The position numbers and the translations under genes were made by a program. A stretch of 35,683 bases of DNA, from the NCBI GenBank assembly GCA_964629105.1, contig CAZVPS010000003.1:1-35683 (forward strand), written 5' to 3'. Of the stretch, positions 1 to 35,683 are shown one piece after another. This DNA comes from an uncultured Anaerolineaceae bacterium (GTDB taxonomy: Bacteria > Chloroflexota > Limnocylindria > Limnocylindrales > CSP1-4). Position 1 is the stretch's first letter. The number at the start of each line of letters is the position of its first letter. The notes beneath the pieces are model-generated. The model worked only from the letters and a program-made list of their open reading frames with translations. It was not told where the DNA came from and searched no databases.

Positions 1-57
1 CGCCTCGTCGCGGAGCACGAGGTCCGCGCAGACGGCGCGCCGCGGGGGCCCGCCTGA
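1..57 (+). CDS. Possible 3' end of an upstream gene (partial, RLVAEHEVRADGAPRGPA*)
   Basis: Frame 1 is open from base 1 to TGA at 55-57 with G/C-ending codons. Too short to assign a function. Confidence 0.3.
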   Translation, partial: RLVAEHEVRADGAPRGPA

Positions 58-88
58 CGGCCGACCCTGCCGGCCGGCGCGGTCGTGT

Positions 89-154
89 ACGACGAGCGGC
101 CCGTGGTTGCGGGTCGCACGGCCCTGACGCGCGGGCACGCGGCCCCGGGACACT
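89..154 (+). promoter_or_regulatory. Putative promoter of the hydrogenase operon, with DosR/DevR-like boxes and a -10-like hexamer
   Basis: GGGTC-GCAC-GGCCC at 111-124, with a weaker copy (ACGAC-GAGC-GGCCC) 22 bp upstream at 89-102. GACACT at 149-154 lies 6 nt before ATG 161. Confidence 0.35.
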
Positions 155-160
155 CGGACC

Positions 161-643
161 ATGAACGAGACCGCCGCGCTCATCGCCGCCCTGAACACGT
201 CGTGGTTCGCATCGGGTCTGAGCGAGAAGGCCCAGACACGCCTGGCGGAGCTCGGCCGCCGCTTCACCGCGGAGCCGGGGACGGAGCTCTTCCGGGAAGG
301 AGAGTCGAGCGACACCTTCGGAATCCTGGTCCACGGCCGCATCGCGCTGCGCACGCTCGTCCCCGAGCGGGGCGACATCACGATCCTCACCGTGGAGCCG
401 GGCGACGTCTACCTCTGGTCGTCCCTCGTCCCGCCGTTCCGGTCCTCGTCGACGGGGACCGCCATCGAGCCGATCGAGGCGATCATCTTCGAGGGCGCCG
501 CGCTCCGTGCCGCCCTCCGCGACGAGTGCGAGCTCGCCACCGCCCTCTACCCGCGCCTTCTCGTCGCCGTCGCCCGCCGCCTCTACGCGACCCGCCTCCA
601 GATGCTGGACCTCTTCGCCACCCAGCAGGTGAAGGAATGGTGA
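161..643 (+). CDS. Cyclic nucleotide-binding (Crp/Fnr-type cNMP) domain protein, hydrogenase-associated
   Basis: 160 aa with the cNMP beta-barrel pattern LFREGE...G.I.L...PGD...WSSLVPP.RSS.T..A.E. No C-terminal HTH. Such genes are known in group 3b hydrogenase operons. Confidence 0.85.
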   Translation: MNETAALIAALNTSWFASGLSEKAQTRLAELGRRFTAEPGTELFREGESSDTFGILVHGRIALRTLVPERGDITILTVEPGDVYLWSSLVPPFRSSSTGTAIEPIEAIIFEGAALRAALRDECELATALYPRLLVAVARRLYATRLQMLDLFATQQVKEW

Positions 644-2628
644 TCCGGGCCGCCCCGCTGCGAGGCCACCGACCGGCCCTGGAGGGACCCGGCTTCCTCG
701 CCCGCGCCGACCTGCAGATCCTCATCGACCTCCTCCGCGAGGAGGGCCGCCGCGTCATCGGCCCGACTGTCTTCGACGGGGCGATCGTCTTCGACGAGAT
801 CACCTCCCTCGACGACCTCCCGCGCGGCATCGGCGACGAGCAGGCACCCGGGCGCTACCGGCTCCGGCGGCGCGGCGACGAGCGCCTCTTCGGCTTCGTC
901 GTGGGACCCACGGCGTGGAAGAAGTGGACCTTCCCCGCCCTCGTGCCCCTGACCCGCGCCTCGAAGGACGGCCACAAGGTCAGCTTCGCCCCCGAGCCGC
1001 CCGACACCGCCCCGATCGCCTTCCTGGGCGCCCGCGCCTGCGACCTCGCCGCGCTCGGCGTGCAGGACACGGTCTTCACGGGGACCGCCTTCGTGGACCC
1101 AGACTACGCCGCCCGGCGGGCCAGGGTCTTCATCGTGGCGGTCCAGTGCACGAACGGCGCCTCGACATGCTTCTGCACCTCCATGGGCACCGGCCCCGAG
1201 GTGGAGGACGGCCACGACATCCTCCTGACCGAACTGGACGGCGGCTTCCTCATCGAGGCGGACACCCCGGCCGGCCACGTCCTGATGGGGAAGCTCCCGC
1301 TGCGCCCGGCCTCGGCCGCGGAGCAGTACGGCGCCGCGGCGACGGTCGCGGCCGTCCGGGCCCGAATCGGCGACCCCGTCCCGGCCGCCGGCCTGCACGA
1401 TCGCCTGCTCGCCCAGCTGGACCACCCGCGCTGGGCCCAGGTCGCCGAACGCTGCATCACCTGCGGGAACTGCACCCTCGCCTGCCCGACCTGCTTCTGC
1501 ACGACCCTCACCCAGACGACCGACCTGACGGGCGTCGACGCGGTGACGTACCGGAGCTGGGACAGCTGCTTCAGCCCGGGTTTCGCCAAGGTGGCCGGCG
1601 GCAGCTTCCGCTCCCGGCCGCGCGACCGCTACCGCCAGTGGCTGACCCACAAGTTCGCCACGTGGTGGGACCAGTTCGGCAGCTCCGGCTGCGTGGGATG
1701 CGGCCGCTGCATCACCTGGTGCCCGGTCGGCATCGACGTCCGCGACGAGCTGAACGCGATCGCCCCGGCGGTCCCGCTCGTTCCCGAAACGCAGCTCGTC
1801 GAACCGGTCGCGGCCACCCCCAACGACTTCGTCACGGCCCGCGTCGTGGCCACCCGCCAGGAGACGCAGGACACGACGACCCTGACCCTGACCGGCACCG
1901 ACCCGGCCTTCGCCCAGGGGAGCACCGGCCAGTTCGCGATGGTCGCGCTGCCGGGCTTCCCGCCGCTACCCATCTCGATCAGCCGCTTCCTCCCCGACGG
2001 GATCGAGCTCACCATCCGCGGCGCGGGCCCCGCCACCAAGGCGATGTGCGCGCTGCAGGTCGGCGAGCAGCTGGGCCTCCGCGGCCCGCTCGGCAACAAC
2101 TGGCCGCTCGACCGCGCGGTCGGGCGTGACCTCGTCATCGTCACCGGCGGCATCGGCCTCGCGCCGCTGCGGCCGGTCCTCCACGCCATCGTGGCCGGCC
2201 GGCGCCGGTTCGGCGACGTGAAGCTGTTCTACGGGGCGCGCACCCCGGCGGACCTCCTCTACCGGGACGAGCTGGAGCGCTGGGCCGCCCGCGACGGGAT
2301 CGAGGTCAGCCTGACCGTCGATCGGGCCGGGCCGGACTGGACGGGACGGGTGGGCGTCGTGACCCTCCTCTTCGACCAGGCCGCCTGGGACGGCGCCAAC
2401 ATGATCGCCTTCGTCTGCGGCCCCGAGCGGATGATGCACGCGACGGCCACCACGCTCGCCGGCCGGGGCGTCTCCGCGTCCCGCATCCACGTCACGCTGG
2501 AGCGGCACATGGAGTGCGGGATCGGCCTCTGCGGCCACTGCCAGATGGGCAAGTACTTCGTCTGCCGGGACGGCCCCGTCTTCTCGATCGCCCAGCTCGG
2601 CGACACCTTCGGCCGGGAGGGCATCTGA
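637..2628 (+). CDS. Fused sulfhydrogenase beta (4Fe-4S dicluster, AsrA/HydB-like) + gamma (FAD/NAD(P)-binding, 2Fe-2S, AsrB/HydG-like) subunit
   Basis: ATG 637 (or GTG 640) overlaps the crp stop. N-half motifs: GARACD, CxxxxxxCFC, CITCGNCTLACPTCFC, CVGCGRCITWCP. C-half motifs: GQFAM, RGPLGN, GGIGLAP, CGPERM, MECGIGLCGHCQ...C. Single open frame, 663 aa. Confidence 0.9.
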   Translation: MVIRAAPLRGHRPALEGPGFLARADLQILIDLLREEGRRVIGPTVFDGAIVFDEITSLDDLPRGIGDEQAPGRYRLRRRGDERLFGFVVGPTAWKKWTFPALVPLTRASKDGHKVSFAPEPPDTAPIAFLGARACDLAALGVQDTVFTGTAFVDPDYAARRARVFIVAVQCTNGASTCFCTSMGTGPEVEDGHDILLTELDGGFLIEADTPAGHVLMGKLPLRPASAAEQYGAAATVAAVRARIGDPVPAAGLHDRLLAQLDHPRWAQVAERCITCGNCTLACPTCFCTTLTQTTDLTGVDAVTYRSWDSCFSPGFAKVAGGSFRSRPRDRYRQWLTHKFATWWDQFGSSGCVGCGRCITWCPVGIDVRDELNAIAPAVPLVPETQLVEPVAATPNDFVTARVVATRQETQDTTTLTLTGTDPAFAQGSTGQFAMVALPGFPPLPISISRFLPDGIELTIRGAGPATKAMCALQVGEQLGLRGPLGNNWPLDRAVGRDLVIVTGGIGLAPLRPVLHAIVAGRRRFGDVKLFYGARTPADLLYRDELERWAARDGIEVSLTVDRAGPDWTGRVGVVTLLFDQAAWDGANMIAFVCGPERMMHATATTLAGRGVSASRIHVTLERHMECGIGLCGHCQMGKYFVCRDGPVFSIAQLGDTFGREGI

Positions 2629-3500
2629 TGACCGCCCACACTCCCACCACCGCCACCGCCCCCGTCGCGGCCCGGCCGCGCGTCGGCGTCGTCAAGTTCG
2701 CCTCCTGCGACGGCTGCCAGCTGACGCTCCTCGACCTCGAGGACGAGCTGCTCTCGGTCGTCGAGCACTTCGAGATCGTCGACTTCCCCGAGGCGACGTC
2801 GGCGCGCTCGGCCGGCCCGTACGACGTCCTGTTCGTCGAGGGGTCGGTCTCCGAGCCGGCGCACCTCGAGCGGATCGTGGAGCTCCGTCGCCACACCCGC
2901 CACCTCGTCACGATCGGCGCCTGCGCCACGGCGGGCGGCATCCAGGCGCTCCGCAACTGGGCCGACCACGACGCCTTCCGGGCCGGCGTGTACGCCCACC
3001 CGGAGTGGATCCAGTCGCTGGCCCGCTCCACCCCGGTCGCCGAGCACGTGACGGTCGACGCCGAGCTGCGCGGCTGCCCGATCGACCCGGGACAGCTCCT
3101 CGAGCTGCTCACGGCGCTCAACACCGGGCGCCGCCCGCAGCTCCGCGACGAAGCCGTGTGCATGGAATGCAAGCGGCGCGGCGTGGTCTGCGTGATGGTC
3201 AGCAAGGGGATCCCCTGCCTGGGGCAGGTGACCCAGACCGGCTGCGGGGCGATCTGCCCGCGCTTCAGCCGCGGCTGCTACGGCTGCTTCGGTCCGCGCG
3301 AGCAGGCGAACGCGGCCGGGCTCACCCGCCACCTCCAGATGGCCGGCGACCGGCCGCGGGAGGAGGTCGGGCGGCTCTTCGCCGGCTTCACCGCGTACAG
3401 CGAGCCGTTCCGGAGCATGGTCACCGAGCTCGGCGGCACGCGTACGGGACGGGGCGCCGCGGCGGCCGAGCCGGCCGCGACGAACGGAGGCAAGGCATGA
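2628..3500 (+). CDS. Group 3b [NiFe]-hydrogenase small (delta) subunit
   Basis: TGATG overlap with the upstream gene. Motifs FASCDGCQ, EGS, GACATAGG, GCP, CMEC..C..C, C..CP...CYGCFGP. 290 aa. Confidence 0.92.
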   Translation: MTAHTPTTATAPVAARPRVGVVKFASCDGCQLTLLDLEDELLSVVEHFEIVDFPEATSARSAGPYDVLFVEGSVSEPAHLERIVELRRHTRHLVTIGACATAGGIQALRNWADHDAFRAGVYAHPEWIQSLARSTPVAEHVTVDAELRGCPIDPGQLLELLTALNTGRRPQLRDEAVCMECKRRGVVCVMVSKGIPCLGQVTQTGCGAICPRFSRGCYGCFGPREQANAAGLTRHLQMAGDRPREEVGRLFAGFTAYSEPFRSMVTELGGTRTGRGAAAAEPAATNGGKA

Positions 3501-4816
3501 GCACGACCACGAAGAAGGTGGTCGACGAGCGCCTCTACGAGGTCGGCGAGCTCACGCGCGTCGAAGGCGAGGGCTCGCTCCGCCTGCGCGTGCGCGACGG
3601 CGAGGTCGTGGAGGCCCGCCTGGGCATCTTCGAGACGCCCCGCTACTTCGAGCAGCTCGTCGTCGGGCGGACGCCCGACGAGGTGATCGACATCGTCGCC
3701 CGGATTTGTGGGATCTGTCCGGTCGCGTACCAGATGAGCGCATCCCACGCCTTCGAAGACCTCTTCGGCGTCCGCATCGACCCCTCCTCGCGGGCGCTTC
3801 GTCGGCTCTTCTACTGCGGCGAATGGATCGAGAGCCACGCCCTCCACATCTACCTCCTCCACGCCCCGGACTTCCTGGGGTACGAGAGCGGCATCGCCAT
3901 GGCGGCCGACCACCGGCCGCTGGTCGAGCAGGCGCTGCGCATGAAGAAGGCGGGCAACCGCCTCGTCACGATCCTCGGCGGCCGGCCCATCCACCCGGTC
4001 AGCGTCCGCGTCGGCGGCTGGTCGCGCGCGCCGCGGACCGCCGAGCTCCGGGAGCACAGGACCGCCCTCGTCGAGGGCCTGGCCTTTGCCCAGGAAACGG
4101 TGAAGCTCGTCGCCGGCTTCACGATGCCGGCCTTCGCCCGCGAGCCGCGGGTCGTCAGCCTCCGCCACGCGGCGGAGTACCCCTTCAACGACGGCCGGAT
4201 CGTCTCGTCGGACGGGATCGACCTGGCTCCCTCCGCCTGGCGGGATGCCTTCCAGGAGGTCCAGGTCGAAGGATCGAACGCCCTCCACGCGCGCTCGCTC
4301 GACGGGAAGGGGCCCTACCTCGTCGGGCCCGCAGCCCGCGTGGGGCTCGCCGCCGACCAGCTCCACCCCCTCGCCAGGGAGGCCCTCGACGCCTCGGGCT
4401 ACGCGGAGCTCATCCGGACGAACATGTACGCCTCGATCGTGGCCCGCGCCGTGGAGCTGGTCCATGCGTTCGCCGAGGCGCTCGACCTCATCGATGCCTA
4501 CCGGCCGCCCGCTGAGCCGCTCGTGCCCTGGCAGAGCCGCCCCGGCGTCGCCGCCTGGGCAACCGAGGCGCCGCGCGGCCTCCTCTTCCACCGCTACGAG
4601 GTGGACGAGGCCGGCCGGGTCAAGTCCGCCCAGATCGTCCCACCCACGAGCCAGAACCAGGCCGCCATCGAGGCCGACCTCGTGGTGGCGGCGAAGGAGA
4701 TCCTCGACCTCCCCCACGACGCGGCGACGCACCGCCTTGAGCAGATGATCCGCAGCTACGACCCCTGCATCAGCTGCGCCACCCACTTCCTCGACCTCAC
4801 CATCGAGGAGGCGTGA
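3497..4816 (+). CDS. Group 3b [NiFe]-hydrogenase large (alpha) subunit
   Basis: ATGA overlap and GGAGG SD. Motifs TRVEGEG, L1 RICGICPVAY, EAPRG and L2 RSYDPCISCATH, followed by a short cleavable tail (FLDLTIEEA). 439 aa. Confidence 0.95.
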   Translation: MSTTTKKVVDERLYEVGELTRVEGEGSLRLRVRDGEVVEARLGIFETPRYFEQLVVGRTPDEVIDIVARICGICPVAYQMSASHAFEDLFGVRIDPSSRALRRLFYCGEWIESHALHIYLLHAPDFLGYESGIAMAADHRPLVEQALRMKKAGNRLVTILGGRPIHPVSVRVGGWSRAPRTAELREHRTALVEGLAFAQETVKLVAGFTMPAFAREPRVVSLRHAAEYPFNDGRIVSSDGIDLAPSAWRDAFQEVQVEGSNALHARSLDGKGPYLVGPAARVGLAADQLHPLAREALDASGYAELIRTNMYASIVARAVELVHAFAEALDLIDAYRPPAEPLVPWQSRPGVAAWATEAPRGLLFHRYEVDEAGRVKSAQIVPPTSQNQAAIEADLVVAAKEILDLPHDAATHRLEQMIRSYDPCISCATHFLDLTIEEA

Positions 4817-4868
4817 GGGCGCCGATCCCCGGGCCGTCCACCCCACCCCCCGCCACCGCAGTGTCCCG

Positions 4869-5363
4869 ATGACCTCGCGCGTTCCGGTCTTCGTCTGCGG
4901 GGAGCCCGCCCGGGGCGACGACGCCGCCGGGTTCGCTGCCGTCGACCTGCTGGCCCCCGACGTGCGGGCCCGCGCCGAGATCGTCCCGGTCGGCCAGCTC
5001 GACGTGCTGTTCCTCCTGGACCTGCCGGCCGACGTACCCTGCGTCGTCGTCGACGCCGTCGCCGGCCTGGCACCGGGGGAGATCTGGGTTCGGCCGCTCG
5101 CCGCGCTCGTCGACCGGGCGCGGGCCCGGGCGGGCGCGGGGCGGGCACCCGAGCCGCGCTCGTCGCACGAGCTGCCCCTCGAGCAGGTGCTGGCTCTCGC
5201 GGCCCTCCTGCGCGACGCACCGCCGGCCGGGACGTTCGTGGGGATCGGCGGCTTCTGCTGGGACGTGGGGACGCCGCTGACCGCGCCCGTCGCCGCCGGC
5301 CTGCCGGCGTTCACGGCAGCGATCGCTGCGGCCGTCGAGGCGGCGGCCGGAGCGCGCGCGTAG
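4869..5363 (+). CDS. Hydrogenase maturation protease (HycI/HybD family)
   Basis: GEPARGDDAAG, VVVDAV and SSH motifs. Directly follows the large subunit gene. Confidence 0.85.
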   Translation: MTSRVPVFVCGEPARGDDAAGFAAVDLLAPDVRARAEIVPVGQLDVLFLLDLPADVPCVVVDAVAGLAPGEIWVRPLAALVDRARARAGAGRAPEPRSSHELPLEQVLALAALLRDAPPAGTFVGIGGFCWDVGTPLTAPVAAGLPAFTAAIAAAVEAAAGARA

Positions 5364-5436
5364 GCCAGCGCCGAGACGTAGGCCAGCACCCAGGCGTGAG
5401 CCGGCCCGCGCCGGAGGGTGAGCCCGGCGCGATCGG

Positions 5437-6489
5437 CTACTTCGGGTAGATCGCGTCGATCGTGGAGGCGTCGAGCCAGGCGGGCTCGACGAGCAGCAGC
5501 GGCCCGACGGTCTTGCCGGCGACCAGGTCGAGGATGGCCGGCACGATCGTCCGCCCGTAGCGCTCGGGGAAGAAGGCAGCGTCGCCGAGGTAGTGCTCGT
5601 TCGTGCGGATCTGCTCGCGCGCCCGCTCCTCCCCGCCCTGCCCGGAGACCCAGACGTCGCCTTCGCGGCCGGCGGCCATCGCGGCGGCCAGGGCACCGAT
5701 CGCCGCGTCGCCGTTGACCGCGACGACGATGATCTTCGACTTGCCGGCCAGGGTCCCGAGGACGTCCGTCATCGCCTTCGTCGCGGCCGACTCGGTGTCG
5801 ATCGCCCGGCCGATCTGCTCGTTCGTGATCGGGCAGACGGCGGAGAAGCCCTGGCGATAGCCCTCCATCCGGAGGCGGCTCTTCGCCGCCGCCGCGGCGG
5901 ACTCGAACGAGACGTACGCGTCGTAGGTGCAGCTCCAGCGTTCCTTGACCCACGCCCCGACGGCGCGGCCGGCGATCTGGCCGGCGCGCAGGTCGTCCGC
6001 GGCGACGAGCGTCTTCGCGCAGGGATCCTGGGCGAACTCGACGGCGAGCACGGGCACGCCCGCCGGTGTCTCGGTGCAGACGACCGCGGGGTCGGCGAGC
6101 GTCCCCTGGAACTGGATGATCCCCTTGACGCCAGCCTCCGTCAGCTGCTTCATGCAGCCCGCGACCCGGTTCGGGTCCAGGTTCGCGTCGCACTCCACGA
6201 GCTCGGCGCCGGCCAACTGCGCCTGGGCGCGGATCCCCTCCGAGACCTGGAAGACGAACGGGACGATCTCGCCGTACGAGACGTAGCCGAGCTTGACGCC
6301 AGCGCCGGCTCCCTGGGCGACGCCGTCGTACGGGTTGGCCGACGGGCTGGGCGTCGGGGCGAGCGTCGGCGTCGGCGAGGCCTGGCCGCCGGCCCCCGGC
6401 ACGCACGCGGCCGCGGCGAGGGCGGCGACGACGAGGAGCGCGACGACGCGGCCGGCGCGAATGGGCGACGACGGGCGCGGGTTGAGCAC
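5437..6489 (-). CDS. Sugar ABC transporter substrate-binding lipoprotein (RbsB/LacI-type periplasmic binding fold)
   Basis: GTG at 6489 after a GGAGGA SD. Lipobox LAAAAC and a PT/PS linker. Motifs PFVFQVSEGI, DDLRAGQIAG, RMEGY, NGDAAIGAL, FFPERYG. Confidence 0.85.
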   Translation of the reverse strand: MLNPRPSSPIRAGRVVALLVVAALAAAACVPGAGGQASPTPTLAPTPSPSANPYDGVAQGAGAGVKLGYVSYGEIVPFVFQVSEGIRAQAQLAGAELVECDANLDPNRVAGCMKQLTEAGVKGIIQFQGTLADPAVVCTETPAGVPVLAVEFAQDPCAKTLVAADDLRAGQIAGRAVGAWVKERWSCTYDAYVSFESAAAAAKSRLRMEGYRQGFSAVCPITNEQIGRAIDTESAATKAMTDVLGTLAGKSKIIVVAVNGDAAIGALAAAMAAGREGDVWVSGQGGEERAREQIRTNEHYLGDAAFFPERYGRTIVPAILDLVAGKTVGPLLLVEPAWLDASTIDAIYPK

Positions 6490-6631
6490 GGGTGATCCTC
6501 CGGTCGATCGGGGTCGGGGCCGGCGGCTGGGCCGCCCGGGGCGGGTGCTGTGCCGGTCGGGGCAAGGATACGGGATCGCCGATCGAGGGGCGACGACGAC
6601 GGCCGCGGCGGCCGGGGCCCGCTGTCGTTCA

Positions 6632-6687
6632 GCGCCGGGGACGGTGGAGGGCGATGGCGCCGGGGACGGTGGAGGCGGATGGCGCCG
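6632..6687. repeat. 25-bp tandem repeat (about 2.2 copies)
   Basis: GCGCCGGGGACGGTGGAGGGCGATG at 6632-6656, GCGCCGGGGACGGTGGAGGCGGATG at 6657-6681, then a partial GCGCCG. Confidence 0.85.
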
Positions 6688-6699
6688 CCCCCCACTTCC

Positions 6700-6810
6700 A
6701 GCACGCCGCCTGCTGAGAATCCGGGCCTCCACGCTCAGGGATCCCGGCCAACTCCGGGTTCGCCGGGAACCTCACGCTCAAGTGACCCAGAGTCCAGCAG
6801 GCGCGCTGCT
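6700..6810 (-). other. Rod-like imperfect palindrome, element A (candidate ncRNA or REP-like element)
   Basis: Nested stems read on the minus strand: GCCTGCTG/CAGCAGGC, TCTGGGTC/GGCCCGGA, GGTTCCCGGC/GCCGGGATCC. TGAGCGTG occurs on both arms. Confidence 0.55.
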
Positions 6811-6834
6811 AGCACCGGCCGCGGCGGCCGGCGC

Positions 6835-8307
6835 TCAGCGGCGGGGCTGCTCCTCCACGGCGCCCAGGACGGCGTTGACGGGAGCCAGCCGCGCGTGCAG
6901 GTCCTCGTACTCGGGCGCGAGCCGGTCGTAGATCGCCCGCGCGGCAGGGCTCGGTGCCAGGCGCTCGGCGATCCCCACGAGGGCGTCGATCCCCGCCCAC
7001 TCGTCGACCGCCAGCCCGGCCCCGACCGCGGCGAGGACGGCCGCGCCGGCCACGGAGGCCTCCGCGATCCGGGGCACCGCCACCTCGACCCCCAACACGT
7101 CGGCCTTCACCTGGTTCCAGAGGCGGCTCGCGGCCGAGCCCCCGGTCACCCGCAGCTCCGTGAACGGCAGCCCCGCGGCCACCGCCGGCGCGGCAACGTG
7201 GCGCAGGGCGAATGCCGCCGCCTCGAGCACCGCCCGGACCAGGTGGGCCCGGCGATGGCGCAGCGTCAGGCCGACGAACGCCCCGCGCGCCGCCGGATCG
7301 TGGAGCGGCCAGCGCTCGCCCGCGAGGTAGGGCAGGAAGAGGAGCCCCCCGGCGCCGACCGGGGCCGTCGCCGCCTCGGCCAGCAGCTCGGCCAGGGGCG
7401 TCGACCCGCCGAGCACGTCGTCCACCAGCCAGTCCAGCGCCTTGCCCGTCCCGGCCATCGCCCCGCCGACGTAGTGGAGGCCGACCAGGGGCGCGGGCCC
7501 CGTCCAGAGCGGCGGCACGACAACCGGGCGCTCGACGTAGAGCCCGAAGCCGCCGGACGTCCCGCCGGTGTCGATCGCCTGGCCCGGGGCCGTGAGCCCG
7601 GCGCCGAGGAACGTCGCGATCGCGTCGTTCGCACCGGCCACGACCGGGAGATCAAGGGGGAGGCCCAGCTCTGCAGCCGACCCGGCCCGGAGCCCGCCGA
7701 TCACGGTGCCGGCCCGGACCGGCGGCGGGGCGATCCGCTCGTCGAGCCCGGCGGCCCTTGCCTCCGCCGCGGTGATCGCCTCCGACGGGTCCTGCAGCGA
7801 CGCGGCCGCCACGCCGGTCAGGCGGAACGCCACGTGGTCCCACGCCGAGAGGAACCAGGCGGCGCCCTCGGCCACCTCCGGGCGAAGCGTCGCGAGGAGG
7901 CGCGCCCGGCCGAGCAGCCCCACCACCCAGCCCTGGCGGCCGATGGCGGCCGCAGCCGCCGCCGTCTCGCCGCCCGCGCGCCGGTCGAGCCACGTGATGG
8001 CCGGCGCCAGGGCGTGGCCGTCGGCGGCGGTCGCCACGAGCGTGGGGCCCTGGCCGACGACGCAGATGGCGATCGGCTCGACCGGGCCGTCCACCGCGGC
8101 CTGGGCCCGGGCGATGCCGATCCCGCGGACGAGCGCCGTCCACCAGGCATCCGGGCGCTGCTCGGCGCGACCCGGGACGCCGTCGAGCAGCAGGGCGTAC
8201 GGAACCCGGGCGAAACCACGAAGGCGCCCGTCCGGGGAGAGGACGCCTGCCTTCACGGCGGAGGTCCCGAGGTCGACGGCGACGAGGACGCGGGGATCGG
8301 CGGTCAC
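6835..8307 (-). CDS. FGGY-family carbohydrate kinase (xylulokinase-like)
   Basis: Motifs AVDLGTSAVKA, AITWLDRR, GAND, DTGGTSG, FLPYLAGER.P, GGSAAS.LWNQ.KAD. GTG start at 8307 is inferred. Confidence 0.9.
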   Translation of the reverse strand: MTADPRVLVAVDLGTSAVKAGVLSPDGRLRGFARVPYALLLDGVPGRAEQRPDAWWTALVRGIGIARAQAAVDGPVEPIAICVVGQGPTLVATAADGHALAPAITWLDRRAGGETAAAAAAIGRQGWVVGLLGRARLLATLRPEVAEGAAWFLSAWDHVAFRLTGVAAASLQDPSEAITAAEARAAGLDERIAPPPVRAGTVIGGLRAGSAAELGLPLDLPVVAGANDAIATFLGAGLTAPGQAIDTGGTSGGFGLYVERPVVVPPLWTGPAPLVGLHYVGGAMAGTGKALDWLVDDVLGGSTPLAELLAEAATAPVGAGGLLFLPYLAGERWPLHDPAARGAFVGLTLRHRRAHLVRAVLEAAAFALRHVAAPAVAAGLPFTELRVTGGSAASRLWNQVKADVLGVEVAVPRIAEASVAGAAVLAAVGAGLAVDEWAGIDALVGIAERLAPSPAARAIYDRLAPEYEDLHARLAPVNAVLGAVEEQPRR

Positions 8308-8327
8308 GAGCGCGATGGTAGGGGCCC

Positions 8328-9701
8328 CTAGAGCATCTTGCCGGGGTTGAGGATCCCCAGCGGATCGAGGGCTGCCTTGATGGCCCGCATGGCGCGGACC
8401 GCGTCGGCGCCCCGCGTCGCCTCCAGCCAGGCCTTCTTCACCACGCCGATCCCGTGCTCGCCCGTCACCGAGCCGCCGAGCGCCAGCGTGGCGTGGTAGA
8501 GGTCGTCCTGGGCCTCCCGGAGCCGCGAGGCGCCGGTCGGGTCCTCGCGGTCGAAGACGAAGGACGGGTGGAGGTTGCCGTCGCCGGCGTGCCCGAAGAC
8601 GCCGATCCGGAGGCCGCGCCGGTCGCCGATCTCGTGGATGGCACGGAGGAGGTCGGGGACGCGGCTCCGCGGCACCACCACGTCCTCCATCCGGCTCACG
8701 CCCATCGCGTCGAGCGCCCAATGGGCCATCCGGCGGCCCTGGCGGAGCATGTCGGCCTCCGCCGCGTCCTGGGCCCGGACGAGGAGCCCCGCCCCCGCGG
8801 CCGCGCAGGCCCGTTCGGCGCGGTCGAGCTCCTCCACCGCCGGAGCCCCGGGAAGGTCCGACTCGACGAGGAGCATCGCGGCGGCGGTCTCGTCGAGGCC
8901 CAGGGTGTACGCCGCGTTGACGGCGCGGATCGTGAAGGCGTCCATCAGCTCGAGCGTGCACGGCTGCACCCCGTCGCGGACCATCCCGGCCACCGCCTCG
9001 CCGGACGCCTCGATCGTCGGGAAGAAGGCCAGGAGCGTCTGCTTGGGGGCCGGCATCGGGATGAGGCGCAGCGTCGCCTCGGTGATGACCCCCAGCGTTC
9101 CCATGCTGCCCACGAAGAGGCCGGCCAGGTCGTAGCCCGCGACGTCCTTCACGTTGCGGCCGCCGGTCCGGATGACGGCGCCGTCGGCGAGGACCACCTC
9201 GAGGCCGAGGACCGCATCGCGCGTCACGCCGTACTTCACGCAGCAGAGGCCACCGGAGTTCGTGGCCAGGTTCCCGCCGATCGTGCACGTCTCGTAGCTC
9301 GCGGGATCCGGCGCGTAGAGGAGGCCGTGGGCGGCCACCGCCTGCTTGAGGTCGGCGTTGACGACGCCCGGCTGGACGACGACGACCCGGTTCTCCTCGT
9401 CGATCTCCAGAACCCGGTTCATCCGCATGAGCGAGATCGTGAGGCCGCCCGCCACGGCGATCGCCCCGCCGGAGAGGCTGGTGCCGGCGCCGCGTGGGAC
9501 GAGGGGGACCCGGTGGGCGGCGGCAAGACGGACGATCCCGGACACCTCCGCCGTCGACGCGGGAAACGCGACGGCGAGCGGCAGGGGCGGCTCCAGGTGG
9601 GCCGTCTCGTCGCGCCGGTGCGCCTCGCGGTCCGAGGCGTCGGTGGTCAGCCGGAGATCCGGGAGGGCCGCGGCGAGGATGTCGAGGAACGGGGCCGTCA
9701 T
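8328..9701 (-). CDS. FAD-binding oxidoreductase, GlcD/D-lactate dehydrogenase family
   Basis: Motifs PRGAGTSLSGG, PDPAS...TIGGNLATNSGG...KYG, GHAGDGNLH, GEHGIG, DPLGILNPGK. 457 aa. Confidence 0.92.
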   Translation of the reverse strand: MTAPFLDILAAALPDLRLTTDASDREAHRRDETAHLEPPLPLAVAFPASTAEVSGIVRLAAAHRVPLVPRGAGTSLSGGAIAVAGGLTISLMRMNRVLEIDEENRVVVVQPGVVNADLKQAVAAHGLLYAPDPASYETCTIGGNLATNSGGLCCVKYGVTRDAVLGLEVVLADGAVIRTGGRNVKDVAGYDLAGLFVGSMGTLGVITEATLRLIPMPAPKQTLLAFFPTIEASGEAVAGMVRDGVQPCTLELMDAFTIRAVNAAYTLGLDETAAAMLLVESDLPGAPAVEELDRAERACAAAGAGLLVRAQDAAEADMLRQGRRMAHWALDAMGVSRMEDVVVPRSRVPDLLRAIHEIGDRRGLRIGVFGHAGDGNLHPSFVFDREDPTGASRLREAQDDLYHATLALGGSVTGEHGIGVVKKAWLEATRGADAVRAMRAIKAALDPLGILNPGKML

Positions 9702-9718
9702 GGCTCCGCCGGCGCCTC

Positions 9719-10432
9719 CTAGCGCTCGCCCGTCCGGCGGCCGACGATCCACCACGCCACGGGGAAGGCGATCCCCGCCAGGGCGAGCTTGAGCAGGTCC
9801 CCGAAGACGAACGGGGCGAGGCCCTTTCCGATCGCCGTCTCGAGATCGAACCCGGCCGCGGCCATCAGCCAGGGGATCCCGACGAGATAGATGGCGAGGT
9901 TGCCGACGAGCATCGCCACGACCGCGCCGCCGACGTGGCGGTCCCAGCCCAGCTCGGCCAGCCGTCCCACGACCGCGCCCGCCAGCAGGAAGCCCAGCAG
10001 GTAGCCCCCGGTGGCGCCCAGGACCCAGCGTCCGCCCTCGCGGCCGAGGTAGGTGTCGAGGCCCGAGGAACTGCCGGCGTAGACGGGAAGGAAGAGGCCG
10101 ACCACGAGGTAGAGGGCGACGGCGAGGACGCCGCGGCGGAAGCCCAGGGCGCCGCCGACCAGGAGGACGGAGAACGTCTGGGCGGTGATCGGCACGGGCG
10201 AGGTCGGCAGCGTGACCCGGACGTCGCCCGGGAGGAGGATCGTCTGGCCCTCCAGGACGAGCTGGACGTTCGCCGCCAGGGCGATGAGCACGGCCCCGGT
10301 CACGACGAGGGCGATGTGCCGCGCCCGGGTGCTGAGCCGCTCGCCGACGGCGATCGGAACCAGGAAGTCGCCGATCGTGATCCCTCGCTCGGCGGCGGGC
10401 AGCCGGTTGAGGCGCTCGGTCGCGAGTGACAT
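9719..10432 (-). CDS. bioY: Biotin transporter BioY (ECF S-component)
   Basis: Motifs PVPITAQTF, LPVYAG, GATGGYLLGF, PFVFGDLLK, with multiple hydrophobic helices. Confidence 0.92.
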   Translation of the reverse strand: MSLATERLNRLPAAERGITIGDFLVPIAVGERLSTRARHIALVVTGAVLIALAANVQLVLEGQTILLPGDVRVTLPTSPVPITAQTFSVLLVGGALGFRRGVLAVALYLVVGLFLPVYAGSSSGLDTYLGREGGRWVLGATGGYLLGFLLAGAVVGRLAELGWDRHVGGAVVAMLVGNLAIYLVGIPWLMAAAGFDLETAIGKGLAPFVFGDLLKLALAGIAFPVAWWIVGRRTGER

Positions 10433-10477
10433 CGAGTGGGCACGCTCCCCGTGGGCGGCCGACGGCCGCGGTGCGCG

Positions 10478-10486
10478 GAGTCTACC
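10478..10486 (-). promoter_or_regulatory. Putative extended -10 promoter (TGGTAGACT) of bioY
   Basis: Minus-strand TGnTAGACT about 45 nt upstream of the ATG at 10432. Coordinates are approximate to 1 bp. Confidence 0.45.
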
Positions 10487-10504
10487 AGCGCGCGGGCGCG
10501 CGTC

Positions 10505-13018
10505 TCACTCGCGCACCAGGGTCCGGACGATCTCCACGCGGGCGGCAAGGCGGGCCGGGTAGAGGGCCGCCAGGATCGCCAGGATCAGGCCCCCGCCGAG
10601 AGCGAAGCCGGCCACCACCCACGGCGGCTGGAAGGGGATTGCGGCGCCACTTGCCAGGAGCACGAGGGCGGCGCCCGCGAGGAGCCCGGCGACGGCGCCC
10701 ATGAGCGCACCGACGAACCCGAGGATCGCGGCCTCGAGCACCACCAGGCGCCACGCCTGGCGCCGGGTGAGGCCGGTGGCACGGAGGAGCGCCAGCTCGC
10801 GGACCCGCTCGAGGACGTTCATCGCCAGCGTGTTGACGATGCCCAGGACCGCGACGAGGACGGCGACCGCCGCAAGTGCCGCCAGGAGCGCCGCCCGGCG
10901 ATCGATCGACGCGCCGATCGCCCCGGCCGCCTGGCCAAGGGTCGCCGGCTCCAGGGCAAAGCTCCGGGCGACAGCCTCAACGGCCGGCCGCGCCGTCGCT
11001 TCCTGGCCGGGCGTGAAGCGGACGGCGAACGCGTCGGCGCCCAGCACGCCGAGCCGTTCCGTCGCATCACGCCAGCCGACGAGGATCGCCTCGCCGACGG
11101 CGCCGGGGATCGTCCGCTCGGCGATCGCGACCACCGTGAGATCGATCGAGCCGATCCCGACGAGGGTCGACCCGACCGTGATCCCGCGCCGATCGGCCAG
11201 GCTCCGCGGCACGATCGCCGCCCCCCCCGCGTCGAGCCTCGCGAACACCGCGTTGCGGTCGCCCGCCACGAGGGGCAGGCGCGCGTCCGCAAGCAGATCG
11301 GCACCAACCACGGCGACGGCGTCGGTCCGAATCCCTTCGAGCGCGATCGAGAAGCGGCCAAGGGGGCTCACCCGGGCTACGCCCGGGACCGCGGCGATCT
11401 CGGCGACCGCCGGTTCGTCCGCGGCGACCGGCCGGATGGACGTGACGAGCAGCTGGCCGGGAACCACTTCCTCGAGCCACGCGGTGGCGGCCTGGCGGGT
11501 GGAGTCGGCGACGCCGGCGAGGGCGACGAGGACGGCGAGCGACACGGCGAGCGCCCCCACGGTCAGCGCCGTCCGGCTCCGGTCGCGGGTGAGCGAGCCG
11601 CGGGTCAGGCGCTCCTCCGCGGGCAGGAACGGCCTGGCGAGGAGCCCTGCGACCCGCCCGAGCGGGCCGGTGACGAACGACGAGACGAGAGCGACCCCCA
11701 GCAGGATCGCGAAGACGGCCAGCGGACGGACCAGGCCCGGGCGACCCGTCGCGGCGCCGGGCCACAGGAGAAGCCCCACGACCCCGACGACGGCGAAGAC
11801 CAGGAGGAGCCAGCGGAGCCGGGCGCGGAGGACGGCCGCCTGGTCCGCCCGGAGCCGGAGCGCGACCATCGGCGAGATGCCGCCCGCTCGGAGCGCCGGC
11901 TCGACCGCTGCCGCCAGCGTCACCACGAGGCCCAGGAGAACCCCCAGCGCCAGCGCCCCGGGCGGCACGGACAGCTCGCCGAGCGGCACCCCGCCGGGTC
12001 CCGTGAGCAGCGCCATGGCCCCGGCCGCCATCGCGATGCCGGCCAGCGCGCCAAGGACGTCTCCGACGACGCCGAGGTGCGCGGCCGAGAGAAGGATCAT
12101 GAGCGTCACCTGGCGACGGGTCATCCCCGCCGCCCGGAGGAGCCCGACGTCGCGGGTGCGCTCGGCGACCGTCATCGAGAGCGTGTTGAAGATCAGGAAC
12201 GCACCGCCGAAGAGCGTGACGGCGGCGACGAGGGCGATCGCGACCCGGATGTCGGCGGTCGCCGCCTCCATGCCGGCCGCCACGTCGGCGGGCGTGCTGA
12301 TCGTGTACGGCTCGCTCCTGAGGCGCTCCTCCAACCTCGCGATGACGATCGCTCCCGCGGTTCCGTCCACAAGCAGGACCTCAACTGCGGTCACATGGTC
12401 GGTGGCGAACAGGGTTTGCGCCGCCTCCAGGGGCACGACGACGCTCCGACCCGCCGGGTCGGGATCGGCGACGGACGGGGCAAGGACGCCGACCACCCGG
12501 AAGCCGGTGGGGGCCGCGGCCGGGTCGCCGAGGAGCGTGATCGTGTCCCCGACCACGAGGCCGTTCTCGCGGGCGAGGGTCGCCGATACGAGCGCCCCGT
12601 GGTCGTCGCCCGTGCCCAGCGGCGCCCCGGCCGTGAGCGGCCGATCGTGGATCGCCGGATCGGCGGCACGTTCCACGCCGACGACCGTCACCGGCGCGGG
12701 CAGCGCCGCGCTGGCCCGGTCCGGCAGCGGGTACGTCCGGCGCTCCAGGGTCGGGCCGACCGTCGCCACGCCGGTCGTCGTGGCGATCACGGCCACCGTG
12801 GCCGCGGACAGCCCACTCTCCTCGAAGGCCGCCACCCGCATGTCGGCGCGACCCATGATCTCGCGGACGCTGCGGTCGACGGCCGAGTCGAGGGCCGCGT
12901 TGAGGACCAGGGCGGCGACGAGAACCCCCGTCCCGAGGGCGATGCCGAGGACGGTCAGGGCAGTCCGCAGGGGCCGGGCGAGCAGGCTCCGGCGCGCCAG
13001 CCAGTTCGAGAGGCGCAC
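10505..13018 (-). CDS. ABC transporter permease, MacB/FtsX family (duplicated MacB-PCD + FtsX)
   Basis: Motifs RPLRTALTVLGIALG, IFNTLSMTVAERTRDVGLLRAAG, NTLAMNVLERVRELALLRATG, YPARLAAR. GTG 13018 lies directly after the ATPase stop. Confidence 0.92.
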   Translation of the reverse strand: MRLSNWLARRSLLARPLRTALTVLGIALGTGVLVAALVLNAALDSAVDRSVREIMGRADMRVAAFEESGLSAATVAVIATTTGVATVGPTLERRTYPLPDRASAALPAPVTVVGVERAADPAIHDRPLTAGAPLGTGDDHGALVSATLARENGLVVGDTITLLGDPAAAPTGFRVVGVLAPSVADPDPAGRSVVVPLEAAQTLFATDHVTAVEVLLVDGTAGAIVIARLEERLRSEPYTISTPADVAAGMEAATADIRVAIALVAAVTLFGGAFLIFNTLSMTVAERTRDVGLLRAAGMTRRQVTLMILLSAAHLGVVGDVLGALAGIAMAAGAMALLTGPGGVPLGELSVPPGALALGVLLGLVVTLAAAVEPALRAGGISPMVALRLRADQAAVLRARLRWLLLVFAVVGVVGLLLWPGAATGRPGLVRPLAVFAILLGVALVSSFVTGPLGRVAGLLARPFLPAEERLTRGSLTRDRSRTALTVGALAVSLAVLVALAGVADSTRQAATAWLEEVVPGQLLVTSIRPVAADEPAVAEIAAVPGVARVSPLGRFSIALEGIRTDAVAVVGADLLADARLPLVAGDRNAVFARLDAGGAAIVPRSLADRRGITVGSTLVGIGSIDLTVVAIAERTIPGAVGEAILVGWRDATERLGVLGADAFAVRFTPGQEATARPAVEAVARSFALEPATLGQAAGAIGASIDRRAALLAALAAVAVLVAVLGIVNTLAMNVLERVRELALLRATGLTRRQAWRLVVLEAAILGFVGALMGAVAGLLAGAALVLLASGAAIPFQPPWVVAGFALGGGLILAILAALYPARLAARVEIVRTLVRE

Positions 13019-13020
13019 GG

Positions 13021-13773
13021 CTAGAGACCCAGCGCGGCGAGGCGGACGATGAGCGGGCCCGCGGCGTGGTCCGCGCGGCGCCCCAGGACGATCTCGTCGA
13101 GGACCGTGCCGTCGCGAAGGACGAGGACCCGGTCGGCGTGGGCGGCGGCCTTGGCGTCGTGGGTGACCAGCACCACGGTCTGGCCCAGCTCCGCGCACAG
13201 GCGCCAGAGCATGTCAAGGATCTCGGTACCGGTCGCGTAGTCCAGGTTGCCGGTCGGCTCGTCCGCCAGCAACAGGGCCGGGCGATGGACGAGCGCCCGG
13301 GCAAGGGCGACGCGCTGCTGCTCGCCGCCCGACAGCTGGTCCGGGCGGTGGTTCTGCAAGTCGGCCAGGTCGACCGCCTCGAGCATCTCCCGGATCGCCG
13401 CCGCTTCTTCGCGCCCGCCCGGGTCGCGGCCCGCCACGATGAACGGCAGGGCGACGTTCTCGCGCACCGAGAGAATCGGGACCAGGTTGAAGAACTGGAA
13501 CACGAAGCCGGTCTTCTCACGGCGCAGCTTCGTCGCGGCGTCGTCGCTGAGACGGCTCACCGCCACACCGTCAAGGATCACCTCGCCGGAGGTGGGCTGG
13601 TCAAGGCAGCCAAGGATGTGGAGGAGCGTGCTCTTGCCGGAGCCCGACGGCCCCATCACGGCCACGAACTCACCGCGCTCGACCGCCAGTGACACGCCAC
13701 GGACGGCGTTGACATCCGCGGCGGCCATGCCGTAGGTCCGGACGACGTCGCGCGCCTCGAGGATGGGCGGCAT
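13021..13773 (-). CDS. ABC transporter ATP-binding protein (LolD/MacB type)
   Basis: Walker [42 protein letters not shown], and TGCTACACT extended -10 further upstream. Confidence 0.95.
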
Positions 13774-13873
13774 CAGGCAGCTCCTCCGAGCGACGCGGCG
13801 TGGGGACCAATCACCGCGGCCCGAGTGTAGCACCGGCGCAGGTCGCGATCGACCGCCGCCAGGGCTGGTGCCG

Positions 13874-14893
13874 TCAGGTGCCGAACAGGAACCGGAAGAT
13901 CGCGTCGATCAGGCCGTCCAGCAGGCCGGCGGCCGGGGCGGGAACCGAGGCGGGTTCGATGACCCGGTACGACCGGTCCGGCGACGGAATGTCAACGTGC
14001 GGCGCGTTGTCCTCCGGCTCGCTCCGGAAGGGCGGCTCGGGTGTCGGCGTGGGCGTGGGTTCCGGTGTCGGCGTCGGCGTGGGGGTCGGGGTCGGGGTGG
14101 GTGCCGGTGTCGGCGTCGGCGTGGGCTTCGCAGTCGGGGCCGCAGTGGGGGCCGCCGTCGGTGTCGGCCGCGGTGTCGGCCGCGGTGTCGGCCGCGGTGT
14201 CGGCTTGGGGGTGGGCTTCGGGGTGGGGCGCGCGGTCGGGGCCGCGGTGGGTGCCGCGCTGGGGCCGGCGGTCGGGGTCGGGGTCGGGGTCGGGGTCGGC
14301 TTCGGCGTCGGCGTCGGGGTGGGCTTCGGGGTGGGCTTCGGGGTGGGGACCGCCGCGCCTCCGCACTTGTCGGCGAAGAGAACCGTGAACATCTTCTTGT
14401 CGGTGTCGCCCTTGTAGGCACCGATCCCGATCACGTCCCATGCCCTGCCAACGATGTTGGAGCGGTGCCCCGGCGAGTTCATGAACATCACTTGGACGCC
14501 CTGCGCGGCTGTGTCGTCCGGGCCGGTGATCCAGCCGATGTTCTCCCCGGCCACGTTGAAGCAGTAACCCTTCTCCTGCAGGACGTCGAAGACGCTGCCG
14601 GTCCCCGGGATGTCGTGGCTGAAGTAGTCGCGGACGATCATGTCCTTGCTGCGCCAGCGGGCGATCGAGGTCAGGGTTGAATCGAGCCTGAGAGCGGGAA
14701 CGCCGGCGACTGCGCGCGCCTGGTTGGTCAGCTGGACCAGCTCGGCCTCCGCTGCGGCGTCCCACGCTGCGGCGTCCCACGCGGCGACCGGGGCCGGCAG
14801 CGCGAAGACGCCGACGGTGGTGGCCAGGAAGGCGGCCCCGACGAGCGCCACGAGGCCGCTCAGCGGCGATCGGCGGTGGATGGGGTACGTCAC
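13874..14893 (-). CDS. Secreted CAP/SCP (YkwD-like) domain protein with a long Pro-Thr tail
   Basis: Signal peptide, then [30 protein letters not shown], followed by PT/PK repeats. Confidence 0.9.
14038..14350 (-). repeat. Low-complexity Pro-Thr/Lys/Arg coding repeats inside the CAP gene
   Basis: Tandem 6-bp and 12-bp units encoding [20 protein letters not shown] and PTPTPT. Confidence 0.9.
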
Positions 14894-15072
14894 GCCTGAA
14901 CCGTACCGCTCGGCCCCGCCGGGTTCCGTCGCCCGATGGTCCCGGACGGGTGCCAGACGGTAGTCCGGACAAGGTCCCGGCGGAGCCCGCGGGCGGTGCC
15001 GCGAACCGTACCCAACGCGATGCCGGGAGGCCGCCCGCCCGCCGCGGGCCGCGGCGGCGTACTCTTCCGGGC

Positions 15073-15594
15073 ATGGACGCTGGATTCGTCGCGCTCTTCC
15101 GCCACCACGCGTGGGCCACCGACCGCCTCCTCGCCGCCTGTGAGGGGCTCCCGGAGGAGCACCTGGAGTTCGTGACCCAGGGCACCTACGGCGGGCTCGG
15201 CTCCACGCTGCGCCACCTCGTCGAGGCCGAGGAGCGCTACGTCTCGCGCCTCCGCGGGGAGGGCGAGCGGCCCGGGCCCGCGCCCAACCAGCCCGACCCG
15301 CCGTCGCCGCCCGAGGCGCTCGCGCCGTCCGTGCGCGTCCTCCGCCGGCGCGTCCGGGCCAGCGCGGAGGCCCTGGTCGAGCTCGCGGCCTCGTTCGAGC
15401 CGGACACGGTCCTTCACACCACGTTCCGGGGAGAGCCGGTCACGGTTCCCGCGATCGTCCTGTTCGCCCAGGCGCTGGACCACGGCGGCGAGCACCGGAC
15501 CCAGGTCCGCCACGCCCTGACGATCCTGGGCTATGAGCCGCCCGACATCGACGCCTGGGCCTGGGACGAGGACCTCAAGCCCGTCGAGGAATAG
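15073..15594 (+). CDS. DinB/YfiT-family metal-dependent protein
   Basis: Motifs [34 protein letters not shown] (His triad) and PPDID.W.W. ATG 15073 lies 7 nt after TACTCT. Confidence 0.88.
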
Positions 15595-15706
15595 CGTCGC
15601 GCGCAGTGCCAGCGTGCGCAGGTCACAGGCGGCCGCGCCCCGGGAACGAGAGGACCCGCGCCGGGGACTCGACGCGGATCCGGAGCGGGAGAATCAGCCC
15701 GCGATC

Positions 15707-15874
15707 ATGCCCCCCCGCCGCAACATGCCCTCCTGGGGTCTCGACCCCACCGTCTACGGTCCGATCGAGGAGCGGGGCCAGGATACACTTGGCCATGACC
15801 GGTTCGACCAGCTCGCCAGACAGGGCGATGGGATGGCACACGATCCGCCCATGAACCCGGTCGATGCCCGGTGA
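15707..15874 (+). pseudogene. Possible gene fragment or small ORF (55 aa)
   Basis: Mostly G/C-ending codons. Y...EERGQDTLGHDRFDQLARQGDGM loosely resembles the C-terminal helices of NTPase/TPR regulators (by-eye resemblance only). Confidence 0.25.
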
Positions 15875-15912
15875 TCGCTGAGTCCCGGCGCCGGAGTCCA
15901 ACCTCCGGCCGG

Positions 15913-15942
15913 GGCGCGAATCGGCGCGAATCGGCGCGGATC
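15913..15942. repeat. 10-bp tandem repeat x3
   Basis: GGCGCGAATC GGCGCGAATC GGCGCGGATC. Confidence 0.85.
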
Positions 15943-16010
15943 TCCCTGGAGGCCTCCGAGCACCATGTTGCGGTTGCTTCCGTCGACGGCCGGACCCGGC
16001 TGGGAGCCCG

Positions 16011-16157
16011 CGCCGGGGTTCGGCACGGGCTCCGGGGCACACCACGCCGGCCTGCCGACTCGGCCGCACCGGTGCCAGCAGGGCCGTGAGTCCCGGCGGA
16101 CTCACCGGACGTCACCGGCAGCATGAAACCCCCGCCGGAACGTGCCGAACCCCGGCG
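16011..16157. repeat. Perfect 17-bp inverted repeat enclosing an internal hairpin
   Basis: CGCCGGGGTTCGGCACG (16011-16027) pairs with CGTGCCGAACCCCGGCG (16141-16157). Internal hairpin GTGAGTCC-CGGC-GGACTCAC at 16086-16105. Confidence 0.85.
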
Positions 16158-16450
16158 AACGCGGGGGGTTCCGAGCGGCAGCCGCCCCATCGTGATGCCG
16201 GGGAGACTCACCACCGCCGACGGGGGGGCCGGGAGGCGGAGAGCTCAATGCGGCGGGCGGGAACCTGCCGGGCACGGCACGCGGGCAGGGGTGGGCCCGC
16301 GGTGGGCGGCGGACCGCGTCAATGGCCGACTGCCGACCGGGTGCCCCGTGGTCGCCGGAGGCCGCAGGTCCCGTACGACGGGATTCCGCTACACTCCCCT
16401 CGCCCACGGGCTCCCCGACCGCCACGCCGGTCGGTGCGAGCGCGACGCGC

Positions 16451-16527
16451 GGTGGCCTTAGCTCAATCGGCAGAGCATCGGATTGTGGCTCCGAAGGTTA
16501 CGGGTTCAAGCCCCGTAGGCCACCCCA
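16451..16527 (+). tRNA. tRNA-His (GTG)
   Basis: Full cloverleaf: G-1, acceptor stem GTGGCCT/AGGCCAC, anticodon stem TCGGA/TCCGA with GTG at 16485-16487, TTCAAGC T-loop, C discriminator and encoded CCA. TACACT -10 at 16390-16395. Confidence 0.98.
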
Positions 16528-16534
16528 CCTTTTC

Positions 16535-16585
16535 GCACCTGGCGTCGCCGCGGGCGGCACGGCGAGTCCGCCGGGTGTCGTTTCG
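16535..16585 (+). terminator. Hairpin downstream of tRNA-His (possible terminator)
   Basis: GCACCTGGCG...CGCCGGGTGT stem with an inner TCGCCG/CGGCGA stem, followed by a short T-run. Confidence 0.45.
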
Positions 16586-16661
16586 TGGATCGACGGGGCC
16601 GCTGACCTGTCGAGGTACGAGTCAGGCCGGGCGCCCGGGGGCTGCGGCCTGGGATCCCTGC

Positions 16662-17801
16662 CTACTTCGGCGGGGCCTCTTCCGTCGGCATCTTCAGGCG
16701 GTTCTGGAACTCCTTGCCGTTGACCGTGCCCGCGCCGATCTGGTTCGGGAAGTTGACCGACCCCTGGTCCTCCGTGTCGACCCGGCCGCCCGGGGCGTTC
16801 GAGGCGTTGTCGTCCTCATCGAACGCCCTGATGGAGGCGGGCCAGTCGACGTAGCGCCGGACGAGGGCCTTCGCGTCGACCGACTTGTAGACCTTGCCCT
16901 TGCCGTAGCTGTAGCTGTTCGCGATCCGGTCGAGGAGCGGCTGGACCTTGTCGATGTAGACCGATCGCGACTCCCTCACGTGCTTCTGCTCGTGCTTTTC
17001 GAGCGCCGCGGCTGCCTTGTCGGTCACGTACCAGCCGCCTCCCTGGTCGCCCGGGGCGCTCGAGACGTAGTCGCGCTTGACGTTAACGATGCCGGTGCCC
17101 TCCATCACCCAGGCGTCGGCGTTCTCCGTGAAGCCACCCCAGTACGAGTCGTAGTCCGGGTCGACCTTCTCCATGCTGCCGGCCGGCTGGTTGCCCTTCG
17201 GGCCGGCACCGCCACCGCCCGCCCAGGCCTTCGTCCCGGTCCGACCGCCACCGGTGAACGCGTGCGGCCGCAGGTCGCCGTCCGGGTGGAGGGGGTCGAA
17301 GCCCTCGTCCGCCGCGTCGCCGAAGGGCACGGACCCCTCGCGCCCCGCGTCCTGGAACTCGCCCGCGACGGCGGCCGGCTCGGCGATGGGGAAGGGGCCG
17401 CCGCCCACCTCGACCGGCTCCTCGTCGTCCGGCGGGAGATCCCGCTCGGCGCGCTTCTCCGCCTTCTCGGCCTTGGTCGGCACCTCGCCTTCCTCGAGCG
17501 CCGGGACCTCGCCGACGAGGGATTCGGGCGAAGGCTCCGGCCCGGCCGACTCGACGGGCTCCTCCTGTCGGCCGGTGGTCGGCGCCGGGGCGGCCGGGGC
17601 GGCCGCGCTCGGGCGCGCGCGCAGCATCTGGACCACGGCCGCGTTGCCGGCCGAGCGCTGCAGGCCCAGCAACGCGCCGACCGGGACCTGGCCGGGCGCT
17701 GCCGCGCCCATTCCAGGCGCGTCCGCCCGCCCCGGGACGCGAGCAGAGTCGAGCTCGGGTTCCTCGGCGAAGGGACGCCTGACGCCCAGGTGATCGCCCA
17801 T
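16662..17801 (-). CDS. Hypothetical protein with an eCIS-effector-type LQRxxGNxAV leader, acidic/Pro linker and C-terminal HExxH domain
   Basis: LLGLQRSAGNAAVVQML (motif at 17634-17663) and LEKHEQKH (HEQKH at 16980-16994). The start is uncertain; ATG 17801 was chosen. Confidence 0.75.
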   Translation of the reverse strand: MGDHLGVRRPFAEEPELDSARVPGRADAPGMGAAAPGQVPVGALLGLQRSAGNAAVVQMLRARPSAAAPAAPAPTTGRQEEPVESAGPEPSPESLVGEVPALEEGEVPTKAEKAEKRAERDLPPDDEEPVEVGGGPFPIAEPAAVAGEFQDAGREGSVPFGDAADEGFDPLHPDGDLRPHAFTGGGRTGTKAWAGGGGAGPKGNQPAGSMEKVDPDYDSYWGGFTENADAWVMEGTGIVNVKRDYVSSAPGDQGGGWYVTDKAAAALEKHEQKHVRESRSVYIDKVQPLLDRIANSYSYGKGKVYKSVDAKALVRRYVDWPASIRAFDEDDNASNAPGGRVDTEDQGSVNFPNQIGAGTVNGKEFQNRLKMPTEEAPPK

Positions 17802-17998
17802 CGAGAAGCGATGCTGGAGACAGGTAGCCCGGATGTCAACGCCGGCGCAAGGATCTGCCCGAAGGTGCAGGCCCGGGCCCTGGCCGTGCATGGATCGCCG
17901 GGGCCGGTCGCGGCCCGCGCCCGGACGAAGGCAGCCGCACGCGAGTGATGCCGCCGCCGGTGCTGACCGCCGGCGCCTCCGCGCCTGGATGAGGGAGC

Positions 17999-18028
17999 GG
18001 GCCCGGCCGGGTGTGAGCGGCCGGGCCC
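17999..18028. terminator. GC-rich hairpin downstream of gdhA
   Basis: Perfect 11-bp stem GGGCCCGGCCG/CGGCCGGGCCC with an 8-nt loop, 22 bp past the gdhA stop. No clear U-tract. Confidence 0.5.
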
Positions 18029-18050
18029 CGGAGGAGGAACCGCGAACTCG

Positions 18051-19328
18051 TCAGGGGTAGAGGCCGCGCAGGACGGAGGCCTCAGCGACGCGCTGCACGG
18101 CGATGGCGTGCGCGGCCCGCCGCGGTTCGATCCCGTCGGCGTCCGCCCGCTCCCAGACGGCAGCCGCGGCCGCCAGGATCGCCTCGCGCAACCGGCCGTT
18201 GATGAGCTTCGGGGTCCAGAAGAGCGACTCACGGTTCTGGACCCACTCGAAGTAGGAGACGATGACCCCGCCCGCGTTGCACAGGATGTCGGGGATGACC
18301 ACGACGCCGTTGTCCTGGAGGATCGGGTCGGCGTCGGGGGTCGTCGGGCCGTTCGCGCCTTCCGCGAGGATGCGGGCGCGGACGTTCCCGGCGTTCGCGG
18401 CCGTGATCTGGCCCTCCATGGCGGCGAGGACCAGGACGTCCACGTCGAGCCCGAACAGGTGCTCGTTGTCGATGGGCTCCGTCCCGGGCGCCCCTGCCAG
18501 GGAGCCGCGCTCCTGCATGAACCGCCGGAGGAAGGGCACGTCCAGGCCTTCTTCGCGGTAGACGCCGCCGCCGATGTCAGTGACGGCGACGACGCGCGCC
18601 CGGGCCTGGTGGAGGAGCCGGGCGGTCGCCTCTCCGACGTTGCCGAAGCCCTGGACGGCGGCCGTCGCGCCGGCGAGCGGGAACCCGAGACGCCGCGCTG
18701 CCGCCTCCTCGATCGTGTAGACGACGCCTTGCCCGGTCGCGTCGGCGCGGCCCTGGGAGCCGCCGATGGCCACCGGCTTCCCGGTGACCACACCGGGCAC
18801 GCTGTAGCCGCGGTGCATGGAGATGGTGTCCATGATCCAGGCCATCGTCTGGGCGTTCGTGCCCACGTCCGGGGCCGGGATGTCGGAATCCGGCCCGATG
18901 AGCACCTCGAGCTCAGTCGCGAAACGGCGCGTCAGTGCCTCTAGCTCCCTGGGGCTCATGGTCCGCGGGTCGCAGGTCACGCCGCCCTTGGCCCCGCCGA
19001 AGGGGACGTTCACGAGGGCACATTTCCAGGTCATCCACATCGCGAGGGCGCGGACCTCGTCGAGGTCGGTGCAGGGGTGGTAGCGCAGCCCGCCCTTGGC
19101 CGGCCCGCGCGCGACGTTGTGCTGCACGCGGTAGCCCGTGAAGACCCGGACGCTGCCGTCGTCGAGCCGGACCGGGAAGCGCACGGTCAGCTCGCGCTGC
19201 GGCGCCCGCAGGATCTGCCGGATCCCGTCGTCGAGACCCAGGTGGTCCGCCGCGGCGTCGAACTGGGCGAGGGCGGCGGCGAGGGCTCCGGCGCCGGGGG
19301 CGGGCGCGCGGGTGAGCAGCTGGGTCAT
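18051..19328 (-). CDS. gdhA: Glu/Leu/Phe/Val dehydrogenase (glutamate dehydrogenase)
   Basis: Motifs RGPAKGGLRY, MTWKCAL...PFGGAKGG, DIPAPDVGT, VTGKP..IGGS.GR, QGFGNVG, EGANGP, NAGGV.VSYFEWVQN. 425 aa. Confidence 0.95.
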   Translation of the reverse strand: MTQLLTRAPAPGAGALAAALAQFDAAADHLGLDDGIRQILRAPQRELTVRFPVRLDDGSVRVFTGYRVQHNVARGPAKGGLRYHPCTDLDEVRALAMWMTWKCALVNVPFGGAKGGVTCDPRTMSPRELEALTRRFATELEVLIGPDSDIPAPDVGTNAQTMAWIMDTISMHRGYSVPGVVTGKPVAIGGSQGRADATGQGVVYTIEEAAARRLGFPLAGATAAVQGFGNVGEATARLLHQARARVVAVTDIGGGVYREEGLDVPFLRRFMQERGSLAGAPGTEPIDNEHLFGLDVDVLVLAAMEGQITAANAGNVRARILAEGANGPTTPDADPILQDNGVVVIPDILCNAGGVIVSYFEWVQNRESLFWTPKLINGRLREAILAAAAAVWERADADGIEPRRAAHAIAVQRVAEASVLRGLYP

Positions 19329-19420
19329 CGATGGCTCCGGTCGGCTGGGCGGGGCCGGCCCGTGCCGGCGCAGTCCGCCCGAGAGCAGGGTCGCGCGCCC
19401 GCACGAACATGCCGATGGAC

Positions 19421-19476
19421 GCACATGAACGCCCCGTGAATATCCGGGCGGCGACATTCACGCGCCGTTCATGCGC
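19421..19476. promoter_or_regulatory. Imperfect 24-bp inverted repeat, each arm made of an 11-bp-spaced TGAA direct repeat (putative response-regulator sites)
   Basis: GCACATGAACGCCCCGTGAATATC-N8-GACATTCACGCGCCGTTCATGCGC. The arms match at 20/24 positions. Lies in the divergent gdhA intergenic region. Confidence 0.65.
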
Positions 19477-19592
19477 GTTCCCCGCCCGGTTCAGGTCCGC
19501 CGTCGACCATGCAGGGCGTGGCGTTCCGCCAGCACCGAGGGACGCGCCCGCCGGACGCCAACGCGGGCGCGTCCCGCCAGTCGAGGACCGAG

Positions 19593-19826
19593 ATGCCGAC
19601 GCAACCGACCTTCACCTGCGCCACCTGCGACGACGCGATCGCGGGCCGGCCGACCTTCCACCTCGGCCTCGCGTTCTGCTGCGCGGGCTGCGCCGCCGAC
19701 GGCCCGTGCATGTGCACCTACGACCACGAGGAACTTCATGACAGCCCCAGTGCCGCCGTTGTCGTCGACTTCGAGCTCCTCGCGGTGGCCGATGACGAGC
19801 GAAGCCCGGTGGGCGCTCGCGGTTGA
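19593..19826 (+). CDS. Small Cys-rich metal-binding protein (metallothionein/TRASH-like)
   Basis: 77 aa with CATC-x16-CCAGC-x5-CMC and a His/acidic tail. GAGGA SD before ATG 19593. Confidence 0.7.
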   Translation: MPTQPTFTCATCDDAIAGRPTFHLGLAFCCAGCAADGPCMCTYDHEELHDSPSAAVVVDFELLAVADDERSPVGARG

Positions 19827-20181
19827 GGCTGGCCATCTCGCTGCCGACCTGCGGCAGCCGGCGGATGCCCCCGTCACGCTCCCCCTTCGCCGTTCCGAGG
19901 CGGCAGCGCGGCTCGCGCTGATCCGGGCGATCCTCGACGGTGGGGAACTCGTCGACCACTGCGATCGGGCGGCCATCGGCCGTCGCGTGACCCTTCGGGA
20001 GGCGGACGGCGAGACGGTGACGTACGCCCTCGTGATCCCCGGCGACGGCGATCCCGGTCACGGCTGGCTGGCCATCGACACGCCGCTGGGGGCGGCGATC
20101 CTCGGCCGTCGCCCCGGAGACCGGGTGGGCGTCGCGGCCCCGGCGGGCGAACGCACCGTGGCCGTCGTGGGCGTGGCCTGA
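19738..20181 (+). CDS. GreA/GreB-family protein with a shortened N-terminal coiled coil (Rnk-like)
   Basis: C-domain AAIGRRVTLRE..GE..TYALV.PGDGDP..GWLAIDTPLGAAILGRRPGD.V.V.APAG. Lacks the GDLSENAEY acidic tip. Start is ATG 19738 (GAGGA SD) or 19792. Confidence 0.8.
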   Translation: MTAPVPPLSSTSSSSRWPMTSEARWALAVEAGHLAADLRQPADAPVTLPLRRSEAAARLALIRAILDGGELVDHCDRAAIGRRVTLREADGETVTYALVIPGDGDPGHGWLAIDTPLGAAILGRRPGDRVGVAAPAGERTVAVVGVA

Positions 20182-20214
20182 CCCGTGGCCGGACCCCCAG
20201 CGTATGCTCCCGTC

Positions 20215-21228
20215 GTGAAGTACGGCGCCGATCTCCCCGCGTCGGACGGACCCGGGCCGTCGCCGCTCGTCGGCTCGGCGCTGGCCCTCGTCGGCGAGGG
20301 CGCGACGCCGGCGGACCTCGTGGAACGGTTCGCCGCCGCCGGGGCCCACCTCGGCGAGGCGCGGGCCGTCGCCCTCCTGGCGGACCTGGCCGGATTGGGC
20401 CTCGTCCGCGTGGCGCGGCACAAGGGCGACGGCCGGGTCCACGTGCTCACCACTCTGGGGCGCCAGGTCCGCGATGCCGGCGTCGGCGCGAACGCGGAGA
20501 TCAACCTCCACCTCGCGGAGCTGGAGCGGCTGCGGACGGACCTGCTCTCCACGATCGCCCACGAGCTTCGGACCCCCCTCACCGCCGTGCGGACGTGCGT
20601 GGGCGTCCTCCGCGATCCCGAAACGACGCCGACGGCGGCGGAGCAGGATGCGCTCCTCGCCACGATCGAGCGGAACGCCGACCGGATGCAGCGCGTAGTC
20701 GGGGACATCCTCGAGATCGCCCGCTTTCGGACCGGCGGGGTGGTCCTCCAGCTGCGTCGCTTCGACGCGTCGGCGATGGCCCGCGGGGCCGTCGCCTCGC
20801 TGGCGCCCCTCGCGGCCCAGCGCGACCAGGCGATCGAGCTCGACGTGCCGGGCGCGCCGGTCCGGGTCTTCGGCGATCACCGCCGCCTGGAGCAGGCCGT
20901 CGTCAACCTCATCTCCAACGCCGTCAAGTACGGACCGCAGGGCGGCACGATCACGGTCCGCGTTCGTCCCGTGGGAAGCTCGGTCACCTGGGCGGTGACC
21001 GACCAGGGGCCCGGGATCCCGATCAACGAGCAGCCGCACCTGTTCGAGCGCTTCTTCGTCGGCCAGAACGACCGCAAGGGCGCCGGGGGCGGGGTCGGGC
21101 TGGGGCTGCCGACCGCCCTCGCGATCGCCCAGGCGCACGGCGGCGGAATCGATGTGACGAGCGTGCCGGGCTACGGCAGCGTTTTCAGCGTCGTGGTGCC
21201 CGCCGAGGGGCCGTCGGACGTGGAGTGA
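20215..21228 (+). CDS. Soluble sensor histidine kinase with an N-terminal winged-helix-like domain
   Basis: H-box IAHELRTPLT, N-box NLISNAVKY, G1 DQGPGI, F-box LFERFF, G2 GVGLGL. No TM segment. GTG 20215 lies 6 nt after TATGCT. Confidence 0.9.
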   Translation: MKYGADLPASDGPGPSPLVGSALALVGEGATPADLVERFAAAGAHLGEARAVALLADLAGLGLVRVARHKGDGRVHVLTTLGRQVRDAGVGANAEINLHLAELERLRTDLLSTIAHELRTPLTAVRTCVGVLRDPETTPTAAEQDALLATIERNADRMQRVVGDILEIARFRTGGVVLQLRRFDASAMARGAVASLAPLAAQRDQAIELDVPGAPVRVFGDHRRLEQAVVNLISNAVKYGPQGGTITVRVRPVGSSVTWAVTDQGPGIPINEQPHLFERFFVGQNDRKGAGGGVGLGLPTALAIAQAHGGGIDVTSVPGYGSVFSVVVPAEGPSDVE

Positions 21229-21923
21229 TGCGGATCCTGGTGGTGGACGACGCGCCGGACGTCGTGGAGTCGGTGCGCCTGGGGTTCACGCTCCAATGGC
21301 GCGACGTCGAGGTCCTGGGCGCCGGCACAGGCGAGCAGGCGCTCGACATCGTCGAGAGGGAGCGGCCTGACATCGTGCTCCTCGACGTGGGGCTGCCCGA
21401 CGTGGACGGCTTCGGGGTGCTCCGCGAGATCCGCCTCTTCTCCGACGTCCCCGTGGTGATGCTGACGGCACGCGACGACGCGATGGACAAGGTCAAGGGC
21501 CTGGAGCTGGGCGCCGACGACTACGTGACGAAGCCGTTCAACCACCTGGAGCTGATGGCCCGCGTGCGGGCGGTCCTGCGCCGCCACGAGATGCCGCCCC
21601 CGACCAGCCGCGCGCCGTCCTTCCGGGCCCTGGATCTCGAGGTCGACTTCGCCGCCCACGAGGTGCGGCTCTGCGGCGAGCGGCTCGACCTGACGCCCAC
21701 CGAGTACAAGCTCCTGTACCACCTCGTGCGGAACTCCGGGCACGTCCTCCAGCACGGGACCCTGCTGGCCAAGGTCTGGGGCCGCGAGTACCTCGACGAG
21801 GTCGACTACCTGCGCGTCTACGTCCGCCGTCTCCGCGACAAGCTCGGTGACGACCCCGACCATCCGCGGTACATCCGGACGGAGCGCGGGCTTGGCTACC
21901 GTTTCATCGCGGCCCGCGGCTGA
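21228..21923 (+). CDS. OmpR/PhoB-family response regulator (KdpE-like)
   Basis: Motifs ILVVDD, LLDVGLPDVDG, MLTA, GADDYVTKPF, LTPTEYKLL, LRVYVRRLRDKL, TERGLGYRF. TGATG overlap with the kinase. Confidence 0.95.
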   Translation: MRILVVDDAPDVVESVRLGFTLQWRDVEVLGAGTGEQALDIVERERPDIVLLDVGLPDVDGFGVLREIRLFSDVPVVMLTARDDAMDKVKGLELGADDYVTKPFNHLELMARVRAVLRRHEMPPPTSRAPSFRALDLEVDFAAHEVRLCGERLDLTPTEYKLLYHLVRNSGHVLQHGTLLAKVWGREYLDEVDYLRVYVRRLRDKLGDDPDHPRYIRTERGLGYRFIAARG

Positions 21924-22024
21924 TCGGCCCTGCACCCGCGCGCGATCCCGGCCGGACACCTCCCGCATCCGCGTCCGAGCCCGCTCGGGCAAGATGGTAA
22001 ATCCCGTACCGCGCTACTGTACGA

Positions 22025-22807
22025 ATGATGGAACGCAGCTCCCCCGCCCGGGCGGCACCGGCACGCACCCTCTGGTTCCCGCACCAGCACGGCGCCTGGG
22101 CGATGCTCGCCGTGCCGCTCCTCCTGGGCATCGCGGCCTCGGCCCCGTCGCCCTGGCATCTCGTCCTCGCCGGGGCGGCGGTCACGGGCTATCTCGCCGC
22201 CGCCACTGCCCAGGCGTGGCTGCGGGCGCGTCGGCGCCCGTCGTTCGTCCCCTCCCTCGCCCTCTACGGCGGCGTCTTCGCCGCGACCGGTGCGCTCCTG
22301 GTCCTGGCCTTCCCGTCCCTGCTGCTCGCCGCCGTCGTCGTCGTCCCGGCCGGCGCCCTGATCGTCGGCGGGGCGCGCCCGGGCACGCCGCGGGACCTGG
22401 TCACCAGCCTGGCCCAAGCCGCGATCGCCCTCGTGCTGGCACCGGCGGCCGCGCAGGTCTCGGGAGCGTGGGAGACGGACGCCGTGCTGCGGGCCACGCT
22501 CGTGGCCGCGGCCTATCTCGGGGGAACCATCCTGGTGGTCCGCTCGGTCATCCGGGAGCGCGGGAACCGCGGCTTCACGGCCCTCTCGGCGGCGTTCCAC
22601 GCCGCCCTCGTCGTGCTCGCGGCGGCCTTCCTCCCCTGGCCGTACGCGGCCTGCGCGGCGGGCCTCACCGCGCGCGCGATCGCCCTGCCGCTCGTCGAGC
22701 GCCGGCGGGCCGGGACCGCGCGCCCGCTCCGGCCGATCCACGTCGGCATCGTCGAGATCGTCGCCTCGACGATCCTGGTGGTCCTCGCCTTCGCGATCCC
22801 GCTGTAA
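22025..22807 (+). CDS. YwiC-like family membrane protein
   Basis: N-terminal P.QHGAWAML..P motif, about 8 hydrophobic helices, V..VRSVIRER and VGIVE motifs. The start may be ATG 22028. Confidence 0.8.
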   Translation: MMERSSPARAAPARTLWFPHQHGAWAMLAVPLLLGIAASAPSPWHLVLAGAAVTGYLAAATAQAWLRARRRPSFVPSLALYGGVFAATGALLVLAFPSLLLAAVVVVPAGALIVGGARPGTPRDLVTSLAQAAIALVLAPAAAQVSGAWETDAVLRATLVAAAYLGGTILVVRSVIRERGNRGFTALSAAFHAALVVLAAAFLPWPYAACAAGLTARAIALPLVERRRAGTARPLRPIHVGIVEIVASTILVVLAFAIPL

Positions 22808-23025
22808 AGCCGGAGCCGGCGGGAGCGCCGGGGTCGCCCGCCGCGCGCCGCGACCGAGTGGGAGCCCGCCCGCGCGCGGCCTCCGAACCACGCCGCGAAC
22901 CCTTGCGACCCGGTGCTACGATCCGCCCGACCCCGAGCCGGCACCTCGTACGGGGCCCGTCCGCGCCGCCTCGGCGGCCGTGATGCAAGGGCCCGCGATG
23001 ACCCGACCGGGAGGAGGAGAAGCGC

Positions 23026-24132
23026 ATGGCCACCGTCGCGTTCGACCATGTCACCAAGAAGTACGGCGAGGTGACGGCCGTCGACGACCTGAGCCTCTCC
23101 ATCGAGGACGGGGAGTTCATGGTCTTGGTGGGCCCATCGGGCTGTGGCAAGACCACCGGTCTGCGGATGATCGCCGGCCTCGAGGACATCACCGAGGGCA
23201 CGATCTCGATCGGCGACCGGGTCGTCAACGACATCGCGCCCAAGGATCGCGACATCGCGATGGTCTTCCAGAGCTACGCGCTCTATCCCCACATGAACGT
23301 GTACGACAACCTCGCCTTCGGCCTCAAGCTCCGCAAGGTCGAGAAGAAGGAGATCGACCGGCGGGTCAAGGCGGCGGCCGAGACGATCCAGCTCACGGCG
23401 CTTCTCCAGCGCAAGCCGAAGGAGCTCTCCGGCGGCCAGCGCCAGCGCGTCGCCCTGGGCCGGGCAATCGTCCGGGAGCCCGCCGTCTTCCTGATGGACG
23501 AGCCGCTCTCGAACCTCGACGCGAAGCTGCGCGTCCAGACGCGCGCCGAGATCGCCCGGCTCCACAAGCGTCTCAAGACGACGATCGTCTACGTCACTCA
23601 CGACCAGGTCGAGGCGATGACGATGGGCCAGCGGATCGCCGTCATGAGCCAGGCGAAGCTCCAGCAGGTCGGCACGCCCCAGGCGCTCTACGACCATCCG
23701 AACAACAAGTTCGTGGCGGGCTTCATCGGCAGCCCGGCCATGAACTTCCTCCCGGTCGAGCTGACGGGGACCGGCGAATCCGCGGTGCTGCGCGGCGAGG
23801 GCGTGCAGGTCCCGCTCCCCGTGCCCTTCCGCGAGGCGGTCGGCGCCGTCTCCGGCAGGCGGTTCACCGTCGGGATCAGGCCCGAGCACCTCGACGTCGC
23901 CCCCACCGGCGGGACCAGCGCGACCGTTGAGGCCCGGGCCGACGTCGTCGAGTACCTCGGCAACGAGGAGCTCCTCCACATCGGGATCGCCGGGGCCGAC
24001 ATCGTGGCCATCGTCTCGGCGGACCGCCGCGTCCGCCCGGACGACGTGGTCACGGTCCACATCCCACTCGACAAGATGCACCTGTTCGACGCCGAGTCGG
24101 AGCTGAGCCTGCGGCGCACCGCAGCGAGCTGA
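23026..24132 (+). CDS. MalK/UgpC/MsmX-type sugar ABC transporter ATPase with TOBE domain
   Basis: Motifs GPSGCGKTT, MVFQSYALYPHM, LSGGQRQRVA, DEPLSNLDAKLR, GFIGSPAMN, GIRPEH. GGAGGAG SD, and TGCTACGAT extended -10 at 22914-22922. Confidence 0.95.
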   Translation: MATVAFDHVTKKYGEVTAVDDLSLSIEDGEFMVLVGPSGCGKTTGLRMIAGLEDITEGTISIGDRVVNDIAPKDRDIAMVFQSYALYPHMNVYDNLAFGLKLRKVEKKEIDRRVKAAAETIQLTALLQRKPKELSGGQRQRVALGRAIVREPAVFLMDEPLSNLDAKLRVQTRAEIARLHKRLKTTIVYVTHDQVEAMTMGQRIAVMSQAKLQQVGTPQALYDHPNNKFVAGFIGSPAMNFLPVELTGTGESAVLRGEGVQVPLPVPFREAVGAVSGRRFTVGIRPEHLDVAPTGGTSATVEARADVVEYLGNEELLHIGIAGADIVAIVSADRRVRPDDVVTVHIPLDKMHLFDAESELSLRRTAAS

Positions 24133-24211
24133 GGCGTCGGGCGGCAGAGGGCGTCGGGCGGCAGCTGCCGCCCTGCCGTCGCGTCCGGGGGCGCTTTTGC
24201 GTCCGGGGGCG
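24133..24211. repeat. Paired short direct repeats and an 18-bp palindrome between the ATPase and NUDIX genes
   Basis: GGCGTCGGGCGGCAG x2 (24133, 24150), palindrome GGGCGGCAGCTGCCGCCC (24156-24173), GCGTCCGGGGGCG x2 (24181, 24199). Confidence 0.7.
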
Positions 24212-24225
24212 ACGATAATCGGGCC

Positions 24226-24849
24226 ATGTCCGACGCCGATCCCCTCGTCGATCCCCTGGCGCCTCCCCTCGCCGAGCGCCTCGTCGCGTCCGAGCTCCTC
24301 CACCGGGGCCACGTGCTCGAGTTCCGGGTGGACACGGTGGAGCGGGCCGACGGGCGGCGGGCGCGACGGGACGTGGCCGTTCATCCGGGCGCCGTGGCGA
24401 TCGTGGCGGTCGATCCCGAGGACCGGGTCCTCCTCGTGCGCCAGTACCGCCACCCTGCCGGACGGGCCCTCCTCGAGATCCCGGCCGGGACCCTGGACCG
24501 CGACCCGGCCTCAGGCGCGACCGAGGATCCCGACGTGGCCGCCCGCCGCGAGCTGGAAGAGGAGACGGGGTACCGTGCCGGGCACTGGGAGCGGCTGACG
24601 GACTTCTGGACTGCGCCCGGCTTTGCCACCGAGCGGATGTTCCTCTACCTCGCCACGGACCTCACGCTCGCCGGGCCGGACCGCCTCGATCCCGACGAGG
24701 ACGAGGTGCTGGAGCTGGTCCGCCTCCCCTGGCGCGACGCCGTCGCGGCCGCCGAGCGCGGCGAGATCGGCGACGCGAAATCGCTCGTCGGGATCCTCTG
24801 GCTGGCGCGACGGATGGAGGCCGAGCGGGAGGCGGCGCCGCCGGGCTGA
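24226..24849 (+). CDS. NUDIX hydrolase (ADP-ribose pyrophosphatase/NudF-like)
   Basis: Motifs HPGAV, RQYR, EIPAG...E.P..AARRELEEETG (Nudix box with an insertion), APGF and DAKS. Confidence 0.92.
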   Translation: MSDADPLVDPLAPPLAERLVASELLHRGHVLEFRVDTVERADGRRARRDVAVHPGAVAIVAVDPEDRVLLVRQYRHPAGRALLEIPAGTLDRDPASGATEDPDVAARRELEEETGYRAGHWERLTDFWTAPGFATERMFLYLATDLTLAGPDRLDPDEDEVLELVRLPWRDAVAAAERGEIGDAKSLVGILWLARRMEAEREAAPPG

Positions 24850-25019
24850 TCGGCCTGCTGCCCGGGTGCCACGCGCCCCCACGCGCCCCATCCTCGTGCA
24901 CGGAATCCGCGGCGAGCGTGCTGGGCTTGACGCCGACGCTGACTTCTTCGGCGCACTGCGGTCTCAAGCGCAGCGTGCTCGGCCCGGATTCCTTGCGTGG
25001 CCCGGGCCGAGCAGGCCGA
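24850..25019 (+). other. Rod-like imperfect palindrome, element B (candidate ncRNA or REP-like element)
   Basis: Nested stems TCGGCCTGCT/AGCAGGCCGA, GCCACGC/GCGTGGC, GGAATCCG/CGGATTCC, GAGCGTGCTG/CAGCGTGCTC (tandem G-U) and GCTTGA/TCAAGC. Confidence 0.6.
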
Positions 25020-25057
25020 CGACGCCCCGGTGGCCGGGCCGCGCGGCCGCGGGCTGG

Positions 25058-25522
25058 CTACTCCCCGGCGAGGCGCCGCAGCGCGCCCCGGTAGAGCGGG
25101 CTCTCGGGCGCCAGCGCCGCCGCGAGACGGAGGTGCGTCCTCCCTTCGGCCGCGCGGCCCGTCCGGATGAAGGTCCGGCCGAGCGCGTAGTGGCCGTAGT
25201 GCGAGGATGGGTCCACCGTCAGGAGTGCCTCGAAGGCCTCGGTCGCGCGCTCCAGCTGCCCGGTCATGAAGCAGGCCCTCCCGAGGGGCTCCAGGATCGA
25301 GCCGCGGCCTGGCTCCAGGCGAGCAGCCCGAGCGAGGACAATCGCAGCCTGCGCGTGATGCCGCCGCGCAAGCAGGGCCTGGCCCCGCTGCAGCAGCTCG
25401 TAGGCGCTCTCGGGCTGGCCGGGCCCAAGGGCCACGTCGGGCTCTCCCGGGACCGGGCCCGCAGACTCGCCCGGCCCGGGGCCTGGGGCCGCCGTGTCGC
25501 CGCCGCGTTTCTCCTCGTCCAT
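25058..25522 (-). CDS. Tetratricopeptide repeat protein
   Basis: TPR pattern AYELLQRG..LL...A...L.RA..LEP, LGRA.F..G...A..AF..LL..DP, YGHYALG. 154 aa. Confidence 0.85.
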   Translation of the reverse strand: MDEEKRGGDTAAPGPGPGESAGPVPGEPDVALGPGQPESAYELLQRGQALLARRHHAQAAIVLARAARLEPGRGSILEPLGRACFMTGQLERATEAFEALLTVDPSSHYGHYALGRTFIRTGRAAEGRTHLRLAAALAPESPLYRGALRRLAGE

Positions 25523-25601
25523 GCGCCGATCCTCCCACGGATCGGCGTGCGCGTCAGGCGAACGCCCCCGGCACGGCGGCGGCCACGAGCCGCCCTGCGC
25601 G

Positions 25602-28160
25602 TCAGGCGAGCGCTCGTGCCCGCAGCGACGCGAACGAGCGGCAGACGATCGCGCGCTCCATGTCGTCGGCCGCCTCGAGCAGCAGCCGCCGCAGGCTGGG
25701 CAGCTCTGCACCCTCGTCTTCGGCCAAGGCGCGGGCGCGCTCCACGAGCGCAGGCTCCGGGCAGTACGCCGGGAAGAGCGCCGTGACGTACGCCCGCAGG
25801 AACGCGTGGTCGCGCTCGGCGGCGACCGCCGGCAACGCCGCGAAGAAGCGATCGATGTAGGGCGCCAGGAGCGCCGCCTGGTGAGCGTGGTTGAAGCCGA
25901 GCATCGCCGCCTGGGTGAGGTGGAAGGACCCGTAGCCCTCCCGGTGGATCCGTTCCCAGGCGGCCGCCTTGACGGCCGCGTCGGGGGCGCCCGTCTCGGC
26001 GCGCAGGGCCGCCCGCTCGCCGCGATCGGTCGGGTCCGCGACACGCTCGGCCGCGACGCGCTCCGGCGCCCCGGGCAGGTCATGGGCCACCGCCAGGGCG
26101 GCGACGCCCCAGCGCATCTCGCGGTCCACCCGCACCCGGGGGCGGCCGGGCTCCTGGTCGACGACGCGGGCCAGGGCCGCCACGTCGGCGGGCTCCGCGG
26201 CGGCGCCGATCGCGGCCCGCAGCCAGAGCGTCCGCAGGTCGCCCTCGGGCAACCCCTCCAGCGCCTCGAGGGCCGCCGCCACGAAGCGACGGGCCTCGTC
26301 CATCCGCCGCTCCTCGGGCACGTAGCGGGCCAGTGCCTCGCGGGACGCGTCGAGGGCGGCCAGCAGGATCTGGTCGTCCCGCTCCTCGGGCAGGCGAGTG
26401 CGGACCAGCTCCAGGAAGGCCAGCGACGAGTTGCGCGCGCTGCGCACCATCTCCCAGAGCGTCCCCCACAGGAGCTGGCGCAGGAGCGGGTCGGCGACGC
26501 GCGCCAGGACGTGCGGCGCGGCGGCGAGGGAGACCGGGTCGAGCAGGACGCGGGCGTACCCGTTGTCGCCGTGGTTCGGGAAGACGAGATCGGGCGCCGG
26601 CCGCCCGACGGCCGCCTCGACCCAGGCCTCGGCTCCTTCGAGGCGGGCCGGCACGACGTCGATCTCCGCCGGCCCGTCGCCGGGCGCACGCACGAGCGCC
26701 AGCTCGAGCGCGTGGGGGCGGAGCGTCGGGTGGTCCTCGGGCGCCTCCTGGGTCAGCTGGAGCCGCTCGACCCGTCCGTCGCGGACGGTCCAGGCGGCCT
26801 CGATCGTGTTGAGGGACGCCGTCTCCAGCCAGCGCCGGCTCCAGTCCCGGAGTGGGCGCCCCGCACCCTCCTCGAGGGCCGCCAGGAAGTCGGCGAGGGT
26901 CGCGTTGCCCCACGCGTGGCGCCGGAAGTAGATCCGGAGGCCGGCCCGAAAGGCGTCCTGGCCGATCTCGGCCACCAGCTGCTTGATGACCGAAGCGCCC
27001 TTGCCGTACGTGATCCCGTCGAAGTTGTAGAAGGTGGCATCCGTGTCGAGGACGACACCCGAGATCGGGTGGGTGGTCGAGCGCGCGTCCGCCTGGTAGC
27101 CCCAGCGCTTCATGTCGGCGTGGAAGGCGCGCCAGGCGCCGTCGAAACGGGTCGCCTCGGCGAGGGCGAGGTTGGAGACGTAGGTCGCGAAGCTCTCGTT
27201 GAGCCAGAGGTCGTCCCACCAGCGCATCGTGGCGAGGTCGCCGAACCACATGTGGGCCAGCTCGTGGAGCGCCGTCTCGGCCCGCATGAGCCGCTGCGTG
27301 TCGGTGGGCGGGTCGCGGAAGACGTAGTTCTCGCTGAAGGTGACGGCGCCCACGTTCTCCATCGCCCCGGAGTTGAACTCGGGGACGAAGATCTGGTCGT
27401 ACTTCGCGAACGGGAACGGGTGCTCGAAGAGGGCCGCGTAGAAGTCGAGCCCCTGCTTCGTCACTTCGAAGATCTCGTCCGGGTCCAGGAAGGGGGCCAG
27501 CGAGCGGCGCGTCCAGATCCCGAGCGGCGTGCCGCGGTGGAGCGATCGAACGCCTGCGAAGGGGCCCGCGATCACCGCCACGAGGTACGACGAGATCGGC
27601 GGCGTGGGCGCGAAGCGGTGCTCCCGCCGCCCGTCGCCGACGGGCACGACGGCCGCGGCCGGCGCGTTGGCGATGATCGTCCAGTCGCCGGGGGCGCGGA
27701 CCGTTACAGCGTAGGTCCCCTTCAGGTCCGGCTGGTCGAAGCAGGGGAAGAGCCGGTGCGCCTCGAACGGCTCGAAGTTGGAGTAGGCGTACTCCGCCCC
27801 GTCCTCCGGGTCGACGAAGTGGTGGAACCCGTCGCCGCCCCGGTCGTACTCGTTCTCGTAGGCGACCTCGACCTCGGTCGTCGCCTCGAGGAGGCGTCCG
27901 GGCAGGAGGATCCGGTGCCCGGGACGCTCCGGCGTCACGGCCCGTCCGTTCACGGTGAGGCGCGTCACCTCGCCGCCGCGGAAGTCCAGGAAGAGGTCCC
28001 CCTCGCCGGTCACCGGGAACCGGAGGCGGGCGACGCCGCCGTACGTCCGGCCGCCGGCCCGAAGGTCGAGGTCCAGGGCGTACGCCACGCGGCCGACGCG
28101 GGATGCCCGGGCGGAGGCCTCGGCCCGCGTCAGGACGTCGACGCGGGCGACGGCGCTCAA
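25602..28160 (-). CDS. pepN: Aminopeptidase N (M1 family) with an ERAP1-like C-terminal domain
   Basis: Motifs FPCFDQPDLK, GAMEN, HELAH(M)WFG...WLNESFA, FDGITYGKGA. TTG start overlaps the upstream stop. Confidence 0.95.
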   Translation of the reverse strand: MSAVARVDVLTRAEASARASRVGRVAYALDLDLRAGGRTYGGVARLRFPVTGEGDLFLDFRGGEVTRLTVNGRAVTPERPGHRILLPGRLLEATTEVEVAYENEYDRGGDGFHHFVDPEDGAEYAYSNFEPFEAHRLFPCFDQPDLKGTYAVTVRAPGDWTIIANAPAAAVVPVGDGRREHRFAPTPPISSYLVAVIAGPFAGVRSLHRGTPLGIWTRRSLAPFLDPDEIFEVTKQGLDFYAALFEHPFPFAKYDQIFVPEFNSGAMENVGAVTFSENYVFRDPPTDTQRLMRAETALHELAHMWFGDLATMRWWDDLWLNESFATYVSNLALAEATRFDGAWRAFHADMKRWGYQADARSTTHPISGVVLDTDATFYNFDGITYGKGASVIKQLVAEIGQDAFRAGLRIYFRRHAWGNATLADFLAALEEGAGRPLRDWSRRWLETASLNTIEAAWTVRDGRVERLQLTQEAPEDHPTLRPHALELALVRAPGDGPAEIDVVPARLEGAEAWVEAAVGRPAPDLVFPNHGDNGYARVLLDPVSLAAAPHVLARVADPLLRQLLWGTLWEMVRSARNSSLAFLELVRTRLPEERDDQILLAALDASREALARYVPEERRMDEARRFVAAALEALEGLPEGDLRTLWLRAAIGAAAEPADVAALARVVDQEPGRPRVRVDREMRWGVAALAVAHDLPGAPERVAAERVADPTDRGERAALRAETGAPDAAVKAAAWERIHREGYGSFHLTQAAMLGFNHAHQAALLAPYIDRFFAALPAVAAERDHAFLRAYVTALFPAYCPEPALVERARALAEDEGAELPSLRRLLLEAADDMERAIVCRSFASLRARALA

Positions 28161-29188
28161 ACGGCGCTCCGCCAGGCCGCGAGGTCGACCCGTGTGAGCC
28201 TGGGGCTCGCCGTGATCCCCGGGATCCGGCCGCGCTTCGCGATGGGTCGCCCGTCGATCTCCTTGATGTCGCCGGTGAAGTCGATCGGGCTCGCCCCCGA
28301 GATGTAGCTTCCGACCGCGAAGCTGTCGGCGGGCGCGCCCTGCTCCTTGAAGGAGCGGATCCGGTCGGGGTCGAGGCCACCCGAGACGACGATCCGCACG
28401 TGGCCGTGGCCCGCCTGGTCCAGGCGCGCCCGGATCTCGGTGACGAGGTCGGCGGTGACGCGGCCACGCTCGGACGGCGTGTCGAGGCGGATGCCGTAGA
28501 GCCTCTCACCCAGCGCATCGGCGACCCGGAGCGCCTCCTCCGCCTCGTCCTTGAACGTGTCGACCAGGACGATGCGCGGCACCTCCGGCTCCAGGTCGCG
28601 GTCGAAGGCCTGCGCCGCCCGCACCGTGTCGCCCACGATCAGGACGAGCGAATGGGGCATCGTCCCGGTCGGGTTGAGGTTCGCCAGGCGCGCCCCCGCC
28701 GGCGTGGACGCCCCCACGCAGCCCCCCACGATCGCGGCGTAGTCCAGCACGTCCGTGACGTCGGGGTGGACGTGGCGGGCGCCAAAGCTGATGACCGGCT
28801 GCGGGGCGGCAGCCTCCACGCACTGGCGGGCCGCGGTGGCCCAGCCGGTGGCCTGCGCCATCATCCCGAGGATCGCCGTCTCGTAGAGCCCGAAGGCCCG
28901 GTAGCGGGCACGGATCCGGAGGACGACCTCCCTGGGCGAGAAGAGGTCGCCGTCGTCGAGCGCTTCCACGACGACCTCGTCGGGGTCCGCATGCTCGAGG
29001 ACGTGGCCCAGGAGGTTCTTGGCCTCGTCGATGCCGCACAGAACGCCCTCGCCGCGGCTGAAGACCTCCATGACCACGAGGGGGTCGAGGCCCTCTCGCT
29101 CGAGGATTCGGGTGGCGCGGACGAAGTAGACGTCCGCCGACTCGCCGGAGAGGATCTCGTGCGAGGGCCGGTGGGGCTTGAGCCGCAT
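28157..29188 (-). CDS. pncB: Nicotinate phosphoribosyltransferase (short NAPRTase/QPRTase-like type)
   Basis: Motifs ADVYF, YETAILG, SFGARH, GTMPH, LVDTF, IRLDTPS, SGGLD, AKRGR. 343 aa. Confidence 0.85.
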   Translation of the reverse strand: MRLKPHRPSHEILSGESADVYFVRATRILEREGLDPLVVMEVFSRGEGVLCGIDEAKNLLGHVLEHADPDEVVVEALDDGDLFSPREVVLRIRARYRAFGLYETAILGMMAQATGWATAARQCVEAAAPQPVISFGARHVHPDVTDVLDYAAIVGGCVGASTPAGARLANLNPTGTMPHSLVLIVGDTVRAAQAFDRDLEPEVPRIVLVDTFKDEAEEALRVADALGERLYGIRLDTPSERGRVTADLVTEIRARLDQAGHGHVRIVVSGGLDPDRIRSFKEQGAPADSFAVGSYISGASPIDFTGDIKEIDGRPIAKRGRIPGITASPRLTRVDLAAWRSAV

Positions 29189-29229
29189 CGTCGGATCCTA
29201 GCAGGGCGGTGCGCGGCGGCGCCTGCGGG

Positions 29230-29748
29230 TCAGCGCGGCCCGGCCAGCTCGCCCAGCCGGCCCGCGTAGCGGTCGAACAGCCCGGCCTGGCGGCAGGTGC
29301 GCCCGCTCCAGTCGGGGATGCGGCCGCCGGCCCACGCCCAGCCCGCGGTCTCCTCGAGGAGAAGGTCGCAGATCGCCAGGACGCGGGCGACCGCGAGGCC
29401 CAGCTCGTCGCGGTCGAGCCGGTCGAGGGGGATCTCCACGGCCAGCACCGGGCGGTCGTCGTCGGTGAGGGCGAACTTCACGAACGAGAACTCGTCGTTC
29501 CAGCGCAGGAGGCGCCGGTAGGAGACCCGGAACGAGTCGTTGATCGGCGGCGCGAGGTGGGCCCAGACGATGACGGCGGTCGCCGGGTCCAGGATGACCG
29601 TCACCCACAGGTCGAAGCGGCGGCGCCCGTCGAGCCGGAGGTCCCAGGAGGCGACCGATTCACGGTCCTGGCGCTCCGCGGAGCCCAGCTCGAGCTCGGC
29701 CAGCCAGCCCTCGATCGTCGACGGTGTCGGCGTCCCGGCCGCGCTCAC
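29230..29748 (-). CDS. YbjN-domain (T3SS-chaperone-like fold) protein
   Basis: WDLRLDGRRR...W...APP...YRRLLRWN..F..VKF....DRPVL..E pattern. GTGA overlap with glgC. 172 aa. Confidence 0.65.
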   Translation of the reverse strand: MSAAGTPTPSTIEGWLAELELGSAERQDRESVASWDLRLDGRRRFDLWVTVILDPATAVIVWAHLAPPINDSFRVSYRRLLRWNDEFSFVKFALTDDDRPVLAVEIPLDRLDRDELGLAVARVLAICDLLLEETAGWAWAGGRIPDWSGRTCRQAGLFDRYAGRLGELAGPR

Positions 29749-31046
29749 CCGTTCTCGCCGCCCGCCGCGCGGGTGCGGCGGCGCGGGCGGGCGTCCTGGC
29801 GCACCACCGTCGCCCCGGACTCCACGGTCCGGCCCGGGAAGTCGGTGGTGCGCACGTCTGGGTCGACCCGGACGTTGCGCCCGATCCGGATGCCGCGGGG
29901 GAGGACCGCGCGCTTCCCGACGATCGTGATGCCGGTGGTGAGGTGGCTCGGGTTGAGGCGGTTCGCCACGCTCATGTCGGCGCCCTCGCCGACGATGGCA
30001 CCGGGCCCCACCGTGACCTCCTTGTCGAGGATCGCCCCGTCGACGACGGCGCCCGGCCGGACGACGGTGTCGAACATGAGGATCGAGTCGCGGACGACCG
30101 CCCCGATGCCCACGACGACGCCGGGCGAGAGGACCGAGTTCACGACTGTCCCCTCGATCTGGCAGCCGTGGCTGACCAGGCTCCGGTGGACCTGCGCGGT
30201 CGACCCGATCTTCGCCGGCGCGCGCTCCTCCGACCGCGTGTGGATCAGCCACTCCTTGTCGTAGAGGTCGAGCTGCGGGCGATCCTCCAGGAGCGCCATG
30301 TTGGCCTCCCAGTAGCTGTGGATCGTCCCCACGTCCTGCCAGTAGCCGTCGAAGCGATAGCCGAAGACCCGGGCGCCGCCCTCGAGCATCGCCGGGATCA
30401 CGTCGCTGCCGAAGTCGGGATGGCTCTCGTCCAGGAAGCGGTGGAACGCCCGCTTGCTGAAGACGTAGACGCCCATGCTGGCGAGGTCGGACTTCGGCTG
30501 TTTCGGCTTCTCCTGGAACTCGGTGATCCGGCCCGTCTCGTCCATTGCCAGGATCCCCATCCGGCTCGCCTCGGCGAGCGGCACGCGGCGGACGGCGATC
30601 GTCACCTCGGCCTGGCGCTGGCGGTGGAAGGCCACGAAGGGCGAGTAGTCCATCTTGTAGACGTGGTCGCCGGCCAGGACCAGGACGACGTCCCCGGGCG
30701 CATGGTCGACCACGGACATGTTCTGGAGGACGGCGTCCGCGGTGCCGCGGTACCACTCGCTCGTCTTGCCGCGCCCGATGTAGGGCGGCAGGATGCGGAT
30801 CCCGCCCTGGTTCCGGTCCAGGTCCCACGGCCGGCCCGAGCCGATGTGGTCCGAGAGCGAGCGCGGGTTGTACTGGGTCAGGACGGCCACGTTGTCGATG
30901 TCGGAGTTGACGCAGTTCGACAGGGCGAAGTCGATGATCCGGAACTTGCCCCCGAAGGGCACCGCGGGCTTGGCCCGCGCCTCCGACAGGATCGAGAGGC
31001 GGGCGCCCTCGCCGCCGGCCAGGATCACCGCCAGGGTCCGCTTCAT
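29745..31046 (-). CDS. glgC: Glucose-1-phosphate adenylyltransferase
   Basis: Motifs [63 protein letters not shown] and a beta-helix C-terminus. TGATAGGAT promoter upstream. Confidence 0.96.
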
Positions 31047-31149
31047 CGGCCTTCCTCACGCCCGGGCCTGGATGGGCCGGGTCGCTCCGCGCTCGATCCT
31101 ATCACGCGGCTCCGGTCCCTCCGGGTGCGGGCCCGACTGCTCCGGAGCG

Positions 31150-32535
31150 TCAGAGGAAGAGGCGGGGGTTCGCGAAGCTCCCGTTGAACACCACCGCCCA
31201 ATGGAGGTGCGGCCCGGTCGACCGGCCGGTCATCCCGATGTAGGCGATCACCTGCCCCGCCACCACCGTATCCCCGGCCGAGACCGCCGGCAGCTTCACG
31301 GCGTTGTCGACGTGGGCGTACCAGGTCTGGAGCGACTCGCTGTGGGCGATGATCACGATCCAGGCCTTCGGGTAGGGGTCGTACGGGTTGGGGCCGGCGA
31401 AGACGACGACCCCCCCGCCCGCCGCGCGGATCGGGGTGTACATGGGAGCCGCCAGGTCGATCCCCTGGTGGAAATGCGCACATCCTCCGACTGGTGGCTC
31501 CCAGGGGAACCCCGTGCAGCCGAACTCCTGGGTGAGCGTGGCGCTCATCGGCCAGGAGAGCGTCCCGTTGTACTCCGACGGGATGTTCCCGAGACTCCGC
31601 TGGCGGGCGACGAGGGTCGCGATCTGGCTCGCCAGCTTCTTCTGGGCCGCCACGTTGCGGGCGATCGCCGTCTGTAGGGCGCCCTTGTTCCTCGCCATGC
31701 GGGCGTAGGCGGCGCGCTGGATCGCGAGCTCCCGGGCGGTCTCCGCCTGGAGCTTCGCCAGGCGGGCCTTGGCCGCCTTCAGCTCCGCCAGGCCGGCGTC
31801 GAGCTGCCGCTTCTGGGCGAGGGTCTCGTCGCGCAGCTCCTGCCGGGCGGAACGCGTGTCGACGAGGAGCGCGCGGAGGGCGTCCAGGGTGCGCGCGTCC
31901 GCCTCGATGCGGCCCGCCAGTGCCCGGTCCTGGACACCGAAGTCGAGGTACGACCCGACATCCTGGAGAAGGTCGGTGAACGTGCCGGACGAGAGGATCG
32001 TCTGGACCAGGGGCGTCCGGTCGGTCCGGTACGCCTCGCGCACGCGGGCGGCGAGGAGCGCCTTGCGCTGGCGCAGCTCCTCGGCCTTCTCAGCCTGCTC
32101 CTCCTCGATGGCCACGACCTGGCGGCCCAGCAGCGCAACCTGCGTGACCAGGTCGCCGTAGATCGCGCGCACCTCGGTGATCTGCTTCCCGAGGCGGGTG
32201 ATCCGCGTCTTCGTCTCGGCGAGGTTCGCGTTGATGCCGGCGAGGGCGGTCCGGGTGGAGGAGATCTCCTGGGCGAGGCCGCTCTGGAGCGTCCGAAGCT
32301 TCGCCACCTGCTCGCGCTGCTCCTTGACCCGGGTCGCCAGCGCCTTCTGACGGGCGACCGCGTCGGAGAGCTCGTCGCCGCGGGCGGTGGGCGGGCCGGC
32401 GATCCCGAGGAGCAGGGGGAGCACCAGGATCGCGACAAGGAGGCGCACGGAGATGCCCCCCGGGCGGCCCGGAAGGGCGAGAAGCGTGCGGCGCGGCGTC
32501 CACCCCGCCGCGCGGGGTGTGGCGTGTCTGCGCAT
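31150..32535 (-). CDS. Coiled-coil M23 peptidase (EnvC/murein hydrolase activator-like architecture with intact Zn motifs)
   Basis: N-terminal hydrophobic signal and long coiled coil, then [19 protein letters not shown] and NP..FL. Start is uncertain. Confidence 0.9.
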
Positions 32536-32591
32536 CAGGCTGGCGTCGTCATCGTGCGAGCGGTGCTCCGTTGGGCGCGAGGCCGCGCCAT
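32535..32591 (-). CDS. Putative 18-aa leader peptide (MARPRAQRSTARTMTTPA) coupled to the M23 gene
   Basis: GGAAGGA SD 7 nt before ATG 32591. Its TGA overlaps the M23 ATG (TGATG). Confidence 0.3.
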   Translation of the reverse strand: MARPRAQRSTARTMTTPA

Positions 32592-32702
32592 GGCGGTGTC
32601 CTTCCCGCCGGTGCGTCGCCGTCCGAAGGGGCACGCCTCGGGACGACCCGGCTGGCGCGCATTCTACTCCTCGGCCGCGAGACCGCCACCCGGACGACCG
32701 GG

Positions 32703-33380
32703 TCAGAGCGCGACCAGGACCGCCCAGTACGCCCCGACGATGAGGAACGGTCCGAAGGGAACGTAGGTCCGGAGCGTGATCCGGCGCGCGGCGAGGAGGA
32801 TGGCCAGCACGACGCCCGCGACCAGGGCTCCCACCACGACCCCCGTGACCGCGCGGGCGAGGCCGGCCAGGAGTCCCACCGAGACGAGCAGCTTGAGGTC
32901 GCCCATCCCGATGGCCCCGGCCCCGAAGGGGATCGCCACGGCGAACAGGAAGGCGGGGATGGCCAGCGCCGCGAGGATCGCCGCGGGCAGCGCCCCGGGC
33001 GGCACGAGCGGGTTCGCCCCGCCGAGGTCGATCACGAGGGCGAGGGGGATCGCGGGCAGCGTGACGACGTCGGGCAGGAGCCGCTGGTCCAGGTCGGTCG
33101 CGAGGAGCAGCGTCAGCGCCGCGAAGAAGGTCCCGAAGATCGCGAGCGGGACGGGGTCCGCGAAGCGGAGCGCGAGCGCCCCCAGCGACGTGCCGCCGAG
33201 GAGGACGACGACAACCGTCCGCCAGTCGACCGGGCGGACCCAGCCGGCCGGCCGGACGATCGCGCCCGCAGCGTCGACCTCCGCCTCGTGGACCGGCCAG
33301 CGGGCCCCGATGCGGTCGGCCACGAGCCCCCACGCGGCCCCGGCCATCCCGAGGCCGGCGGCGAGGACGGACGGCTCCAC
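32703..33380 (-). CDS. Prepilin peptidase (A24 family), lacking the N-terminal Zn/Cys domain
   Basis: Catalytic Asp motifs DLDQRLLPD and GMGDLKL, plus VPFGPFL. Multi-pass membrane protein. GTG start at 33380. Confidence 0.85.
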   Translation of the reverse strand: MEPSVLAAGLGMAGAAWGLVADRIGARWPVHEAEVDAAGAIVRPAGWVRPVDWRTVVVVLLGGTSLGALALRFADPVPLAIFGTFFAALTLLLATDLDQRLLPDVVTLPAIPLALVIDLGGANPLVPPGALPAAILAALAIPAFLFAVAIPFGAGAIGMGDLKLLVSVGLLAGLARAVTGVVVGALVAGVVLAILLAARRITLRTYVPFGPFLIVGAYWAVLVAL

Positions 33381-33384
33381 GCGG

Positions 33385-34893
33385 CTAGCGGGCCCCGGCG
33401 AGCGCCAGCTCAACGAGCGTCGCGGTCGACGCGCCCGTGGCGCCGCGGGCGGCCCACGGCGTGGCCTTCCGGAAGTACGCGGTGCCGGCGATGTCGAGGT
33501 GAACCCACGGGACCGTCACGAACTGGCGAAGGAAGAGCGCGCTGCGGATCAGCCCGCCCTCCGCCGACGACCCGGTGTTCGACATGTCCGCGTACCAGCT
33601 GTCCATCTCGGCCCAGTACTCCTCGACGAAAGGCAGCTGCCAGAAGCGCTCGCCCGCCCGGGCGGCCGCCGCCGCGACGTCGTCGTACCACGCCTGCGGC
33701 GCCCCGAACCCGCCGGCCACGAGGTGGCCGAAGGCGCGGGCGACCGCGCCCGTGAGAGTGGCGACGTCCACCAGGTGGGTCGCCCCGAGGCGCTCCGCGT
33801 AGGTCATGGCGTCGCCGAGGATGAGGCGCCCCTCCGCGTCCGTGTTGATCACGTCCACGGTCTTGCCGTTGAGGGCGGTCACGATGTCGCCGGGCCGGGT
33901 GGAGTGCGGGCCCGGCATGTTCTCGACGGCCGGGGCGAGGGCGAGGAGCGGCGTGCCGGGGGCGAGGCGGGCGACGGTCGCCGCGGCGGCGAGCACGGTG
34001 CACGCTCCCGACTTGTCCATCTTCATCTCCTCCATCCGGTCGGACGGCTTGATGGAGATGCCGCCGGAATCGAAGCAGACGCCCTTTCCGACCAGCGCGA
34101 GATGACGGCCCAGGGCATCCTTCTCGCCTTCCCCGCCCGAGCGCAGCACGATCATCCGCGGCGGGTTCGCGCTGCCGCGCCCGACCGCCACGAACATCCC
34201 CATCCCGAGCTCCGCCGCGCGAACCTCGTCGATGACGTCGATCCAGAGGCCGTGGGCGGCGGCGATGGCACGCGCCTCGTCCGCGAGGACCGCCGGGCTG
34301 ACGTCGTTGGCGGCCCGGTTCGCCAGCCGCCGCGCGAGGTTCGTCCCCTCGCCGATGACGACACCGCGCTCGGCGGCAGCCGCGAGAGCCGTGGCGTCGG
34401 ACCCCGGGGCCACGAGGATCAGCTCGTCGAGCGCGGGCGGGGACGTCTCCGGCGCGGCGCGGTAGATGGCCGCCGGATCGAAGCTCCCCTCGACGACGCC
34501 GCGCGCCAGCAGCTCGACGACCGCGGCCGCGCCGCCCTCGAGCGCCCCGGCAAGGTCGCCGACCCAGATCGCGAGCGCGTGAACCGGACGCCCGGCAAGG
34601 CGGCGCTCGATGGTCGCCCCCAGGTGCACGACAGTCTCGCGGTCCAGCTCGGCGGCGGGCCCGGTCCCCACGGTGAGGAGCCGGCCGGCCGGCAGGTCAC
34701 CGGCGGCGGAGACCGCCGTCGCAAACCTGGTGCCGGCGAGCTCGCCGAAGGCGGCCTGCGCGCGGAGCTCGCCGCCGCCGCGCCGATCGAGCTCGCCGAG
34801 CGCGCCGTCGAAGGCGAGCTCGGGGGTGACGGGGAGGGCCAGGACGTCGGCCTTGACGTCCCAGGGCTGGTCGGTGACGACGCGTAGCTGCAT
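33385..34893 (-). CDS. pepA: Leucyl aminopeptidase (M17)
   Basis: Motifs VGKGVCFDSGGISIK, MKMDKSG, ENMP, NTDAEGRLIL.D, ATLTGA, HLDIAG. Confidence 0.95.
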   Translation of the reverse strand: MQLRVVTDQPWDVKADVLALPVTPELAFDGALGELDRRGGGELRAQAAFGELAGTRFATAVSAAGDLPAGRLLTVGTGPAAELDRETVVHLGATIERRLAGRPVHALAIWVGDLAGALEGGAAAVVELLARGVVEGSFDPAAIYRAAPETSPPALDELILVAPGSDATALAAAAERGVVIGEGTNLARRLANRAANDVSPAVLADEARAIAAAHGLWIDVIDEVRAAELGMGMFVAVGRGSANPPRMIVLRSGGEGEKDALGRHLALVGKGVCFDSGGISIKPSDRMEEMKMDKSGACTVLAAAATVARLAPGTPLLALAPAVENMPGPHSTRPGDIVTALNGKTVDVINTDAEGRLILGDAMTYAERLGATHLVDVATLTGAVARAFGHLVAGGFGAPQAWYDDVAAAAARAGERFWQLPFVEEYWAEMDSWYADMSNTGSSAEGGLIRSALFLRQFVTVPWVHLDIAGTAYFRKATPWAARGATGASTATLVELALAGAR

Positions 34894-34971
34894 GAGAGTG
34901 ACGGCTCCCGTGAGGACGATGGCATGGGCACCGGCGGGCGGCCCGGCGGAGTGCGGCCAGTCTAGCCGCGG

Positions 34972-35682
34972 TCAGGGCGCCGGGGAGGCTCCGGCGCGGA
35001 CGCCGGCGTCCAGCAGCCGGCCGCGGGCTTCCTCGATGACGATCACCGCCTGGTTGAGGCCGCCCCGGGCCACGTCGCCGAGGATCACGACGAGGGCGCG
35101 CGCGTCGGGCGGGAGCAGCTCCCGTGCAGCACGCTCGCGCGCTGCGGCGTCGCGGACCGCGGTGGTCACCCGCCCGCTCGAGCGGCGAAGCGCGTCCCAG
35201 AGGTCGCGCAGGGCGTCGTCGTAGGCAACGTTGCGGTCGAGCCACTCGTCGAGCGTCGCGACGTCGACCGTCGCGGCCAGGCGGTCGCGGATGGTCCGGG
35301 CCGCCGCGAGCTCGGCCGCCGCCTTGTCGATGCGGGCGATGGCCTGGGGGTACTTCCCCGCGCCGCCCGACTGGATCGCCGTCGCCGCAGTCTGGTCGTG
35401 GGCAAGCAGGTGGCCGGTGAGCTCCGTGGCCGGCACGACCCCGGCCGTGAAAAGCTCCCAGGCCGGACGGAGCGGATCCACGGCCGCGAGGGCAGAGGCA
35501 GCGGCGTCGTAGCGAGCGAGCGTCATGGACGAATGCCGGATCGCCCGGTCGGCGCCGATCAGCGGGATGGACGCCAGCCGCGCGGCCAGGGCAGCCGCGG
35601 CCGCGTCGACGGCGTCGAGCGCGGCGGCGCCGGCATCGAGCGCCGCGGCAACCCCGGGGGAGTCGCGCCCCACCAGGGCCGC
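34972..35682 (-). CDS. Hypothetical Ala-rich helical protein (5'-partial)
   Basis: Frame is open to the window edge with coding-like codon usage. No recognised motif. Confidence 0.75.
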   Translation of the reverse strand, partial: AALVGRDSPGVAAALDAGAAALDAVDAAAAALAARLASIPLIGADRAIRHSSMTLARYDAAASALAAVDPLRPAWELFTAGVVPATELTGHLLAHDQTAATAIQSGGAGKYPQAIARIDKAAAELAAARTIRDRLAATVDVATLDEWLDRNVAYDDALRDLWDALRRSSGRVTTAVRDAAARERAARELLPPDARALVVILGDVARGGLNQAVIVIEEARGRLLDAGVRAGASPAP

Positions 35683-35683
35683 G

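Follow-up and report, generated by a model that had tools for sequence, protein, structure and literature searches.

In two-component systems of the PhoR-PhoB and MtrAB type, the gene for a HisKA/HATPase kinase precedes that for a regulator with receiver and winged-helix domains, and the stop codon of the first overlaps the start codon of the second. In actinomycetes, gdhA is controlled by GlnR, an orphan regulator of the OmpR type. The RNA polymerase secondary-channel factors GreA/GreB, Gfh1, Rv3788 and Rnk share a C-terminal domain of the GreA_GreB family and, at the N-terminus, a helical hairpin beginning with a PMT motif. DksA is a secondary-channel factor whose 4-Cys zinc finger acts as a thiol switch. 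DksA-DnaJ redox signalling is treated in PMC6294903, and PMC4598747 describes for Rnk a short coiled coil unable to reach the RNA polymerase active centre. Here we describe a genuine accessory gene cassette of uncultured Chloroflexota in which a two-component pair and a small Cys-rich protein, with or without a short Gre-like factor, adjoin a second glutamate dehydrogenase gene (gdh), which they most likely control. As the original prediction had supposed, no description of this combination of genes was found in a full-text literature search. All six genes it had named were present in the window (the whole stretch of 35,683 nt that was analysed), and lie there together with two intergenic repeats as follows:

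18051-19328, minus strand: gdh, accessory glutamate dehydrogenase paralog of 425 aa (ELFV_dehydrog 3e-70, N-terminal domain 3e-58)
19424-19441, plus strand: tandem direct repeat CATGAACGCCCCGTGAAT, CATGAAC-N4-CGTGAAT with an 11-bp period
19456-19473, minus strand: same tandem repeat in inverted orientation (CATGAACGGCGCGTGAAT on that strand), 120 nt before the Cys ATG
19593-19826, plus strand: Cys protein of 77 aa, with Cys 9, 12, 29, 30, 33, 39 and 41 and His23
19738 (147 aa) or 19792 (129 aa) to 20181, plus strand: Gre-like ORF (PF01272, GreA_GreB C-terminal domain, 60.8 bits vs. a cut-off of 26.9)
20185-21228, plus strand: histidine kinase (HisKA and HATPase_c)
21228-21923, plus strand: OmpR/PhoB-family response regulator of 231 aa (Response_reg and Trans_reg_C)
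22025-22807, plus strand: YwiC-like membrane protein (PF14256, 85.6 bits vs. 25)

Among 42 genomes of the window's genus, the same 20 carry the Cys protein, a kinase ortholog and the gdh paralog, and the other 22 have none of the three. The order of gdh divergent from the Cys, kinase and regulator genes was found in 19 of 19 genus loci. These genes remain linked also in 62 metagenome loci collected via the Cys protein alone: a divergent gdh lies upstream of the Cys gene in 45 of 47 informative loci, and the kinase (49 of 50) and the regulator (23 of 23) lie downstream of it. Seven loci (L069, L072, L075, L076, L080, L083 and L088) are rearranged, yet their cassette genes are still linked, and the genes flanking the module vary from locus to locus. 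The conserved core, gdh divergent from the genes for the Cys protein, the histidine kinase and the OmpR-type regulator, is smaller than the module of gdh and five further genes proposed originally. Synteny in relatives, which had been put forward as the test of that module, held for these four genes and, in a subset of loci, for the Gre-like gene; YwiC does not belong to it (see below). Relatives are not independent, and a small number of gains or losses may account for the 20/22 split in the genus; the loci all belong to a single phylum.

The gdh product is nearest to the NCBIfam models for archaeal GdhA and haloarchaeal GdhB, scoring under both cut-offs. Its orthologs (67-92% identity) were present only in the 20 genomes with the Cys protein and kinase, while a different gdh of ~56% identity occurs in all 42 (in the genome of the window, G000, at C22:9500-10759). 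The cassette gdh is the likely regulated target. An RNA-library contig spanning 19217-19421, that is, the gdh 5′ end and 93 nt upstream, gives a weak hint of possible expression of the region; the contig is unstranded and may derive from contaminating DNA.

The kinase has an N-terminal winged helix (approximately residues 28-98), a long helix, HisKA and HATPase_c. An AlphaFold2 model of residues 1-120 gave a mean pLDDT of 80, with values >90 over residues 30-100, and its best Foldseek neighbours were the PadR, MarR and RosR regulators (E ~1e-3, TM 0.45-0.58); the MarR_2 match was weak and under the cut-off (E = 0.009). The model gives the sensor domain a winged-helix fold of the PadR/MarR type, and because this domain is predicted to be soluble we call the N-terminus cytoplasmic. 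The ATG of the regulator and the stop codon of the kinase have one base in common. The nearest solved relatives of the regulator are MtrA, KdpE, RegX3 and PhoP, and its identity is 79-97% across all module loci. In its domains and overlapping codons the pair is thus like PhoR-PhoB and MtrAB, but the regulator scores under all NCBIfam equivalog cut-offs and the pair under every curated one (e.g., MtrA 211.6 vs. 300, PhoR 168.8 vs. 334), and, according to the model, the kinase has the winged helix in place of a membrane or PAS sensor. GlnR offers an analogy, as an OmpR-family regulator acting on a gdh gene through repeated 5-6 bp sites at ~11-bp spacing. The cassette regulator differs from it in having a cognate kinase, another repeat sequence, an accessory paralog as its putative target and a Chloroflexota host.

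The spacer between gdh and the Cys gene contains CRTGAAC direct repeats of 11-bp periodicity, arranged as two pairs in inverted orientation, a layout that, judged by its sequence, has the architecture of an OmpR/PhoB site. The 19424-19441 repeat, which on the gdh strand reads RTTCAYG-N4-RTTCAYG and precedes the gdh ATG by 96 nt, is proposed as the regulator binding site for gdh; the inverted copy at 19456-19473 is the candidate autoregulatory site. An additional GTTCA is located at 19489-19493, 22 bp on from the repeat arms. This candidate operator (7-bp direct repeats, 4-bp spacers, 11-bp period) we take to be comparable to a pho box. Allowing ≤1 mismatch, CRTGAAYNNNNCRTGAAY matched twice in the window vs. 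0.04 expected, a count reached in 0 of 100 shuffles, so the original prediction of a structured operator-like element between these genes stands far above chance expectation. Among 32 intergenic regions there were 25 top-strand and 22 bottom-strand tandem pairs. In contrast to the PhoR-PhoB and MtrAB systems, exact matches to the pattern are confined to the cassette: G007, G004 and G048 (each 95% complete) contain exactly two per genome, both in the gdh-cys spacer, while the cassette-free genomes G001 and G005 contain none, and a reversed-pattern control gave no matches. G000 has three matches, the two window sites and one within a gene; it is only 55% complete, and more copies could exist in its unassembled part. 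The operator evidence supports the earlier idea that the two-component system is coupled to glutamate metabolism through gdh, and the regulator would act by binding the CRTGAAC repeats.

Three parts make up the Cys protein: a 44-residue domain of metal-binding type, a tail that varies and a C-terminal motif that is conserved. The seven cysteines noted in the original prediction are joined by His23; C9, C12, C29, C30, G32, C33, C39 and C41 are invariant across 55 sequences and H23 is nearly so (alignments A3 and A6). The family has 410 representatives at E≤0.001, and each of its 108 clusters is hypothetical or unnamed, with no Pfam domain in any. Its profile matched no solved structure, and a structure model of the protein was unusable (pLDDT 52). 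The motif C-x2-C ... F-C-C-x-G-C-A-x-G-P-C-x-C resembles, in our estimation, the [FY]-C-S-x-x-C core of the bacterial metallothioneins SmtA/BmtA (PF02069) and of the TRASH/YHS/zf-FCS treble-clef zinc modules. Unlike these, the window protein had no Pfam or NCBIfam match even at E≤10, and none to any metal-binding family. The Cys/His pattern, together with a below-cut-off Metallothio_Pro match in the relative P0346 (E = 2e-5, 25 bits vs. 33), suggests that it may bind metal. Elsewhere in other Chloroflexota the Cys domain is found beside groES/groEL and also fused to PTPS, which indicates that its role is not specific to this circuit.

The Gre-like factor has both features common to the Gre and Rnk proteins. 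Its family (147-149 aa, with an invariant RWPMT motif) matches the Gfh1 (1.5e-8), GreA (5e-8) and Rnk (3e-5) profiles, although it scores far under the GreA, GreB and Rnk cut-offs and, unlike Gre, Gfh1 and Rnk, has no invariant tip residue. It had been described as truncated: the coiled coil is indeed ~12 residues shorter than in Gfh1, with 7 further tip residues missing from the window copy, but the family aligns with Gfh1 and GreA along nearly its full length and is not just a C-terminal fragment. The shortness of the coiled coil is a likeness to Rnk. Of 50 informative metagenome loci, 15 have the gene, placed after the Cys gene and before the kinase, and it is missing from 18 of the 19 other genus genomes with the cassette; it is a genuine but optional member. 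On a quick tree of the kinase it shows at least 11 gains or losses, at least 6 of them forced by well-supported branches alone. Its absence from most modules and its repeated gain or loss indicate that the core circuit works without it. The setting also differs from that of known secondary-channel factors, as the gene is part of a two-component operon, and a Cys7His domain either overlaps it or is fused to it. We found both domains in one polypeptide in 7 of 20 long Cys-domain representatives scanned, the fusions being 32-49% identical to that of L066 (first row of alignment A7), which, together with the 35-nt overlap register fixed in 24 loci (see below), suggests that the two proteins work together. 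DksA, also a cysteine/zinc module plus a coiled-coil RNA polymerase factor, is similar by analogy only: no sequence relationship was found, and in our case a Gre-type globular domain is accompanied by a Cys domain that either stands at the N-terminus or forms a protein of its own. Either protein may contact RNA polymerase or the kinase. The predicted coupling to RNA polymerase and to metal or redox sensing gained strength only from the fusions and the weak metallothionein-like match.

Several other explanations have to be weighed against a cassette that controls its gdh. That all six genes including YwiC form one circuit tied to anaerobiosis is highly improbable. YwiC comes after the regulator in 14 of the 19 genus loci, and in the window no terminator-like site was predicted in the 101 bp between them; however, 9 genus genomes without the cassette have ywiC and 4 with the cassette lack it, and it was detected in none of 28 named Chloroflexota loci and in 1 of 15 informative metagenome loci. 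In the cassette-free G001, G012 and G042 the order dinB ... ywiC ... abc-nudix exists without a gdh, Cys, kinase or regulator gene. As its distribution is independent of the cassette, YwiC is a chromosomal backbone neighbour, and the link to anaerobiosis drawn via Bacillus subtilis ywiC carries no weight. It is also unlikely that gdh is adjacent by inherited synteny only, being constitutive or otherwise controlled while the two-component system regulates its own operon or distant genes. Divergent neighbours often share a spacer without shared control, and with a single phylum sampled the linkage could be young. Nevertheless, gdh retains its own tandem site ~120 nt upstream, in the same relative orientation, even in L075 and L076, two loci in which it is no longer divergent from the Cys gene and has moved downstream of the operon; moreover, no genome of the genus has the paralog while lacking the kinase or Cys protein, and the three 95%-complete genomes have no exact match outside the cassette.

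The intergenic palindrome could instead be an RNA or DNA hairpin, e.g., a leader attenuator or a stability element of one transcript. A fold of 19415-19482 reaches -32 kcal/mol (z = -3.5), none of 200 shuffles was equally stable, and the arms are conserved around a variable loop. We regard this as improbable, since the sequence within each arm forms a direct repeat of its own, again with an 11-bp period, the third GTTCA follows at 22 bp and the inverted pairs lie anywhere from 4 to 43 bp apart, depending on the locus. Furthermore, some loci have a lone tandem site with no inverted partner, located 5′ of gdh (L075, L076) or 5′ of cys or gre (L077, L083, L084, L088), and an Rfam search of the gdh-cys spacer returned no family at E≤1. 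Little weight was likewise given to the Cys and Gre-like ORFs being one protein here too, through a +1 ribosomal frameshift in the overlap or a split caused by sequencing error. Natural in-frame fusions do exist, in at least 7 representatives and L066, and the Gre frame is +1 relative to the Cys frame (overlap of 35 nt from 19792 or 89 nt from 19738) in a fixed register, the Cys stop lying exactly 35 nt past the ATG of RWPMT in 24 loci, the window included. The split, however, is reproduced in these 24 loci and in contigs of three studies and is therefore not a sequencing error. In loci without the Gre gene the C-terminal motif of the Cys frame is kept, so the apparent end of the Cys ORF is the real one, and a GAGGA 5 nt before ATG 19738 fits independent initiation.

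We thus favour, as the probable reading of these sequences, a self-contained, autoregulated two-component cassette that controls a dedicated second glutamate dehydrogenase; in outlining how it may operate we infer the signal sensed, the sign of regulation and what the Cys and Gre proteins do. The soluble kinase would sense a cytoplasmic cue via its PadR/MarR-like winged-helix domain, or via the Cys protein, and would phosphorylate the OmpR/PhoB-type regulator. The Cys7His1 protein, encoded by the first gene of the operon, probably holds zinc or acts as a thiol switch, and may work as the partner of the short Gre/Rnk-like factor, whose gene occupies the overlapping frame. Where present, this factor would probably sit at the RNA polymerase secondary channel, not reaching the catalytic centre. 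The regulator is predicted to bind the tandem CRTGAAC repeats (7-bp units, 11-bp period), and with one pair facing gdh and the other its own operon, gdh and the sensor operon would be switched together.

The six genes of the original prediction, which had proposed a single unit of gdhA, a Cys-rich protein, a Gre factor, a wHTH-kinase, an OmpR regulator and a YwiC-like gene, were all found in the window (G+C content 73%) through domain matches or, for the Cys-rich protein, through its seven cysteines and His23. Their positions are as follows.

18051-19328, minus strand: glutamate dehydrogenase gene (gdh), ELFV domains
19593-19826, plus strand: Cys-rich protein of 77 aa, 7 Cys and His23
19738 or 19792 to 20181, plus strand: Gre-like ORF, GreA_GreB C-terminal domain
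20185-21228, plus strand: histidine kinase, HisKA and HATPase_c domains
21228-21923, plus strand: OmpR-type regulator, Response_reg and Trans_reg_C domains
22025-22807, plus strand: YwiC-like gene, PF14256

The dehydrogenase (GDH) belongs to the Glu/Leu/Phe/Val dehydrogenases, with 237 bits for ELFV_dehydrog (cut-off 23.4) and 195 bits for ELFV_dehydrog_N (cut-off 25.3), and the YwiC-like protein scores 85.6 bits for PF14256 (gathering score 25). The regulator falls in the OmpR/PhoB class (Response_reg 96.3 bits, Trans_reg_C 88.1 bits) and stays below the MtrA equivalog cut-off (211.6 vs. 300 bits); its ATG shares one base with the kinase stop codon. A promoter and terminator scan of 19250-22950 gave no match. 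A single RNA-library contig spans 19217-19421, a weak hint that gdh is expressed. The genome bin of the window is 55% complete, in 453 contigs. Between a DinB-like gene and the cassette lie a tRNA gene (16452-16524) and a 409-aa ORF (16662-17891, minus strand), which matched no Pfam or NCBIfam family and contains a HExxH-like stretch, HEQKH; relatives of this ORF flank the cassette in few genomes of the genus only.

The inheritance of these genes was followed in 42 genomes from the genus to which the window belongs. The same 20 of them carry the Cys protein, a kinase ortholog (≥50% identity) and the cassette gdh paralog (67-92% identity), and a different gdh, with about 56% identity to that of the cassette, is present in all 42. 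The order of gdh, divergent from the Cys gene, followed by kinase and regulator, is kept in 19 of 19 other cassette genomes of the genus. Metagenome contigs were then searched with the Cys alignment alone, which avoids selecting loci by the feature to be counted. Among the 62 loci obtained, a divergent gdh lies upstream of the Cys gene in 45 of 47 informative loci, a kinase downstream in 49 of 50 and the regulator downstream in 23 of 23; a Gre-like gene is placed between Cys gene and kinase in 15 of 50. A search of named genomes with the Gre-like family gave a further 28 loci, 27 of them titled Chloroflexota, mostly Limnocylindria or Limnocylindrales. Most have the full order gdh, Cys gene, Gre-like gene, kinase and regulator, and several are rearranged with the genes still linked; as these loci were selected through Gre, they are uninformative on its frequency. 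Outside the five genes the loci differ in content. In some genomes of the genus gdh or the kinase gene is split by a frameshift (among loci L055, L044 and L053, from genomes G049, G021 and G006, respectively), and in L055 the Cys ORF continues into the kinase frame; these defects reflect decay of the cassette or, alternatively, errors of assembly. Full-text literature searches gave no account of such a module.

An actinobacterial host, with transfer of the cassette between phyla, was considered and rejected. Genomes drawn at the order level around a named Chloroflexota genome gave matches whose contig numbers and coordinates are those of the genus genomes G007 and G011, which places the window's genus within that order. 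The sole locus titled Acidimicrobiia (L072) is nearly identical in the cassette region to one titled Chloroflexi (L069); one of the two labels is therefore probably wrong, and we counted the pair against cross-phylum transfer.

The YwiC-like gene, which the original prediction had placed in the unit, did not hold up as a member. Of the 42 genus genomes, 25 have this gene, nine of them without a cassette, and four genomes with the cassette lack it. Moreover, three cassette-free genomes (G001, G012 and G042) show the series dinB, ywiC and abc-nudix with no module gene. Since this ywiC backbone also exists cassette-free, we regard the cassette as having been inserted or deleted next to a gene of the backbone. 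Further downstream, a malK-III RNA motif (Rfam RF03009) was detected at 22934-23000 with 70 bits vs. a gathering score of 50, the match reaching the edge of the searched range. It precedes a gene for a MalK-like ABC ATPase (23026-24132), which, having its own leader RNA, is taken as a separate transcription unit.

The spacer between gdh and the Cys gene contains a tandem repeat, CATGAAC-N4-CGTGAAT (19424-19441), and an inverted copy of it (19456-19473), followed by another GTTCA at 19489. Across 32 such spacers we found 25 top-strand and 22 bottom-strand tandem pairs with the consensus CRTGAAC-N4-CRTGAAY. The pattern matches twice in the window vs. 0.04 matches expected. Three genus genomes, each 95% complete (G007, G004 and G048), have two exact matches apiece, both located in this spacer, while the cassette-free G001 and G005 have no match and a reversed-pattern control gave none either. 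A third match in the window's own bin (C39:6044) falls within a 709-aa ORF, and we regard it as chance. The palindrome of the window would also fold into a strong hairpin, and the element could be read as such a structure in RNA or DNA. However, the distance between the inverted pairs varies from 4 to 43 bp, the spacer has no Rfam match, and rearranged loci keep single tandem sites: with gdh placed downstream in the same orientation, as in L075 and L076, the site is found about 120 nt upstream of it. For these reasons we favor, on sequence grounds, the reading of the repeats as protein binding sites. In L075 an ORF resembling by eye a tandem universal stress protein (7359-8264, plus strand) is located between regulator and gdh; as it has a tandem site of its own upstream (L075:7070), it may be an extra member of the regulon there. 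A Pfam-confirmed Usp gene is also found near the cassette of L065.

The kinase is of the HisKA type (HisKA 61.8 bits, HATPase_c 96.1 bits), with H126 invariant in 43 sequences, and stays below the equivalog cut-offs of PhoR (168.8 vs. 334 bits), MtrB (161.3 vs. 450) and WalK (146.5 vs. 725). Its N-terminus (residues 1-120) was modeled with a mean pLDDT of 80, and above 90 at residues 30-100. The predicted fold consists of three helices and a beta wing followed by a long helix (H-H-H-beta-beta + helix). The top Foldseek neighbors are PadR, MarR and RosR, with modest scores (E about 1e-3, TM 0.45-0.58). The wHTH of the original prediction thus has support at the level of the predicted fold only; the match to MarR_2 (16.6 bits) does not reach the cut-off of 27.

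The Gre-like protein passes PF01272, the GreA_GreB C-terminal domain (60.8 vs. 26.9 bits). It stays below the GreA equivalogs (≤43 bits for cut-offs of 139-234) as well as those of Rnk (NF004396, 32.4 vs. 109 bits; NF004548, 38.1 vs. 126 bits), and it lacks the complete coiled coil, with its conserved acidic tip, that is expected of GreA/GreB. In the family, made up of proteins of 147-149 residues that are 50-57% identical to the window copy and share an invariant RWPMT motif, the coiled coil falls short of that of Gfh1 by about 12 residues; the window copy lacks 7 more at the tip, which reads PADAP. No residue between D37 and A55 is invariant in the family. The family profile matches Gfh1 (1.5e-8), GreA (5e-8), GreB and, at only 3e-5, Rnk (3bmb) over nearly the full length. 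According to the review PMC4598747, the coiled coil of Rnk is too short to reach the active center, the protein can compete for RNA polymerase and its function is unknown.

In the other 41 genus genomes no ortholog of the Gre-like gene was found, the best matches (≤38% identity) being paralogs. An insertion specific to the window's genome was rejected as an explanation, because the family was found in module context elsewhere. The first 38 codons of the gene are left as a remnant in G007, which makes loss no less likely than gain. In a quick kinase tree, for which the careful search was incomplete and from which two broken rows (L055, L072) and redundant identical sequences had been removed, the window and G007 pair with each other (support 97) within a 28-row clade otherwise without Gre (support 99). 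The presence of Gre changes at least 11 times on this tree, with at least 6 changes forced by the well-supported branches alone, which indicates that the gene was often lost or gained.

In 55 Cys-protein sequences C9, C12, C29, C30, G32, C33, C39 and C41 are invariant and H23 nearly so. The tail is variable in length, but its terminal motif is conserved, Gre-free loci included. Neither the window copy nor that of L063 matched a Pfam family (including PF02069, TRASH and YHS) at E≤10, and the window copy matched no NCBIfam family. A relative, P0346, scores 25 bits for Metallothio_Pro, below the cut-off of 33. The predicted structure is too poor for use (mean pLDDT 52). The overlap has the same register in 24 loci, that of the window among them: the Cys stop codon lies exactly 35 nt past the ATG within RWPMT, with the Gre frame at +1 relative to the Cys frame, and contigs of three studies reproduce the junction.

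A search of 1.84 billion representatives with the Cys-domain profile gave 410 matches at E≤0.001. Among 20 of the longer ones scanned for domains, seven join the Cys domain and a Gre-like protein in a single chain, seven (one of them P0346) combine two Cys domains with a 6-pyruvoyl-tetrahydropterin synthase (PTPS), and six have no Pfam family. The single-chain fusions speak for a joint action of Cys domain and Gre-like factor. The PTPS fusions (P0251, P0265, P0277, P0284, P0297, P0340 and P0346) are about 400-466 aa long and QueD-like, and one gene for such a fusion (L177:343-1638, minus strand) adjoins a regulator and a kinase. Some Chloroflexota loci (among L193 and L191) have two Gre-like genes around the Cys gene; in L191 a 318-aa ORF holds both a Gre C-terminal domain and a Cys-domain match.

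The domain was found in 11 of 121 genomes drawn at the order level around the named Chloroflexota genome, and in 49 of 401 drawn at the phylum level, a count that takes in one unpublished genome, G398. In 13 of 18 scanned loci of the phylum draw (among L169-L192), a stand-alone Cys gene is directly beside groES/groEL, which shows that the domain is not confined to the gdh circuit; this neighborhood suggests a link of the family to stress or proteostasis. In L192 an Hsp90 gene is located on the other side of the Cys-domain gene.

Taken together, the module most likely is an autoregulated two-component cassette, complete in itself, through which a dedicated GDH is switched, with the Cys7His protein most likely its constant accessory and the short Gre/Rnk-like factor most likely a frequent partner of that protein. 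Binding of the repeats by the regulator, the direction of regulation, the signal, a metal in the Cys protein and any contact with RNA polymerase are inferred. A more far-reaching proposal, which we consider improbable as a whole, is that the Cys7His domain joins with the short Gre-like protein to form a new kind of switchable regulator of the RNA-polymerase secondary channel. Such a switch would be a functional analogue of zinc-finger DksA, made as a single polypeptide in some lineages and from two overlapping frames in the window, where some +1 frameshifted fusion product might arise. Where the regulator is bound, at the promoters of gdh and the operon, the response of RNA polymerase would be gated by a metal or thiol-oxidation signal received by the Cys domain, and the lone Cys domain upstream of groES-groEL would represent a general stress-sensing transcription module of Chloroflexota.

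Chloroflexota are abundant in soil and groundwater and, to our knowledge, have almost no genetics. The cassette offers a compact model circuit, with one operator motif, a kinase, a regulator and an enzyme, that could be rebuilt in a heterologous host. It also brings to light an unnamed cysteine-rich domain family of 410 representatives with recurring partners (Gre-like factors, PTPS and groES/groEL neighborhoods), as well as a kinase whose predicted sensor would be of the transcription-factor type, with a PadR/MarR-like winged helix. Short Gre/Rnk-type factors, whose role is given as unknown in PMC4598747, gain a physiological setting. If the regulator does switch the second GDH, an add-on module tunes glutamate catabolism or ammonium assimilation in these bacteria.

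Follow-up and report, generated by a model that had tools for sequence, protein, structure and literature searches.

A predicted PadR-like winged helix as the input domain of a soluble histidine kinase in uncultured Chloroflexota

The region ahead of the catalytic core of a soluble histidine kinase from an uncultured Chloroflexota bacterium is predicted to fold as a winged helix (wHTH) of the PadR/MarR type, a domain that is restricted to this one kinase family. Within the window (the whole stretch of DNA analysed, 35,683 nucleotides) the kinase gene belongs to a conserved cassette. A divergent glutamate dehydrogenase gene (GDH) is followed there by the gene for a seven-cysteine (7-Cys) mini-protein, in some loci by one for a Gre C-terminal-domain protein, and then by those for the kinase and an OmpR-type regulator. 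We tentatively favour a reading in which the wHTH is degenerate, does not read DNA and receives a signal, most likely by way of the Cys-rich protein. The features on which the argument draws are as follows.

18051..19328, minus strand: Glu/Leu/Phe/Val dehydrogenase (GDH), divergent (Pfam ELFV_dehydrog, 237 bits)
19354..19369, no strand assigned: GCCGGC-N4-GCCGGC palindromic element in the GDH leader, arms conserved and spacer variable
19404..19494, no strand assigned: two arrays facing opposite ways, each with about four hexamers of the GTTCA/GAAC type at 10-12 bp spacing
19593..19826, plus strand: 77-aa Cys-rich protein (108 homologues, none of them named or with a Pfam domain)
19792..20181, plus strand: Gre C-terminal-domain-only protein (Rnk-like), from ATG 19792 or 19738, overlapping the 3' end of the Cys-rich ORF
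20185..21228, plus strand: soluble class-I (HisKA) histidine kinase (ORF list, Pfam, homologues)
20263..20490, plus strand: predicted PadR-like winged-helix domain, ORF residues 27-102 (AlphaFold2 (AF2), VIA, Foldseek, hhalign), with H1 at 27-36, H2 at 42-51, H3 at 58-70, wing strands at 74-80 and 83-88, and H4 at 90-102
20347..20373, plus strand: turn and N-terminal half of H3 (HLGEARAVA, residues 55-63), the DNA-reading position in PadR/MarR/Fur
20491..20511, plus strand: variable Gly-rich tether from the wHTH to the first DHp helix (entropy 2.36)
20533..20733, plus strand: HisKA/DHp domain (Pfam PF00512, residues 117-183)
20872..21207, plus strand: HATPase_c catalytic domain (Pfam PF02518, residues 230-341), with N, G1, F and G2 boxes kept
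21228..21923, plus strand: OmpR/PhoB-type response regulator, its start codon overlapping the kinase stop codon
22025..22807, plus strand: YwiC-like membrane protein, downstream of the regulator (PF14256, 85.6 bits)

An intact kinase core behind a predicted winged helix

The kinase ORF translates as the earlier note had quoted it. Its product is 347 aa long if GTG 20185 is the start and 337 aa long if the start is GTG 20215 (that of the database, protein P0001), and over 100 homologues of equal length share 55-83% identity with it. Its catalytic core is intact. HisKA (PF00512) scores 61.8 bits in Pfam (cut-off 26.9), which places the kinase in class I, and HATPase_c (PF02518) scores 96.1 bits (cut-off 26.4). 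The phospho-acceptor His126 (20560-20562, motif AHELRTP) is invariant in 34/34 aligned sequences, and the same alignment shows invariant N, DxGxG, FERFF and GxGxG columns in HATPase_c (N231, N235, D263, G265, G267, F277-F281, G293, G295 and G297 in P0001 numbering). No PAS, GAF or HAMP domain was detected in the kinase by Pfam at E<=0.1, and a hydropathy scan found no TM segment (19-residue Kyte-Doolittle maximum 1.53, no window above 1.6), in agreement with the earlier statement that no TM, PAS or GAF segment is visible. Some sources name the homologues PhoR, whose input consists of a TM segment plus PAS; we rejected this identity, the TIGR02966 (PhoR) match covering the kinase core only (residues 110-337) and scoring 168.8 bits against an NCBIfam equivalog cut-off of 334.2. 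In a single metatranscriptome run (X1), contigs 90-99% alike cover the 3' part of the kinase and the regulator, one of them, of 584 nt, spanning the kinase/regulator junction (20817-21399). At this level of likeness they come from relatives and so provide no evidence of transcription in this organism, and no contig of the run covers the wHTH or the Cys-rich region.

The AF2 model of the wHTH domain (30-sequence alignment) reached pLDDT 84.8 and pTM 0.73, with the element order H-(b)-H-H-b-b-H. The top VIA structures were Bacillus subtilis PadR (5x11, Z 12.4, rmsd 2.0 over 84/86 residues), RosR (12.3) and MarR (11.9), and winged-helix proteins made up 50/50 of the VIA-align matches listed. PadR, RosR and MarR also head the Foldseek rows, with a best E of only 1.4e-3 and a TM of 0.78. 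These models show the kinase input region as a PadR/MarR-like winged helix, and not as a degenerate GAF or HAMP, confirming in structural terms the wHTH that had been proposed ahead of the H-box.

Assignment to a family is less direct. In hhalign the PadR profile ranks first (96.3%, P 1.8e-9, 76 columns), compared to 83% for Fur (55 columns only) and 56% for MarR, and an Atlas look-up gave a PadR N-terminal cluster as its best match (0.76, a lead only). The domain shares with PadR (PF03551) the fold with its trailing helix and a remote profile similarity. The Pfam PadR model (cut-off 27 bits) was absent at E<=1 among 30 domain sequences and gave no match at the kinase locus in the genome searches, and the hallmarks in the consensus of the profile built here (GY in H2, GxxY/'GtlY' in H3) are not kept, variable or Ala/Leu positions standing opposite them in hhalign. 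MarR_2 was matched before the kinase core at residues 33-84 below threshold (13.7 bits, E 0.072), on the domain alone at 17.7 bits (E 0.0041, cut-off 27), and below threshold in 9/30 domain sequences. The MarR family (PF01047/PF12802) was rejected on these scores and on the AF2 model, which has about 76 structured residues without flanking dimerisation helices. The Fur family (PF01475) was rejected as well, the FUR model finding other genes and not the kinase locus, and the C-terminal metal-binding domain being absent; the wHTH profile does pick up true FUR proteins in other genomes of the phylum (E 1e-6 to 4e-8). A PDB profile search returned sub-threshold rows only, the best being eS25 (E 0.025) and Zur (E 0.04).

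Ten wHTH positions are invariant in the 34-sequence alignment (L18, L23, L35, R38, L58, G62, L63, R65, T79 and G82 in P0001 numbering), mostly in the hydrophobic core, and no conserved polar pocket residues stand out among them. The wHTH kinase is present in 17/61 close relatives and in 8/401 genomes sampled from the phylum. Searching 1.84 billion representatives with the wHTH (phmmer) gave 41 matches; the genuine ones either contain HisKA or are fragments of the N-terminal part, and among longer proteins 24/24 profile matches to the wHTH were HisKA plus HATPase_c kinases. Two extra weak matches (G003 and G009) fell in non-coding or unrelated frames and were dismissed as noise. A contig scan with the full-length kinase alignment (kinase-core peptides) was also set aside, having returned 79 unrelated kinases and one orthologue (L001). 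Full-text searches of the literature outside subscription journals found no description of a PadR/MarR-like wHTH input in a histidine kinase. The earlier remark that kinases with a wHTH input are unusual is supported as far as these searches reach. As the fold is predicted to be a wHTH and the domain is conserved among orthologues, neither of the two outcomes that the earlier note had named as contrary to its proposal was found.

The seven-cysteine neighbour, the cassette and its intergenic region

The conserved part of the Cys-rich protein is residues 1-44, whose seven cysteines (C9, C12, C29, C30, C33, C39 and C41) are nearly invariant among the aligned homologues; the tail is variable. The family has no Pfam match among 34 members and no PDB sequence match, and a single-genome search at E<=10 found no match to Metallothio_Pro (PF02069), YHS/TRASH (PF04945), zf-dskA_traR (PF01258) or Whib (PF02467) at 19593-19826. 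The AF2 model was poor (pLDDT 55), Foldseek gave only scattered zinc-knuckle fragments (best E 1.9), and an Atlas look-up pointed to a metallothionein cluster at only 0.87, which we take as a lead. The protein may bind metal, and it is probably a metal or Fe-S/thiol sensor.

The 17/61 genomes that have the Cys-rich gene are precisely those that have the kinase, and the gene lies immediately upstream of the kinase in 16/16 genus loci and in 3 to 4/6 loci from other genera and families. In L001 it is found on the far side of the GDH gene (37% identity), and at L120 and L121, which have the kinase with its wHTH, no Cys-rich gene occurs within 1.5 kb. Both the Cys-rich and the Gre-like protein had been put forward as possible docking partners of the wHTH; gene context strongly supports the candidacy of the former and weakly that of the latter, whose gene is found in 4/24 kinase loci (the window, L001, L116 and L119). 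Co-occurrence of adjacent genes among kin shows a cassette, not contact, and the Cys-rich protein could alternatively be a mere regulated product, or dock on the DHp or CA domain. The Gre-like protein matches PF01272 at 62 bits; a GreA/GreB identity was rejected, the N-terminal coiled-coil domain being missing (Pfam) and the NCBIfam GreA and Rnk models scoring far below their cut-offs.

The regulator adjoins the kinase in all loci examined, belongs to the OmpR/PhoB type (Response_reg 96.3 bits and Trans_reg_C 88.1 bits in Pfam) and is 78-95% identical across the other loci except L121, at 58%. The divergent placement of the GDH gene is kept in most kinase loci, its start (ATG 19328) being set here from a conserved CAT and RBS block in the intergenic alignment, and the YwiC-like gene lies downstream in 10/14 genus loci fetched with 6 kb flanks. 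Of the two hexamer arrays between GDH and operon, that at 19404-19442 faces GDH and that at 19456-19494 faces the operon. Their blocks are conserved in the 13-locus intergenic alignment, and a scan with the hexamer pattern gave 3 matches versus 0.52 expected, two of them in the arrays on opposite strands. The arrays are candidate binding sites for the response regulator. The palindromic element, with its conserved arms present in 13/13 aligned loci, could be an operator or an RNA hairpin. An Rfam search of 19200-20300 returned nothing (best E 0.98), and scanning for sigma-70 promoters and terminators gave 0 sites, a result that carries no information at a GC content of 73%.

What the winged helix may receive

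In the reading that we prefer, the PadR-like wHTH, joined to the DHp helix behind it by a flexible Gly-rich tether, would be the sole input module of the kinase and, no longer reading DNA, would serve for interactions instead. It may bind the co-encoded 7-Cys mini-protein, the state of which is most likely what it receives; the signal at the wHTH would set the kinase/phosphatase balance, and the OmpR-type regulator would then act on the GTTCA-type arrays between the operon and the divergent GDH gene.

The earlier note had raised the possibility of a DNA-tethered kinase, in which a wHTH dimer on DNA (for example on GCCGGC-N4-GCCGGC) places the kinase at a promoter or gates its activity. The domain does have the fold of DNA-binding PadR/MarR regulators and keeps several wing arginines (R65 in P0001 numbering is invariant), and the palindrome occurs in the same intergenic region in all 13 aligned loci. 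ChiS is a precedent for a kinase that binds DNA directly (PMC8092284), and the variability of the recognition helix might in principle reflect co-evolution with the site it reads. The conservation pattern goes against this reading: mean column entropy peaks for the domain in the DNA-reading N-terminal half of H3 (2.40, versus 0.95 in H1 and 1.10 in the C-terminal half of H3), the PadR GY and GxxY are absent, and the response regulators encoded beside these kinases show no variation in their recognition helix (13 sequences). The wHTH is also less charged than control DNA-binding domains (K+R 9% versus 12-14%), and the palindrome, lying in the GDH leader, may equally be an RNA hairpin or the site of another factor. 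Net charge and pI were discarded as arguments against DNA binding, the Fur, PadR and MarR domains of the same genomes being equally near neutral. Judged on these patterns, the wHTH probably does not bind DNA, and we regard tethering as rather unlikely. A more elaborate form of it, which we hold to be very unlikely, is a promoter-resident kinase whose wHTH dimer sits on GCCGGC-N4-GCCGGC beside the GTTCA arrays, with phosphotransfer on DNA. The kinase would be gated by the metal, Fe-S or thiol state of the 7-Cys protein and, in those lineages that have it, also by the Gre-like RNA-polymerase-channel factor; if true, a two-component system would be linked directly to the transcription complex where GDH and the operon are controlled.

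Two further readings leave DNA aside. PadR and MarR proteins are ligand-responsive, and a small molecule bound at or between the wHTH domains of a kinase dimer might shift their packing on the DHp; Pfam gives this kinase no other input domain, and a glutamate or nitrogen metabolite would suit the conserved GDH neighbour. The pockets of PadR/MarR proteins need C-terminal or flanking dimerisation helices that the 76-residue domain does not have, and such a sensor is unlikely also in view of the lack of conserved polar pocket residues and of the tether. In the 112/129 proteins scored, the LG motif of the wHTH and the phospho-His lie 31 (32 proteins), 32 (9), 33 (70) or 35 (1) residues apart, the lengths differing in non-heptad steps, and a tether that is variable and Gly-rich implies loose coupling, poor for allostery. 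It is distinctly unlikely that the wHTH is a structural remnant, aiding only dimerisation, solubility or localisation, with control exerted elsewhere, such as at the CA domain or the expression level. Sub-threshold Pfam matches to an O-methyltransferase dimerisation domain (6/30 domain sequences and several fragments), the core location of most conserved positions and the two loci without a Cys-rich neighbour are in keeping with a remnant, but several families of the phylum retain the domain, 40-80% identical and with a conserved surface pattern (SPL/RF/LGLVR). This counts against a remnant, since a segment acting as a spacer alone should degenerate or disappear.

Relation to known systems

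What a two-component system senses is defined by its input domain, and most of the input domains catalogued are PAS, GAF, HAMP or periplasmic folds. A wHTH in the sensor position beside a 7-Cys gene suggests a signal-input route that is undescribed for such kinases, and would add a new input logic, either a winged helix as a protein or ligand receiver or a DNA-tethered kinase. The small three-gene system is tractable for studying how a non-helical, flexibly tethered domain controls the DHp. It points as well to a regulator of glutamate dehydrogenase in uncultured and little-studied Chloroflexota; full-text searches outside the subscription journals found no Limnocylindria paper on two-component systems or histidine kinases.

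Soluble histidine kinases under the control of small partner proteins are exemplified by NtrB with PII and KinA with Sda or KipI. As with these, the present kinase is cytoplasmic and without a membrane sensor, and the candidate for carrying the signal is a small protein encoded with it. PII, Sda and KipI target the DHp or CA domain of a kinase whose input is PAS, whereas here the input is a predicted wHTH and the candidate partner an unclassified 7-Cys protein. PadR regulators (5x11; PadR-like 4ejo, 4esf and 5h20; LmrR 4zzd) are like this wHTH in their H-b-H-H-b-b topology followed by a helix, but they carry a C-terminal dimerisation helix or domain where the wHTH is fused to a kinase core, and DNA binding by this wHTH appears unlikely from its conservation. 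MarR and Fur DNA-binding domains likewise share the wHTH fold with the kinase domain (MarR Z 11.9), but MarR has dimerisation helices and Fur a metal-binding C-terminal domain, and the kinase wHTH has neither. The Rio2 serine kinase (1tqi; Z 9.8, rank 43 in VIA) also has an N-terminal wHTH, a likeness at the level of architecture only, its kinase fold being unrelated and its context that of eukaryote/archaeal ribosome biogenesis. Finally, ChiS of Vibrio cholerae is a DNA-binding hybrid sensor kinase with an HTH-type domain (PMC8092284). That domain is C-terminal and a helix-sheet-helix variant, and ChiS works as a membrane one-component-like regulator; in contrast, the kinase described here is soluble, has its own response regulator and would carry its PadR-like wHTH at the N-terminus.

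The kinase and the fold of its N-terminal domain

The window (G+C about 73%) encodes a histidine kinase with the following features:

20185-21228, plus strand: histidine kinase ORF, 347 aa from the GTG at 20185, or 337 aa from the GTG at 20215 (identical database protein P0001)
Kinase ORF residues 117-183: HisKA (Pfam)
Kinase ORF residues 230-341: HATPase_c (Pfam)

The N-terminal residues quoted in the earlier note are present in the translation, and its view that the kinase carries no TM, PAS or GAF segment is borne out, as PAS, GAF and HAMP are absent from the Pfam families found in the ORF and the Kyte-Doolittle score of its 19-residue windows peaks at 1.53, too low for a membrane helix. 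The sole Pfam match N-terminal of HisKA was a sub-threshold MarR_2 at residues 33-84. A motif common to many orthologues, (A/G)YP(R)VV(M/K)(F/Y), lies ahead of the winged-helix (wHTH) domain (20200-20226, ORF residues 6-14), and the start is placed before or inside it depending on the gene caller.

A domain-only alignment (A2) was assembled from 30 sequences, namely the window, 14 loci of related genomes and 15 N-terminal fragments from a representative search. The AlphaFold2 model built from it (pLDDT 84.8, pTM 0.73) predicts helix H1 (27-36, ORF numbering), a short strand, H2 (42-51), H3 (58-70), a beta hairpin (74-80/83-88) and H4 (90-102), so that the modelled topology is that of a winged helix. 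Structural comparison against 48,161 representative chains with VIA-align ranked Bacillus subtilis PadR first (Z 12.4, rmsd 2.0, 84/86 residues), followed by RosR (Z 12.3), MarR (Z 11.9), STIV F93 and then more PadR and MarR entries; all of the best 50 matches listed were winged-helix proteins, with the N-terminal wHTH of the Rio2 kinase at rank 43. Foldseek returned the same families, with a best E no better than 1.4e-3 and a TM of 0.78. The model and both comparisons thus uphold the PadR/MarR-type fold that had been read from the sequence.

The domain belongs to none of the curated families (MarR_2, with a cut-off of 27 bits, scored 17.7), and PadR and FUR models searched over these genomes matched other genes and not the kinase locus. 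Below threshold, the Pfam families matched by the 30 domain sequences were mostly of the wHTH type (MarR_2 in nine, O-methyltransferase dimerisation in six, Replic_Relax in four, HTH_20 in three), and a profile search of PDB sequences gave weak rows only, such as eS25 (0.025) and Streptomyces coelicolor Zur (0.04, over positions 4-77). When A2 was aligned by hhalign with PadR, Fur and MarR_2 domain alignments cut from related genomes, PadR reached 96.3% (76 columns, P 1.8e-9) against 83% for Fur (55 columns) and 56% for MarR, so that 'PadR-like', at superfamily level, is the best label. Two consensus motifs of PadR, GY in helix 2 and GtlY where helix 3 begins, align with non-conserved positions of the kinase domain.

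More than 100 homologues (312-383 aa, 55-83% identity) cover the domain, and the pattern SPL..AAL.LV..GAT...L..RF..GA......LL.EL..LGLVRVAR..G...VLT.LG is kept in a 34-sequence alignment. With residues 1-115 as query, phmmer returned 41 matches at E<=1e-3 from 1.84 billion representatives, the true ones being HisKA carriers or N-terminal fragments; ankyrin, FG-GAP and other rows were rejected as low-complexity noise. Among longer proteins, 24/24 matches to the domain profile were HisKA+HATPase_c kinases of 332-378 aa. Short ORFs also matched in a 401-genome phylum sample (E 1e-6 to 4e-8), and the four checked were all true FUR proteins. The domain occurs in 17/61 related genomes, many of them incomplete, and in 0/24 of the sister family; within the genus, 18/36 non-own genomes gave matches, two of these being noise. 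The full wHTH-kinase was present in eight of the 401 phylum genomes, from at least four families, and the source labels on named homologues are Chloroflexota or Limnocylindria.

One 552-aa homologue (P0056) has a receiver domain (PF00072) C-terminal of the kinase core and may represent a fusion of kinase and regulator or a gene call extended by read-through. Another orthologue (L096, in G028:C6, an assembly 56% complete) is broken across several frames in wHTH and core alike, and is either a pseudogene or the product of assembly indel errors; single frame breaks also occur at loci L085, L086/L087 and L092.

The surrounding cassette and its Cys-rich protein

The neighbours of the kinase are:

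Start ATG 19328, minus strand: glutamate dehydrogenase (GDH), divergent
19593-19826: 77-aa Cys-rich ORF, upstream of the kinase
19738/19792-20181: GreA/GreB C-terminal-domain-only protein (Gre-like, Rnk-like), upstream of the kinase, overlapping the 3' end of the Cys-rich ORF
Downstream of the kinase: OmpR-type regulator
22025-22807: YwiC-like membrane protein (PF14256), immediately after the regulator

The order GDH (divergent), Cys-rich, kinase, regulator is kept in 16/16 loci of the genus. Among the 14 inspected again with 6 kb flanks, the YwiC-like gene comes next in ten, and its product may serve the soluble kinase as a partner in the membrane. The Gre-like gene is found in 0/16 genus loci. 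Six loci of other genera and families have the Cys-rich gene in three to four, the Gre-like gene in two and GDH in five. A further locus, L001 of a Chloroflexia MAG, carries the Gre-like gene and has a Cys-rich gene (37% identical) beyond GDH. Since the four of 24 kinase loci with a Gre-like gene (the window, L001, L116 and L119) belong to distant lineages, an old cassette member lost from most of the genus is suggested. The Cys-rich gene and the wHTH-kinase occur in exactly the same 17/61 genomes by whole-genome searches; these genomes are kin, so the co-occurrence reflects a single cassette and not events that arose independently. A metatranscriptome run yielded contigs from relatives only, covering the 3' part of the kinase and the regulator. 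A 409-aa ORF on the minus strand (16662-17891) shows a codon bias like that of coding sequence and falls in no Pfam family (best E 0.3), and a short piece of it is conserved beside GDH in one relative (L109).

The Cys-rich protein is a small unclassified family tied to the wHTH-kinase, with 108 homologues, none named and none with Pfam domains. There is almost no variation in residues 1-44, where C9, C12, C29, C30, C33, C39 and C41 are spaced C-x2-C-x16-CC-x2-C-x5-C-x-C, and the tail is variable; the seven cysteines are kept in more distant members. Searches of Pfam, NCBIfam and PDB sequences gave no match, nor did the Metallothio_Pro, YHS/TRASH, zf-dskA_traR and Whib models. The Atlas gave a prokaryotic metallothionein cluster as a lead at 0.87, and the structural model was poor (pLDDT 55). 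The spacings C-x2-C-x17-C-x2-C and C-x2-C-x5-C presumably resemble zinc-ribbon and Fe-S motifs, and we infer metal binding.

The divergent promoter region

The region between GDH and the Cys-rich gene is alignable over 13 loci and contains conserved blocks:

19354-19369: GCCGGC-N4-GCCGGC in the GDH leader, arms conserved and spacer variable
19404-19442 and 19456-19494: two opposed arrays, each of about four hexamers of the GTTCA/GAAC type, at 10-12 bp spacing, conserved in the 13 regions

The first element, for which Rfam gave no match, may act as an operator or form an RNA hairpin. A scan for GTTCAYG-N4-GTTC found three matches where 0.52 were expected; two lie in the arrays, on opposite strands. 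OmpR/PhoB regulators bind direct repeats at one-helical-turn spacing, and at the promoters of GDH and of the divergent operon the arrays are likely candidate sites for the OmpR-type regulator. From this habit we infer that the regulator would act through the arrays to control both GDH and its own operon.

The role of the winged-helix domain

The intact kinase core and the cognate regulator indicate a working two-component system, of which the wHTH is the input. The N-terminal half of helix 3 is the base-reading site of PadR, MarR and Fur proteins. Over 34 orthologues, column entropy peaks at this half and the preceding turn (2.40), alike with the tether between wHTH and DHp (2.36); within the domain the lowest values are those of H1 (0.95) and of helix 3 in its C-terminal half (1.10), and in the DHp it is 0.36. 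The recognition helix of the adjoining regulator served as an internal control; in 13 sequences of the same loci it does not vary. Beside this profile, tethering of the kinase to DNA by its PadR-like domain appears unlikely. Net charge was dropped as an argument against DNA binding, as true Fur, PadR and MarR domains of the same genomes are near neutral too.

We tentatively favour a receiver domain that does not read DNA and to which the conserved Cys-rich protein would pass a signal. Small-molecule sensing by the wHTH, in a kinase with no PAS or GAF segment, ranks after DNA tethering and is likewise improbable. A structural or dimerisation role, for a domain carried by homologues of the kinase across families, is the least probable of these alternatives. 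The distance from the LG motif of the wHTH to the phospho-His, scored in 112/129 proteins, is 31 residues in 32 proteins, 32 in nine, 33 in 70 and 35 in one; these lengths and the Gly-rich nature of the segment speak against a rigid signalling helix.

The open full-text literature covered yielded no histidine kinase with a PadR/MarR-like wHTH input. The nearest published kinase with an HTH-type domain is ChiS (PMC8092284), which differs from the wHTH-kinase in domain position, fold variant and logic.
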